Shown here: piece by piece, positions 1 through 64,000 of the stretch
Numbering within the stretch: the stretch's first letter is position 1
How the letters are laid out: the number at the start of each line of letters is the position of its first letter
NCBI RefSeq assembly: GCF_004010195.1
Contig: NC_057759.1
Location: 4,144,301 to 4,208,300 of the forward strand
DNA length: 64,000 nt
Direction of reading: 5' to 3'
Source: Chiloscyllium plagiosum
Lineage: Eukaryota
Notes under the pieces: model-generated
Databases searched by the model: none
Told to the model about the DNA's origin: nothing
The model's input: only the letters and a program-made list of their open reading frames with translations
Made by a program: the position numbers and the translations under genes

Positions 1-42
1 TTAATATGTTCTTCAGATTCTGCAATAATGATAGATAGTTAT

Positions 43-309
43 GTTTAACAGGAATGTTAATGCTGTTGCTCCTCTTCATCAGTCCATAAACCGTATCGAT
101 TGCTTCACAGGCGTAATTCCCAGAAACGTTTGCAGCCGCTGAGTTAATGGTGTACACGCTTCCATGATCAGGCGCAGTCTGCAGTGCGGCGCTGTCTCTG
201 TCAAGCTGGACGGAGAGCCATTCCGCCAGGACAGTGCACGTCAACGTGAACTGGAGCCCCTCGAATACTTCAGCTGGCTCCACCCTCAGCACGGGCTCGG
301 CAAATCGTT
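43..309 (-). pseudogene. Ig-like C2 domain exon of an Fc-receptor-like / leukocyte immune-type receptor gene (probably inactivated)
   Basis: Acceptor ttcgattccag then a 267-nt phase 1-1 open frame (E)RFAEPVLRVEPAEVFEGLQFTLTCTVLAEWLSVQLDRDSAALQTAPDHGSVYTINSAAANVSGNYACEAIDTVYGLMKRSNSINIPVK. It has PVL..VFEG..TLTC and SGNYAC Ig motifs typical of FCRL domains. The expected donor reads C|ataact instead of C|gtaact. Confidence 0.85.
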
Positions 310-499
310 CTGGAATCGAACATACAATTTGGACTTAACAAGCAACTGTTATCATCAGAGAAAAGAAGGCACTATGGTGACACGCAATGAAGAATGTGAG
401 CATTTACTGACAAAGTACAGGGGAGAGGGCAAAACTTTATCTTTTTCTTACTTGCCAAATTTCAAATTCCGTTTTGCTGCCACGAGTGCCGTAAAATGG

Positions 500-1140
500 T
501 AGAGACATACAGAATGTAAACAGACTCTTGTGCCCAACTTGTCCATGCTGGCGAGATCTCCCATGCTGATCTACTCTCATTTGCTACAATTTGGCCCATC
601 ACCCTTTAACCCTTTCCAACTCAAGTTCACAGAGACAAAGAAAGAAAGAAAGACCATTACACAAAGTCATACAGAGACATAAGGAGGGGAAATATTTGGC
701 ATTTGCCTCACACCCAGCCTTGGATTCAGAAAAACAAAAAGGTGTTTGAGCTATAGGGAGAGGCTGAACTGGCTCAAGCAGTGAGGCAGAGGGGTGACCA
801 TCAACGTTTATAAAATCAAGAGGGGTCTAGATAACGTGAATAATCACTGTTCCAGGGTCGGACAAACCGAAAGCAGATGGCATAGGTTGAAGATGAAAGG
901 GCAAAGATTTAAAACGGACCTTAGGGGTCACTTCTTCCCAAGCAAACTGGTGCATGCATTGGTCGAGCTGTCAGTGGAAATGGGTACAATGACAACGACA
1001 TTTGGTAAGGTATGTGAAACGGAAAGATTTGGAGGGGTATTGGCCACAAGCAAGCAAATTGGACAAGATCAGTTTAGGAAACTTAGTTGGCATGGATGAG
1101 TTTGAGCGAAGAGTTGGTTTCCATGTGTTTCTATGGCTGT
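500..1140. mobile_element. Decayed CR1 LINE 3' fragments (minus ~500-620, plus ~740-1140)
   Basis: RT C-terminal remnant (YKIKRGLD...HRLKMKGQRFKTDLRGHFF) and CR1 3' UTR similar to other copies in the window. Confidence 0.75.
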
Positions 1141-1280
1141 ATAAAACTAACTATTAATTTTGGTATTGATTTACTTTTTGAGAAGCAGACTGGTAGTGTC
1201 TGGCAATAAGAACAACTGGTGGGAACATTGCAACAACAAGGTTGTTTCAGTTCATCTCCTTCACACACACCTTCAACCAT

Positions 1281-1452
1281 GTTAAAAATCACACAACACC
1301 AGGTTATAGTCCAACAGATTTAATTGGAAGCACACTAGCTTTCGGAGCGTCGCTCCTTCATCAGGTGATTGTCCAAGGAGCGTCGATCCGAAAGCTAGTG
1401 TGCTTCCAATTAAACCTGTTGGACTATAACCTGGTGTTGTGTGATTTTTAAC
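1281..1452. mobile_element. Palindromic Penelope-type terminal-repeat element with hammerhead core
   Basis: ~75-bp near-perfect inverted arms (gttaaaaatcacacaacaccagg... / ...cctggtgttgtgtgatttttaac). Related copies at 18300-18495 and 25091-25225. Confidence 0.8.
1336..1364 (-). ncRNA. Minimal type I hammerhead ribozyme motif (AGCU stem III variant)
   Basis: Minus strand reads cac-CUGAUGA-A-GGAGC-gac-GCUCC-GAAA-GCUA-gug: catalytic boxes, 5-bp stem II, 3-bp stem I (cac/gug). Confidence 0.75.
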
Positions 1453-2710
1453 TTTGTAGACCCCAGTCCAACACCTGCATCTCCGAACCTTCAACCATGA
1501 CATCAAATTCACCTGGACCATCTCTGAGACCTCCCCATCACCCCCGCCCCGCCTTCCAGGACGTTTTCGTCTCCATCTCCAACAAACCATTCAGCACTAG
1601 CATCTGTTTCAAATCGACTGACTCACACAGCTATCTTAACTACAAGGGCTTTTGCCCGAAACGTCGATTTTGCTGCTCGTCGGATGCTGCCTGAATTGCT
1701 GTGCTCTTCCAGCACCATTGATCCAGAATCTGGTTTCCAGCATCTGCAGTCATTGCTTTTACCTCTTATCTTAACTACACCTCCTCCCACCCAACTCCCC
1801 TGTCAAAACGCGATTCCTTACTCCCAATTCCTCTGCTTCAGCCGTATCTGCTCCCAGGGTGAGCAATTCCATTCCACAACATCCCAGATGGCCTCCTACT
1901 CTGGTGACCATAGTTTTCCTTACGCCATGATCCACAACGTCCTCAACTGCATCTCCACCATTTTCCACACCTCTGGCCCTGAAACCCCACTCCTCTACCA
2001 CAACAACGATAGAATCCCCCGGCCCTCACATCCCACTCTGCTAATCCAGTGCATCATCGTCCGCCAATTCCTCCACCTATAGTCAGACCCCATCACCAAT
2101 ATAATATTTCTCTCCCCACCCCATCTGCTTTCCACAGGGACCATTCACTCTTGGACTCCCTCATGAGGTTGACACTCCCAATCAATCTCTCTTCCATATT
2201 GGCATCTTTCCCTGTGTCTACAGGAGGTAGGAAATCTGCTCTCACATGTCTCCTCTTACCTTTGTCCAAGGCACCAAAGAATCATTTTAAATCGGACAGA
2301 GATTCAACTTCATTTATTCTAACCTGATTTATTACATCCACTGCTCCCAATGTGGTTTCCTCTACATCAGAGACCGAACAACAACTCGGGGACATTTTCA
2401 GGAAATATCTGTGGTCCCTACGCTCCAATCACCCCCGCCTTCCGGTTCCCTGCCATTTCAACTCTCCCTCCCACTCCCTCAGTGACATGTCCACCCGGCG
2501 TCCACTGACTCATCACGATAACCTCCAACGTGCATCTACGTTTCGCCATTGCACCTACCTTCCTCCAACCTGACATCCCTCCTTCTATTTATTACTCAGC
2601 CAATTTCCCAAAACGCAGAGCTGATGAAGATGCTGGCCTGAAACTTCGACTCCCCTGCTCCTCTGATGCTGCTTGACCCGCTCTGCATTTTCGAGCTCTG
2701 CACTTTATCG
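1453..2710 (+). mobile_element. Decayed Penelope-like element (RT C-terminus, GIY-YIG remnant, terminal repeat) with a nested terminal-repeat fragment at ~1645-1762
   Basis: AIPYSQFL..RICS motif, YI-ET GIY-YIG remnant, degenerate ctgatgaaga...gaaac at ~2621-2650. Confidence 0.75.
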
Positions 2711-3052
2711 GCTATTCCGTGTAATATCTTAGCTTACATATAGAAATAGAAAGTCACAGGTTTCATGCCTTTGGCCCGTCATATTAATCCCACATTCCCA
2801 CAGCTGTCTAATCATGGTTGTCTTGTATTAATCATTCATCGCAATTGTTGGCCAGCTTACCAATTTCCAGAGCGCAGTTAATGGTCAGCCGCATTCCTGT
2901 GGGAAACAGGAGTCACGTAGAAGCCAGACCATGTCAGGAACGGCAAATTTCCTTCCTAGAAGGACATTAGTGACACATATAGGGATTGACCGGTCATTAA
3001 TAGCTCTTTAAATTCCAATTTATTTATTATTATGTCATGCTATCACACAACA

Positions 3053-3190
3053 GCGGCACGGTGGCACGGTGGTTAGCACTGCTGTCTCACAGCGCCAGAG
3101 ACCCGGGTTCAATTCCCGCTTCAGGTGACTGACTGTGTGGAGTTTGCACATTCTCCCCGTGTCTGCGTGGGTTTCCTCCGGGTGCTTTCC
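3053..3190 (+). mobile_element. HE1-type SINE 5' part
   Basis: ggcacggtggcacggtggttagcactgctg...gggttcaattcccg tRNA-like A/B boxes. Confidence 0.85.
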
Positions 3191-3382
3191 ATTAGCCATG
3201 CGGCTTGAGCAGCCACCATCCCCACACTGATTGATGATGTCATTTCCACCCCCATTATGGCCGCTTCTCGCCGTGTCTGCGTGGGTTTCCTCCGGGTGCT
3301 TTCCATTAGCCATGCGGCTTGAGCAGCCATCATCCCCACACTGATTGATGATGTCATTTCCACCCCCATTATGGCCGCTTCC
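3157..3382 (+). repeat. 114-bp tandem duplication spanning the SINE/Penelope junction
   Basis: Two near-identical units starting at 3157 and 3271. Confidence 0.9.
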
Positions 3383-5580
3383 ACAGCCAATTCCGCCCCT
3401 CACAATTCCTCATGCACCACACGTGACATCACTTCTGCCCCTCACATCATCGCTGATGTCTGACCTCCTCCTCACTGAGGACGAACGATCAGTCCTCAGT
3501 AAAAGACTCACCTTCATCCCCCTCCACCCACGCATCAATGAATTTAATACAAGCCATGACGTCAAACACTTCTTCTGCCGCCTCCACCTCTGAGCTTACT
3601 TTCACAATCAGGACTCCCGCCCACTTTCTGAGGACCCCTTCACCCGCCTCCAATACATTGCATCTAACTGGGCACCCCGTGCTGGCCTATTAACCGCCCT
3701 CGACCTCTTCATTTCCAACTGCCGCCGGGACATTAACTGCCTCAAACTGTCTATCCCCTCCCCCTCTCCAACCTCTCACCCTCATAACGCGCAGCCCTCC
3801 AATCCCTCTGCTCCAATTCCCGACCTCACCATCAAGCTAGCAGATAAAGGGGGTGCAGTGGTAGTCTGGCGCACTGACCTCAATACCACTGAAGCTAAAC
3901 GCCTACTCGAGGACACGTCTTCCTACCGGCCTCTCGACCATGACTCCATCCCCATCACCAAACCATCATCTCCCAGACCATACAGAACCTCATCAACTCA
4001 GGAGATCTCCCATCCACAGCTTCCAACCTCATAGTCCGGGAACCCCGCACTGCCCGGTTCTACCTCCTTCCCAAGATCCACAAGCCTGACCACCCTGGCC
4101 GACCCATTGTCTCAGCATGCTCCTGCTCCCTGAACTCATTTCTACCTACCTCGACACTGTCCTATCCCCCCAGTCCAGAAACTCACCACATACATTCGAG
4201 ACACCATCCACGCCCTCCACCTCCTCCAAGACTTCCGTTTCAGCGGCCACCAACGCCTCTTCTTCACCATGGATATCCAATCCCTCTACAACTCCATCCG
4301 CCATGACCAGGGCCTCCAAGCCCTCCGTTTCTTCCTCTCCCGACGTCCCCAACAGTACACTTCCACCAACACTCTCATTCGTTTGGCTGAACTGGTCCTC
4401 ACCCTGAACAATTTCTCCTTTCAATCCTCCCAATTCCTCAAGACCAAAGGGGTAGCCATGGTCACCCGTATGGACCCCAGCTATGCCTGTCTCTTTGTTG
4501 GCTATGGAGAACATTGCATCTTCCGTAATTACACCGTTACCACTCCCCACCTTTTCCTCCGTTACATTGATGACTGCATTGGCGCCACCTCGTGCTCCCG
4601 CGAGGAGGTTGAACAATTCATCAACTTCACCAAAACATTCCACCCTGACCTTAAATTTACCTGGACCATCTCATACACCTCCCTCCCCTTCCTGGACCTC
4701 TCCATCTCCATTAATGACGACCAACTTGACACCGACAAACCCACCGACTCCTACAGCTGCCTGGATTACACCTCTTTCCACCCTACCTCCTGAAAAAATG
4801 CCATCTCGTATTCCCAATTCCTCCGCCTCCACGGTATCTGCTCCCAGGAGGACCAGTTTCACCACAGATCACACCAGATGGCCTCCTTCTTTAGTGACCG
4901 CAATTTCCCTTCCCACGTGGTTAAAGATGCCCTCCAACGCATCTCGTCCACATCCCGGACCTTCACCCTCAGACCCCACCCCTCCAACCGTAACAAGGAC
5001 AGAACGCCCCTCGTGCTCACCTTCCACTCGACCAACCTTCGCATAAACCAAATCATCTGCTGACATTTCCGTCGCCTCCAATGGACCCCAACACCAGGAA
5101 TATATTTCCCGCCCCACCCCTTTCCACCTTCCGCAAAGACCTTTCCCTCCGTGACTACTTAGTCAGGTCCACACCCACCTACAACGCACCCTCCCATCCT
5201 GGCACCTTCCCCTGCCACCGCAGGAATTGCAAAATCTGCGCTCACACCTCTTCCCTCACCTTCATCCAAGGCCCTAAAGGTGCCTTCCACATCCATCAAA
5301 CGTTTACCAGCACACATCCACCAATATCATTTATTGCATCCGTTGCTCCCGATGCAGTCTCCTCTACATTGGGGAGACTGGACGTCTCCTAGCAGAGTGC
5401 TTTAGGGACCTCTCACTTATCTCTCCACCCTTCAGGCTCTCTGCCTGTATTCCTGATGAAGGGCTTTAGCCCGAAACTTCGATTTTACTGCTCCTCGGAT
5501 GCTGCCTGAACTGCTGTGCATTTCCAGCGCCACTCTAATCTAGACTCTGGTTTCCAGCATCTGTAGTCCTCGTTTTTACC
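3190..5580 (+). mobile_element. Penelope-like element, frameshifted RT + GIY-YIG endonuclease start + terminal repeat
   Basis: MDIQSLY, GVAM, RYIDD RT motifs (ORF 4269-4793); NIIYCIRC..LYIGETGR at ~5325-5385; terminal repeat 5410-5580. Confidence 0.92.
5453..5480 (+). ncRNA. Minimal hammerhead ribozyme motif (stem III palindrome mutated)
   Basis: CUGAUGA-A-GGGC-uuua-GCCC-GAAA-CUUC. Confidence 0.7.
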
Positions 5581-5679
5581 TCCCTAAGACTTACACAATT
5601 TCTAATTGCAGCTGTGGCACTCGAAAAGTCCAATAAGGAGAAATGCAATGCGTCTTATTTGATGTTTATAGTTGATACT

Positions 5680-6085
5680 GCCACTTTTAGAGTTCTGTAT
5701 ATAGTTCTGCTCACCCGGTTATAGGAAAAATATCATTCAATTGGAGAGAGTGCAGAAAAGATTTACAAAGATGCTACCGGGACTTGACGGTATGAGTAAG
5801 ACCAAGAGGCTTGATAGATTGGGACATCTTTCCCTTGAGCAGTGGAGGTTGAGTGGTGACCATATAGAAGTGACAGATATTGATAAGGTGAATATTCACG
5901 GTCTTTTCCCTAGGGTAGGGGAATTCAAAACTAGGGGGCAAGTGTGTAAGTAGAAAGGTGCAAGATTTAAAAGGAACTTGAAGGACGACATTTTCACACA
6001 GAGTGTGTTTAGTATCTTGTAGGAACTGCTAGAGGAAAGGGTAGATGCAGTTACAGTTACAACATGTAAAAATCATTTGGACAGG
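5680..6085 (+). mobile_element. CR1 LINE 3' fragment
   Basis: ERVQKRFTKMLPGL...RLDRLG RT C-terminal motif. Confidence 0.8.
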
Positions 6086-6239
6086 CCGTAGTGCCAATGG
6101 ATGATGGGGCTTTTGTCTCGCTGGAGGGAGAGGGAGAAAAAGCAAGGGGACGTGCTTGCATTTCCATTTGAGGGTCACTATGCCTCGGTCGAGCGATGAG
6201 CAGGAGAACGGTGTCCTTCATGGTACCCTCAACTAGTTA

Positions 6240-9200
6240 TTTTTTCTTTTTTTTTCTTTCATTTTTTTTGCAGCAGAGAGCGGCGGGAGCTGGACGGAAG
6301 TGAAGCCGGAGTTCAGAGCTGGTCGGGAAGGTAAGTGATTGTTATTTAAGAACTTACCGCGACGCCAACGGTCTTTTTGCAGCAGAGAGCGGCGGGAGCT
6401 GGGCGGAAGTGAAGTCGGAGCGCAGAGTTGGTCGGGAAGGTAAGTGATTGTTATTTGAGTGGAGAAGGAACCTGAGACACTACACGTGTAGTGTCTCCCA
6501 ACCTCCCTCCTCCTCTAACCTAAAAGACAAGGACTCAGTCGGCTGAACAGGTAAGCTACTTAGTGTTTTTGTTTTGGAGTTATGGCAGCGCAGGCAGTGG
6601 AACGTTCCTCCTGCAGGATGTTTGAGGTAGGGGTGACCACCGATGCTCCTGCCGACTTCATCTGCAGGAAGTGCAGCCAGGTCCAGCTCTTCACAGACCG
6701 CGTCAGGGAACTGGAGCTGGAGTGGGGTGAACTGAGAATTATTCGAGAGGCTGAGAGGATGATAGATAGAAGCAACAGGGACATAGTTACGCCAGAGGTA
6801 GCTGGGTAACAGTTAGAGGTGGGAAGGGGAGGAAGCAGGCAGTGCAGGGATCCCCTGTGATCGTTCCCCTCAACAATAAGTATACTGCTTTCTATACTGT
6901 TGGGGAGCCGGCCTCGCAGGGGTAAGCTACAGTGACCGAGCCTCTGGCACGAGGTCCGGCTCTGAGGCTCAGAAGAGAAAGGGGGAGAGGAGGAGAGCGC
7001 TAGGTATAGGAGACTCTATTGTTAGAGGGACAGACAGGCCGTTCTGTGGACATGGGCGAGACTCTCGGTTGGTTTGTTGCCTCCCAGGTGCCAGGGTCTG
7101 AGACGTCTCGGACCGTGTCTTCAGAATCCTTAAGGGGGAGGGTGTGCGCCAGAAGTCGTGGTGCACGTTGGCACCAACGACATAGGTAGGAAGAGGGGTG
7201 GGGAGGACATNNNNNNNNNNNNNNNNNNNNNNNNNNNNNNNNNNNNNNNNNNNNNNNNNNNNNNNNNNNNNNNNNNNNNNNNNNNNNNNNNNNNNNNNNN
7301 NNNNNNNNNNNNNNNNNNNNNNNNNNNNNNNNNNNNNNNNNNNNNNNNNNNNNNNNNNNNNNNNNNNNNNNNNNNNNNNNNNNNNNNNNNNNNNNNNNNN
7401 NNNNNNNNNNNNNNNNNNNNNNNNNNNNNNNNNNNNNNNNNNNNNNNNNNNNNNNNNNNNNNNNNNNNNNNNNNNNNNNNNNNNNNNNNNNNNNNNNNNN
7501 NNNNNNNNNNNNNNNNNNNNNNNNNNNNNNNNNNNNNNNNNNNNNNNNNNNNNNNNNNNNNNNNNNNNNNNNNNNNNNNNNNNNNNNNNNNNNNNNNNNN
7601 NNNNNNNNNNNNNNNNNNNNNNNNNNNNNNNNNNNNNNNNNNNNNNNNNNNNNNNNNNNNNNNNNNNNNNNNNNNNNNNNNNNNNNNNNNNNNNNNNNNN
7701 NNNNNNNNNNNNNNNNNNNNNNNNNNNNNNNNNNNNNNNNNNNNNNNNNNNNNNNNNNNNNNNNNNNNNNNNNNNNNNNNNNNNNNNNNNNNNNNNNNNN
7801 NNNNNNNNNNNNNNNNNNNNNNNNNNNNNNNNNNNNNNNNNNNNNNNNNNNNNNNNNNNNNNNNNNNNNNNNNNNNNNNNNNNNNNNNNNNNNNNNNNNN
7901 NNNNNNNNNNNNNNNNNNNNNNNNNNNNNNNNNNNNNNNNNNNNNNNNNNNNNNNNNNNNNNNNNNNNNNNNNNNNNNNNNNNNNNNNNNNNNNNNNNNN
8001 NNNNNNNNNNNNNNNNNNNNNNNNNNNNNNNNNNNNNNNNNNNNNNNNNNNNNNNNNNNNNNNNNNNNNNNNNNNNNNNNNNNNNNNNNNNNNNNNNNNN
8101 NNNNNNNNNNNNNNNNNNNNNNNNNNNNNNNNNNNNNNNNNNNNNNNNNNNNNNNNNNNNNNNNNNNNNNNNNNNNNNNNNNAAGGCAGTTCGAGGGGGA
8201 TCTGCTTTTGGAGGTAGTATGGGCTGAAGTCAGAAATAGGAAAGGTGCAGTCACCTTGTTGGGTGTTTACTATAGGCCCCCCAATAGCAGCAGAGATGTG
8301 GAGAAACAGATTGGGAAACAGATTTTGGAAAGGTGCAGAAGCCACAGGGTAGTAGTCATGGGCGATTTCAACTTCCCAAATATTGATTGGAAGCTCTTTA
8401 GATCAAGTAGATTGGACGGGGCGGTGTTTGCGCAGTGTGTCCAGGAAGCTTTTCTAAATCAGTATGCAGATTGTCCGACCAGAGGGAAAGCCATATTGGA
8501 TTTGGTACTCGGTAACGAACCGGGACAAGTGATGGGCTTGTTAGTGGGTGAGCATTTTGGTGATGGTGGCCACAATTCTGTGACTTTTCACCTTGGTTAT
8601 GGAGAGAGATAGGTGTGTGCAACAGGGTAGGTTTTACAATTGGGGGGAAGGGTAAATACGATGCTGCAAGACAGGATCTGAGGAGCATAAATTGGGAGCA
8701 TAGGCTGTCAGGAAAGAATGTCGTTGAAATGTGGAACTTTTTCAAGGAACAGATACGACGTGTCCTTGATATGTATGCACCTGTAGGCAAGAAAGAGATG
8801 GTCGTGTGAGGGAACCTTGGTTGACGAGGGAGGTTGAATGTCTTGTAAAGAGGTAGAAGGAGGCTTACATAAGGTTGAGGAAACAAGGTTCAGACAGAGC
8901 GTTGGAGGGATACAGGATAGCCAAGGCGGAGCTGAAGAAAGGGATTAGGAGAGCTAAGAGAGGGCATGAAAAATCTTTGGCGGGTAGTATCAAGGATAAC
9001 CCCAAGGCCTTTTATGCGTATGTGAGAAACATGAGAATGACGATAACGAGGATAGGTCTGATCAAGGACAGTAGTGGGACACTGTGTATTGAGTCAGAAG
9101 AGATAGGACAGGTCTTGAATGAGTACTTTTCTTCAGTAGTTACAAATGAGAGGGACTGTATTGTTGAAGATGAGAGTATGAAACGGACTGGAAAGCTGGA

Positions 9201-10590
9201 GGAGATACTTGTTAGGAAGGAAGATGTGTTGGGCATTTTGAAAAACTTGAGAATAGACAGGTCCCCCGGGCTTGATGAGATATATCCTAGGATTCTGTGG
9301 GAAGCAAGAGAGGAAGTTGCAGAGCCGTTGGTAATGATCTTTTTGTCTTCACTGTCAACAGGGGTGGTACCAGGGGACTGGAGAGTGGCGAATGTTGTGC
9401 GCCTGTTCACGAAAGGGAATAGGGATAACCCCGGGAATTACAGGCCAGTTAGTCTTACTTCGGTGGTAGGCAAAGTAATGGGTAGTGAGGGATAGGATTT
9501 ATGAGTATCTGGAAAGACGCTACTTGATTAGGGACAGCCAGCACGGATTTGTGAGGAGTAGGTCTTGCCTTACGAGTCTTATTGAATTCTTTGAGGAGGG
9601 AACCAAGCAGGTGGATGAAGGTAGAGCAGTGGATGTAGTGTACATGGATTTTAGTAATGCATTTGATAATGTCCCCCATGGTAGGCTTATGGGGAAAGTC
9701 AGGAGGCATGGGATAGTGGGAAATTTGTCCAGTTGGATAGAGAACTGGCTAACCGGTCGAAGTCAGAGAGTGGTGGTAAATATTCAGCCTGGAGCATAGT
9801 TACAAGTGGAGTTCCGCAGGGATCAGTTCTGAGTCCTCTGCTGTTTGTAATTTTTATTAATGACTTGGAAGAGGGAGTCTAAGGGTAGGTGAGTACATTT
9901 GCAGACGATATGAAGATTGGTGGAGTTGTGGATAGTGAGGAGGGCTGTTGTCGTCTGCAAAGGGAATTAGATATGACGCAGAGCTGGGCTGAGGAGTGGC
10001 AGGTATTAGCGTTCATTAGCAGAGGGATTGAATTCAAGAGTCGTGAGGTGATGGTGCAGCTGTACAGAACCTTGGTAAGGCCACATTTGGAGTACTGTGT
10101 GCAGTTCTGGTCGCCTCACTTTTGGAAAGATGTGGAAGCTTTGGCGAGGGTGCAGAGGAGATTTACCACGATGTTGCCTCGGATGGAGAATAGGTCGTAC
10201 GAGGATAGGTTGAGAGTGCTAGGCCTTTTCTTATCGGAACGGTGAAGGGTGAGGGGTGACTTGATAGAGGTTTATAAGATGATCAGGGGAATCGATAGAA
10301 TAGACAGTCAGATACGTTTTCCCCGGGTACAACAGAGTGTTACAAGGGGACATAAATTTAAAGTGAAGGGTGGAAGGTATCGGGGGGATGTCAGGCGTAG
10401 GTTCTTTACCCAGAGAGTGGTGGGGGCATGGAATGCGCTGCCTGTGGGAGTGGTAGAGTCAGAATCATTGGTGACCTTTAAGCGGCAATTGGATATGTAC
10501 ATCGATGGGTACTTCAGCTAGAACAAATGTTCGGCACAACATCGTGGGCCGAAGGCCCTGTTTTTTGCTGTATTGTGCTATGTTCTGTGA
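6240..10590 (+). mobile_element. Near full-length CR1 LINE (5' UTR monomers, ORF1 zinc-finger/SGNH esterase, ORF2 endonuclease-RT), disrupted; gap 7211-8182
   Basis: ORF1 from ATG 6582 (SSCRM..FICRKC, coiled coil, GDS, HVGTND); ORF2 YYRPP, GDFN, LDLV, NYRPVSLTS, QHGF, YMDF, FADD; tatgttct-like tail. Confidence 0.95.
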
Positions 10591-10730
10591 GTGAACCTAC
10601 TTTGTATTAGCAAATTGTCTGCCCAGCTAACTTCCCTCCAATGTAATGTGGAACATGCCAAGGCACAAAACAGAAACAAGTGTTAGGGAATATCGAAGAT
10701 TAAAAACCAAAACAATATTGGCAGTTTTAC

Positions 10731-10884
10731 CTGTCAGTTTCAAGCCGTTTGTAAAATTTTCGACAATGATGACCACCATCAGAATAAACACGAAGACACT
10801 GAACCAGATTTGCACCAAAATCACATCAGTGTCTTCTCGTTTTGCACAAGAAGAGGATGCCAGTTTAGCTCTACCCTCATCCAC
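10731..10884 (-). CDS. Transmembrane exon of an Ig-like immune receptor (LRC/GPVI/NKp46-like TM); possibly pseudogenic
   Basis: ttctgtcag acceptor and AG|gtaaaa donor flank VDEGRAKLASSSCAKREDTDVILVQIWFSVFVFILMVVIIVENFTNGLKLT(G): ~22 hydrophobic residues ending in E-N-F. Phase 0 in, phase 1 out. Confidence 0.6.
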
Positions 10885-11089
10885 CTGACAGAAATGATTG
10901 AGGAGCAAAGATGCACCGAACTCCTCATTTTAGATATGGCCAACTTGGAACGGTTGCAGTAAAAGCCAACGACTTCAGGTGAGAAGGGAATTGTAGGAAT
11001 GTAACTTTGGTCTCCACAAAATTGACGGAAGGGAGGGTTAGGATTTGCTTGAATCGGTCGATGTAAGCCTTCAGCCCATCAACCCTGTA

Positions 11090-12010
11090 CTACCAAAAAG
11101 CATACTACTGTCCTCCTTTCTGCATTAGGCCCGTATCCTTGAATGCTGAGAAACATCAAGTGGATTTCTGTGTACTTCGTAAAGATCGTGAGGTTACCTG
11201 CAATCCAAACAGTGCATTTCAGACATCCACAGGCTCTGGGTGATAAGCAGATCCTTAAATCCCTTCTAAAACTCTTGCCTTTCATATTAAATTTATAATA
11301 CCCTTTTACTGGCCCTTTGACTAAAGTGAACAGCTGCATCCTGTCCCCCTGCCCATGAACCTCAATCTTACACACCTCTATCAGGCCTCCCACCTCTGGT
11401 CCAACGAAAACAACCCAGACTCTCTTCATTGCTGAAATACTCCATCCCAGGTAACATGCTGGTGAATCTCCTTTGCACCCACTCCAGTGCAATCACATCA
11501 TTCCTATAGTGCGGATACTGGAACTGAGCACAGTGGTAGTTGAGGCTGGAGCTTTTATCAATAGAATGTTGGGAGCTTGAGGGGAGATCCTATGAAGGTT
11601 TGTAGAATCATGAAGGTCATAGATAACATGGATTGGCAAGGTCTTTCTCCCATTAGAATGTGAGGACTGCACTGCTGGAGATCAGAGTCGAACAGTGTGG
11701 AAAAGCACAGCAGGTCAGGCCGTATCCGAAGAGCAGGATAGTGGAGGCTCAAACTCGAGGGCATAGGTTTAATATAAGGGGGAAAGATTTGAAATGATCT
11801 TGAGATGCAGTTGTTCCACTTAGATGGTGATGAATGCATATAAAATGAGCTGCCAGACGCAGTGGTAGAGGTGGGTACAATTATAATATTTAAAAGACCT
11901 TTTGACAGACACATAATTAAAAATGTTTAGAGGGATGGGGGCCAAAGTTAGGCAAATGAGACTGAATCAGATTGGGATGGCTGACCAGTGCGATGGAGTT
12001 GAACACAACC
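11090..12010. mobile_element. Decayed CR1 3' fragments (minus ~11090-11535, plus ~11560-12010)
   Basis: RT C-terminal/3' UTR similarity to other CR1 copies. Confidence 0.7.
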
Positions 12011-12113
12011 AAAGAAGTTGTTTTACTCTGCCATCAAATCACCATGACGTTTTCTTTATTCTTTATCAATTAACTGCCACCAGTAAATCAGCTAATTAGA
12101 TATTGACAACAAA

Positions 12114-12422
12114 AATCATTGGTGACCTTTAAGCGGCAATTGGATATGTACATTGATGGGTACTTCAGCTAGAACAAATGTTCGGCACAACATCGTGGGC
12201 CGAAGGCCCTGTTTTTTGCTGTATTGTGCTATGTTCTGTGAGTGAACCTACGCTGTTGGCATCACTTTGTATTAGCAAATTGTCTGCCCAGCTAACTTCC
12301 CTCCAATGTAATGTGGAATATGCCAAGGCACAAAAGAGAAACAAGTGTTAGGGAATATCGAAGATTAAAAACCAAAACAATATTGGCAGTTTCAAGCCGT
12401 TTGTAAAATTTTCGACAATGAT
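12114..12422 (+). repeat. ~310-bp direct duplicate of 10463-10770
   Basis: Near-identical sequence covering the CR1 tail, flank and 3' part of the TM exon. Confidence 0.92.
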
Positions 12423-13787
12423 AGGAAAGTGAATAAATGGAGAGCATTGATGGACACCATGTGCACCCTCACTAAGGACACACGCATATGAATGTAACTG
12501 CAAAAGACGGATACTGCGTCGGATTTTGTTTTCTTTTCCTTAACCAGAAGTACTACTATATTAACTTAATGACTTTTCCATCAATAAATCACCCTGCTTT
12601 TCAGTTTTTTTTGAACGATTAACCACTACCAGAACTCAGTCTGATTTTTAATTTTCTTTCAACAACATGTGTTATCATAAAACAAAAGTTGCTAGCCACC
12701 AAAATAGCTGTAACTACTTCTTTTTTGCATTTCTCCTCACTTTTTGAACTGTGAGACATTACCAATAAATCGTCAATTTGCCATTTATATGATCATGAAA
12801 AACCATTAAAAGTGTGGGGGATGTAAGGAATGGGACCAAACCAAAATGGACTTCGAGGGGGAATAAAGCACTGTATACCTCGCAGTGCCCACCTCTCTTG
12901 AAAGGCATTCAGAGCAGGAGGAGACACCAGTTTCTCTCTCTCTACAATGACAACTAGGCATGGAAGGGGACAATGGATCTTTTAGCGTTGCTATTGAATA
13001 CCTGTGGATCAGATCTTTAACCCAGGTCTCTTGTTTCAGCGGAAGGGACAGTACCACTGCATCACAAGAGGTCCCCGGGGCAAGGGTTGCCTTATATTTC
13101 TTGTTCTTTTGTAACTTTTTGGCCCATTGGAACTCTTTAATTTCCTTTTTCCCCCAAATCAACCGTGGTAATGTGTATATTTGTTTTCTCACTTTGTAAA
13201 CATGCTGAGACAATGCGAAAAGACACTGTTCTGAATGGACTGGATTACTTATGTATGTTTGCATCACAACGAAAATACCCGAGTGGCTAAATATATATTA
13301 TAAAGCTACGCCTGTTAAGGGCAATGCGGACATGAAAAAAAAAGAGAGAGACCAGGGGAAGAGGGAGGTCAATATATCAGACTGGAGATAATGCAGGAAA
13401 TAAATCGCTTCCTCCTTTTCAGTGCCCACCTCACTCTGAAGGCTTCAAAAGCATTTGTAAACTGCATTGACAATAGCTGTTGTTTTGAGTTGATATGTTT
13501 GAATGGATATTGCTCTGTTCACATTTTAACTCCTTGACCGGAAGGAGATAATGTTTTCTGCAACATTATCAATTAATACCACGCTCTCCATCTGCTATGC
13601 TGGATGCGTATAAAATGCCCATTCGACCACAAAGCAAGAACATGTGGAATCCACATTATAGGAAGAGTGCGATAGCCACTGGGAGAGGGTGCAGAAGGAG
13701 ATTTACTGGGATGTGTCATGTGAGCTGAGAAGTTTTATATACGAGTACGGAGAGAGACTGCGACAGAAGAGAAACTAATGGAAAATT

Positions 13788-14078
13788 GGGCGGCACGGTG
13801 CCACAGTGGTTAGTACTACTGCCTCGCAGCGCCAGCAGATACGGGTTCAATTCCCGCCTCAGGTGACTGAGTGTGTGGAGTTTGCACATTCTCCCCGTGT
13901 CTGCGTGCGTTCTCGCTGGTTTCCTCCCAGAGTCCAAAGATGTGCAGGTTAGGTGAATTGGCCATGTTAAATTGCCCGTAGTGTTAGGTGAAGGGGTAAA
14001 TGTATGGGTGGGTGGCGGGTCAGTGTTGATTTGTTGGGCTGAAGGGCCTGTTTCCACGCTGTAAGTAATCTAATCTAA
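13788..14078 (+). mobile_element. HE1-type SINE
   Basis: tRNA-like head, central core, (taatc)n tail. Confidence 0.92.
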
Positions 14079-14464
14079 CACACTTCTGACGAAGAGTCAC
14101 TGGACTCAGATTAGTAATTCTGTTTCTCTCTCTCCACAGATGATGCCAGAACCGCTGAGTTTCACCCAGAACTTCGTGTTGAAAACATATAATATTTAAA
14201 ATAACTCCATGAACCTAGTATTCTGTCAACAAGACACCGTTCTTTCACACGTGCACTTTCATGAGACTGACCCAGCTAGCATAGAACTGGTTCCTACAGA
14301 GAGCACAACTAATGATACTTCGGTTTATATTTAGCAGCAGGACTCCCTGATCATGCCAGGATAACGGCTCCAGTTAGGAAATTCATATTCTATGGCTGAT
14401 CCATTAGCCGTCTGGCTGATCCATTGGTCTTTTCTTCTTCCTACAGCGTCCCCAGAGCACTTTC

Positions 14465-15190
14465 ATAGAACATAGAACATAGAACATAGAAGAATACAGC
14501 GCAGTACAGGCCCTTTGGCCCTCGATGTTGCGCCGATCCAAGCCCACCTAACCTATACTAACCCACTATCCTCCATNNNNNNNNNNNNNNNNNNNNNNNN
14601 NNNNNNNNNNNNNNNNNNNNNNNNNNNNNNNNNNNNNNNNNNNNNNNNNNNNNNNNNNNNNNNNNNNNNNNNNNNNNNNNNNNNNNNNNNNNNNNNNNNN
14701 NNNNNNNNNNNNNNNNNNNNNNNNNNNNNNNNNNNNNNNNNNNNNNNNNNNNNNNNNNNNNNNNNTTTCACCCAGAACTTCGTGTTGAAAACCTATAATA
14801 TTTAAAATAACTCCATGAACCTAGTATTCTGTCAACAAGACACCGTTCTTTCACATGTGCACTTTCATGAGACTGACCCAGCTAGCATAGAACTGGTTCC
14901 TACAGAGAGCACAACTAATGATACTTCGGTTTATATTTAGCAGCAGGACTCCCTGATCATGCCAAGATAACGGCTCCAGTTAGGAAATTCATATTCTATG
15001 GCTGATCCATTAGCCGTCTGGCTGATCCATAGGTCTTTTCTTCTTCCTACAGCGTCCCCAGAGCACTTTCGCACCAGGTCCAGTTCCTCAGACTGTGCCT
15101 GGACAGTGGTGGTGTGCATACACTGCAGCCTGCCTCCTGTACCCCTAAAATCCATATATACCACATCTACCGCTTTCCCCTCATCAACCT
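14465..15190 (-). mobile_element. 5'-truncated CR1 insertion (3' tail 14465-14576, 5' end 15146-15190), mostly in gap, with TSD ACTTTC
   Basis: (catagaa)n tail follows actttc at 14459-14464. The RT fragment VDEGKAVDVVYMDF ends at 15190 and is followed by actttc at 15191-15196. Confidence 0.75.
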
Positions 15191-18100
15191 ACTTTCGCAC
15201 CAGGTCCAGTTCCTCAGACTGTGCCTGGACAGTGGTGGTGTGCATACACTGCAGCCTGCCTCCTGTACCCCGAGTGTATCGGCCTAAAAGTATTTTCTTC
15301 TTTCAGGCAGTAATGGCATCGATGCTGCAAATTTTGCAGTGTCCTTCTCGACACTAAGCAGTAGGGGCGAACTCAACAGTTAGGACATCTTTGGCGGATA
15401 TTCTGTGGGACTGGTTATGTTTTCCTTCACCCCTATTTGTGAGTTTGCAGCTTTCACGTGGTCAATATGCTTGTTCAGTCCCGCTTCACCAACTCGAACT
15501 TTGCATGTCAGTGGACGTGACCTCACAAAACCTATGCTATTGCCGTGGCTTCAAACCAAAACTTCGTCCTCAGAAAAAAATCTATCTCTCACGAAGCGGA
15601 GTCTTGCGTTGGCATTCCTGATCCCATTTCACCCTTATCCACGTCCAGGAAGATCAGGTTTAATCTTCATTAGCAACTCTAGTGGTGTCCCTGCAGCTGT
15701 GTGAGGGATGGTCCTAATTAAACAAGAATTGGGGCAGGTTGGTTTTGAGTGAAGCTGTAGACTGTTTCTATAAACATGCCTTCAAAGTTTGGATTTCTCC
15801 TTCCTCCAGCGATGGATGCTATGGAGCTATCCTGACATGTCAAATGCCTTTTTAACTTCTGGTCGAATTCTCTGCTGGTAGGTGATGGCCCATTTTCTGC
15901 GAGCAACTTTTTTGCAGTCCATCAATTGCAAGAGATGCTTGCAACTTTTCAATCATTTTCATGTATTTTACGAATAAACTATATGCACGTCCAACCATTT
16001 TGAATGATGACTAAAAACATTGAGCCCATGTAAGGAAACGCACAATTGACATTAGATTAGATTACAGTGTGGTAACAGGCCCTTCGGCCCAACAAGTCCA
16101 CACCGACCCGCAACCCACCCATTTACCTAACACAAAACCTAACACTACGGGCAATTTAGCATGGCCAATTCACCTAACCTGCACATCTTTGGCCTGTGGC
16201 AGGAAACCGGAGCACCCGGAGGAAACCCACGCAGACACGGGGAGAACGTGCAAAGTCCACACAGTCAGTCGCCTGAGGTGGGAATTGAACCCGGGTCTCT
16301 GGCACTGTGAGGCCGTAGTGCTAACTACTGTGCCACCGTGCCGCCCACTAGCATATAATCAAAATCAGGGTTTAGCAGAGATGGGGAGCTTCTGGTGGCA
16401 ATTTCTGCTCTTGGAAGCAATCTGGTCACTGTCCCACCAAAGTAGAAAAGTCAGCATCCAATCCTAGCCACCAGACATAACTTATGTGCAACAGCTTCAT
16501 TTTGGAAACTCCTACATATGCCTGGTGGAGATTAGCCAGCATCGGGCAGTCAGCTGTACAAAAGAAATCCGTTTTTCTCCCCAAAATAACAATATATCCT
16601 CTCTGTCTTCTGGTCTTTCCAAATCCAAAAAGGTTTCAATTCTGATTGTGATGGTCCTTCTGTTTCCGCATCATTCCAGCTGTTTCTGATTTGCCAAGAT
16701 GGGAACTTTTTATTTCCATAGTCAGATATCTTCAACAGTGACAGGAAGGGAGAACAGGAAGTTTAGAAAAAAAGCAGAACGGACTCTTCAAGTGACGGAT
16801 ATCCACACTATCAGTCTTACGAATAAATGCTGTATTCGAGGGATTGGGTATTAGTCCAGCTGTGAAAAGTGGTTTACTTTTAGTTAGAAATCCCAGCAAA
16901 GATAAACTGTTCTGTCAAACTTTACAAATGGTACAACCGACGCTACCCATTCCACAAATTGGACCGGTTTGGTGATTACTGCCTCTACTTTTGCTCGTAA
17001 TGCAATGGTCCTCGGCGGGCCTTACAGAATCCTGGAATTGTTTCTTGATCAACATGTAACGTGACCTTGCCTCATTTGATAGGCCCTAAACCTTTTGAAA
17101 AACTTTCAGATATTTAATTAAGACTTAACTCAGACAGCTATTTTCTGATTGAGAAATGTTGAGTCAAACAAGATTAATCTTTCTCAACCAACTTCAGTTC
17201 ATCAAGCTTGGGTCCGACTTTTTTTTTTCTACAGTCAGCTCTAACCAGACCAAGTGCTTCTCATAAGAGATCTATAGTTGTATCCTTACTCTGTAGGGGT
17301 TACATGGTAGAAGTTCTTAGCCAGGCTAAGGTCTTTAACAAACTCAAGGGGAGGTGTCCAGATTGAATTTTGGTAAAGACTGGTTCCACATCAGTGCCGG
17401 TATCAATCTCTATTAAATAGGCGACTATTTAACCAAACGTTTAAATCGATTAGTTCGGATTTGATGTTGTGTACCAATCTAACTGTTGCAAACCACTTGC
17501 AGGGGGATTTTCCAGCCTGTTTACTCTCCAGGATAGCAGCTTATGAGTTCTCTTCATCAGATCAGGCTGAGTGGGACTCTTCTGCTGTCGCAAGTCCACA
17601 TACTAGTAGGACTACAATGGCCTGTGGCCTGGATCCTTGAGAAAACTTTGATTGTTTTGCCAAAGTTTGGCTTTGCTTTGGTGTTTCGCTGTGGACTGAC
17701 ATAGAGTCCCTCTGTTCAGGTTATGTCCTGAGTAAGGCTTTGCAAACGTCCTCACTGAAGTGGTGCTCACCCAACTCAGATGGCCTGGCCAGCGTGCCCA
17801 CTTCCATTAGAATGCCCTTTAACTCATAAGCTCCTTTTACCGCATTTTCAAATGAGAAAGCCAGTTGGAGCGCCTGTTTGAAATCAAATTAGGATTTCAA
17901 CTAGTAGGTACTTTTGCGTGGTTACATTATTAATCTCACATGCTAAATAATTTCTCAGCACCTCACTTAGTGTTAAAGCAAAACTACGTGCCTCTGCCAG
18001 TAATCTTAATCTTGTCATAAATCCCAATACAAATTCCCCTATTTCTCGAACTGCCGAGTAAAAGTGTTAGCATCACAGCATTAAAGGCGGCTTGGGGTTG

Positions 18101-18690
18101 TAATGTTCCATCACTGAATCCACCAACTCTGTAAAGGATTTAGCATGTGGTGCCTCGGGGAATGTTAAGCTTTTAATAATTGCAAAAGCTGCTCGCCCAA
18201 ATGCCATCAGGAGAATTATTTGCTTCGTTTTATCTGCCTTAATATCACTTCCCCAGAAAGAAATAACACATTATTTCCAGGATGTGGAAGAGCCCGTGTT
18301 GGACTGGGGTGGACAAAGTTAAAAATCAGACAACATCAGGTTATAGTGCAACAGGTATATTTGGAAGCACTAGATTTCGGAGCACTGCACATTATTCATG
18401 AGGATGTGAAGTAGGACCATAAGACATAGGAATTGTGTCTTATGCTCCTACTCCACCATTACCTATAACTCGGTATTGTGTGATTTTTAACGTTATTTCT
18501 ACATACCGGACCCAGTCTAACTTCCCAAATAATTCCATGATACCCGAAATGTTTACGCCAATTCACAGATTACTGTTGTGAGCGAATATCTTCATCGTGT
18601 GTTTTTCTGTCGTCACCACTGAAATAACTCGACAAGGACTGGTATCCAGTCAGTAAGTCACCCTTCATTTACAAGTGCATAATACATAAA
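14803..18690 (-). mobile_element. Decayed Gypsy LTR retrotransposon (gag-protease-RT-integrase remnants)
   Basis: 5' LTR end ...ttatttca then PBS-like gtggtgacgac at ~18610-18620. Gag ELVDSVMEHYNPKPP..RLRLLAE (~17950-18130), protease EIDTG (~17396-17410), integrase AENGPSPTSREF (~15870-15900) and NKHIDHVK (~15455-15480). 3' LTR ~14803-15030 resembles the 5' LTR remnant. Confidence 0.85.
16052..16347 (-). mobile_element. HE1-type SINE nested in the Gypsy element
   Basis: Full SINE with (tctaa)n tail. Confidence 0.92.
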
Positions 18691-18849
18691 GGGTGCAGAA
18701 AGGGGCGGGCTACATTGCAGAAAATAAACATGCAACATGGTGTGCCATACTAGAACAGATTTTTCTATTGGACAATACATGCTAAACGGTTCCGAATGTG
18801 CAAGGGATACTGCTGACAAGTGGATGCGGGAAAAGTAAAAGGATTCTGG

Positions 18850-21800
18850 GTAATCCAAGGAGGAGAGAGGGGAAAAGGTAACTGCTCTATTTTGAAGTAG
18901 TTTAGCTGTTGGAGCGGATTTCCTTGAATTCCAGAAGCTATAATTACTATTCTGTAAGCTGTTGCATTGTTTGGAACTTTGGGGAAGAGAAGGTCAAAAC
19001 AATGGAACTTTGAAAAGGGCGAAGGGAGACAAAGGCAGAGACCACATGGTCAGGGAAAGAAACCTACACAGCTGTCTGACACATCAGTGGATCTGCACAG
19101 CGACTACCTTTGCTGTTTGAGGTCAAGTACTTCTGGACATCAGAGTGCATCTAAGCAAAATTAACGATCAGGAAAATTCACAGCTGACCTTGGAGGAACT
19201 TGTGTAGGTGAGCTCAAAGCATAGGAACAGGGAAGTGCATAGTTTTCAACTGTAACCTTGCTGTTACATTTTTGTAAATCTACAACAGGGAGTAGAGTGG
19301 GTTCTTTTCAAAATATATAATTTAGTGGGTTCTGTCTCCTTGATGAAATTTTTAAAAGATAAAACATTGGTACTAAATTAGCCTGCAGCAGTGTTTTGAG
19401 AGCTCTGAGACTATGCTATTTTTTGGGATTGTAGATAGTTAATGTGCAAAACTGGCCTTTAGTAGAGTGGTGTGCTACTCCTGTCAAAGGTGGGAGATTT
19501 GGGAGAGATCCAATATTATTATTGATTATGTCTGCAGTAAGTGTGTTTAATTGTGAATCCTATCATATCTGTTTGAAAGGCACTTAGAGGCAATGAGGAA
19601 TTTACAGGATCTAGAGGGTGTAATGAAAAGCAGTCATAAGAAGGGAGAAAAAACATAGATACAGTCAGGTACATGGGTTAACTACAGGAAAGGTAAGAGA
19701 GGGAGGCAGGCAGTGCAGTGCAGGAGTCGCCTGTGGCTATCCCTATCTCAAAGAAGTAAGCTATTTTGGAAAATGTACTGGGCGATGGACTCTCAGAGGA
19801 ATGTAATACAAACAGTTCAGTTACTGGTACCGAGACAGGCTCTAACGTAATGAGGGATACATAGGGTTCCAAGTGATCGATTGTGATAAGGGACTCTCTA
19901 CTCAGAGGCACAAACAGTATTAGGCAACAAATTTCAAAAGTTGATTGGAAGCGGATGCTTGCAGTTAAATGGATGGCTGGAAAATGGGAAGCCGTCAAAA
20001 ATGACAACGAGATTCCAGAGACAGTATGTTCCTATTTGGGTGAAAGGAAAGGCTGGTAGGTGCAGGGAATTTTGGATGATTAGAGAAATTGAGGTTTTCA
20101 TATTAAAAAAAAGGAAACATATGTCAGATATGGTGAGCAGCTGTCGAGTAAATCATTAGAAGAGTATAAAGACAGTAGGAGGATACTTAAGAGGGAAATC
20201 AGGAGGGCAAAAAAGGGACATGAGGTAGCTTTGCCAAATAGGGATAGGAAAATCCAAAGGGATTTGATAAATAAATTGAGGACAAAAGACCAAGAAGGGT
20301 GTGAATAGGACTCAACAAAGATCAGCGAGGCATCTTATGTGTGGAACCAGAGGAGATGGGGGAGATTGGAAACAAGTACTTTGCATCACCATTTACTGTG
20401 GACAAGAATATGAAAGATATAGAATGTGGGGAAATAGATGGTGGCATCTTGAAATAAGTCCATATTACAAAGGGGGGAGGTGTTGGATGTCGTAAAATGC
20501 ATAAAGGTTATAAATCCCGAGGACCTGATCATGTGTACCCTAGGAATCTGTGGAAAGCTGGGCAAGTGATGATAAGCCCCTTGCTGAGATATTTGGATCT
20601 TCAATAATTGCAGGTGAAGTGCTGGAAGACTGGAAGTTGGCTAACGTGGTGCCAATCTTGAGAAAATATGGTAAGGAAATGCCAGAAAATGAGAGACTGA
20701 TGAGCTGATATGAGTGATGGGCAATTTGTTGGAAAGAATTCTGAGGGAAAGGATTTAGGAAAGGAAAGAACACATTAGAGAAAGTCAATATGGCTATGTG
20801 AATGAGAAATCGTGTCTCGTTAACTTGATTGAGTTTTTTGAAGAAGTAACAAATAGGATGGATGAAGGCAGAGCAAGGGACATGATCGATACGGGCTTCA
20901 GTAAGGCACTTGAGAAGTTTCCTCGTGGTAGACTGCTGAGAGAGGAATACAGGGAGAACTATCAATTTGGATACAGTACTGGCCACAAGGTAGACGACAG
21001 AAGGTGATGGTGATTGTTTTTCAGACTGGAGGCCTGTGACCAGTGGTCTACCACAAGAATGGGTGCTGCGTCCACTGCTTTTTGACATTTACATAAATAA
21101 TTTGGATGAGGAGATCGGAGGTCTGGTTAGTAAGTAAGTTGGTGACGCCAAAATTGGAGGTTACGTGGACAGTGAAAAAGGTTATCTCAGAGTACAACAG
21201 GATCTTGATCAGATGGGTCAATGGGCCAAAGGGTGCCAGATGTAGTTTAATTTAGGAAAGTGTGAGGTGCTGCATTTTGGAAAGGTTAATCAGGGCAGGA
21301 CATATACAATTAATGGTAAGGTCCTGGGGACTGTTACTGAACAAAGATATCTTGGAGTGCAGATTCATAGCTCCTTGAAAGTAGAGTTGTTGATAGATAG
21401 GATAGTGAAGAAGGCTTTGGTATGCTTTCCTTTATCAGTCAGATAATTGAGTAATCGGACTTGGGAGATCATATTGCACCTGTACAGGATATTGTTTAGG
21501 CAACTTTCGGAATATTGTGTGCAATTCTGGTCTCCCTGTTTTCGGAAGGATGCTGTGAACCCTGAAAGGGTTCAGAAAAGGCTTGCAAGAATGCTGCTAG
21601 ATTTGGAGGAGTTGAGCTGCAGGGAGAGAATGGATAGGCTGGCGCTGTTCTCCCTGGAACCTCGCAGGCTGAGGGGTTACCTGTCAAGGTTTGTAAAGTC
21701 ATGAGGGGCATAGATGTAGAGAATTTACAAGATATATGCCCTGAGTCAGAAATAGAGGCCATAGTTTTATGGTGAGGGGAGAAAGATTTGAAACGAACTG

Positions 21801-22340
21801 AAGCGGCAATTCATTCACACACAGGGTATTGCTTGTATGGAGTAAGCTGCCAGTGGAATTATTGCAGGCTGTTGCAATGACGACATTTAAATGGGATGTG
21901 GATGGCTTTATGAATAGAATATGGGAAAATTGCCAGGAAATGAAACTAGATTAGTTTAGGATATTAGATTACTTACAGTGTGGAAACAGGCGCCTCAGCC
22001 CAACAAGTCCACACCGCCCCATCGAAGCACAACCCACCCATACCCCTACATTTGCCCCTTACCTAATACTACGGGCAATTTAGCTTGGCCAATTCACCTA
22101 ACCTGCAAACCTTTGGACTGCGAGAGGAAACCGGAGCACCCAGAGGAAACCCACGCAGACACGGGGAGAACATGCAAACTCCACACAGGTCAGTCGCCTG
22201 AGGGGGGAATTGAACCCGGGTCTCTGACGCTGTGAGGCAGCAGTGCTAACCACTGTGCCACCGTGCCGCCCACATATATTGTTGGCATGGACGAGTTGGA
22301 CCCAAGAGTCTGTTTCTGTGCTCTATATCTCTATGAGTTA
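18850..22340 (+). mobile_element. Decayed CR1 LINE with internal deletion (ORF1 start ~19450, ORF2 RT remnants)
   Basis: KSCLVNLIEFFEEVT, EYCVQFWSP, ERVQKR motifs; same family as 42735-47089. Confidence 0.88.
21965..22272 (-). mobile_element. HE1-type SINE inserted in the CR1 3' UTR
   Basis: Full SINE sequence. Confidence 0.92.
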
Positions 22341-22579
22341 ATTTATTTGCTGAATATCAGTTTCAAACCTCCCTTTTCGGCAGGAGTAATGTTATAATAA
22401 CTTTTTTTTTAAAAGATTTGGCATTGCAACATTAAAATTAGCAACTGATGATCATCCTTAATAAGACTTAAAAATCCATCTAACAGTTAACTTACTTCAC
22501 TGATTGCAAATGTACCTCACTTGAATTCATTGTCCCTTACCACCATTACTTTATTTTCTACTTATGGAGCATTAATCAC

Positions 22580-23570
22580 CCTTGTGCTTATTTGTCCCCT
22601 TGAGGAGGTAATGCTGAGCTGCGTTCTTGAACTGCTACAGTCCATGCGCTGCAAGTACGCCCTAATTGCTCTGAGGGAGAGAATTACTGTATGTTGACCG
22701 AGTGACACTGAAGGGACAGCCGATATATTTCCGAGTCAGGATGGTGAGTGGCTTGGAGGTGATGTGCAGGTGACGGTGTTCCCACTTATCTACTGCCCTT
22801 GTCCTTCTAGATGGATGTAGTCATGAGTTTTGAAGGTGCTTCTCAGGACCTTTGATGAGTTTCTGTAATAATATTGTCGATGGTACACACTGCTGCGTTT
22901 GAGCATCAGTGGTGGAGGGAGTCAGTGTTTGAGGATGTGGTGCCAATCAGGTGGGAGGTGCTTTGTTCTGGATAGTGTCGATCTTCTCAGCTGCATCCAG
23001 ATAAGTGGGGACTATTCCATCAAGCTCCTGACTTGTGCCCTTTCGATGGTGGACATGCTTTGGGGGTAACCAGGAGGTGAGTTACTCGCTGCAGTATTCC
23101 TAGCATCTGGCCTGCTGTTGTAGCCACAGTATTGGCATGGAGAGTCCAGTTCAGGTTCTGGTCTACACTAACCACCAGGATGTTGGTAGTGGGGGTATTC
23201 ATCAATGGTAATATCATTGAATGTCAAGGGGATGAAGGTTAGATTATCTCTCAAGTGTAACCTCCCGGATGTTGATAGTGGGGGAGGGAGTGTGGCGTCA
23301 ATTCAGTGATGGTAACATCATTTATCATCACGGGGACGATGGTTAGATTCTCACTAAATGATAAACCACAGAACGTTAATTGGGAGGGGATGCAGTGATG
23401 GTAACAATATTGAACATAAATGGCAATGGTTAGATTCTATCTTATTGAAGATGGTATTTGCGTGGTGTAAATGTCCCTTGCCACTTGTCAGCAAAAGCCT
23501 GGATATTATCTCGATATTGCTGCATTTTGACACAAATTGCTTCAGTACGTGAGGAGGGGCGAATGGAGCT
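22580..23570 (-). mobile_element. CR1/L2-group LINE (second family) 3' part
   Basis: NILVVSVDQNLNWTLHANTVA..GQMLGILQRVTHLL RT thumb region; matches 37060-40890 and 63050-63490. Confidence 0.75.
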
Positions 23571-23574
23571 AAAA

Positions 23575-24560
23575 GGTAGAGTCATAGAGATGACCAGCAC
23601 AGAAAGAGACCTTACAGTCCAACTCAACTATTCCGACCAGGTATCCTCAAGTAATCTAATCCTGTTTGCCAACATTTGCATCATAGCCCTCTAAACCTTT
23701 CCTATTCATGTGCCTTTTCAATTTATGGCTCTCCCATTAAACCTGTGCCCTCCAGTTTTGGACTCCGCTACCCTGGGAGAAAGACTTTGGCTATTCACTC
23801 GATCAATGGCCCTCGTGATTTTGAAAATCTCCTTATTTAGTAGACCTCAGTCTCAGGGAAAATAGCCACAGCCTATTCAGCCTCTCCCTATTTATCAAAC
23901 GCTACAACATGGCAACATCCTTATAGATCTTTTCTGAATCATTTCAAGCTTAATAACGTTTATCCTATAGCAAAGAAACCAGAATTAAATGCAGTATTCC
24001 AAAAAAATGGAAGAGCTAAAATCCTGTACAGCCACAACATGACATCACAACTCCTACACTCAATGCACACCCTAATGAGTATACCAAGTATACCGAAGGC
24101 CTTCTTCACTAACCTGTCCACCTGCAACTTCACTTTCAATTATCATCCTGCACCTCTAAGTCTCTGTTGGGCAATATTCCCACAGATGCTGCATTTAAAT
24201 GTATAATTCACTTATTAATCAAGAATGTATCTGACTCAGTCTGAAATATACACAAGGATTCTGTCCACCCACTCACTTCTCTTAGTTAAGGAGCTCCAAA
24301 GACACTCATCCTTCCCAGGGGAGAGAATCCTCCAAATCTTAGTCATCCATTGACACCGTTGCGTGTGAGAATGTGCCTTCTGGTCATAGATGCTTCAATG
24401 ATGGAAAAGCATTCTTTCAGCGTTGACCACATCAAGTGCCTATATGTTTCAAAGACATCACCTCAATTCTTCTAAACTCCAGTGATTAGAGTCACATTCC
24501 GTTTAACTCATAAGGCAATCACCCCATCCCAGGAAATATCCTGGTTGACAGATTATAGAT
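23575..24560 (-). mobile_element. CR1 3' fragments
   Basis: gagtcatagag tail and RT C-terminal remnants. Confidence 0.7.
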
Positions 24561-25090
24561 CGAATGAATATTATTTGTCATCATTTAATATAATGTAGGT
24601 TCGGCAGGTGTGATTTGCTCTAATGGCTAGTGGGCGATGCGAATTATGTGGGTTCAATCCCCACATGGCCTGTGTACTTTCCATCTCAACGTCTCCCTCC
24701 TGTCAACTGTGTTGACCCTCTGCTTGAACCATCAGACGTGTCTCTCTCCAAGGTAAGTGTGGGGCTACAGTTTTGAAAATGCCTATATTTCAGTGGTTAT
24801 CAGTATTACCACACAAAAACCATTAACAAAATAAACTAGTGAGACTCACTGCTAAAACAGCCAGAAAAATAAAACACTCAATTTCAGTGCTTCTTTTATC
24901 CCAGGTTAAAACAGCAATTTAATCAATTACAACCCCACGGTAAACATACGATTCTTATTCAAACTCAAGTCACTTTTATTTTCTTGCTCCGCAAACTCGG
25001 TTTAGATTCTGCTGTAAAGAAAGACTTCTGGGATAAAGAATATACTTGGATGGCGAAGAAGGTTAGGACAAGTATGCTTTGATTAACAGT

Positions 25091-25460
25091 GTTAAAAATC
25101 ACACAACACCAGGTTAAATGACAACAGGTTTATTTAAAGGCAATGGCTTTCAAAGCGCTGTTTTGAAAGCAAGAGCCTCCAAACGAACCTGTTGGACTAT
25201 AACTTGATGTTGTGTAATTTTTAACTTTGAGGAGAAAATTAGGACTGCAGATGCTGGAGATCAGAGCTGAAAATGTGTTGCTGGAAAAGCGCAGCAGGTC
25301 AGGCAGCATCCAAGGAACAGGAGAATCGACGTTTATGCCCGAAACGTCGATTCGCCTGTTCCTTGGATGCTGCCTGACCTGCTACGTTTTTCCAGCAACA
25401 CATTTTCAGCTCTCATTTTTAACTTTGTCCATCCCAGTCCAATACCACTAGCTCCAAACC
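25091..25460. mobile_element. Nested palindromic Penelope terminal-repeat elements
   Basis: Outer element matches 1281-1452. Inner inverted repeat 25230-25414 is flanked by direct repeat ATTTTTAACTTTG. Confidence 0.8.
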
Positions 25461-25607
25461 TTGATGAACAGAGAGACTGAGATGGAAAAGGACGCAGAAA
25501 ATCAACACAAACAAAGGGACAAATGGGAATACGGTGGTGAGAAAAAGGGGAACTGTATTGAAGCATGAAGGTGGAGATAAACATCGGAAGCAAATTGAAA
25601 ATAGTGA

Positions 25608-26770
25608 GAGTTATAGAGTCGTACAGCATGGAAACAGACCCTTTGGCACAAGTCGTCCATGCTGACCAGGTTTCCTATACTAAACTAGTTTCATTGACCT
25701 ATATTTGAAACGCATCCCGCTAATTCTTTCTTAATAATGTACCTGTTTAAATGCATTTTAAACGTTGTAATTATACTACCTCTACCACTTCCTTTTGCAG
25801 CTCATTCCATATATTAACCACCTTCAGCTCCCCTTTAAATCTTTCACAACTGACTTTAAACCTATGCCCTCGAGGTTTGGACTCCCCAATCCTGGGGAAA
25901 GGATCTTGGTTATTCTCCTCATCTATGCCCCTCATGATTTTCCAAATATCTGTAAAGTTACCCCTCAACCTCCGATGCTTCAGAGAAAAATGTTCCAACC
26001 TATCACTCTCTCTATAATTCAATCTTCCAATCCGTTAGCATCCTTGTAAATGTTTTCTGTACCCCTTTTGGTTTAATAACATCTTTCTTATCGTAGGGCA
26101 ACCAGCATTATACGCATAACTTTAAAAATGGCCTTACCAATGTGTTGTGCAGCTACAACATAATGTCCCAATTCCTATACTCAATGCACTGGCCAATTAA
26201 GGCATTTGTGTCAAACACCAAATTCACTGCATTGTCTACCAGCTATATCACTTACAAGGAACTATGTACTGCACCCCAAGGTCTGGTGGGCGGCACGGTG
26301 GCACAGTGGTTAGCACTGCTGCCTCACAGCGCCAGAAACCCGGGTTCAATTCCCGCCTCAGGCGACTGACTGTGTGGAATTTGCACATTGTCTGCGTGGG
26401 TTTCCTCTGGGTGCTCCGGTTTCCTCCCACAGTCCAAAGATGTGCAGGTCAGGTGAATTGGCCATGCTAAATTGTCCGTAGTGTTAGGTAAGGGGTGGTT
26501 TGCGCTTCGGTGGGTCGGTGTGGACTTGTTGGGCCGAAGGGCCTATTTCCACATTGTAAAGTAAAGTCTGTCTGGTCGACGACACTCCCCAGGATCATTC
26601 TATTAACTGTGTAAGTCCTGCGATTGCCTTAGCAAAATGCAATACCTTGCATTTATTCAAATCAAACTCAATTTGCCACTCGTTGGCCCATTGGCCCCTC
26701 TGATCAAGATCATATTTTACTCTTAGATAACGTTTTTCCCAAATGCCACTCAGTTTGGTGTGATCTGCAA
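25608..26770 (-). mobile_element. CR1 3' region with nested HE1 SINE (26287-26560, plus)
   Basis: RT C-terminal motifs (RGHRFKV, WANEWQIEF); SINE head and tail. Confidence 0.85.
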
Positions 26771-26788
26771 TCTTACGTCTTAACTTAC

Positions 26789-26810
26789 GCCTTCTCATCA
26801 TATTGAGAAA
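26789..26810 (-). other. Candidate 22-nt mini-exon
   Basis: ttctcattctttttcctttcag|TTTCTCAATATGATGAGAAGGC|gtaagt: strong acceptor and consensus donor. Confidence 0.5.
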
Positions 26811-27294
26811 CTGAAAGGAAAAAGAATGAGAACAGAGTGTGGGGATGGTGAGAAAGTGATTGACAGGAACCTACAGATTGTGATAGATAGACGAATAACA
26901 AAGCTTTTGTGAGGACCAAACACATAAGATATCAGCGCATACTTTGCAAATGCCACTTTCCATGTTACAAAATGCAGGCTAGTCTTCCAATGTTCTTGAC
27001 AGCAAATATGAGGGAGTTACTTAAACTGCCTTGAAAATGGATGGTTTGAATCAATGTGAATCTGCCTTGGCCGTCAAGGAAGAGTCGAGTGTTTATATGG
27101 TCGTGAAAACATAGCAACCTTTGTCCCCCACCCCCCACCATTGCCATCTGCTTCTGTCATGTTGCTTGCTGAAGACCAACCGGTGAATTAATTCAACCCT
27201 CTAACTCCCTCTCCATCAACTAATGCAACGGGAATCCACTTCTGGTTCGATGAGTCCTCAAAGTCGCCTCGTAACTTTGCCAGGAATGGAAATT

Positions 27295-27609
27295 TAGATT
27301 AGATTAGATTACATTACAGTGTGGAAACAGGCCCTTCGGCACAACAAGTCCACACCGACCCGCCGAAGCGAACCCACCCATTACCCTACATTTACCCCTT
27401 ACCTAACACTATGGGCAATTTAGTACGGCCAATTCACCTGACCCTGCACATCTTTGGACTGTGGGAGGAAACCGGAGCACCCGGAGGAAACCCACGCAGA
27501 CACGGGGAGAACGTGCAAACTCCAGACAGTCAGTCGACTGAGGCGGGAAGTGAACCCGGGTCTCTGGCGCTGTGAGGCGGCAGTGCTAACCACTGTGCCA
27601 CCGTGCCGC
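27295..27609 (-). mobile_element. HE1-type SINE
   Basis: Full SINE with (tctaa)n tail. Confidence 0.92.
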
Positions 27610-27945
27610 TAAGGCAATCGCAGGACTTACACAGTTAATAGAATGATCCTGGGGAGTGTTGTCGACCAGACAGACTTTACTTTACAATGTGGAAATAGGC
27701 CCTTCAGCCCAACAAGTCCACACCGACCCACCGAAGCGCAAACCATTTCCTCTCAAGCCCTTCAGCCTTTGCTCAGAGTATGGATCCGGCTCGAGTACGA
27801 GAGAGAAAAGCCTCCATGATTTTCATTTCTGCTTTAAAAAGTGTTTGTGAAGGTTTCCATCTCAGTTGAAAAAAAGGTCTGTTCCAAAACGGTCCAATAC
27901 TTCAAAGATTTATATACATCAGAGGATTGGGGAACTATAACATAC

Positions 27946-28028
27946 CAGAAAATGATCAGAAATAGTGAAGCACGCAGATACACAAAAACCATACAGGAAG
28001 AAAAGAATAATAATACCCTAAACAAATA
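27946..28028 (-). pseudogene. Candidate 83-nt hydrophobic (TM or leader) exon
   Basis: ttttttttacag acceptor, CTG|gtatgt donor. Phase-1 frame xFV*GIIILFFLYGFCVSACFTISDHFL; phase-0 frame YLFRVLLFFSSCMVFVYLRASLFLIIF. Confidence 0.4.
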
Positions 28029-28120
28029 CTGTAAAAAAAACAAATATCAGAAGTAAGAATATCAGAGGAACAGGAGTAGGCTATTCGTCTATTTGAGCCA
28101 GTTCTGCCAATTTATGAGAT

Positions 28121-30900
28121 TAGACAATAGACAATAGACAATAGACAATAGATGCAGGAGTAGGCCATTCAGCCCTTCGAGCCTGCACCGCCATATAATC
28201 ATGGCTGATCATTCCTAATCAGCATCCTGTTCCTGCCTTATCTCCATAACCCTTGATTCCACTATCTTTGAGAGCCCTATCCAACTCTTTCTTATTTGAA
28301 TCCAGAGAGTGGGCCTCCACTGCCCTCTGGGGCAGAGCATTCCACACAGCCACCACTTTCTGGGTGAAGAAGTTTCTCCTGAGCTCTGTCCTAAATGGTC
28401 TACCCCGTATTTTTAAGCTGTGTCCTCTGGTTCGGCACTCACCCATCAGTGGAAATATGTTTCCTACTGCCAGAGTGTCCAATCCTTTCATAATCTTATA
28501 CGTCTCAATCAGATCCCCTCTCAATCTTCGAAACCCAAGGGTATACAAGCCCAGTCGCTTCAGTCTTTCAGTGAAAAGCCCAGTCGCTTCAGTCTTTCAG
28601 TGAAAAGCCCAGTCGCTTCAGTCTTTCAGTGAAAAGCCCAGTCGCTTCAGTCTTTCAGTGAAAAGCCCAGTCGCTTCAGTCTTTCAGTGAAAAGCCCAGT
28701 CGCTTCAGTCTTTCAGTGAAAAGCCCAGTCGCTTCAGTCTTTCAGTGAAAAGCCCAGTCGCTTCAGTCTTTCAGTGTAAGGTAATCCTGCCATTCCAGGA
28801 ATTGACCTCGTGAACCTACGCTGCACTCCCTCAATAGCCAGAATGTCTTTCCTCAAATTTGGAGACCAGAACTGCACACAATATTCCAGNNNNNNNNNNN
28901 NNNNNNNNNNNNNNNNNNNNNNNNNNNNNNNNNNNNNNNNNNNNNNNNNNNNNNNNNNNNNNNNNNNNNNNNNNNNNNNNNNNNNNNNNNNNNNNNNNNN
29001 NNNNNNNNNNNNNNNNNNNNNNNNNNNNNNNNNNNNNNNNNNNNNNNNNNNNNNNNNNNNNNNNNNNNNNNNNNNNNNNNNNNNNNNNNNNNNNNNNNNN
29101 NNNNNNNNNNNNNNNNNNNNNNNNNNNNNNNNNNNNNNNNNNNNNNNNNNNNNNNNNNNNNNNNNNNNNNNNNNNNNNNNNNNNNNNNNNNNNNNNNNNN
29201 NNNNNNNNNNNNNNNNNNNNNNNNNNNNNNNNNNNNNNNNNNNNNNNNNNNNNNNNNNNNNNNNNNNNNNNNNNNNNNNNNNNNNNNNNNNNNNNNNNNN
29301 NNNNNNNNNNNNNNNNNNNNNNNNNNNNNNNNNNNNNNNNNNNNNNNNNNNNNNNNNNNNNNNNNNNNNNNNNNNNNNNNNNNNNNNNNNNNNNNNNNNN
29401 NNNNNNNNNNNNNNNNNNNNNNNNNNNNNNNNNNNNNNNNNNNNNNNNNNNNNNNNNNNNNNNNNNNNNNNNNNNNNNNNNNNNNNNNNNNNNNNNNNNN
29501 NNNNNNNNNNNNNNNNNNNNNNNNNNNNNNNNNNNNNNNNNNNNNNNNNNNNNNNNNNNNNNNNNNNNNNNNNNNNNNNNNNNNNNNNNNNNNNNNNNNN
29601 NNNNNNNNNNNNNNNNNNNNNNNNNNNNNNNNNNNNNNNNNNNNNNNNGACCCTGAATCTATTGAACTCTGGAAAATAATCACCAACGCATCCACGATTT
29701 CCCGAGCCACCTTCTTCAGTACCCTGGGATGCAGACCATCAGGCCCTGGAGACTTATCAACCTTCAGACCTAACAGCCTTTCCAACACCAAATCCTGGCA
29801 AATATAGATTCCCTTAAGTTCAGGTCCTTCAGCCACTGTTACCTCAGGGATATTGCTTGTGTCTTCTCCAGTGAACACAGATCTGAAGTACCAATTCAAT
29901 TCTTCTGCCATTTCTTTGTTCCTAGTAATATATTCCCCTGTTTCTGTCTTCAGGGGCCCAATTTTTGTCCTAACCATTTTTTTGCCTTGCACATACCTAA
30001 AAAAGCTTTTATATCCTCCTTTATATTCTTGGCCAGTTTACCTTCGTACCTCCTTTTTCTTCTGCGTATTTCCTTCTTAGTAATCCTCTGTTGCTCTTTA
30101 AAAGCTTCTCAGTCCTCAGTTTTCCCACTTATCTTTGCTATGTTTTTCTCTTTTAACTTTATATGTTTCTTTACTTCCCTCGTCAGCCACGGCCACCCAT
30201 GCCTCCTCCTAGGATCTTTCTTCCTTTTTGGAATGAACTGATCCTGCATCTTCTGCATTATACACAGAAATATCCGCCATTGTTCCTCCACTGTCATCCC
30301 TGCTAAGGTATTGCACCATTGAACTTTGGCCCGCTCCTCCCTCATAGCTCCATAGTTCCCTTTATTCAACAGAAGTACTGTCACTTCCGATTGTACCCTC
30401 TCCCTCTCAAATTGCAGATTGAAGCTTATTGTATTATGGTCACTACTTCTCAATGGCTCCTTCACTTCGAGGTCTCTGACCAATTCTGGTTTGTTACACA
30501 ATACCAGATTCAGAATTGCCTTCTCCCTGGTCGGCTCCAGCACCAGCTGCTCTAAGAATCCATCTCTGAGGCACTCCACAAAGTCTCTTTCTTGAGGCCC
30601 CATACCATCCTGATTCTCCCAGTCTACATGCATGTTAAAATCCCCCATTAGAAATGTAGTGACATCTTTGCGACAGGCCAATTTCAGCTCCTGATTTAAC
30701 TTACATCCGACATCCAGACTACTGTTTGGAGGCCTGTAGATGACTCCCAAGAGGGTCTTTTTACCCTTAGTATTTCGAAGCTCTATCCACACTGACTCTA
30801 CATCCCCTGACTCTAGGTCCCCTCGCGCAAGGGACTGAATATCATCCCTTACCAACAAGGCCACCACACCCCCTCTGCCCGTCAGTCTGTCCTTACGATA
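28121..30900 (-). mobile_element. 5'-truncated CR1 LINE (endonuclease + RT); gap 28890-29648
   Basis: IYRPP, GDFN, SDHN, KSPGPDG motifs; (ctattgt)n tail. Confidence 0.93.
28547..28776 (+). repeat. Perfect 29-bp minisatellite, 8 copies, inside CR1 ORF2
   Basis: Unit aagcccagtcgcttcagtctttcagtgaa at 28547, 28576 ... 28750. Confidence 0.95.
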
Positions 30901-31760
30901 GATTGTGGCTAATCTGCAACTTCACTCCATACACTTTCCTTTGGCCCCTTCCTATTTGATACCTCTGCTTAACAAAAATGCTTCTCTCTCAGATTGAAAT
31001 CAAATAATTCATCCAGCAGCCCAGGTGGTTTGTGGAAGGCAGTTCCACACTTCTCCCACACTTAATGTAATGAGTATCTTCGATAGACTTGGTTCAGATC
31101 TCCAGCATCCGCAACTCCTTGTCTCATTTTTGCAACTCCAACTTTCTGTCTCACTCTTGCAGTGCCCAAACTGTTATTTAGGATCAGGAATGCAGGAGTA
31201 GGCCATTCAGCCACTTGAACCTATTCCACTATTCAATGAGATTGTGGCTGATGTATGGCCTAATGCCATATGGGGACTCTTCAAACAAAAATGTACCTCT
31301 CTTAGATTGAAAACTAACAACTGATCCAGCATCCACTACTGTTTGTGGAAGAGAGCTGCAGGCTGAAGTGTTTCCTAATGTGGTGTGGATTTCATTCTCA
31401 GACTATGCCCTCCCAAGTAGTCGAAATTCCACCCCCCCCCCCCCCCCACCACCAATGGAAATAGTTTCTTTTTTCCCACTCTGTCCTTTCCTGTTTATAT
31501 CTTGAAGAATTCATTCAGGCCACTCCTTAGCTTTCTAAATTCTCCTCATAACTTAACCTTCTGAAGTCCAGGAATCATTATTTGTACGCCTCCCAGACCA
31601 ATCTATTCTTTCTAAGGCATGGTGCCCAGACTTGCCCCAAGTAGGATCCAAACACGGTTTTGTATAACTGCAACATAACTTCTGCATCATTGCACTCCAT
31701 TCCTCTCGATATAAAGGTCAGCATTCCATTAACTGTCTTGATTATGAATACAACTAGACC
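30900..31760 (-). mobile_element. Old CR1 3' fragments
   Basis: MLTFISRGME..EVMLQLYKT remnant and CR1 3' UTR. Confidence 0.65.
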
Positions 31761-32799
31761 ATTATCAATGTGAGAAACCGTAAACATGTGGTCTGCAGCA
31801 AGGATCAGTACTGATTACAATTAATGTTATGAACTGGATAAATGGACTTAATGCATTGTAGTGAAAAGCTTTGCTTTTTTAACAAACTTTGATTGGGGTA
31901 GCAGGTTGTAGCGAGGTCACAATGTTGGTTCAGTGTGTTAATGATGGATGAAGTCAACTGGCAAAAGAAAAATAGAGTTTAACGTGAGAAAATAGAGTAC
32001 CAGTCATTCTGACATGATGTGCATTTTGTCAATGCAAATTCTCAGTAAAGCAGTTATGAATTATGTACACGATTTCTGAAGTGTGAATTTTTAAAATGTG
32101 TGCTTGCTGCAGTGCGATTGCATCACCAACGCTTTAAGCAATGTCTCATTGGAGTGATTTTTCTATCGTTCCGAATTGCTCAAGAACGCAACCATCATGT
32201 TATAGAAGAAATATCCGTATTCAATTGGGTCGAACCAATTGACACTCAGGATATGATTTGAATGGGGAGGGGGCAGACTTTTCTTATTCATTCACAGGAT
32301 GTGGGCATTGCTGCCTGTGACAGCATTTATTGACCAGAGAGCTGTTAAGTATCAATTGCATTGCAGAGGCGTAGGCGTAAACCAAGTTTGGATAGCAGAT
32401 TTCCTTTTCTGAACGACATTATTGAGTGAGCCAGGTGAGTATTTCCCCAACAGTCGACAGTGGTTTGATGGTCATCATTAAAATCTGATTTCTAGATTAT
32501 TATTGGATTCAAATTCAAATGGAGGGATTTTAACAGCAGTCCAAGACATGACTTGGTCTCTGCATTAACTCTGTCTTGTCATCATACCGTTATCACACAG
32601 AAAAATCTGACAGTCCACTTAGGAAGGTGCACTTTCTTTTTAAAAGAAAAGCACAACAAGGTTTGTAAGAGAGAAGCTGAATGTTGGATTTTGTTACAAG
32701 CTCGATTAGAATATGAAAGTTTGAAATTTGCTGCTAGACACTGGTGCAGACATATCCAATGACTTTATTGGTTTTTCCCCCCTTATTTATCGTGTAGTC

Positions 32800-33130
32800 C
32801 TACAGTGGCCAAACAGGATATTTGGCCCAAAAGGTCCACACCAAACGTCTGAAAAATAACCCAGCCAGACATATTCCCCTACTTAATTAGGCCTGATTAA
32901 TGCACCTAATCTACATATGCATGAACCCCGCAAGCAATTTAGCATTGATAGTTCAACTGACCTGCAATTCTTTAGATTGTGGGAGAAAACCAGAACACCT
33001 GGCTGTAACCAAGCAGGCACAGGGAGAATGTGCAAACTCCAGGCAGACAGTCACCCAGGGTTGGAATCGACCCAGGTCCGGAATCGACCCCAGGTCCCGA
33101 GTGATGTGAGGCAGCAGTGCTAACCATAGA
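32800..33130 (-). mobile_element. Old HE1-related SINE
   Basis: Diverged core and tRNA head. Confidence 0.75.
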
Positions 33131-34218
33131 GTAGTACAGATTGAGGGATATATTTGAGACCTATAAAATTATGAAGGACAAAGATAGTGCAGATAGCAAA
33201 AACCTTTATTTATAACATGCAACATTGATTATATTTTTCTATCTCTTTCGCCCCGCAACAGCTACCAGACATGTTGAGTTTCCTCAGGAATTTGTGTTTA
33301 TATCCTGTAATGTCAACTCTGTTTTTCTTGTTCTCTCTCTCTCTCACGGGCGCGTGCGTGCGCAACACATCACACACTCCACCCAGCACCACGCTGCCAG
33401 ACCTTCTGAGGTTTTCGTGTAAATTTTGCATTTGTTTCAGACTTTCAGCATCCATAGTTTTTTGCTTTATCTTGGAGAATACATTTTGTTTATCGTTTGC
33501 AATTCTTTTTTTCAGTTATGATCTTCTAAACCGAGGAAGGATGTTCTGGCTATGGAGGGAGCGCAACGAAGCTTTCCCAGGCTGATTCCTGGGATAGCAG
33601 GACTGATGGATGAAGGGAGACTGAATCGTTTGGAAGTATATCCACGAGATTGTTTTTAACGAGGGGCCTTCTCATAGAAACATATAAACTTTGCAAGAGC
33701 AGACGACAGGGATAAACATAGAGAAGGTGTTTTGGGTATATATGGGGATTGAGGGCGGTGATTTCAGAAGCTAATTATTACAATCTGATGGAGATCGGAT
33801 AGGACTAGGATAAGAATATCTTCACCCCGTGAGCAGTAAGCCTGTTGAAGTCTTTGCCAAAGAAAGCGTGGGGGGCCAGAACTTTGAATATTGTTCGAGA
33901 AGGAGTTGGATAGAGTTCTTAGAGGCTGAAACGGGGTACAGGGGACTGAGCTGAATGATCCCATTGAATGGGCAGAGCGGACCAGTGGGGCCGAATGCCC
34001 TACTCCTACTCCTATTTTCTGTGTTTCTCAGACACAGTGACAAATGAAGAACTCTTGGCATAGCATTGTAGCAGAAACACTAGCAGGCAGATCGACAGCA
34101 ACTCCTCAATAAGAGTGTGATTTAATGTGCTCTAAGCATGCTGTAATAGACAATGCCGCAGTTCCACGTACAGGTGCCAGTGGTACACACTGAGAAACAT
34201 TTCTCTGTCTTCACTCAC

Positions 34219-34254
34219 GGGAAAAGGCACTTTTCACTGCATTTAACCTTTGCT
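34219..34254 (-). other. Candidate 36-nt mini-exon
   Basis: atatttttcag|AGCAAAGGTTAAATGCAGTGAAAAGTGCCTTTTCCC|gtgagt; phase 1 reads xQRLNAVKSAFS. Confidence 0.5.
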
Positions 34255-34934
34255 CTGAAAAATATCTGTGTTTTTCCTTCTTAACATGAGCGTACTCTTG
34301 CGAAGGAGGCACGTGAACACTGGGGGCTAACTTATGGTTGAAGTGGATGATAAACAACGGAAATAGATGGAAATAGGGTTACAACGGTCACACGGAAACA
34401 GATGGGATTGGTTTTAGTGGACGTAGATCCCTCCGCAGATTCCTCAGTCACAGAGCATGGAAACAGACGCTTTAGTCCAACTCATCCATGCTGGCCTGGG
34501 TTCCCCAACTGAACTAACCCCTCCCCCATTAACTGTGAGAGTCCTGCTTTGGTTCATTTAACCACCTCACATTTATGTGGTTTGAACTTCCATCTGAAAC
34601 TCCTCAGATCGTTGGCCCATTCTGTCTAAATCTCGCAGTCTTCGATAATCTTCTTCACTGTCCACCATGTTTTGAAATTTGGTGCTATCTTGCAAGCTTC
34701 TTCAGCTAACGAGGATTAAAGCTTCCTTCTCAGCCAGATCCATGGTTGCTTTTGGTAGTTAGATGAGCTGAAACCACACGTCCAGCGAAAATACACTGTA
34801 GTCAAGTAGTCAGGTTTCATTAGACAGGGTTAATATTTATTTTTAAATAGATAAATGGTCTGTGTTATGTTTCGACCTGGAATCCAAAATCATGAAATAC
34901 TTGAGGATAGTGTGTGAACCCATATGATGGTTAC

Positions 34935-35009
34935 GTTTCATTCTCAACGGTCGGATATTTCTGCTCTGTTTCTGTTGATGTTCTTTCGACAGAATATACA
35001 GGTCACCTC
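34935..35009 (-). other. Candidate 75-nt exon (phase 1-1), acceptor tract abutted by a Penelope insertion
   Basis: cag|GA GGT GAC CTG...ATG AAA C|gtaacc = xGDLYILSKEHQQKQSRNIRPLRMK. Confidence 0.3.
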
Positions 35010-35019
35010 CTGCTATCCT

Positions 35020-35660
35020 GGCAGCATCTGTAAGGAGAGAAAAGAACTGACGTTTCGAGTCTATCTGACCCTTTGTCAAAGCTAAAAAAAGGGAGAAATA
35101 GGGAGATATTTATACGAGGCTGAGAGAAGGTGCGTCATGGCTCCAGAAGCAAAGGTAGTAATAAAGAGGTGATAATGACAGTGCATAGAGAGATTATAGG
35201 GAAATTATTAGCTGTGAATGGCAAAGGCTGAAGCCAACGCTATGTGACAAAATATGTGGCTTCACCCATCCCCCCATCTCCCATATATTTTGTCACATAG
35301 CACTGGCTTCAGCTTTGGTCATTCACAGCTCCTCATCTCCCTATAATGCATTGTTATTATCACCTCTTTATTGCTACCTTTGCTTTTGGAGCCATGTCTC
35401 ACCTTCTCTCATTCTGGATTAGTGGTACTGGAAGAGCACAGCAGTTCAGGCAGCATCCAAAGAACTTTTTTACCTCACCTTCTCTCAGCCTAGTATAAAT
35501 ACCTCCCTATTTCTCCCTTTTTTTAGCTTTCACAAAGGGTCAGTAAAACTCGAAACGTCAGTTCTTTTCTCTCCTTACAGATGCTGCGAGACCTGCTGAG
35601 ATTTTCCAGCATTTTCTCCTTTGGTTGCAGATTCCAGCATCCGCAGTAATTTGCTTTTAC
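35020..35660. mobile_element. Inverted pair of Penelope terminal repeats (~250-bp arms)
   Basis: 35020-35265 is the reverse complement of ~35281-35590. Each arm has a degenerate hammerhead (tgacaaagggtc...gactcgaaacgtc). Confidence 0.8.
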
Positions 35661-36675
35661 CTAATGCTATCCTTCTGAATTCAGAAAACGGTTAGCAAAA
35701 TCGAAAAACTTTTTCAGGAACGAAGGTAACCAGGCATAGGGTAGTGTTGATGGTATTGACATTCTGACAATAACATAGCCATGTGAATAATACGACAATG
35801 AAAACTGTGTAAAGTAAATGGATGAGATTATGCAATAAGAAACAGCAGGGAGAACCTTGGGCAGTATTAGGCATTCGGACTTACCACGATCAGATCATTG
35901 TGATATGACTCTGACCTGGCATTGTGCTTTTGTGGACTTTCAAAGAATATGCTCAATCCGCTCCACCAATCAATAAGAGCATGGCTGATCTGATTTTAAC
36001 ATCAACTCTCCATTCCTACATATCCCCTAATAACTTCCATTTCCTTGGTCATCAAAAACCTAGCTACCTTTGTCTTCGAAATACTTAAAGGCGTTGTATC
36101 CACTGTATATTGTATAAGGGAATTTCAAAATCTCTTTACCGTCTGAAAGAAATAAAACATTTCGCCATCTCCATTATAAAGGAGCAGGCTCTTATTTTTA
36201 ATCTCTGGAACCTAGTTCTAAATTCTCCAACAATAGACCACCCTTTCAAGATTCGCCTAGTCAAATGTCCCCAGGGTCTTGCATGCTTCAATTATGCCAC
36301 CTTTGATTCTTCGGACCTCCAGAGGATAGAGGTCCAGTCTGCCTACCCTTTCCTCATAAAACGATCTGCTCCTTCCACGTATTGATTTAGGTAAGCTTCT
36401 TGGAACTGTTTCCAATGATTAAAATCCTCCAGTAAGTAAGGTACTGCACAAAACACTCCAGTCGTGGTCTCAGCAATGCCCTCTCTACACTTTTATTCAA
36501 TTCCCTTCACAATAAACCATCGCATTCTATTAGTTTTCCTGATAATTTGCTATACCCACATACTTCAGTGTTTCATGCACGGGGGCACGCAGATGCCTCT
36601 GCATCTCAGAGCTCTGCAACCCCATCTCCAGTAGAGTGTACATACTGTACTGACGAAAATAATGTGTCTACTTAC

Positions 36676-36722
36676 AATGGAGACAGAGTCCATTCCACGT
36701 TAGGAGGAGCAACACCTTACAT
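36676..36722 (-). pseudogene. Signal-peptide-like first exon with a frameshift after ATG
   Basis: ctgccATG-T-AAG GTG TTG CTC CTC CTA ACG TGG AAT GGA CTC TGT CTC CAT T|gtaagt = M-KVLLLLTWNGLCLH, phase 1 donor. Confidence 0.45.
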
Positions 36723-36767
36723 GGCAGGCTGCTGTCAGGGTGGCGATCACTGGACTGTAGTCAGCAG

Positions 36768-36900
36768 GGTAAAAAACAATGGCTGCAGATCCTGGAAACC
36801 AGATTCGGGAGTAGAGTGGTGCTGGAAAAGCAGAGCAGTTCAGGCAGCATCCGAGGAGCAGTAAAATCGACGTTTCGGGCAAAAGCTCTTCATCAGGAAT
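36768..36900 (-). mobile_element. Penelope terminal-repeat fragment with hammerhead (core 36869-36896)
   Basis: CUGAUGA-A-GAGC-uuuu-GCCC-GAAA-CGUC. Confidence 0.8.
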
Positions 36901-38430
36901 GCAGCTAAGCAGTTCAGTTCATACTGGAATCAAACAGAGACGTTCTGGTTGGATAGCCTATAGAATAATGGATATACAGAGTGAGTTATAGCCTGGATCT
37001 CATTGAGGGATTTAAAAACTTGTAAAGAAATACATCATGAGATGTAGTCTTGGACAGCATTTAATTCCCTTCCCTCATTGCTCCATCCGAAAATGATGGG
37101 GAGCTGCCTTCTTGAACCACTGCAGTCTGTGTGCTGTGTGGAAACCTTAGGAAAAGAGTTCTAGTGGATTTACACAGCGACACTGAAGTCACAGCAATAT
37201 ATTTTGGAGCTAGGTGATAAATGACTTGGAGAGGAACTTACTGGTATGATGTTCCCATGCTGCCCATCTCCTTTTAAATGTAAATAGTTGTGGTTTTGGA
37301 AAGTGCTGCATATGAGTTTCTGCAGAGCATCTCGTAAATAGTTGACAGCGCTGGTATTGAGCGTTGGTGGAAGAGAGAATGCCTATTTGTGAATGTCATG
37401 CCAAACAAGTAGGCTGCTTTGCCCATGATGGTGTTAAGCTTCTTGAATGTTGTTGGAGTTCCACCCATCCAGGCAAGTGGGGAGCATTCCACCATACACC
37501 CGTCTTATGCCTTGTAAATGGATAGACTTTGGAGAGTCAGGAAATGAATTGCACACTGCAATATTCATAGCCTGCACTTGCAGCCACAACATATTTAATG
37601 CTGGTTCAATTCAATTTCTGGTCAATGGTTATCCTCAGGATTGTAATAATGGAGATTCAGTGATGGTAACACCCTTGCATGTTAGATTGTATCTTATTCG
37701 AGACTATCATTGTCTGCCGTTTGTGTGGTACAGATGTTACTTGTCACTTTTCAGCGTAAGCCTGAAAATGTTTAGGTCTTGTTGCACTTGGACATGGATT
37801 GCTTCAGTGTCTGAAGAGTTATGATTGTTGTTGAATATTGTGCAATTATCAGCAAGCATCCCACTTCATACTGTCAGAGAATTGTAGATTCACTACTGTG
37901 TGGAAACAGGTCTTTCCCCCTCACAAGTCCACAACGACCGTCTGAAGAGGACCGACACAAACACATTGCTCATTATTCTACATTTACCCTGACTAATGCA
38001 CCTGACTTCTGATTTTAAAATGGAGGGAATCGCAATTATGAAACAGCTGAAGATGGTTGGGCCGAGAGCACTGCCCAGTGGAACTCCTGTCGACATGTCC
38101 TGGAGCTGAGATGACTGCCCTCCAAACAGCACATTCAACTACCCACGTACCAGTTAGGATGGTATCCAATAGACAGTTTGTCCCCTGACACTGATTGATT
38201 CCAGGTTTGCTAGAGGTCTTTCATGCCACACTCAGTGAAATGCGGCCGTGATGTCAAAGTCTGTCATTCTCACGTCACCTCTGGAATTCAGCTCTTTTGC
38301 TGATGCTCAATTAATAAGGTCAGCAATTGAGTAGCTCTGGCAGAACCCAAACTGGATGTCACTAAGCTGATTCTTGCTGAGAAGGTACTGCTTGATAACA
38401 CCGTTGATGACAACTTCCATTACTTTAGTG

Positions 38431-39526
38431 AGAAAGTGAGGACTGCAGATGCTGGAGATCAGAGCTGAAAATGTGTTGCTGGAAAAGCGCAGCAGGTCAG
38501 GCAGCATCCAAGGAACAGGAGAATCGACGTTTCGGGCATAAGCCCTTCTTCAGGAATGAGGAAAGTGTGTCCAGCAGCTAAGATAAAAGGTAGGGAGGAG
38601 GGACTTGGGGGAGGGGCTTTGGAAATGCGATAGGTGGAGGGAGGTCAAGGTGAGCGTGATAGGCCGGAGTGGGGTGGGGGCAGAGAGGTCAGGAAGATGA
38701 TTGCAGGTTACGAAGGCGGTGCTGAGTTCGAGGGATTTGACTGAGACAAGGTGGGGGGAGGGGAAATGAGGAAACTGGANNNNNNNNNNNNNNNNNNNNN
38801 NNNNNNNNNNNNNNNNNNNNNNNNNNNNNNNNNNNNNNNNNNNNNNNNNNNNNNNNNNNNNNNNNNNNNNNNNNNNNNNNNNNNNNNNNNNNNNNNNNNN
38901 NNNNNNNNNNNNNNNNNNNNNNNNNNNNNNNNNNNNNNNNNNNNNNNNNNNNNNNNNNNNNNNNNNNNNNNNNNNNNNNNNNNNNNNNNNNNNNNNNNNN
39001 NNNNNNNNNNNNNNNNNNNNNNNNNNNNNNNNNNNNNNNNNNNNNNNNNNNNNNNNNNNNNNNNNNNNNNNNNNNNNNNNNNNNNNNNNNNNNNNNNNNN
39101 NNNNNNNNNNNNNNNNNNNNNNNNNNNNNNNNNNNNNNNNNNNNNNNNNNNNNNNNNNNNNNNNNNNNNNNNNNNNNNNNNNNNNNNNNNNNCGTTGTAC
39201 ATGGAGGTTGGTGGGGTGGTAGTGAGGACCAGTGGGGTTCTCTCATGCTGGCGGTTGGAGGGGCGGGGCTCAAGGGTGGAGGAGCGGAAGTGGAAGAGAT
39301 GCAGTGGAGAGCATCGTCGACTACGTCTGTGGGGAAATTGCGGTCCTTGAAGAAGGAGGCATCTGGGTTGTACGGTTTTGGAACTGGTCCTCCTGGGAGA
39401 AGATCCGGCGGAGATGAAGAAATTGGGAATATGGGATGGCGTTTTTACAGGGGGCAGGGTGGGAGGAGGTGTAGTCTAGGTAGCTGTGGGAGTCGGTCGG
39501 TTTATAGTAAATGTGTCGATACGGTC
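38431..39526 (-). mobile_element. Penelope-like element 3' part with TSD ACTTTAGTG; gap 38780-39192
   Basis: Terminal repeat 38431-38560; AIPYSQF remnant ~39410-39445; direct repeat at 38422-38430 and 39527-39535. Confidence 0.88.
38526..38553 (-). ncRNA. Minimal hammerhead ribozyme, intact core (ACGU stem III variant)
   Basis: CUGAAGA-A-GGGC-uuau-GCCC-GAAA-CGUC. Confidence 0.8.
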
Positions 39527-39563
39527 ACTTTAGTGGTGATCGAGCCAAGACTGACGGGGATGT

Positions 39564-39868
39564 AGATTAGATTACATTACATTACAGTGTGGAAACAGGC
39601 CCTTCGGCCCAACATGTCCACACCGACCCGCCGAAGCGCAACCCACCCATACACCTTTACCTAACACTACGGGCAATTTAGCATGGCCAATTCACCTGAC
39701 CTGCACATCTTTGGACTGTGGGAGGAAACCGGAGCACCCGGAGCAAACCCACGCAGACACGGGGAGAATGTGCAAACTCCACACAGTCAGTCGCCTGAGG
39801 CGGGAATTGAACCCGGGTCTCAGGCGCTGTGAGGCAGCAGTGCTAACCACTGTGCCACAGTGCCGCCC
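39564..39868 (-). mobile_element. HE1-type SINE
   Basis: Full SINE sequence. Confidence 0.92.
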
Positions 39869-41099
39869 ATAACTTGAAGCATGTAATTGGCCTATAATCT
39901 GCGTTTTGTGTGCAGAACAATTCCACGCTGTCGGGTAGATGTCAGTGTCGTTCTAGAACAGTTTGGCTCGTGATGCTTCAAGTTGTGGAGCACAGGTCTT
40001 CAGTAATTGAATTGACTTGGTTGAAAACTGGTATATGTGATTCTGAGGACCACGGGAGAAGGGCAACATAGATCAACCATTTGTCACTTCTGGCTGGAGA
40101 TTGATGAAGATGCTTCAGCCTTATCTTTTGCCATGATGTGTTGGGGTCATGCATAATTGTATATGGAGATATTTCTGCAGCCTTTTCCTCCAATGTGTTA
40201 TTTGATTATCCAGCACCATTCACAACTGGATGTGAAAGAACTGCAGTGCTTAGATATAATCTGTTAATTGTGCGATCACATAACTCAACCCATCATTTGC
40301 TGGTGTTTGAAAAGCAGTCTTGTTTTCTATCTTCACTAGTTTGGCACTTCATCTTTAGATATTCTTGCTGCTGCTCCTGACTTGTCCTCCTACATAATCC
40401 TTTGAACCAGGATTGATTCCCTGGCTTGATGGTAATACTTGAATGGTGGATATGCTGGGTCATGCTGGAGTACAGTTTTGCTGTATATGGCCGATAGCGC
40501 CTCAGGAAAGTTCAATTTTAAATTGTGAGGTTTGTTTGAAGATTGTCCCATTTACTATAGTGATAGTGCCACACCACATGACGGAGATTATTCTCAAAGC
40601 TAAGGTGGAACGTTGTCTCCACCGGACTGTGCATTGGGCCCTCTTACTGTTACAGTCACAAACAGATGCATCAGCACCCGGCAGTAGGGTGAGCATAAAG
40701 TGAAGTATGTTTCTCCCTGTTGCTGGTTCCTCTTTCATCACTTGCTGCAGACGCATTCTCGCACCAATGTCATTGAAGGACCGACCAGCTCTGTTAGTCA
40801 CGCTGATACTGAGGCACACTTGGTGGTTGAAAATGATGTCCCCCACCTGAGGAGTGACTTTGCCTCTAATAGGGTGTTCACCTGATTGGTATTTAACACG
40901 CCTTAAATATCCAACTGGATGTGGATAAAGTTGCATTGAAGGATCCAACGAGCATTTATTCCAACTCCTTATTATGGACATAACACTACAATGCACAGGC
41001 ACATAGACGAGTGGACAATAGTAAGCTAGTAGATTAATATGGCCAATGCAGAATGAAATGGGAATAGATGCAATGTAAGGTAACTCTGAATTCTCTGCA

Positions 41100-41720
41100 T
41101 CAATTATTCATCAGACAGGTACAGCATGGAGTGAATTACAGAGTAAACACTCTTCTACTCTTTTAATGTAAAAGAAAAAGGAAAGTAAATCTCTCTTTAC
41201 ACTGTCTCCATTAACCATTTGCAGGGCAGGTACACCACACCTTTGAACAAATTAAAGCTCTCTCTACACTGTTCCCATCAAACACTCACAGAGCATGTAC
41301 AGCACGGATTTGACATAAAGTTTGCAGTGCTTTTATAAACTGAAAGTCAAGATCCTTTTCCTCTCTTAAATGAAAAGCATGGCTCCCTTGACACTGTCAC
41401 CAGGTAAAACTCCCAGGAAAGGGACAGAATAAGATCAACTATGCAGTAAAGTTTTCTCTACTCTTTTAAACTGTAGTTAAAGCTGCCTCTACTTTTCAAA
41501 TTGAAAAATCCCTCCCTATACTGTCCCTCCGAAACACTCCCAGAACAGGGGTAGCACTGCGTCAGATAGTACAGGGGAAAGCTCCTCTTCTATTTTAAAC
41601 TGAACGTCCCTGTATACTATCCCAATCAATTACTCGCTGGTCAGGTACAGCACAGGTCACATACAAAGCAATGCTTCCACTGCAATCTACTTGATATTCT
41701 CTCACTCTCTGTCTCAGATC
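41100..41720 (+). repeat. Degenerate tandem repeat (~65-bp unit: ctccctctacactgtccccatcaaacactcccagg-acaggtacagcac...)
   Basis: Recurring aaacactc/ggtacagcac/agtaaagct motifs. Confidence 0.7.
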
Positions 41721-41969
41721 AAAATCTCTTTTATATGTTGTTTGTAAGACAAAGAAAACGACAATACTCCCTGGGGCTATTGTATCCTGTCTACTGCTCA
41801 AAGCAGTGTGAGTAATCCACGAGATTGAGACAAGGAGGTGGAAGAGGCACACATCATTCCCTATGGAGAGGCTAGAAAGTGGGTGAGATTGAACGGTAAT
41901 GAAGGAGAGTTATAGTGAAGGGAGGTACAAAGAGAGAATGAAATTGGTTTGAACTAGGACAGTCAGTAA

Positions 41970-42110
41970 TGAGGGATTGCTGGTCTGTCGGAGGGTCAGG
42001 GCTGAGGGGTTGCTGCACTGTCTCGATGTCAGTACTGAAGGAGAGCTGCACTGTTGAAGGGCCAGAAATCAAGGAGGACGACGCTGTCGGAGGTTGCGGA
42101 TTGAGGGGCG
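41970..42110 (+). repeat. Degenerate ~33-bp tandem repeat (gagggagc..cactgtcggagggtcagtact)
   Basis: Four to five decayed units. Confidence 0.6.
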
Positions 42111-42149
42111 AACACTATGAGATCTTAGAATAATAGAAACGTACATTCC

Positions 42150-42472
42150 CAATGGTGTGGAAACAACAAGACCATACAGACCCTCTAAAGAGTGACTCAC
42201 CCAGACCCATTACTCCTACCCTATATTTACTCCTGACTAATGCACCTAACCTACACATCCCTGTTGAACACTATGGGCAACTTAGCATTGCCAGTTCATC
42301 TAACCTGCACATCTTTGAACAGTGGGATGAAACCGGAGCACCCTGACGAAACCCACGCAGATACAGACAAAATTTGCAAACTCCACACAGACAGTCACCC
42401 AAGGTTGGAAACAAATCAAGTTCCCTTACGCTGTGAGACAGCAGTGCCAACCTCTGAGCCACTGTGCTGCCG
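42150..42472 (-). mobile_element. Old HE1-related SINE
   Basis: Diverged head and core. Confidence 0.8.
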
Positions 42473-42671
42473 AGATACGTAGAGTCCCTTCGCACTGGTG
42501 CAGTGAGTCAGGACTGTCTGCCGGCGAAATGACGCACTGCAGAAATTCACCAAGGTTTCTTTCGACAACACCCTCCAAAGCCACAACCACTTCTACCCAG
42601 AAGGACAAGGGCAGCAGATACGTCGGAATCTCTGGCCCCTGTAATTTCCCTTCAAAACGCTCGCCATCCCG

Positions 42672-43783
42672 ACTTGGAAATTTGTTGCTGTTCCTTCAGA
42701 ATCTCTGAGCAAAAATCTTCAACTCCATGGAATTGGAGAGACAGTTAGAAGCGATGGGGAATTTGCAACAGTATGTGATGGATGACAGTTATAGGAAGGG
42801 GGGCAAGTCTCAGAGAGAGTCACATAGATGGGTTAACTCCAGGAAAAGTAAGAGACGTAGGCACCTAGGACAGGAGTCTTTTATGGATATACCCATTTCA
42901 AACATCCATGCTGTTTTGTAAAATGTAGGGGGTGATAAATTCTCAGGGGAAAGTAACACGAACAGTCAAGTTTCTGGTATTGAGACTGGCTCTAATGCAA
43001 CGGGGGATACATCAGCTTCCAAGAGGTCAATTGTGTTAGGATATTCTTTAGTCCGAGATACAGACAGACGTTTCTGTGGCCAGCAATGAAAAAGCAGAAC
43101 GATGTGTTGCTTCTTTGGTGCCAGGAACAAGGATGTGTCAGAGAGGGTGCAGAATGTTCCCATGGGGGAGAGGGTCCAGCAAGAGGTCATTGTCCACATT
43201 GGAACCAACCATAGCCGAAGGGAAGAAACTTGGAAATTTGTTGCTGTTCCTTCAGAATCTCTGAGCAAAAATCTTCAATTCCATGGAATTGGAGAGACAG
43301 TTAGAAGCGATGGGGAATTTGCAACAGTATGTGATGGATGACAGTTATAGGAAGGCGGGCATGTCTCAGAGAGAGTCACATAGATGGGTTAACTCCAGGA
43401 AAAGTAAGAGAGGTAGGCAACTAGGACAGGAGTCTTTTGTGGATATACCCATTTCAAACATGCATGCTGTTTTGTAAAATGTAGGGGGTGATAAATTCTT
43501 AGGGGAAAGTAACACGAACAGCCAAGTTTCTGGTATTGAGGCTGGCTCTAATGCAACGGGGGATACGTCAGCTTCCAAGAGGTCAATTGTGTTAGGAGAT
43601 TCTTTAGTCCGAGATACAGACAGACGTTTCTGTGGCCATCAGTGAAAAAGCAGAACGATGTGTTGCTTCTTTGGTGCCAGGAACAAGGATGTGTCAGAGA
43701 GGGTGCAGAATGTTCCCATGGGGGAGAGGGGCCAGCAAGAGGTCATTGTCCACATTGGAACCAACCATAGCCGAAGGGAAGAA
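42672..43783 (+). repeat. 556-bp tandem duplication at the CR1 5' junction
   Basis: Units start at 42672 and 43228. Confidence 0.92.
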
Positions 43784-46700
43784 GTTGAGATTCTGTAGGG
43801 AGATTACAGAGCATTAGGCAGAAATTTAAAAAGGTGGTCCTTAAGGATAGTAATATCTGGATTACTCCCAGTGCTATGAGCTAGAGAGGGCAGGACGAGG
43901 AGGATAGAGCAGATGAATGCATGGCTGAAGAGCTGGTGTACGGGAGAAGGATTCACATTTTTGGATCATTGGAATCTTTTTTGGGGGTAGAAGCGACCTG
44001 TACAATAATGATGGATTACACCTAAATTGGAAGGGGACTAATATACTGGCAGGAACATTTGCTAGAACTGGTCGGGAAGATTTAAACTAATAAGGTGGGG
44101 GGAAGGGGGATCAAGGGAGATAGTGAGGAAAGAGATCAACCTGAGACTGGTACAGTTAAGAAGAGAAGCGAGTCAAACAGTCAGGGAAAGCAGGGACAAG
44201 GTAGGACTAATAAATTAAACTGCACTTATTTCAATGCAAGGGGTCGAACAGGGAAAGCAGATGAACTCAGGGCACGGTTAGGAACATGGGACTGGGATAT
44301 CATAGCAATTATAGAAACATGGCTCAGGATTGGGCAGGACTGGCAGCTTAATGTTCCAGAATATAACTGTTACAGGAAAGATAGAAAGGGAGGCAAGAGA
44401 GAAAAGGGGAATGGCATTTTTGATAGGAGATAACATTACAACGGTGCTGAGGGAGGACACTCCCGGAAATGCATCCGGGGAAGTTATTTGGGTGGAACTG
44501 AGAAATAAGAAAGAGCTGCTCACCTTATGGAGATTGTACTATAGTCAGAGGGAAATTGAGAAACAAACTTGCAAGGAGATCTCAGCTAACCGTAAGAATA
44601 ATAGGGTGGTTATGGTAGGGGATTTCAACTTTCCAAACGTAGACTGGGCCTGCCATAATGTGAAAAATTTAGATGGAGAGGAATTTGTGAAGTGCGTACA
44701 AGAAAATTTTCTGATCAGTATATGGATGTACCTACTTGAGAAAGTGCAAAACTTGAACTACTCTTGGGAAATAAGGCAGGGCAGGTGACTAAGGTGTCAG
44801 TGGGGGAGCACTTTAGGTCCAGCGATCATAATTCTATTAGTTCTAAAATAGTGATGGTAAAGGATAGACCAGATCTAAAAGCTAAAGTTCTAAATTGAAG
44901 AAAGGTAAATTTTGACGGTATTAGGCAAGAACTTACGAAAGCTGATTGGAGGCAGATGTTCGCAGGTAAAGGGACAGCTGGAAAATAGGAAGCCTTCAGA
45001 AATGAGATAACGAGAATCCAGAAAAAGTATATTCCTGTCAGGGTGAAAGGAAAGGCTGGTAGGTATAGGGAATGCTGTATGACCAAAGACATTGAGGGTT
45101 TGGTTAAGAAAAAGAAGGAAGCATATGTCAGGTATAGACAGGATAGATAGAGTGAATCCTTAGAAGAGTATAAAGGAAGTAGTAGTATACTTAAGATGGA
45201 AATCAGGAGGGCAAAAGGGGGACATGAGATAGCTTTGGCAAATAGAATTAAGGAGAATCCAAAGGATTTTAACAAATACATTAAGGAAAAAAGGGTAACT
45301 CGGGAGAGAACAGGGCCTCTCAAAGATCAGCAAGGTGGCTTTTGTGTGGAGCTACAGAAAATGGGGGAGATACTAAATGAGTATTTTGCATCATTATTTA
45401 CTGTGGAAAAGGATATGGAAGATATAGGCAGTAGGGAAATCGATGGTGACATCTTGCAAAATATCCACATTAAGGACGAGGAAGTGCTGGATGTCTTGAA
45501 ACGTTTAAAGGTGGATAAATCCCCAGGACCTGATCAGGTGTGCCGAGAAATCTGTGGGAAGCTAGAGAAGTGATTGCTGGACCGCTTGGTGAGATATTTG
45601 TATCATCGATAGTCTCAGGTGACGTGCCGGAAGACTGGAAGTTGGCAAACGTGGTGCCACTGTTTGAGAAACGCGGTAAGGCCAAGCCAGGGAACTATAG
45701 ACTGGTGAGCCTGACCTCGGTGGTGGGCAAATTGTTGGAGGGAATCCTGAGGGACAGGGTCTACATGCATTTGGAGAGACAAGGACTGATTCGGGATAGT
45801 CAACATGGCTTTGTGCGAGGGAAATCATGTCTCACAAACTTGATTGAGTTTTTGAATAATTAACAAAGAGGTTTGATGATGGCAGAGCAGTAGATGTTAT
45901 CTATATGGACTTCAGTAAGGCGTTCAATAAGGTTCCCCATGGGAGATTGATTAGTAAGGTTAGATCTCATGGATACAGAGAGAACTAGCCATTTGGATAC
46001 AGAACTGGCTCAAAGGTAAAAGGCAGAGGGTGGAGGTGGAGGGTTCTTTTTCAGATTGGAGGCCTGTGACCAGTAGAGTGCCACAAGAATCGGTGCTGGG
46101 TCTTCTACGTTCTGTCATTTACGTAAATGATTTGGATGCGAGCATAAGAGGTACAGTTAGTAAGTTTGCAGATGACACCAAAATTGGAGATGTAGTGGAC
46201 AGCGAAGAGGGTTACCTCAGATTACAACAGGATCTTGGCCAGATGGGCCAATGGGCTGAGAAGTGGCAGATGGAGTTTAATTCAGATAAATGTGAGGTGT
46301 TGCTTTTTGCGAAAGCAAATCTTAGCAGGACTTGTACACTTAATGGTAAGGTCCTTAGGAGTGTTGCTGAACAAAGAGACCTTGGAGTGCAGGTTCATAG
46401 CTCCTTGAATGTGGATTCGCAGGTAGATAGGATAGTGAAGAAGGCGTTTGGTACGCTTTCCTTTATTGGTCAGAGCATTGAGTACAGGAGTTGGGAGGAC
46501 ATGTTGCGGCTGTACAGGACATTGGTTGGACCACTTTTGGAATAGTGCATGCAGTTCTGGTCTCCTTCATATCGGAAAGATGTTGTGAAACTTGAAAGAG
46601 TTAAGAAAATATTTACAAGGATGTTGCCAGGGTTGGAGATTTGAGCTATAGGAAGAGGCCGAACAGGCTGGGTCTGTTTTCCCTGGAGCATCGGAGGCTG

Positions 46701-47089
46701 AGTGGTAACCTTATAGAGGTTTATAAAATCATGAAGGACATGGATAGGATAAATAGGCAAAGTATTTTCCCTGGGGTGAGGGAGTCCAGAACTAGAGGGC
46801 ATAGGTTTAAGGTGAGAGGGGAAAGATATAAAAGAGACCTAAGGGACAACGTTTTCACGCAGAGGGTGGTACATGTATGGAATGAGCTGCCAGATGAAGT
46901 GGTGGAGGCTGGTACAATTGCAACATTTAAAAGTCATTTGGATGGGTATATGAATAGGAAGGAGTTGGAAGGATATGGGCAGTGTGCTGGCAGTGGGACT
47001 AGATTGGGTTGGGACATCTGGTCGGCATGGACGGGTTGGATCCTAAGGTCTGTTTCAATGCTGCACATCTCTATGACTCTATGACTCTA
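42735..47089 (+). mobile_element. Long CR1 LINE (ORF1 esterase part, ORF2 EN-RT), disrupted
   Basis: HIGTN, YFNAR, IETW, GDFN, NYRLVSLTS, QHGF, KFADD motifs; (ctatgact)n tail. Confidence 0.95.
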
Positions 47090-47519
47090 ACTGAGTGTAG
47101 AGAGGCATCAAATAGTTTTGGTTGTGAATGGAAGTTGTGAATATGGATCAGATATTTGCATTAGCCTAGATGTTGTATTTAATTGTATGGAAAGTTAACA
47201 GGAGAATGGAATTTATTTGGGCGAGGTATTGAAGGGTTCGAGAATTTAGGAAGTTATTAAGCCGTGGTAAGCGTGGAATTGCATGTTTGAAAATTAAAGG
47301 TTATAAGGACTGAGAGGGAGGGTGGGATTCGACTGCTTGGGATCGCATATGCTCTGGAGATTGAGTGGGCAAAGTGGGATTAGGGTTTATCAGACCCAGG
47401 GTGGAAGTGGTAGAATCCATTGCGTTCCCACAATTGATTGTTTCACAATCATGCATGCTCCATTAGACTGACCTATTCCCTTCTCCCCTCTCAGAAACAC
47501 CCACACTCACTAATGTTCC

Positions 47520-47910
47520 TGCCCTCTAACCTGAAGACAGGGGGAGATTATTTGTTCTGAGAGGAGTCTGACTCTCATATTGACAAGAGGATACATAGAG
47601 GTTGAATAATCCGAATTCATAAGCGTCGTCACCATCCATGGATCCAGACACACCTTCCAGGTGCAGCAGTGATCTACCTGCACTTCGCTTATACTGTATT
47701 TGCTGCTCACATTAAAGTTTTCTCCACACTGAGGAAACGAAACACAGATTGGTCGACTGCTTTGTGGAATACATACATTCTGTCAATAAAATTCATCCCA
47801 AGCTTCCAGTTGCGTTTTCCATCAAACACCCACCGTGTTCCATCCTGACGTACATCTCAATGGATTGCCGCAGTGCTACAGAGAATCTCATAGCAAGCTG
47901 GAAAAACAGC
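47520..47910 (+). mobile_element. Old Penelope GIY-YIG remnant
   Basis: caccatccatggatccagacacaccttccaggtg...gaggaaacgaaacacagattgg resembles the endonuclease region at 5260-5400. Confidence 0.55.
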
Positions 47911-47917
47911 AGCTCAC

Positions 47918-48670
47918 GGAGTCATACAGACAGAATACATTGAAACAGACTCTATGGCCCTACCAGTCCATGCTGATTATAATCCCAATATAAACTTGTC
48001 CCACCTGCCTGCTCCTGGCTCATATCCTTCCAAACCTGTTTTAGTCATCGATACGTCTTCCAAACATTGGAACTGTACCCGCATCCAGCACTTCCTCAGC
48101 AAGTTCACTTCACATGTGAACCATTCTTTGTGTAAAGACTTTGTCATTTTTTATAAATCTTTCTCCTCTCACATTAAAAATGCGCTCCTTCATCTTGAAG
48201 TCCCCCATCGTAGGGAAAAGACGCCGACCATTAATCCTATCAACACCCGTCATGATTATATAAACTCTATAAGGTCATCTCTCAACTTCCTTTGTTCCAG
48301 TGAAAAACAATTACTGGACAATCTTTCCATTCCTGGCAGCATCCTCGCATAATTCTTCCAATCCCTCTTCAGCAAATAATAAACTCCCTGTAACTTGGAA
48401 TCCAGAATTGGGCACACTACCCTGGAAGAGGTCTCACCAATGTTCTGTACAACCTCAACACGACGTTCCACCTCCTAAACTCAAAGAGGTGAGAAATGAT
48501 GACAAGCGTGCTAAGGCCTTTTAAATCAGCATGTCTATATGTGATGCCAGCTTCGAAGAATTATGTACCTGTACTCCAAGGTCCCTCTGTTTTTCAAAGC
48601 AACGGAATGAACTACCATTAATTGTGTAAGTTCTACACTTGTTTGCCATACCAAAACGTAATGCTTTGCT
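47918..48670 (-). mobile_element. CR1 3' fragment
   Basis: ARMLPGME..FSLEQRKLRDDLIE motif. Confidence 0.8.
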
Positions 48671-49109
48671 TGAAGATCCTGAAACATTCAGGACTTAATA
48701 TCAAGTTTTACAATTTCCGAGGCTGATACACTTCCTTTCATGTTATTTACCAGGCCCCCACACGTCAGAACTGTCACGACATCGGATGCCTTCAGCACAG
48801 CTGACCAATTCTCAGTCACCCATTGCCCACACTATCAGCTTTTACTCTTCCAAAGGCTGACTTTTTTTGCCTTTGTACATTACAAATATGCTCGCTGTTT
48901 CGGTTTTGTCACTGACTTACTTGTCAGCCCTTGTCCCCTCCCCCTCCCACGAGCAAACCAGACTTGCTGAGTACCTTCAGCAGTTCCTTCTCTTGTTTCA
49001 GAACTTCAACATCCCTATTTCGCAGTAGGATGCTATTGGATTGTCTATTCTGGAAAGATTAGTGCTGCAAGATCAATTCTCAAGATTATATATCAGTACA
49101 TTGATAAAG

Positions 49110-50168
49110 TCTTTCTACGGGTATATCAGAAATAAACAAAATGACAAGAATTAGATTAGCGCCAATCAAGTACCGTAGTGAGAAGTGGTGCATGGAGTAA
49201 GAGGAGATAGGAAAAGTGCTAATTGAATATTTTTCGTCACATTCTCACTAAAAAAAGAAAATGTTGTTGTGGAGAATACTGACATAAAAGCTACTAAGCT
49301 AGATGGGATCGAGGTTCACAAGGAAGAGGTGTTAGCAATTCTGGAAAGTGTGAAAATAGAGAAAGCCCTTGGGTCGGATAGGATTTGTCCTAGGATTCTC
49401 TGAGAAGCCAGGGAGGAGATTGCCTAGCCTTTTGCTTAGATCTTTGTGTCGGCATTGTCTACAGGAATAGTGCCAGAAGATTGGAGCACAGAAAATGTTT
49501 CCTTGTTAAATAAGGGTAGTAGAGACAACTTTGGTAATTATAGACTAGTGAGCCTCACCTCGGTTGTGGGTAAAGTGTTGGAAAGCGTTATAAGATGTAG
49601 GATTTATTACCATCTAGATAGAAATAAGTTAATTAGCGATAGTCAACAAGGTTTTCTGTAGGGTAGGTCGTACTGCACAAACCTTACTGAGTTCTTTGAG
49701 AAGGTGACCAAACAGTTGTGGTTGATGTGTTGGATATGGACTTCAGTAAGGCGTTTCATAAGCTTCCGCACAGTAGGTTATTGCACAAAATACGGAGCCA
49801 TGGGATTGAAGGTGAGTTAGTGGTTTGGATTAGAAATTGGCTAGCAGAAACAAGACTGAGGGTGTTGGTTGATGGCAAATGTTCATCCTACGTTCCGTTA
49901 CTATCACCAGGGACACAGCTTGAGGGGTTATGGATATATGACAGATGTCAGAGGTACTTTCTTTACTCAGAGAGTAGTGGGAACGTGGAACGCACTGCCT
50001 GCAGCAGTAGAAGACTCACCAACTTTAAGGACATTTAAATGGTCATTGGATAACATGTGGACGAGAATGGAATAGTATAGGTTAGATGGGTTTCAGATTG
50101 GTTTCACAGGTCGGCGCAATATCAAGGTCTGAAGGGCCTCTACTGCTCTGTAATGATCTATGTTCTAT
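49110..50168 (+). mobile_element. CR1 fragment with internal deletion
   Basis: NYRLVSLTS, DMDFSKAF, FFTQRVV motifs; ctatgttct tail. Confidence 0.85.
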
Positions 50169-50632
50169 ACAGGTATTTATGGTAAAATGCAATGGTTGTT
50201 TTCCTCTGTTTATTGGTGAGGGACAGAATCAAATCATCTGGTTCAGTTTCATCCTTTCAGTAAGGAAATCTGCTCTCCATACTTTGTCTAATCTCTCTAT
50301 CCCTGAGGATTTGAAATTTTTATGAATTTTCTACTTTGCTCAGAGATTGCACACATCTGGGGCAGGTGGGGCTTGAACACACGCCTTCTAGCTCATACGC
50401 ACGCATGCTACCATTGTGTCATAGAGCATTTCTTTAAATTTCACACTCAACTGCACGTTTAGGGGTTAGATGGAAATTATGGCTTCGCCAGTGACACACT
50501 TTCATATGTGGTGCATAAACGAAATGATATCGTTTTAAAATGGATGCTGGTAATTAATTTCTAATAAATTTCCATGTACTCAAACACCAGCAAGGATTTA
50601 AATACTATTAATCCTTTTGCTAATTCACCGTG

Positions 50633-50980
50633 TGGGCGGCACGGTGGCACTGCTGCCTCACAGCGCCAGAGACCCGGATTCAATTCCCGCCTCAGGCGAC
50701 TGACTGTGTGGAGTTTGCACGTTCTCCCCGTGTCTGCGTGGGTTTCCTCCGGGTGCTCCGGTTTCCTCCCACAGTCCAAAGATGTGCAGGGTCAGGTGAA
50801 TTGGCCATACTAAATTGCCCTTAGTGTTAGGTAAGGGGTATATGTAGGGGTATGGGTGGGTTGCGCTTCGGCGGGTTCTTGTGGACTTTTTGGGCCGAAG
50901 GGCCTGTTTCCACACTGTAATCTAATCTAATCTAATCTAATCTAATCTAATCTAATCTAATCTAATCTAATCTAATCTAA
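50633..50980 (+). mobile_element. HE1-type SINE with expanded (TCTAA)n tail
   Basis: Full SINE; about 12 pentamer units at 50918-50980. Confidence 0.93.
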
Positions 50981-51029
50981 ATAACTTCAGACACAGCTTG
51001 TCAAAATGTGGCATTCGTTGTGAACTTAC

Positions 51030-51056
51030 CATAAACTGGTTCACTCAATCTGTCAA
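51030..51056 (-). other. Candidate 27-nt mini-exon (phase 1-1)
   Basis: cattttgttcag|TTGACAGATTGAGTGAACCAGTTTATG|gtaagt; only phase 1 is open: xDRLSEPVY. Confidence 0.5.
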
Positions 51057-52469
51057 CTGAACAAAATGACTAGGTAGTTAGAAGCCTTTAGGACATGGGA
51101 ACAGAAATGGATGATTTGGCTCCTCGAACTTATTCAAGCATTCATGAGGATCATAGCTGATCCATCATTTCACACATACATTTTCCTAGTCTTTCCCTTG
51201 ATTCCATGACTGATTAACCATCTATCTGTCCTAAATTTCAATATACACAAGAATTCTGCTCTCACAGTTATCTGTGGCAGGAAGTTCCAAAGACTCACAA
51301 CTCTCTAAGAGAAGAAATTCCTTCCCATATCAGTCTTAACTTAGCACTGCTTAATCATGAGATTGTGCCACAGAGCTTTACCAAGACAATACCCTGAGCC
51401 ATTCGTGCTGTGTAAAACTGAAACAATATCTGCCATTTGAATTCATTCAGAATTAGTGGCTGCATTCTGAATTGCAACAACTCTGCAAACCATAATCTAC
51501 TTGCTGAGCAATCAAGCAACTCCTCTCTTTCAGGATAAATTTTGTTCTTCATGAGGATTATCTTTGAGGATGAGTGAAATTTGCTCTGAAACACTTTGAA
51601 ACATTTTCGCTAAATGAAATTGGAGGAGTTAATTCCTGGATTATTTCTACTGAGAAAAATCACAGGAACTTGGAAAGTAAGAGCTGGAGGAGGTAATATG
51701 TCCCTTTAAGCCTGATCCACCATTCAGCAAGATCAAGGCTGTCATTGACTTCAACACGCTGCCGCCAATCCCACTCCCAATCCCCTCAAACCCATCCGTG
51801 ATATACCATGGTACCTTTAGACACAACAGTTACATTAACCTCCTTCTTCAAAACACACAATGCTTTGCCCTCAGCTACTTTCTGAAGTAGTGAATGCGAC
51901 AAGGTCAACACTCTCTGTGCGAAGACATTTCTCCTCCTCTAAATTCCAAAAGTATAATCACTCCCTCGGTCATCGAGAATGTCTTTCCTGCATCCAACCT
52001 ATTGACCTCTCTTAGAATTTTAAAGATTTCTATGAGAAGCCGCACTCTCCCTCGTTCTTCTTTGCTCCCGTGAATGTAATCCATACTTACTCAATCTTTC
52101 CTCATCTGTAAGTCCAGGCACTCCAGGAATTAGTCTGTGAACTTTTTAGTACACTCCCTCTGTCGTAACAACATCCTTGTTCAGATGGATGTCAAAGCTA
52201 TGCATAATATTCATGGGTGCCCAATGAAGCAAGACATCCTTGTTGTGAAGGCAAGGATACAGTTTGTTTTCTTTCTTATGTGTTGCACCTGCAATGCACA
52301 CTTTCAGTAACTTGTGTACAAGCCTGTTTTAACATTCCATTCTCTGATCACAGCCAATCAGATAATAATCTGTTTTCCTATTTTTGCTGCCAGATTGCAC
52401 ACCTGCTTTTGCTGTCAAAATTTACCCAGACTTTAAATGCGATCTGTCAGCACGTACTTGACACAGATT

Positions 52470-53350
52470 TTAGGAGGCATAGATGGAAAGTTTGCAGATG
52501 ACACCAAAATTGAAGGTGTAATGGAAAACGAAGAAGATTACCTCAGAGTACAATTAAATCTTGGCCAGATGGGCCAATGGACTAAGGAGTGGCAGATGGA
52601 GATTAATTTAGATAAATGTGGAATGCTGCATTTTGGAAAGGCAAATAAGAGCAGGATTCATGCACTTATTGATAAGTTCCTAGGGCGTGCTGCTGAACAA
52701 AGAGACATTGGTTCATAGATCCTTGAAAGTGGAGTCACAGATAGAATGGTGAATAAGGGATTTAGTGTGCTTTTCTTTAGTGGTGGAGCATTGAGTATAG
52801 GAGTTCGAAAGCCATGTTGCGGCTGTACAGGATATCAATTAGGTCACTTTTGGAACATTGCGTGCAATTCTTGTCTCCCTCCTATCAGAAGGATTTTGTG
52901 AAACTTGTAAGGGTTCAGAAAAGATTTACAAGCATGTTGCCAGAGTTTGAATAGGCTGGGACTGTTTGCCCTGGAACATTGGAGGCTGAGGGGTGATCTT
53001 ATGGATGTTAGTAGAATCATGAGGGGCATGGATAGTATAAGTAGATAAGGTCTTTTCCCAGGGGTGGGGGAGTCCAGAACTCGAGGGCATAGATTTAGGT
53101 TGACAGGGGAAAGATTTAAAAGGGATCTAAGGGACAGCATTTTCATAAAGAGGGTCGTGCATATATGGAATGATCTGCCAGAGCAAATGGTGGAGGCTGG
53201 TACAATTACAGCATTTAAAAAACATCTGGATGGGTGTATGAATAGGGAGGGTTTAGAGAGATATGGGCCAAGTGCTGGCAAAGGGACCAGACTAAGTAAG
53301 GATATATGGTCGGCATGGACGAGTTGGGCTACATGGTCAGTTTACATGCT
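52470..53350 (+). mobile_element. CR1 3' region
   Basis: KFADDTKI, EWQME, RTRGHRF motifs. Confidence 0.88.
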
Positions 53351-53565
53351 GGATGTGATAAATTCGAGAAAGAAACGAAAATCAAACATGGTGCCAGGTG
53401 CAGAATTGAGGAAATCACTCCCTCTTTGACTGTATTGATTTAAATAAAACTGCATTAGGCTCCAAATAACTCTTCTGTGCTGCATGATACTGCAGTGAGG
53501 TTACGATCTATAATTCTACAATCGTTACACTGGAAGTGGTGAGGTTGGGGAGGGTGACAGTAACC

Positions 53566-53567
<2 letters not shown>

Positions 53568-53610
<43 letters not shown>
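53568..53610 (+). repeat. (GT)n microsatellite abutting a gap
   Basis: Direct observation. Confidence 0.95.
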
Positions 53611-53613
<3 letters not shown>

Positions 53614-54994
53614 NNNNNNNNNNNNNNNNNNNNNNNNNNNNNNNNNNNNNNNNNNNNNNNNNNNNNNNNNNNNNNNNNNNNNNNNNNNNNNNNNNNNNNN
53701 NTCCCACTGTCAGTCAAAGCTAATTTGTTTTTTTCTCAGTGCTAAATACGACCTCAAAGATTGGAGCTTGTGCCGGGGCATTTTTCTCCCTCTCAGCTGT
53801 AAGCAACAGGCAATTGCAATAGGATCATCACTTAATTGTAGGTATCCCATAGGTGTTGAGATGTTGCCTCCAATGAAACATTCCTTCTGTCAAGGGTGAC
53901 ACATGATGAATGTTGCACAGTGTCCTCACACTTCTTAAAACAAAGTTCTGCCTATTGCACACTGCGGAGTGAGATACAATTCCAAGGAGCACTGATATGT
54001 ACCCATCTGGAATACAAATACGGTTTTATTTCCTTGTACATTTTCTCTTAATTTGTTGCAATTGCAACACTGCCTTGATGTATCTTGTGAGAAAGAAACT
54101 CTGCTGTGTGGGTGCGAGATTAAAACTTTAAAAAGAGGCCAGTGTCCAAACGAAGAAATTGTGTGCAAACTTCGTCATATGATTTACACACTCTGTATAG
54201 GAGAGGCGATTGGAGAAGCTGCCAGCTGCAAGACTGTTTCTTTTCTGGGAAGCATCCACACCTGTCTGTCTTCTTGACACGGGGCATGAAGTGAAACATT
54301 AGTTGGATTCTTCCATTCCACCAAAACAGCATTGTAAATAACTCAGAAAATGATTTATCATGTATTTGGATTCTTACACAAATTCAATAGGAAGCAGTGT
54401 CAGATGGCATAACCTTCACTGCATTGGTCGATTGGTAATTCAACAGTGTTGCTCTACTGAATTCATTGTTATCGAATTAATGCATTGTTTTACACAAGGG
54501 CGTAAAATTTAACATTTGTGGTTTGAACTTAATTTTACGTCAATCTCACTGGAGGTATCTCCATTCTTAACATTATGTTTGGCAACATAATCCGTGCAAT
54601 TAATAATTGAACTTTTATTCTCCAATGTGTAGTTGTATGAAGATAAGAAAGGAGGTCATACACATTAAATTAAGGCTCAGGAATTAGTGTTAATGAAATA
54701 GTGCAATTTTGACAGATCTCCACTCTCTTGTGAAAAATGTCGTGAGACATTTTAAGCAGCAAATGTCAAATCAATTTGTCTGTTTATCCATCTATCCATT
54801 TTCAGATGCGTTATTTCTTCAACTGAATTCCAACTTACTTGGATTTTGCAAGAAAAAACATAAAAGTTGCCGTGCCATATTTACAGGCCAGAGTTAAGTA
54901 AAAATATATTGAAGCTGTCAGTTATAGAAACACTAATAAGTCCGATATCTTCACTGGACATAGCTTCACTATGAGACTTGACAAAATCGAGTCA

Positions 54995-55800
54995 AAGAGT
55001 TATTGAGTCATGCAGTATGGAATCAGACCCTTTTAGAGTCTTAGAATCCTACAGCACGGAGACAGGCTCTTTCACCCAGACTGGTCCATGCCAATCAAAA
55101 TGTCATTCCATGCTCACCCTATTTCACCTGCACTTGACTCATATTCTTCTAATCTTTTCGTCTTCATGTATTTGTCCAAATGCTTCTTTACATATTAATA
55201 ATGTAACTGCTTCAACCACTTCTGCTGGTAGTTTAAGGCTCGAGGGGAACGAATGAAAAGAGACTTAGGGCAACTTTTTTCTTTTAGATAGAGGTTTACT
55301 AAACTGGAAAGAGTGCACAAGAAATTTGCAAGGATATTGCCTGGACTCAATGGTCTGAGTTATAACGAGAAGTTGGACAAGCTAAGTCATCTTTTTTCTC
55401 TCAAGCTTAGAAGACTGAGGGGGGAATCTTCTCGGAGTGTATAAGATCATGAAAGACATGGATAGAGTGAATATACTCAGTTTTTCCCCCAGGCTTGGGG
55501 AATCGTGGACGAGAGGCCATCAGTTTAAGGTTAGAGATAAAGAGTAAAAGGGAAGCTGAGGGGGAAAGTAATTTTGTGCGGAGGCTTGTACTTGATTTGC
55601 ATATGGAATGAGCTGCTAATGAAAGTTATTGAGGCAGGTCCACTGACAAGCTTTAAAAGGCAAATGGATAAATACTCGGATAGGAAAAGATTAGAAGAAT
55701 CTGGGCCAAAAGCATGGAAAAGGTGTTTGCATGGACAGACATTTTGGTCGGCATGGACCACTTTGTTCCAAAGGGCCTGCCTCTGTGCGGTAGAACTATT
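54995..55800. mobile_element. CR1 3' fragments (minus ~54995-55230, plus ~55290-55800)
   Basis: Similarity to CR1 RT C-terminus and 3' UTR. Confidence 0.75.
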
Positions 55801-55991
55801 GAAGATAAGAAAGGATGTCATGCACAGTAAAGCAAGGCTCAGGAATTAGTGTTAATGAACTAGTGCAATTTTGACGACTGTGCACTCTCTTGTGAAAAAT
55901 GACGTGAAACATTTTAAGCAGCAAATGTCATATCAATCTCTCTATTGAAGGAATATGACACTTTTATCTTTGTCTAGTTTCTTTTCCCCAT

Positions 55992-57114
55992 TGGAATAAT
56001 GTCAGGAGCTGGATCTCATAGAATATGAGTTCTCCGATTGGACCTCTTGACCTGGTGCTCTCAGTGTGACGTGACTGACAGATATAAACAGGAATGTCAG
56101 GGGCTCTGCTCGCTCTAGCAGCTGGCTCAATGCTAGCTGGGTCAGTGACATGTACAATGCATGCGTAACTAAAAGGGAACTTGCCAATGTGATACCGGCC
56201 TTTGTGGAGTTATTTCGTGGGGATGACAGAAAAAAAAACATGCAACTTATGTGCTCCGGTTTCCTCCCACAGTCCAAAGATGTGCGGGTCAGGTGAATTG
56301 GCCATGCTAAATTGCCTGTAGTGTTAGGTTAAAGGGGTAAATGTAGGGGTATGGGTGGGTTGCGCTTCGGCGGGTCGGTGTGGACTTGTTGGGCCGAAGG
56401 GCCTGTTTCCACACTGTAAGTAATCTAATATAATCTAATCTAATCTTATGCGATTCAATCATAATCGTTGACGTTGAATTGGGGTAAACATTTCTGGTAT
56501 CATGCCACTGTTTGAGAAGCTTGACTTCCTCCATTCTGCTGAGGAAGACTGGTCCAGTATGTGGAAAGAATCCGTTATGTTTATGGGCAAATGACATTGG
56601 GGCAGACAAAAGCAAAGAATAATTCTCCTGACAGCAGGTGGACCCTCCCACTCCATCAAGCATTGAAGATGCTTTCCAATAGAAGATACACATAGCAGAT
56701 ATCACTGCCTCGAAAATCTTTCTGCCTGAAGTGGAGAATGAATTTCTTCCAACATCCTTCGCACACAAGATGTAAGGTACTGTGCATTACACAGCAAACC
56801 ATATCAAACACAAAGTTGGAGGAACTTGACCTGCTGTTAAAACGCCCCAAGAGGAGCTACAGGGGAAAAGAAAGCACCAGTCTATGTCCTCGGAAGCAGG
56901 CAGAGGTCAGAAAGGTGAACCTCACAGAATAAGAGTTCCCTGATTGGGGCTGTTCAACTGGTCCACTCAGGAAGCCTTGGCGGAAAGATACAAACATGAG
57001 TAGCAGGGATTTTGCTCGATCTGAGAGCTGACTCTGAGGGAATGTCAAGGATTTTTCACGAGTGAACAAAGGGTGAAATTGATGGAGGGACACCGGCCTT
57101 TGTGGAGTTATTTG
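55992..57114 (+). mobile_element. Internally deleted Gypsy element (LTR-PBS-gag start-3' end-LTR) with a nested truncated HE1 SINE (56251-56445)
   Basis: Two ~210-225-bp LTR-like repeats ending ccggcctttgtggagttattt; PBS-like gtggggatgac; gag start MPLFEKLD..EEDW..YVERI..ILLTAGG at ~56503-56645; same family as 14803-18690. Confidence 0.75.
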
Positions 57115-57570
57115 TCCCTTGTTATTAACTCTTCGTCGAAGGGGAACAGCTGCTTCCTATCACCCCATCCATGCCCCTCATAATCTTATACAAATCTATC
57201 GGGTTCCCCATAACCTTCGCTGCTCGAAAGAAAACAAGACAAACTTATCCAGCCTCCCAACATTACTGAAATGCTCCATCCCAGACAACATAATGGGGAA
57301 TCTCATCTGCACCCCCTCCAGTGCAATCACTTTCTTCCTAAAGTGTGGAGACTGGAACTGCACACCGTGCTGCAGCTGTGGCCTCCTGAAATTTCTGTCA
57401 AGCTCCAACGTCACCTCCACACTCTTATAATCTGTGACTTATATGATATAGGAAATTGGCCCTTCTTCATTCTTAACCGCCCGATGAACCAGTCCTGTCA
57501 CCTTCAGGGCTCTATGGACAATCACGCCAAGAACCCTTCATTTCTATGAGCTTCCGAGTGCTTGGCCATT
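57115..57570 (-). mobile_element. CR1 3' fragment
   Basis: RPQLQHGVQFQSPHFRKKVIALEGVQ motif. Confidence 0.8.
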
Positions 57571-57825
57571 AAATTCACTGATCTCTCAATCTGGGATTGC
57601 CAAGGTTGTAAAACAACATTGTGTTCATTCATACATACACCTTCATAATCTGAATGAGTGGACTGGGAGGTTTCGAACTACTTGATAATGGACAGATGGA
57701 GATATATTGGAGGCAGTTCAGAGAGGTTCGCTAGAGTGCTCCCAGAGGCGAAGGATTTATCTTTGGAAGAAAGATTGAGCAGTTTAGGTCAATATTTTCT
57801 GAAGTTGCGAGAATGACAGGAGATG

Positions 57826-58132
57826 AGATTACTTACAGTGTGGAAACAGGCCCTTCGGCCCAACAGGTCCATAACGCCCCGCCGAAGCGCAACCCACCCA
57901 TACATTTACCCCTTACCTAACACTACGGGCAATTTAGTATGGCCAATTCACTTGACCTGCACATCTTTGGACAGTGGGAGGAAACCGGAGCACCTGGAGG
58001 AAACCCACGCAGACACGGGGAGAACTTGCAAACTCCACACAGTCAGTCGCCTGAGGCGGGAATTGAACCCGGGTCTCTGGCGCTGTGAGGCAGCAGTGCT
58101 AACCACTGTGCCACTGTGCCACCATGCCGCCC
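57826..58132 (-). mobile_element. HE1-type SINE
   Basis: Full SINE sequence. Confidence 0.92.
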
Positions 58133-59124
58133 AGATCTAACAGAAGGATTTAACATGATAAAGAAGGGTTGACAAAAGAGACAGAGAAAGGATGTTTCCT
58201 CATGTGAGCCAATCGAGAATGGAAGTGTCAGTTTTTTCAGGAGAAGGGGGTTCGACAGATTGACAATTGAGATGAGAAGGAACGATCCCCTTTCACACAA
58301 AGAGCTGGACGCGATGGGGTGGTGGATACAGAAGAATGCATTTAAAGTGAGGTGAAAACGGAAGAATGTACAGTGGATGGGGAAATTAAGAAGAAATGTA
58401 TCCACTAAACAAGGAATTGAGGTCTGAAGTGCACACCCTTGGAAATGTGTGGCAGAGGCCTGCGCAATTTGAGAATACGAGTCAGACTGGGTGTCGAATA
58501 GAAGTCGGCTGTGGAGGGACCAAGCAGTTGTGGGGGAGAATGGGTGGTCGATAATTGAGCCCTTTGGTCTATGCAGGTGCGACGGGCTGAACGACCTTCT
58601 GTTGTTCCAACGACATGTCTGGGTCTCCGTCATTCGACCTCCTAGGACCTGTTCTCAGAACAGGATGCTCTAGTATCAGAAATCCCACCGTCCTCTTCTC
58701 GGGAATAAGGGTTTGGAGCGCCTTCCGCCTCCTATTGACATTTGTCAGATTTTAATATTGGCATCTTCCCATCTCAAAGGAGGGGAGAGAGAGAGAGAGA
58801 AACGGGGGTATGGGCACCCCGATGGAACAATTCTCTGAACTTTCCATTTCCACTAGGCCTTTACTACTCTTTGCATCATAACAAACATGCTGATTAGGGA
58901 AAGGAAATTCTAGCATTCTTATCTTTCAAGACTTCTGGTAAAACGTATTCACCACTTCCCCATTCTGTTTAACAATTCACAGATGTCTGAGCAAGTTTCT
59001 GTTATGGATCAGACAACATCCCCCAAAGTATATTATGGATATAGCCTAGGTCCTAGCTCGTTTTTGTAAATATTTTTAGAAAACCAAGAGTAAGGATTCT
59101 GTTCCAGATACGCATGACTTCATC

Positions 59125-59730
59125 AATCTAAGCATTGAGAGTAGAGTTCCGACGTCATGTTACTGCTATACAAGACATTGTTGAGGCACTATTTGTGGAG
59201 GTACTGTGTACAATTCTAATTTTCCTGCTATAGGAAAGATGCTATTAAACTGGGAAGGGTGCAGAAAAGATTTACAAGGATGATACTGGGATTGGAGGGT
59301 TTGAGTGAAAAGGAGAATTTGAAAATACTGGGATTTCTTTTCCTGGAGCATTGGATGTTGAGGGTGACTTTAAAATGACTTATAAGATAATGACGGCCAT
59401 TGATAAGGTGAATACCCAAGGATTTGTTTTTCCCAAGCGAGGGGAGTCCAAAACTAGAAGGCGTAGGTTTAAGTTGAGAGGGGAAAGATTTAGAGGCAAC
59501 TGAGAGACAACCTTTCATGCGGAAGGTAGTAACAGGCTGCCAGAGGAAGTAGTAAAGGTGGTTACCACTGTTCCACTTAAAAGACATTCGGGCAGGTACA
59601 TGAGTAAGAAAGGTTGGAGAATGTGAACTAAATGCAAGTAAATGGAACTAGTTTAGGTTGGGGAACCTGGCCAGCATGGATGAATTGGGCCAAAGGATCG
59701 GTTTCTGTGCTGTTTGATTCTCTGATTTTA
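59125..59730 (+). mobile_element. CR1 3' fragment
   Basis: RT C-terminal and 3' UTR similarity. Confidence 0.8.
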
Positions 59731-60979
59731 TGCGCTGGTAAGCTTCAACCAAAGCACACTTTATTCTGACAGCACTGTTAAAATATAACAGAAAGAAGAA
59801 TTGGTGTAAATTTACTCTTTCAATATACTTAACATGATAAAGTATTATTTAAAAACTAGTCGTCAAAGTTAGCAAAGTATGCATCATTGCATAAACACAC
59901 GACTGGGCAAAAATGCAATTCAACAACACAGCTATGCTGCTCACAAACTGCTCCTCTCTAGTCCAGGAGAAAGCAAAAATCATCCTGTTTTGATTTTTAA
60001 GAGCAATAACAATAACAGCAGACAGCTCAAGATTTTATTTCAGCAGCCAGCCAGCAGAAATCTTCAACTAAATGAATGCAAAACTGAAAACCTTCCTGGG
60101 TCTGTGTGAACCTGATTCTGCCCGCTCATATTTCTTTTTTGTCTAACGTTTAAACAAAACACTCAGAGAGAACTCGAAAGTCTTTTACCAACTGTCTGAT
60201 TCATGGTAACATTTTGTCACCACTGCAACAATGCCTCTCTGCAAGAAAAACAGCGCAGAACACATCTTTCTTAAAGCCACAGTACTGTGGCACTCCTGAC
60301 TTGTACATATCACTTTCTGCGATTTCAGATATGCGAGAGAGGATTCGTTGAGTGAGAGAGAGAGAGAGTGTGTGTTAGGCAATGTCTGGATTGGTTTCAG
60401 AGGGACTGCTCAGTCTGAGGGATTTGAGAGCAATTGGCGGTGTAGCCGTTGCTTTGGAAGGCAGGTCCAGAGAAGGTTCTCTCGGCTGATCCCAGGTACG
60501 GACGGACTGCCTGATGAGGGAGAGTTTGAGTTGGTTGGACTGTCCTCATGGAGTTTATAAGAATGGGAAATGACATTATTGAAGGTTCCTAGAGGGACCA
60601 ATTAAAGAGATGGGAAGAGAGATTACTTCCCGTTGTGTGAGAGTGTCTAGGAGCAGAGGGGCATCATCTCTGAATAATGTGGGAGTCACACGTTGAAGGC
60701 AGAGATGAGCCGGTATTCCATCTGTCCGAGGGTAGAGAAATTATCAGGAAAGGGAATGGAAGATGATGGTGGGGAGAAAGGTACTGGTGACTGAGTCCCA
60801 TTCCGATCTCTCACAGAGTCTTTGGCCAAGCCCACTACACTCCCGCTCCCCTGCCACCAGCAGAAACATACTTGTAGGAAACAGCAGACTGCCTCACTGA
60901 CTGAATACAACCCTGATGGGACAGGGCACTGTGATGGAGATCTTTTCTGCTCTCCTACTATTCGGTACATACCACTGGC

Positions 60980-60996
60980 TTTTTGTTCTCTCTCAC

Positions 60997-61047
<51 letters not shown>

Positions 61048-61260
61048 CACACACATACACAAACAAACTCACACACACACGCAAACACTCAACTCACACA
61101 AACTCTCACCCTCTCTCACATCTCTCTCTCACACACTGTCTCATACACACTCTCACACACTCTCAAACACTGTCTCTCCCTCTCATCCTCACACACTCTC
61201 CCTCACACAAAGATACACTCTGGATCACGCATACGTCCCTTTCACACATACGTTCGAGAG
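60980..61260 (+). repeat. (CT)n microsatellite and CA/CT-rich low-complexity tract
   Basis: Direct observation. Confidence 0.9.
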
Positions 61261-61434
61261 AAAAGGTGCAAGAAAAAAAAAATGTGTGAGAGAATATTTC
61301 TTTGGAAAGCCCCTCTGCTTTTCTTTGCAAGGTTCTTCCGACAGTGAGAGTGAATGGGATAAAGAGACGCTGAGCAATCTTGCTGGGGCCATTGGCTACA
61401 TTCTGTTAAGTTACTTGAATTTTGTCGAACTCAC

Positions 61435-61476
61435 CTTTGCAAATATGTTGCGCGTGATGCAACTTGATATGCAAAT
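61435..61476 (-). other. Candidate 42-nt mini-exon
   Basis: tcccttttgtctag|ATTTGCATATCAAGTTGCATCACGCGCAACATATTTGCAAAG|gtgagt; phase 1 reads DLHIKLHHAQHICK (all three frames open). Confidence 0.55.
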
Positions 61477-62130
61477 CTAGACAAAAGGGATTTGTATTTT
61501 TAGTGCACAAGTATATAAATGTTCTTTTGTGTGACAGTGAGAGGAGGAGAAATAATCAAGCGAGAGAGTGTGAAGAAAAGATTCCTGGGTGGGAGAGAGT
61601 GAGGCAGTTAGTCTAAGGGAGAATGTTTGGNNNNNNNNNNNNNNNNNNNNNNNNNNNNNNNNNNNNNNNNNNNNNNNNNNNNNNNNNNNNNNNNNNNNNN
61701 NNNNNNNNNNNNNNNNNNNNNNNNNNNNNNNNNNNNNNNNNNNNNNNNNNNNNNNNNNNNNNNNNNNNNNNNNNNNNNNNNNNNNNNNNNNNNNNNNNNN
61801 NNNNNNNNNNNNNNNNNNNNNNNNNNNNNNNNNNNNNNNNNNNNNNNNNNNNNNNNNNNNNNNNNNNNNNNNNNNNNNNNNNNNNNNNNNNNNNNNNNNN
61901 NNNNNNNNNNNNNNNNNNNNNNNNNNNNNNNNNNNNNNNNNNNNNNNNNNNNNNNNNNNNNNNNNNNNNNNNNNNNNNNNNNNNNNNNNNNNNNNNNNNN
62001 NNNNNNNNNNNNNNNNNNNNNNNNNNNNNNNNNNNNNNNNNNNNNNNNNNNNNNNNNNNNNNNNNNNNNNNNNNNNNNNNNNNNNNNNNNNNNNNNNNNN
62101 NNNNNNNNNNNNNNNNNNNNNNNNNNNNNN

Positions 62131-62286
62131 ATGTGCAGGTCAGGTGAATTGGTCATGTTAAATTGCCCATACTGTAAGGTGCATCATTCAGGGGAATGGG
62201 TCTGGATAGGTTACTCTTCGGAGAGTCGGCGTGGACTTGTTGGGCCGAAGCGCCCGTTTCCACACTGTAAATAATCTAAATCTAAT
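62131..62286 (+). mobile_element. HE1-type SINE 3' part after gap
   Basis: Core and tail. Confidence 0.85.
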
Positions 62287-62734
62287 CGACTCCGGATGTG
62301 GAAACCCCAGTCCCTTGTGCAGTTGCAGCAATAATTACTTAATTTCCATACTCCATTCCTTTCACAATAAGTGCCTTCCTTGTGACCTGCTGTAGCCTGT
62401 ACACTACTTTGAGATTCATGTACACTGACATTTTGAACTTTGTTTCCTATTCAGATGCTAACTTGCCTTTTTCAATTCTTCCAACTGCAATGGATAACCT
62501 CACCACTGATGGGACTGACCAACGCTCAGTTCAGTGTCTCATGGAAATTGAGAGCGTGTCCTCGATTTGAACTGTTGTGCTTTAGATTTGCAAACGAGTC
62601 AGACACAATGGTCCATTTGCTCCCATTTGTCTAAAAAATGTACAATTACTGGGTTTGCACCCCAGAATGATTTTCAGCCCATTCGGACAGTGTTTGAATG
62701 TTGCTACAAATTGCTAACCACCTCATTAACTTAC

Positions 62735-62765
62735 CTGTGCCGCTGGGAACAGCTGGAAGGATCAG
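62735..62765 (-). other. Candidate 31-nt mini-exon (18 nt if the internal AG is used)
   Basis: tttctttctctctcattttctccag|CTGATCCTTCCAG^CTGTTCCCAGCGGCACAG|gtaagt: very strong tract and consensus donor. Confidence 0.6.
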
Positions 62766-63049
62766 CTGGAGAAAATGAGAGAGAAAGAAAATGTTTTGAC
62801 TGTAAATATTCAGCGTCACCTGCTATCAAATGAATCAGGATTCCTTGACTGATGCACAAGCAACAATTATTCCAATTTTAATCTTTAGTTTATATCTGTG
62901 CTGACCATTCCTCTGAACACAACACATTACTTTGTATGTCTCCTCAAGTAATTTCATCTGCCACTTGTTCAGCCTACCCACATCCTCACAAAGCATGTTC
63001 CCACAGTGTTTTATTTTTAAAAAATTTCACTGTGGAATTGTGGGTTGTG

Positions 63050-63490
63050 GAAATCACTGGCTGGGCCGTGAATGTATTATCCATCCCTCGTTGGCCCCTT
63101 GAGAAGGAGGTAGTGAGCTGCCTTCTTGAACCATTGCAGTCCCTTTGCTATAGGTAGATCCACAATACCATTAGAGAGGGAAGTCCAGGATGTTGACCCA
63201 GCAACACTAAATGAACAGCTGATATATTTCCAAGCTGGGATGGTGATTTGCTCAGGGGGAAACATGTATTCTCATGTACCTGTTGTCCTTGCCCTTCTCG
63301 ATGGAAGTGTTTGTGGGTTTGGAAGGTGCTGCCTGAGGAACTTTTGTGAATTTCTGCAGTGCATCTCACAGATGGTACACACTGCTACTGAGCATGGGTG
63401 GTGGAGAGAGTGGATGTTTGTGGATGTGGTGCCAATTAAGCAGGGGCTATGTTGTCTCTGGATGGTGTTCGGCTTCTCAAGTGTTGTCTA
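63050..63490 (-). mobile_element. CR1/L2-group LINE 3' end (second family)
   Basis: Matches 22580-22990 and 37060-37450. Confidence 0.75.
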
Positions 63491-63771
63491 CAAGGTACAC
63501 TGCAGAAGTGAGTGAGTGTCTGTGCGTGCACATGAAAGCATATGTGTGTGTGTGTGTGTCAAAGAGAATGTCTGTGTTTCTCTCTCACACACATGCACAC
63601 CTTCATACTCTCACTCAAATACACTCGCACTCATGCTCTCTCATGCACATACACATACACTCTCTGTGAACAACATTAGTTGAAACCCACGTTGAGTCCC
63701 AACTGGAGAACTATCACCATTGTTACCTGCTGGAGTGTCTCACCCACATAGCTTCCCATTAAACTCCAGAC

Positions 63772-63829
63772 CAGGAAACAATGTGATGAGAGAAAGGATC
63801 AGAAACAGGGGGACAATGAGTGCTGCCAT
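63772..63829 (-). CDS. Signal-peptide (leader) exon of a secreted or membrane protein gene
   Basis: gagATGG Kozak context; MAALIVPLFLILSLITLFP(G). Donor uncertain: G|gtctgg at 63772, decayed G|ggaagc at 63757, or GG|gtgaga at 63744. Confidence 0.55.
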
Positions 63830-64000
63830 CTCAGCACTGTGTTCCTATGCTGGATTCAGACAGGGATTTCCTGTCAATAACATCATTGCTTCAGCAAACA
63901 CCAACCCCAGTGTTTCCTGTTCCCTGTTCCCCTTACCCCCTGCCAACACCTGTCCAGTTCGAGGGAAACCCTTGTATCTGTGAAATTCACTCCATATCCT

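Follow-up and report, generated by a model that had tools for sequence, protein, structure and literature searches.

The window analysed here, the whole stretch of 64,000 nt from Chiloscyllium plagiosum, carries on its minus strand a putative transmembrane (TM) exon that reads VDEGRAKLASSSCAKREDTDVILVQIWFSVFVFILMVVIIVENFTNGLKLT (10884..10731, 154 nt), with CAG before it and GTAAAA after it. A single open frame, which includes EDTDVILVQIWFSVFVFILMVVIIVENF, crosses this exon and, as first read, enters it in phase 0 and leaves it in phase 1 (Table 1). Apart from a TG microsatellite, the exon holds the top 19-mer of the whole window for hydropathy (KD 2.96); since 5 of 60 composition-matched simulated windows reached a KD of at least 2.95, this hydropathy is by itself borderline and not beyond chance. 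An assembly error is unlikely for the letters of the exon, because all 77 sampled words of 10600-11300 were present in a sequencing run of another sample from another study (X1).

Table 1. Features at and around the putative TM exon, in window coordinates
Feature	Position	Strand	Remarks
FCRL-type (D3-like) Ig pseudo-exon	43..309	-	Intact CAG acceptor; 4-codon in-frame deletion; AT at the expected donor GT (donor place inferred from the domain junction of related proteins)
Decayed LINE (reverse transcriptase pieces)	8857..10590	+	Ends ~140 nt 3' of the TM exon; Pfam RVT_1 E 7.1e-08 on 9479-9796
Read-through frame beyond GT	10627..10730	-	Open to TAG 10629-10627, 41 residues past ENF; may be the tail, should TM and tail share a terminal exon
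GT of putative donor (ACAG/GTAAAA)	10729..10730	-	Unchanged among the relatives' rows listed; use in splicing proposed
Probable exon core	10731..10841	-	111 nt, phase 1-1; short juxtamembrane segment, hydrophobic helix, ENF, then 7 codons; gap-free in 8/8 overlapping relative contigs
Glu, 17 residues C-terminal of Gln	10761-10759	-	Direct reading; no change among the relatives' rows listed
Gln (CAA) at Arg place of NxxR	10812-10810	-	Direct reading
Ile (ATT) at Asn place of NxxR	10821-10819	-	Direct reading
Asp at Tyr place of DYT	10833-10831	-	Direct reading
Alternative intact AG	10836..10837	-	Weak GAG context; would give a 105-nt phase-1 exon beginning at a DYT-like motif
Likely original phase-1 acceptor	10842..10843	-	AA instead of AG, behind a pyrimidine tract (70% pyrimidine); inferred dead acceptor, AG here in other copies not seen
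5' extension of first-read exon + CAG (10887-10885)	10842..10887	-	Indel-rich in relatives; 10868-10887 matches LINE 9608-9627 in 19/20 nt
Partial duplicate of 10463-10770	12114..12422	-	Has the 3' part of the TM exon (36-nt exact match), GT gone (13-nt loss), plus the LINE end

The TM exon is surrounded by a LINE, a partial self-duplicate and a dead FCRL exon. The last of these is the sole Ig exon of the window, in which none of LRC type was found, and it is clearly of FCRL type (Pfam Ig_2 E 8e-11; best PDB match FCRL5, E 3.8e-14), with 84-86% identity to the five best of its 18 matches (bamboo/epaulette shark), all 18 of which come from carpet sharks. It lies on the same strand as the TM exon, 10.4 kb downstream in the direction of transcription, and so cannot be its ectodomain in one transcript; the preliminary description, which placed the TM exon next to an FCRL-type Ig exon, was right about the Ig exon, but at this distance downstream, and decayed, it is no source of an ectodomain. 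No further exon of its own gene was seen in the window, where it stands isolated. Upstream of the TM exon, no ectodomain exon was found in 53 kb (10885-64000): tblastn of 82 proteins against the window gave only three rows with E <0.05 outside 1-400, all of them on the LINE; the known Ig exon was all that a profile built from 14 shark FCRLs recovered; and Pfam returned no Ig match on 83 minus-strand upstream ORFs, chosen for a length of 55 aa or more, a Cys and repeat masking below one half, a search that could miss stop-broken exons of non-FCRL type and within whose range about 1.9 kb of N could conceivably conceal an exon.

The LINE, which we take to be of the CR1 type, is shared in part with the duplicate at 12114-12422. 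This duplicate and 10463-10770 differ by indels in both directions, each having nucleotides that the other lacks (14 nt and 13 nt), and the 13-nt loss took the GT between short direct repeats; the pair may reflect a true duplication or a haplotype artefact. Other repeats of the window are near-identical tandem duplicates at 42672-43783 (556 nt, 97%), 14160-15070 (305 nt, 99%, across an N gap), 28547-28776 (29-nt unit x 7.9) and 3151-3381 (114-nt unit x 2), some of which may be assembly artefacts. A heavily broken stretch at ~15400-18300 (minus), resembling by eye an LTR-retrotransposon gag/pol relic, gave no Pfam match on three frames, and sub-cut-off Pfam scores at 33213-33515 and 37896-38138 (minus; GSHPx, E 0.0018, and zf-Sec23_Sec24, E 0.004) were taken as chance.

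Copies of the TM exon in related species were sought by comparing 4 of 24 sequencing runs with 10590-11040, the run of organism C being read to 64%. Eight contigs overlap the exon core: five are from organism C, one over the whole 451-nt stretch and four others over the exon, and three from organism B, all over the exon and two of them over its 5' part. Two of the organism-C contigs, with ~81% identity, end their homology at 10854, and unrelated pyrimidine-rich sequence (exon strand) then follows 5' of the exon; one of the two also ends its homology at 10668. None of the 12 indel rows listed falls in 10731-10841, as 10 lie in the 45 nt 10842-10886 and two in the 3' flank, and six further rows, placed via the depth table, are likewise outside the core, which is thus free of gaps in all eight contigs, whereas the flanks show no fewer than 16 gap events. 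The listed changes in the core are mainly hydrophobic-for-hydrophobic, with one of nine sites at codon position 2 (p 0.14, not significant). Codon 17, Glu in the window, is Asp in 5/5 covering relative contigs, codon 27 is Cys or Tyr instead of Trp, again in 5/5, and codon 28 is Leu in three; three changes set the window apart from every covering relative, all non-synonymous and one of them to Trp. The relatives' residues at codons 17, 27 and 28 approach the GPVI TM string as the preliminary description quoted it, a string that we take here as given.

Among the difference rows listed and checked (share at least 0.58 in one run), no relative copy restores Arg, Asn or Tyr at the signature places discussed below; a change limited to two organism-C paralogues (share 0.57) would fall outside these rows, if they are ranked by share. 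On the same assumption of ranking, we infer that an organism-B copy (record 9, share 0.67) keeps Gln, Ile and Asp. A paralogue (record 5) has 17 differences, 10 of them probably within 10796-10854 and the other seven among the rows listed. Changes of the kinds that would yield Arg or Asn do occur among 63 further difference rows, at places that may or may not be the signature ones. The Gln codon had been explained as a decayed Arg, one CpG transition from CGA; with no Arg among the rows listed and Gln apparently kept in organism B, recent CpG decay is not supported. The paralogues that were to be checked for an Arg do exist in two other species, but no Arg copy is among the rows listed. Overall, these comparisons support the view that the TM piece has the character of an exon present in several copies, with a decayed FCRL exon as its neighbour. 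Because upstream sequence of the window type occurs in copies of all three species and is absent from the two organism-C contigs, the window-type copy may have arisen long ago as a truncated duplicate, broken near 10855. No RNA run was among those listed as holding the sampled words; 2% of a single-cell run (X21) and the contigs of a guessed-RNA run (X23) gave 0 reads, which speaks neither for nor against expression.

The crowding of gaps into 10842-10886 in the relatives indicates that the first 14 codons of the exon as first read are non-coding, without coding constraint. The exon core is probably ~105-111 nt long, in phase 1-1, and the phase-0 acceptor first proposed is probably not the real one, so that of the AG and GT reported on either side of the TM peptide, all three elements are present on the minus strand but the 5' AG is doubtful as an acceptor. 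We infer from the sequence that the true acceptor is either the AA at 10843-10842 or the GAG at 10837-10836, each giving a phase 1-1 exon; a GAG preceded by a purine run, as here, is a poor splice acceptor. In the three relative copies spanning the first-proposed AG, the start phase counted from that AG is 1, 2 and 2. A wrong acceptor, or 7 nt in excess of one relative copy, accounts better for the phase-0 start than the 1-nt indel that had been suggested. A LINE-like patch of 20 nt, 10868-10887, falls exactly on this AG and agrees in 19/20 nt, in opposite orientation, with 9608-9627 in the reverse-transcriptase region of the adjoining LINE (E 0.013), by insertion or chance. The first-proposed acceptor may be a templated insert from the LINE; the window has 7 nt more than two relative contigs here and a third shows another gap pattern. 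At the 3' end, the GT comes after seven tail codons, with the 41-residue read-through as the alternative layout. In the relatives this read-through tail carries in-frame gaps of 9 nt and 3 nt, but the 1-nt gap of one paralogue weakens the case for its in-frame conservation. Xenopus TM1 genes, in the part of PMC2413239 available, have helix and tail in one terminal exon, and a GT donor is therefore no mark of the TM1 type.

What defines the NxxR type of helix, in the accessible text of PMC6557307, is an NxxR motif with its Arg, preceded by a DYT consensus, and acidic residues where the helix ends on the C-terminal side. The TM exon agrees with this in spacing: acidic-x-Thr is followed by the N and R places, and these by Glu as the acidic residue at the C-end of the helix. 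Gln stands in place of the Arg near the helix N-terminus, as the preliminary description correctly read from the CAA codon, with no Arg among the relatives' rows listed; Ile takes the place of the Asn three residues ahead; and the DYT place reads E-D-T, its first position being Asp in 5/5 covering relatives and Tyr not seen. The changes of the relatives at codons 17, 27 and 28 appear to shift toward the DYT motif as this source gives it (PMC6557307). Neutral decay at 10-19% divergence should rarely strike Tyr, Asn and Arg all three, and their joint replacement suggests that the family may never have had them. As both defining residues, Asn and Arg, are missing, we file the TM exon as a variant of the NxxR type and not as a member.

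Alignment gave mixed results, with the frog FCRL P0056 as the one NxxR reference helix compared. In an ungapped test against this helix, the register that pairs Asn with Ile and Arg with Gln ranked first among 17 (score 12; p 0.011 by shuffling the core). A further ungapped comparison gave 16 for P0052, an ordinary uncharged shark helix, and 5 for P0056; BLASTP of the TM exon against P0056 returned no alignment, and the frog NxxR helix, used as a query against the PDB, brought up no reference helix. NxxR kinship of the TM exon is plausible but unproven. A likeness of its 'VIIVENF' to the S6 segment of voltage-gated channels was dropped for want of a Pfam, PDB or protein match. Xenopus SLAM-like genes, by the available portions of PMC6557307 and PMC4536121, have the same NxxR helix, which is thus not an LRC marker, and as no LRC-type Ig exon lies in the window, nothing links the TM exon to LRC over FCRL or SLAM. 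Of the earlier proposal of a relic of an LRC-style activating receptor, the relic status is upheld by the missing upstream Ig exons, but the absence of Asn, Arg and the Tyr of DYT speaks against the receptor type.

Protein searches with the 51-aa frame were negative, a short hydrophobic query having little power in them: against 5.8 billion clusters (proteins of 91-2000 aa only) there were three candidates, none at E 10, against 1.84 billion representatives no match at E 0.001, and none in PDB, Pfam or Atlas. A 22-nt scan of metagenome contigs gave a single 24-nt match with unrelated flanks, taken as chance. Our comparison set comprised 82 proteins gathered via the Ig exon, of which 76 are shark FCRL-like proteins, with many isoforms included. 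An Asn-x-x-Arg helix is absent from all 76, and the TM exon reached a local score of at most 29 against all 82, with no match to any of the 21 distinct shark FCRL helices. No helix was found, by the cut-off used, in 23/76 shark FCRL-like models, and several of these run past the last Ig domain into apparent intron read-through, which leaves room for an unannotated anchor exon. Models that stop after an Ig domain, most of them from Stegostoma (P0007, P0009-P0011, P0016, P0021-P0023, P0025, P0027-P0029, P0031), are either secreted forms or have missed anchor exons. The first 34 predicted residues of P0013, P0039 and P0040 match the antisense of the LINE at 10030-10131, and the N-termini of these models may therefore be repeat-derived annotation artefacts.

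In our preferred explanation, the TM exon is an orphan and probably without function, one of several copies of a small TM exon of carpet sharks; it lies among decayed FCRL fragments, and the exon family most likely comes from a DYT..NxxR (TM1) anchor. Judged on sequence comparison, this explanation has about an even chance of being right. Its sequence, its copies in two other species, its gap-free core and the missing upstream exons were observed directly, and the absence of upstream Ig exons supports its status as a relic. The ancestor would be the TM1 anchor through which Ig receptors couple to FcR-gamma: a functional member of the family would receive its Ig ectodomain by phase-1 splicing onto the TM exon, and an Arg close to the extracellular end of the helix would be the partner of the Asp in FcR-gamma, leading to ITAM signalling by a tail-poor receptor. 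The copy in the window cannot couple in this way: it lacks both Arg and Asn, its acceptor is weak at best, and the 53 kb upstream gave no ectodomain exon. Its upstream gene may have been lost by rearrangement near 10855, before the split of the three species; the parent family would be FCRL and the ancestry of the helix would be NxxR. The conserved GT followed by a 41-residue read-through makes a poor fit to a terminal TM1 exon and counts against this explanation.

The same GT, unchanged in the rows listed as in internal TM2-type exons, would suit a true multi-copy TM exon of an unrelated, uncharged receptor type, whose likeness to GPVI, NKp46 and LILRA is the general one of Ile/Val/Leu helices. 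In its favour, the Tyr, Asn, Arg signature is wholly absent, one of the two tests ranks the ordinary helix above the frog NxxR helix, and BLASTP gives no alignment; against it, the exon matches none of the 21 shark helices (local score <=29, 82 proteins), the relatives move toward Asp-x-Thr and Cys-Leu, and the helix is followed by an acidic residue and not by a basic cluster. We regard this type as unlikely. The missing Arg might otherwise belong to a living Gln-type variant, in this or a sister copy, spliced via the GAG at 10837-10836 to a distant ectodomain and pairing through its Gln and C-terminal Glu with an adaptor or with itself. The frame is open and gap-free in three species, an intact phase-1 AG is available, Gln, Ile and Asp look common to organism B (by the ranking of rows), and the 23/76 helix-less models, several continuing into an apparent intron, make an unannotated TM exon possible; what renders this variant quite improbable is that no ectodomain exon lies within 53 kb, that a GAG behind a purine run is a poor acceptor, that the three window-specific changes are all non-synonymous, one to Trp, and that the surroundings are decayed and duplicated. 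Those surroundings, rich in repeats and local duplications, would also be at home with non-coding low-copy duplicated DNA in which one frame is hydrophobic by accident, as it was in 5/60 simulations, and the missing protein match in any database searched and the non-significant codon-position bias agree with this; however, paralogue homology stops 12 nt from a plausible acceptor with pyrimidine-rich sequence beyond, gaps spare the core on both sides, and the strand is that of the FCRL exon, and we hold an accident of this kind to be rather improbable as well.

If, as we prefer, the TM exon is an orphaned copy of a TM1-derived family, it is alone a gene fragment, and its worth lies in pointing to possible activating FCRLs in sharks. 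It loosely resembles the anchors of frog and mammalian activating receptors, a hint that suggests but does not demonstrate such receptors in sharks. It is conceivable, though we are inclined to doubt it, that carpet sharks keep an unannotated TM1-type exon family in the FCRL cluster, and that working Arg- or Gln-bearing paralogues make the TM-less FCRL models activating partners of the tyrosine-motif receptors. Were such a family real, the helix by which FCRL, SLAM and LRC receptors couple to FcR-gamma would be as old as the common ancestor of the jawed vertebrates; were Arg paralogues to exist and splice to FCRL ectodomains, sharks would have paired activating and inhibitory FCRLs, and the argument for a common FcR/LRC origin would shift from amphibians back to the first jawed vertebrates. 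New, if confirmed, would be an NxxR-type helix in cartilaginous fish; all helix-bearing shark FCRL-like models examined are of the uncharged type.

A 2014 survey, in its accessible part, listed no FCRL, FcR-gamma or LRC genes in sharks (PMC4016189). Shark FCRL-like genes have been annotated since, as the RefSeq matches to the Ig exon show, and FCRL-like genes are reported in bamboo shark B cells in the available text of PMC11372145. In the literature covered, which lies outside subscription papers and the 2010 Xenopus ILR paper, we found no report of NxxR helices in cartilaginous fish, and the literature searched gave none of a shark FcR-gamma. Carpet-shark FCRL/PECAM-like models (such as XP_043539689.1, XP_072422997.1 and XP_059498328.1) have a D3-like exon to which the Ig exon at 43-309 corresponds as a decayed copy. 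The helices of these models begin with a segment similar to that of the TM exon, x-Arg-x-Tyr-Ser, but are uncharged and followed by basic residues and tyrosine-motif tails, and none aligns with it.

The mix of an FCRL ectodomain with an LRC-type helix, read as a sign of common origin, has itself been known from Xenopus since 2008: according to the text available of PMC2413239, Xenopus FCRL (XFL) genes carry NxxR helices like those of LILRA2, NKp46, GPVI, OSCAR and FcalphaR, which is counted there in favour of a shared ancestry of FcR and KIR; TM1 and TM2 genes lie mixed in the FCRL clusters, one exon encodes the TM1 helix together with its short tail, and association with FcR-gamma was demonstrated for XFL2. 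The shark exon resembles XFL TM1 in having an LRC-type helix in an FCRL cluster with similar spacing, the best P0056 register placing Asn on Ile and Arg on Gln. It differs in lacking Asn, Arg and a linked ectodomain, and in the GT that follows the helix where Xenopus has helix and short tail in one exon, and the FcR-gamma association of XFL2 is not to be expected of it. Compared with the mammalian activating receptors of the LRC, the DYT place reads EDT (Asp-Asp-Thr in relatives, among the rows listed) and the NxxR place reads IxxQ, whereas the acidic-x-Thr before the helix and the acidic residue at its C-end are features that, by what is accessible of PMC6557307, the shark exon has in common with GPVI, NCR1/NKp46, LILRA2, OSCAR and FcalphaR.
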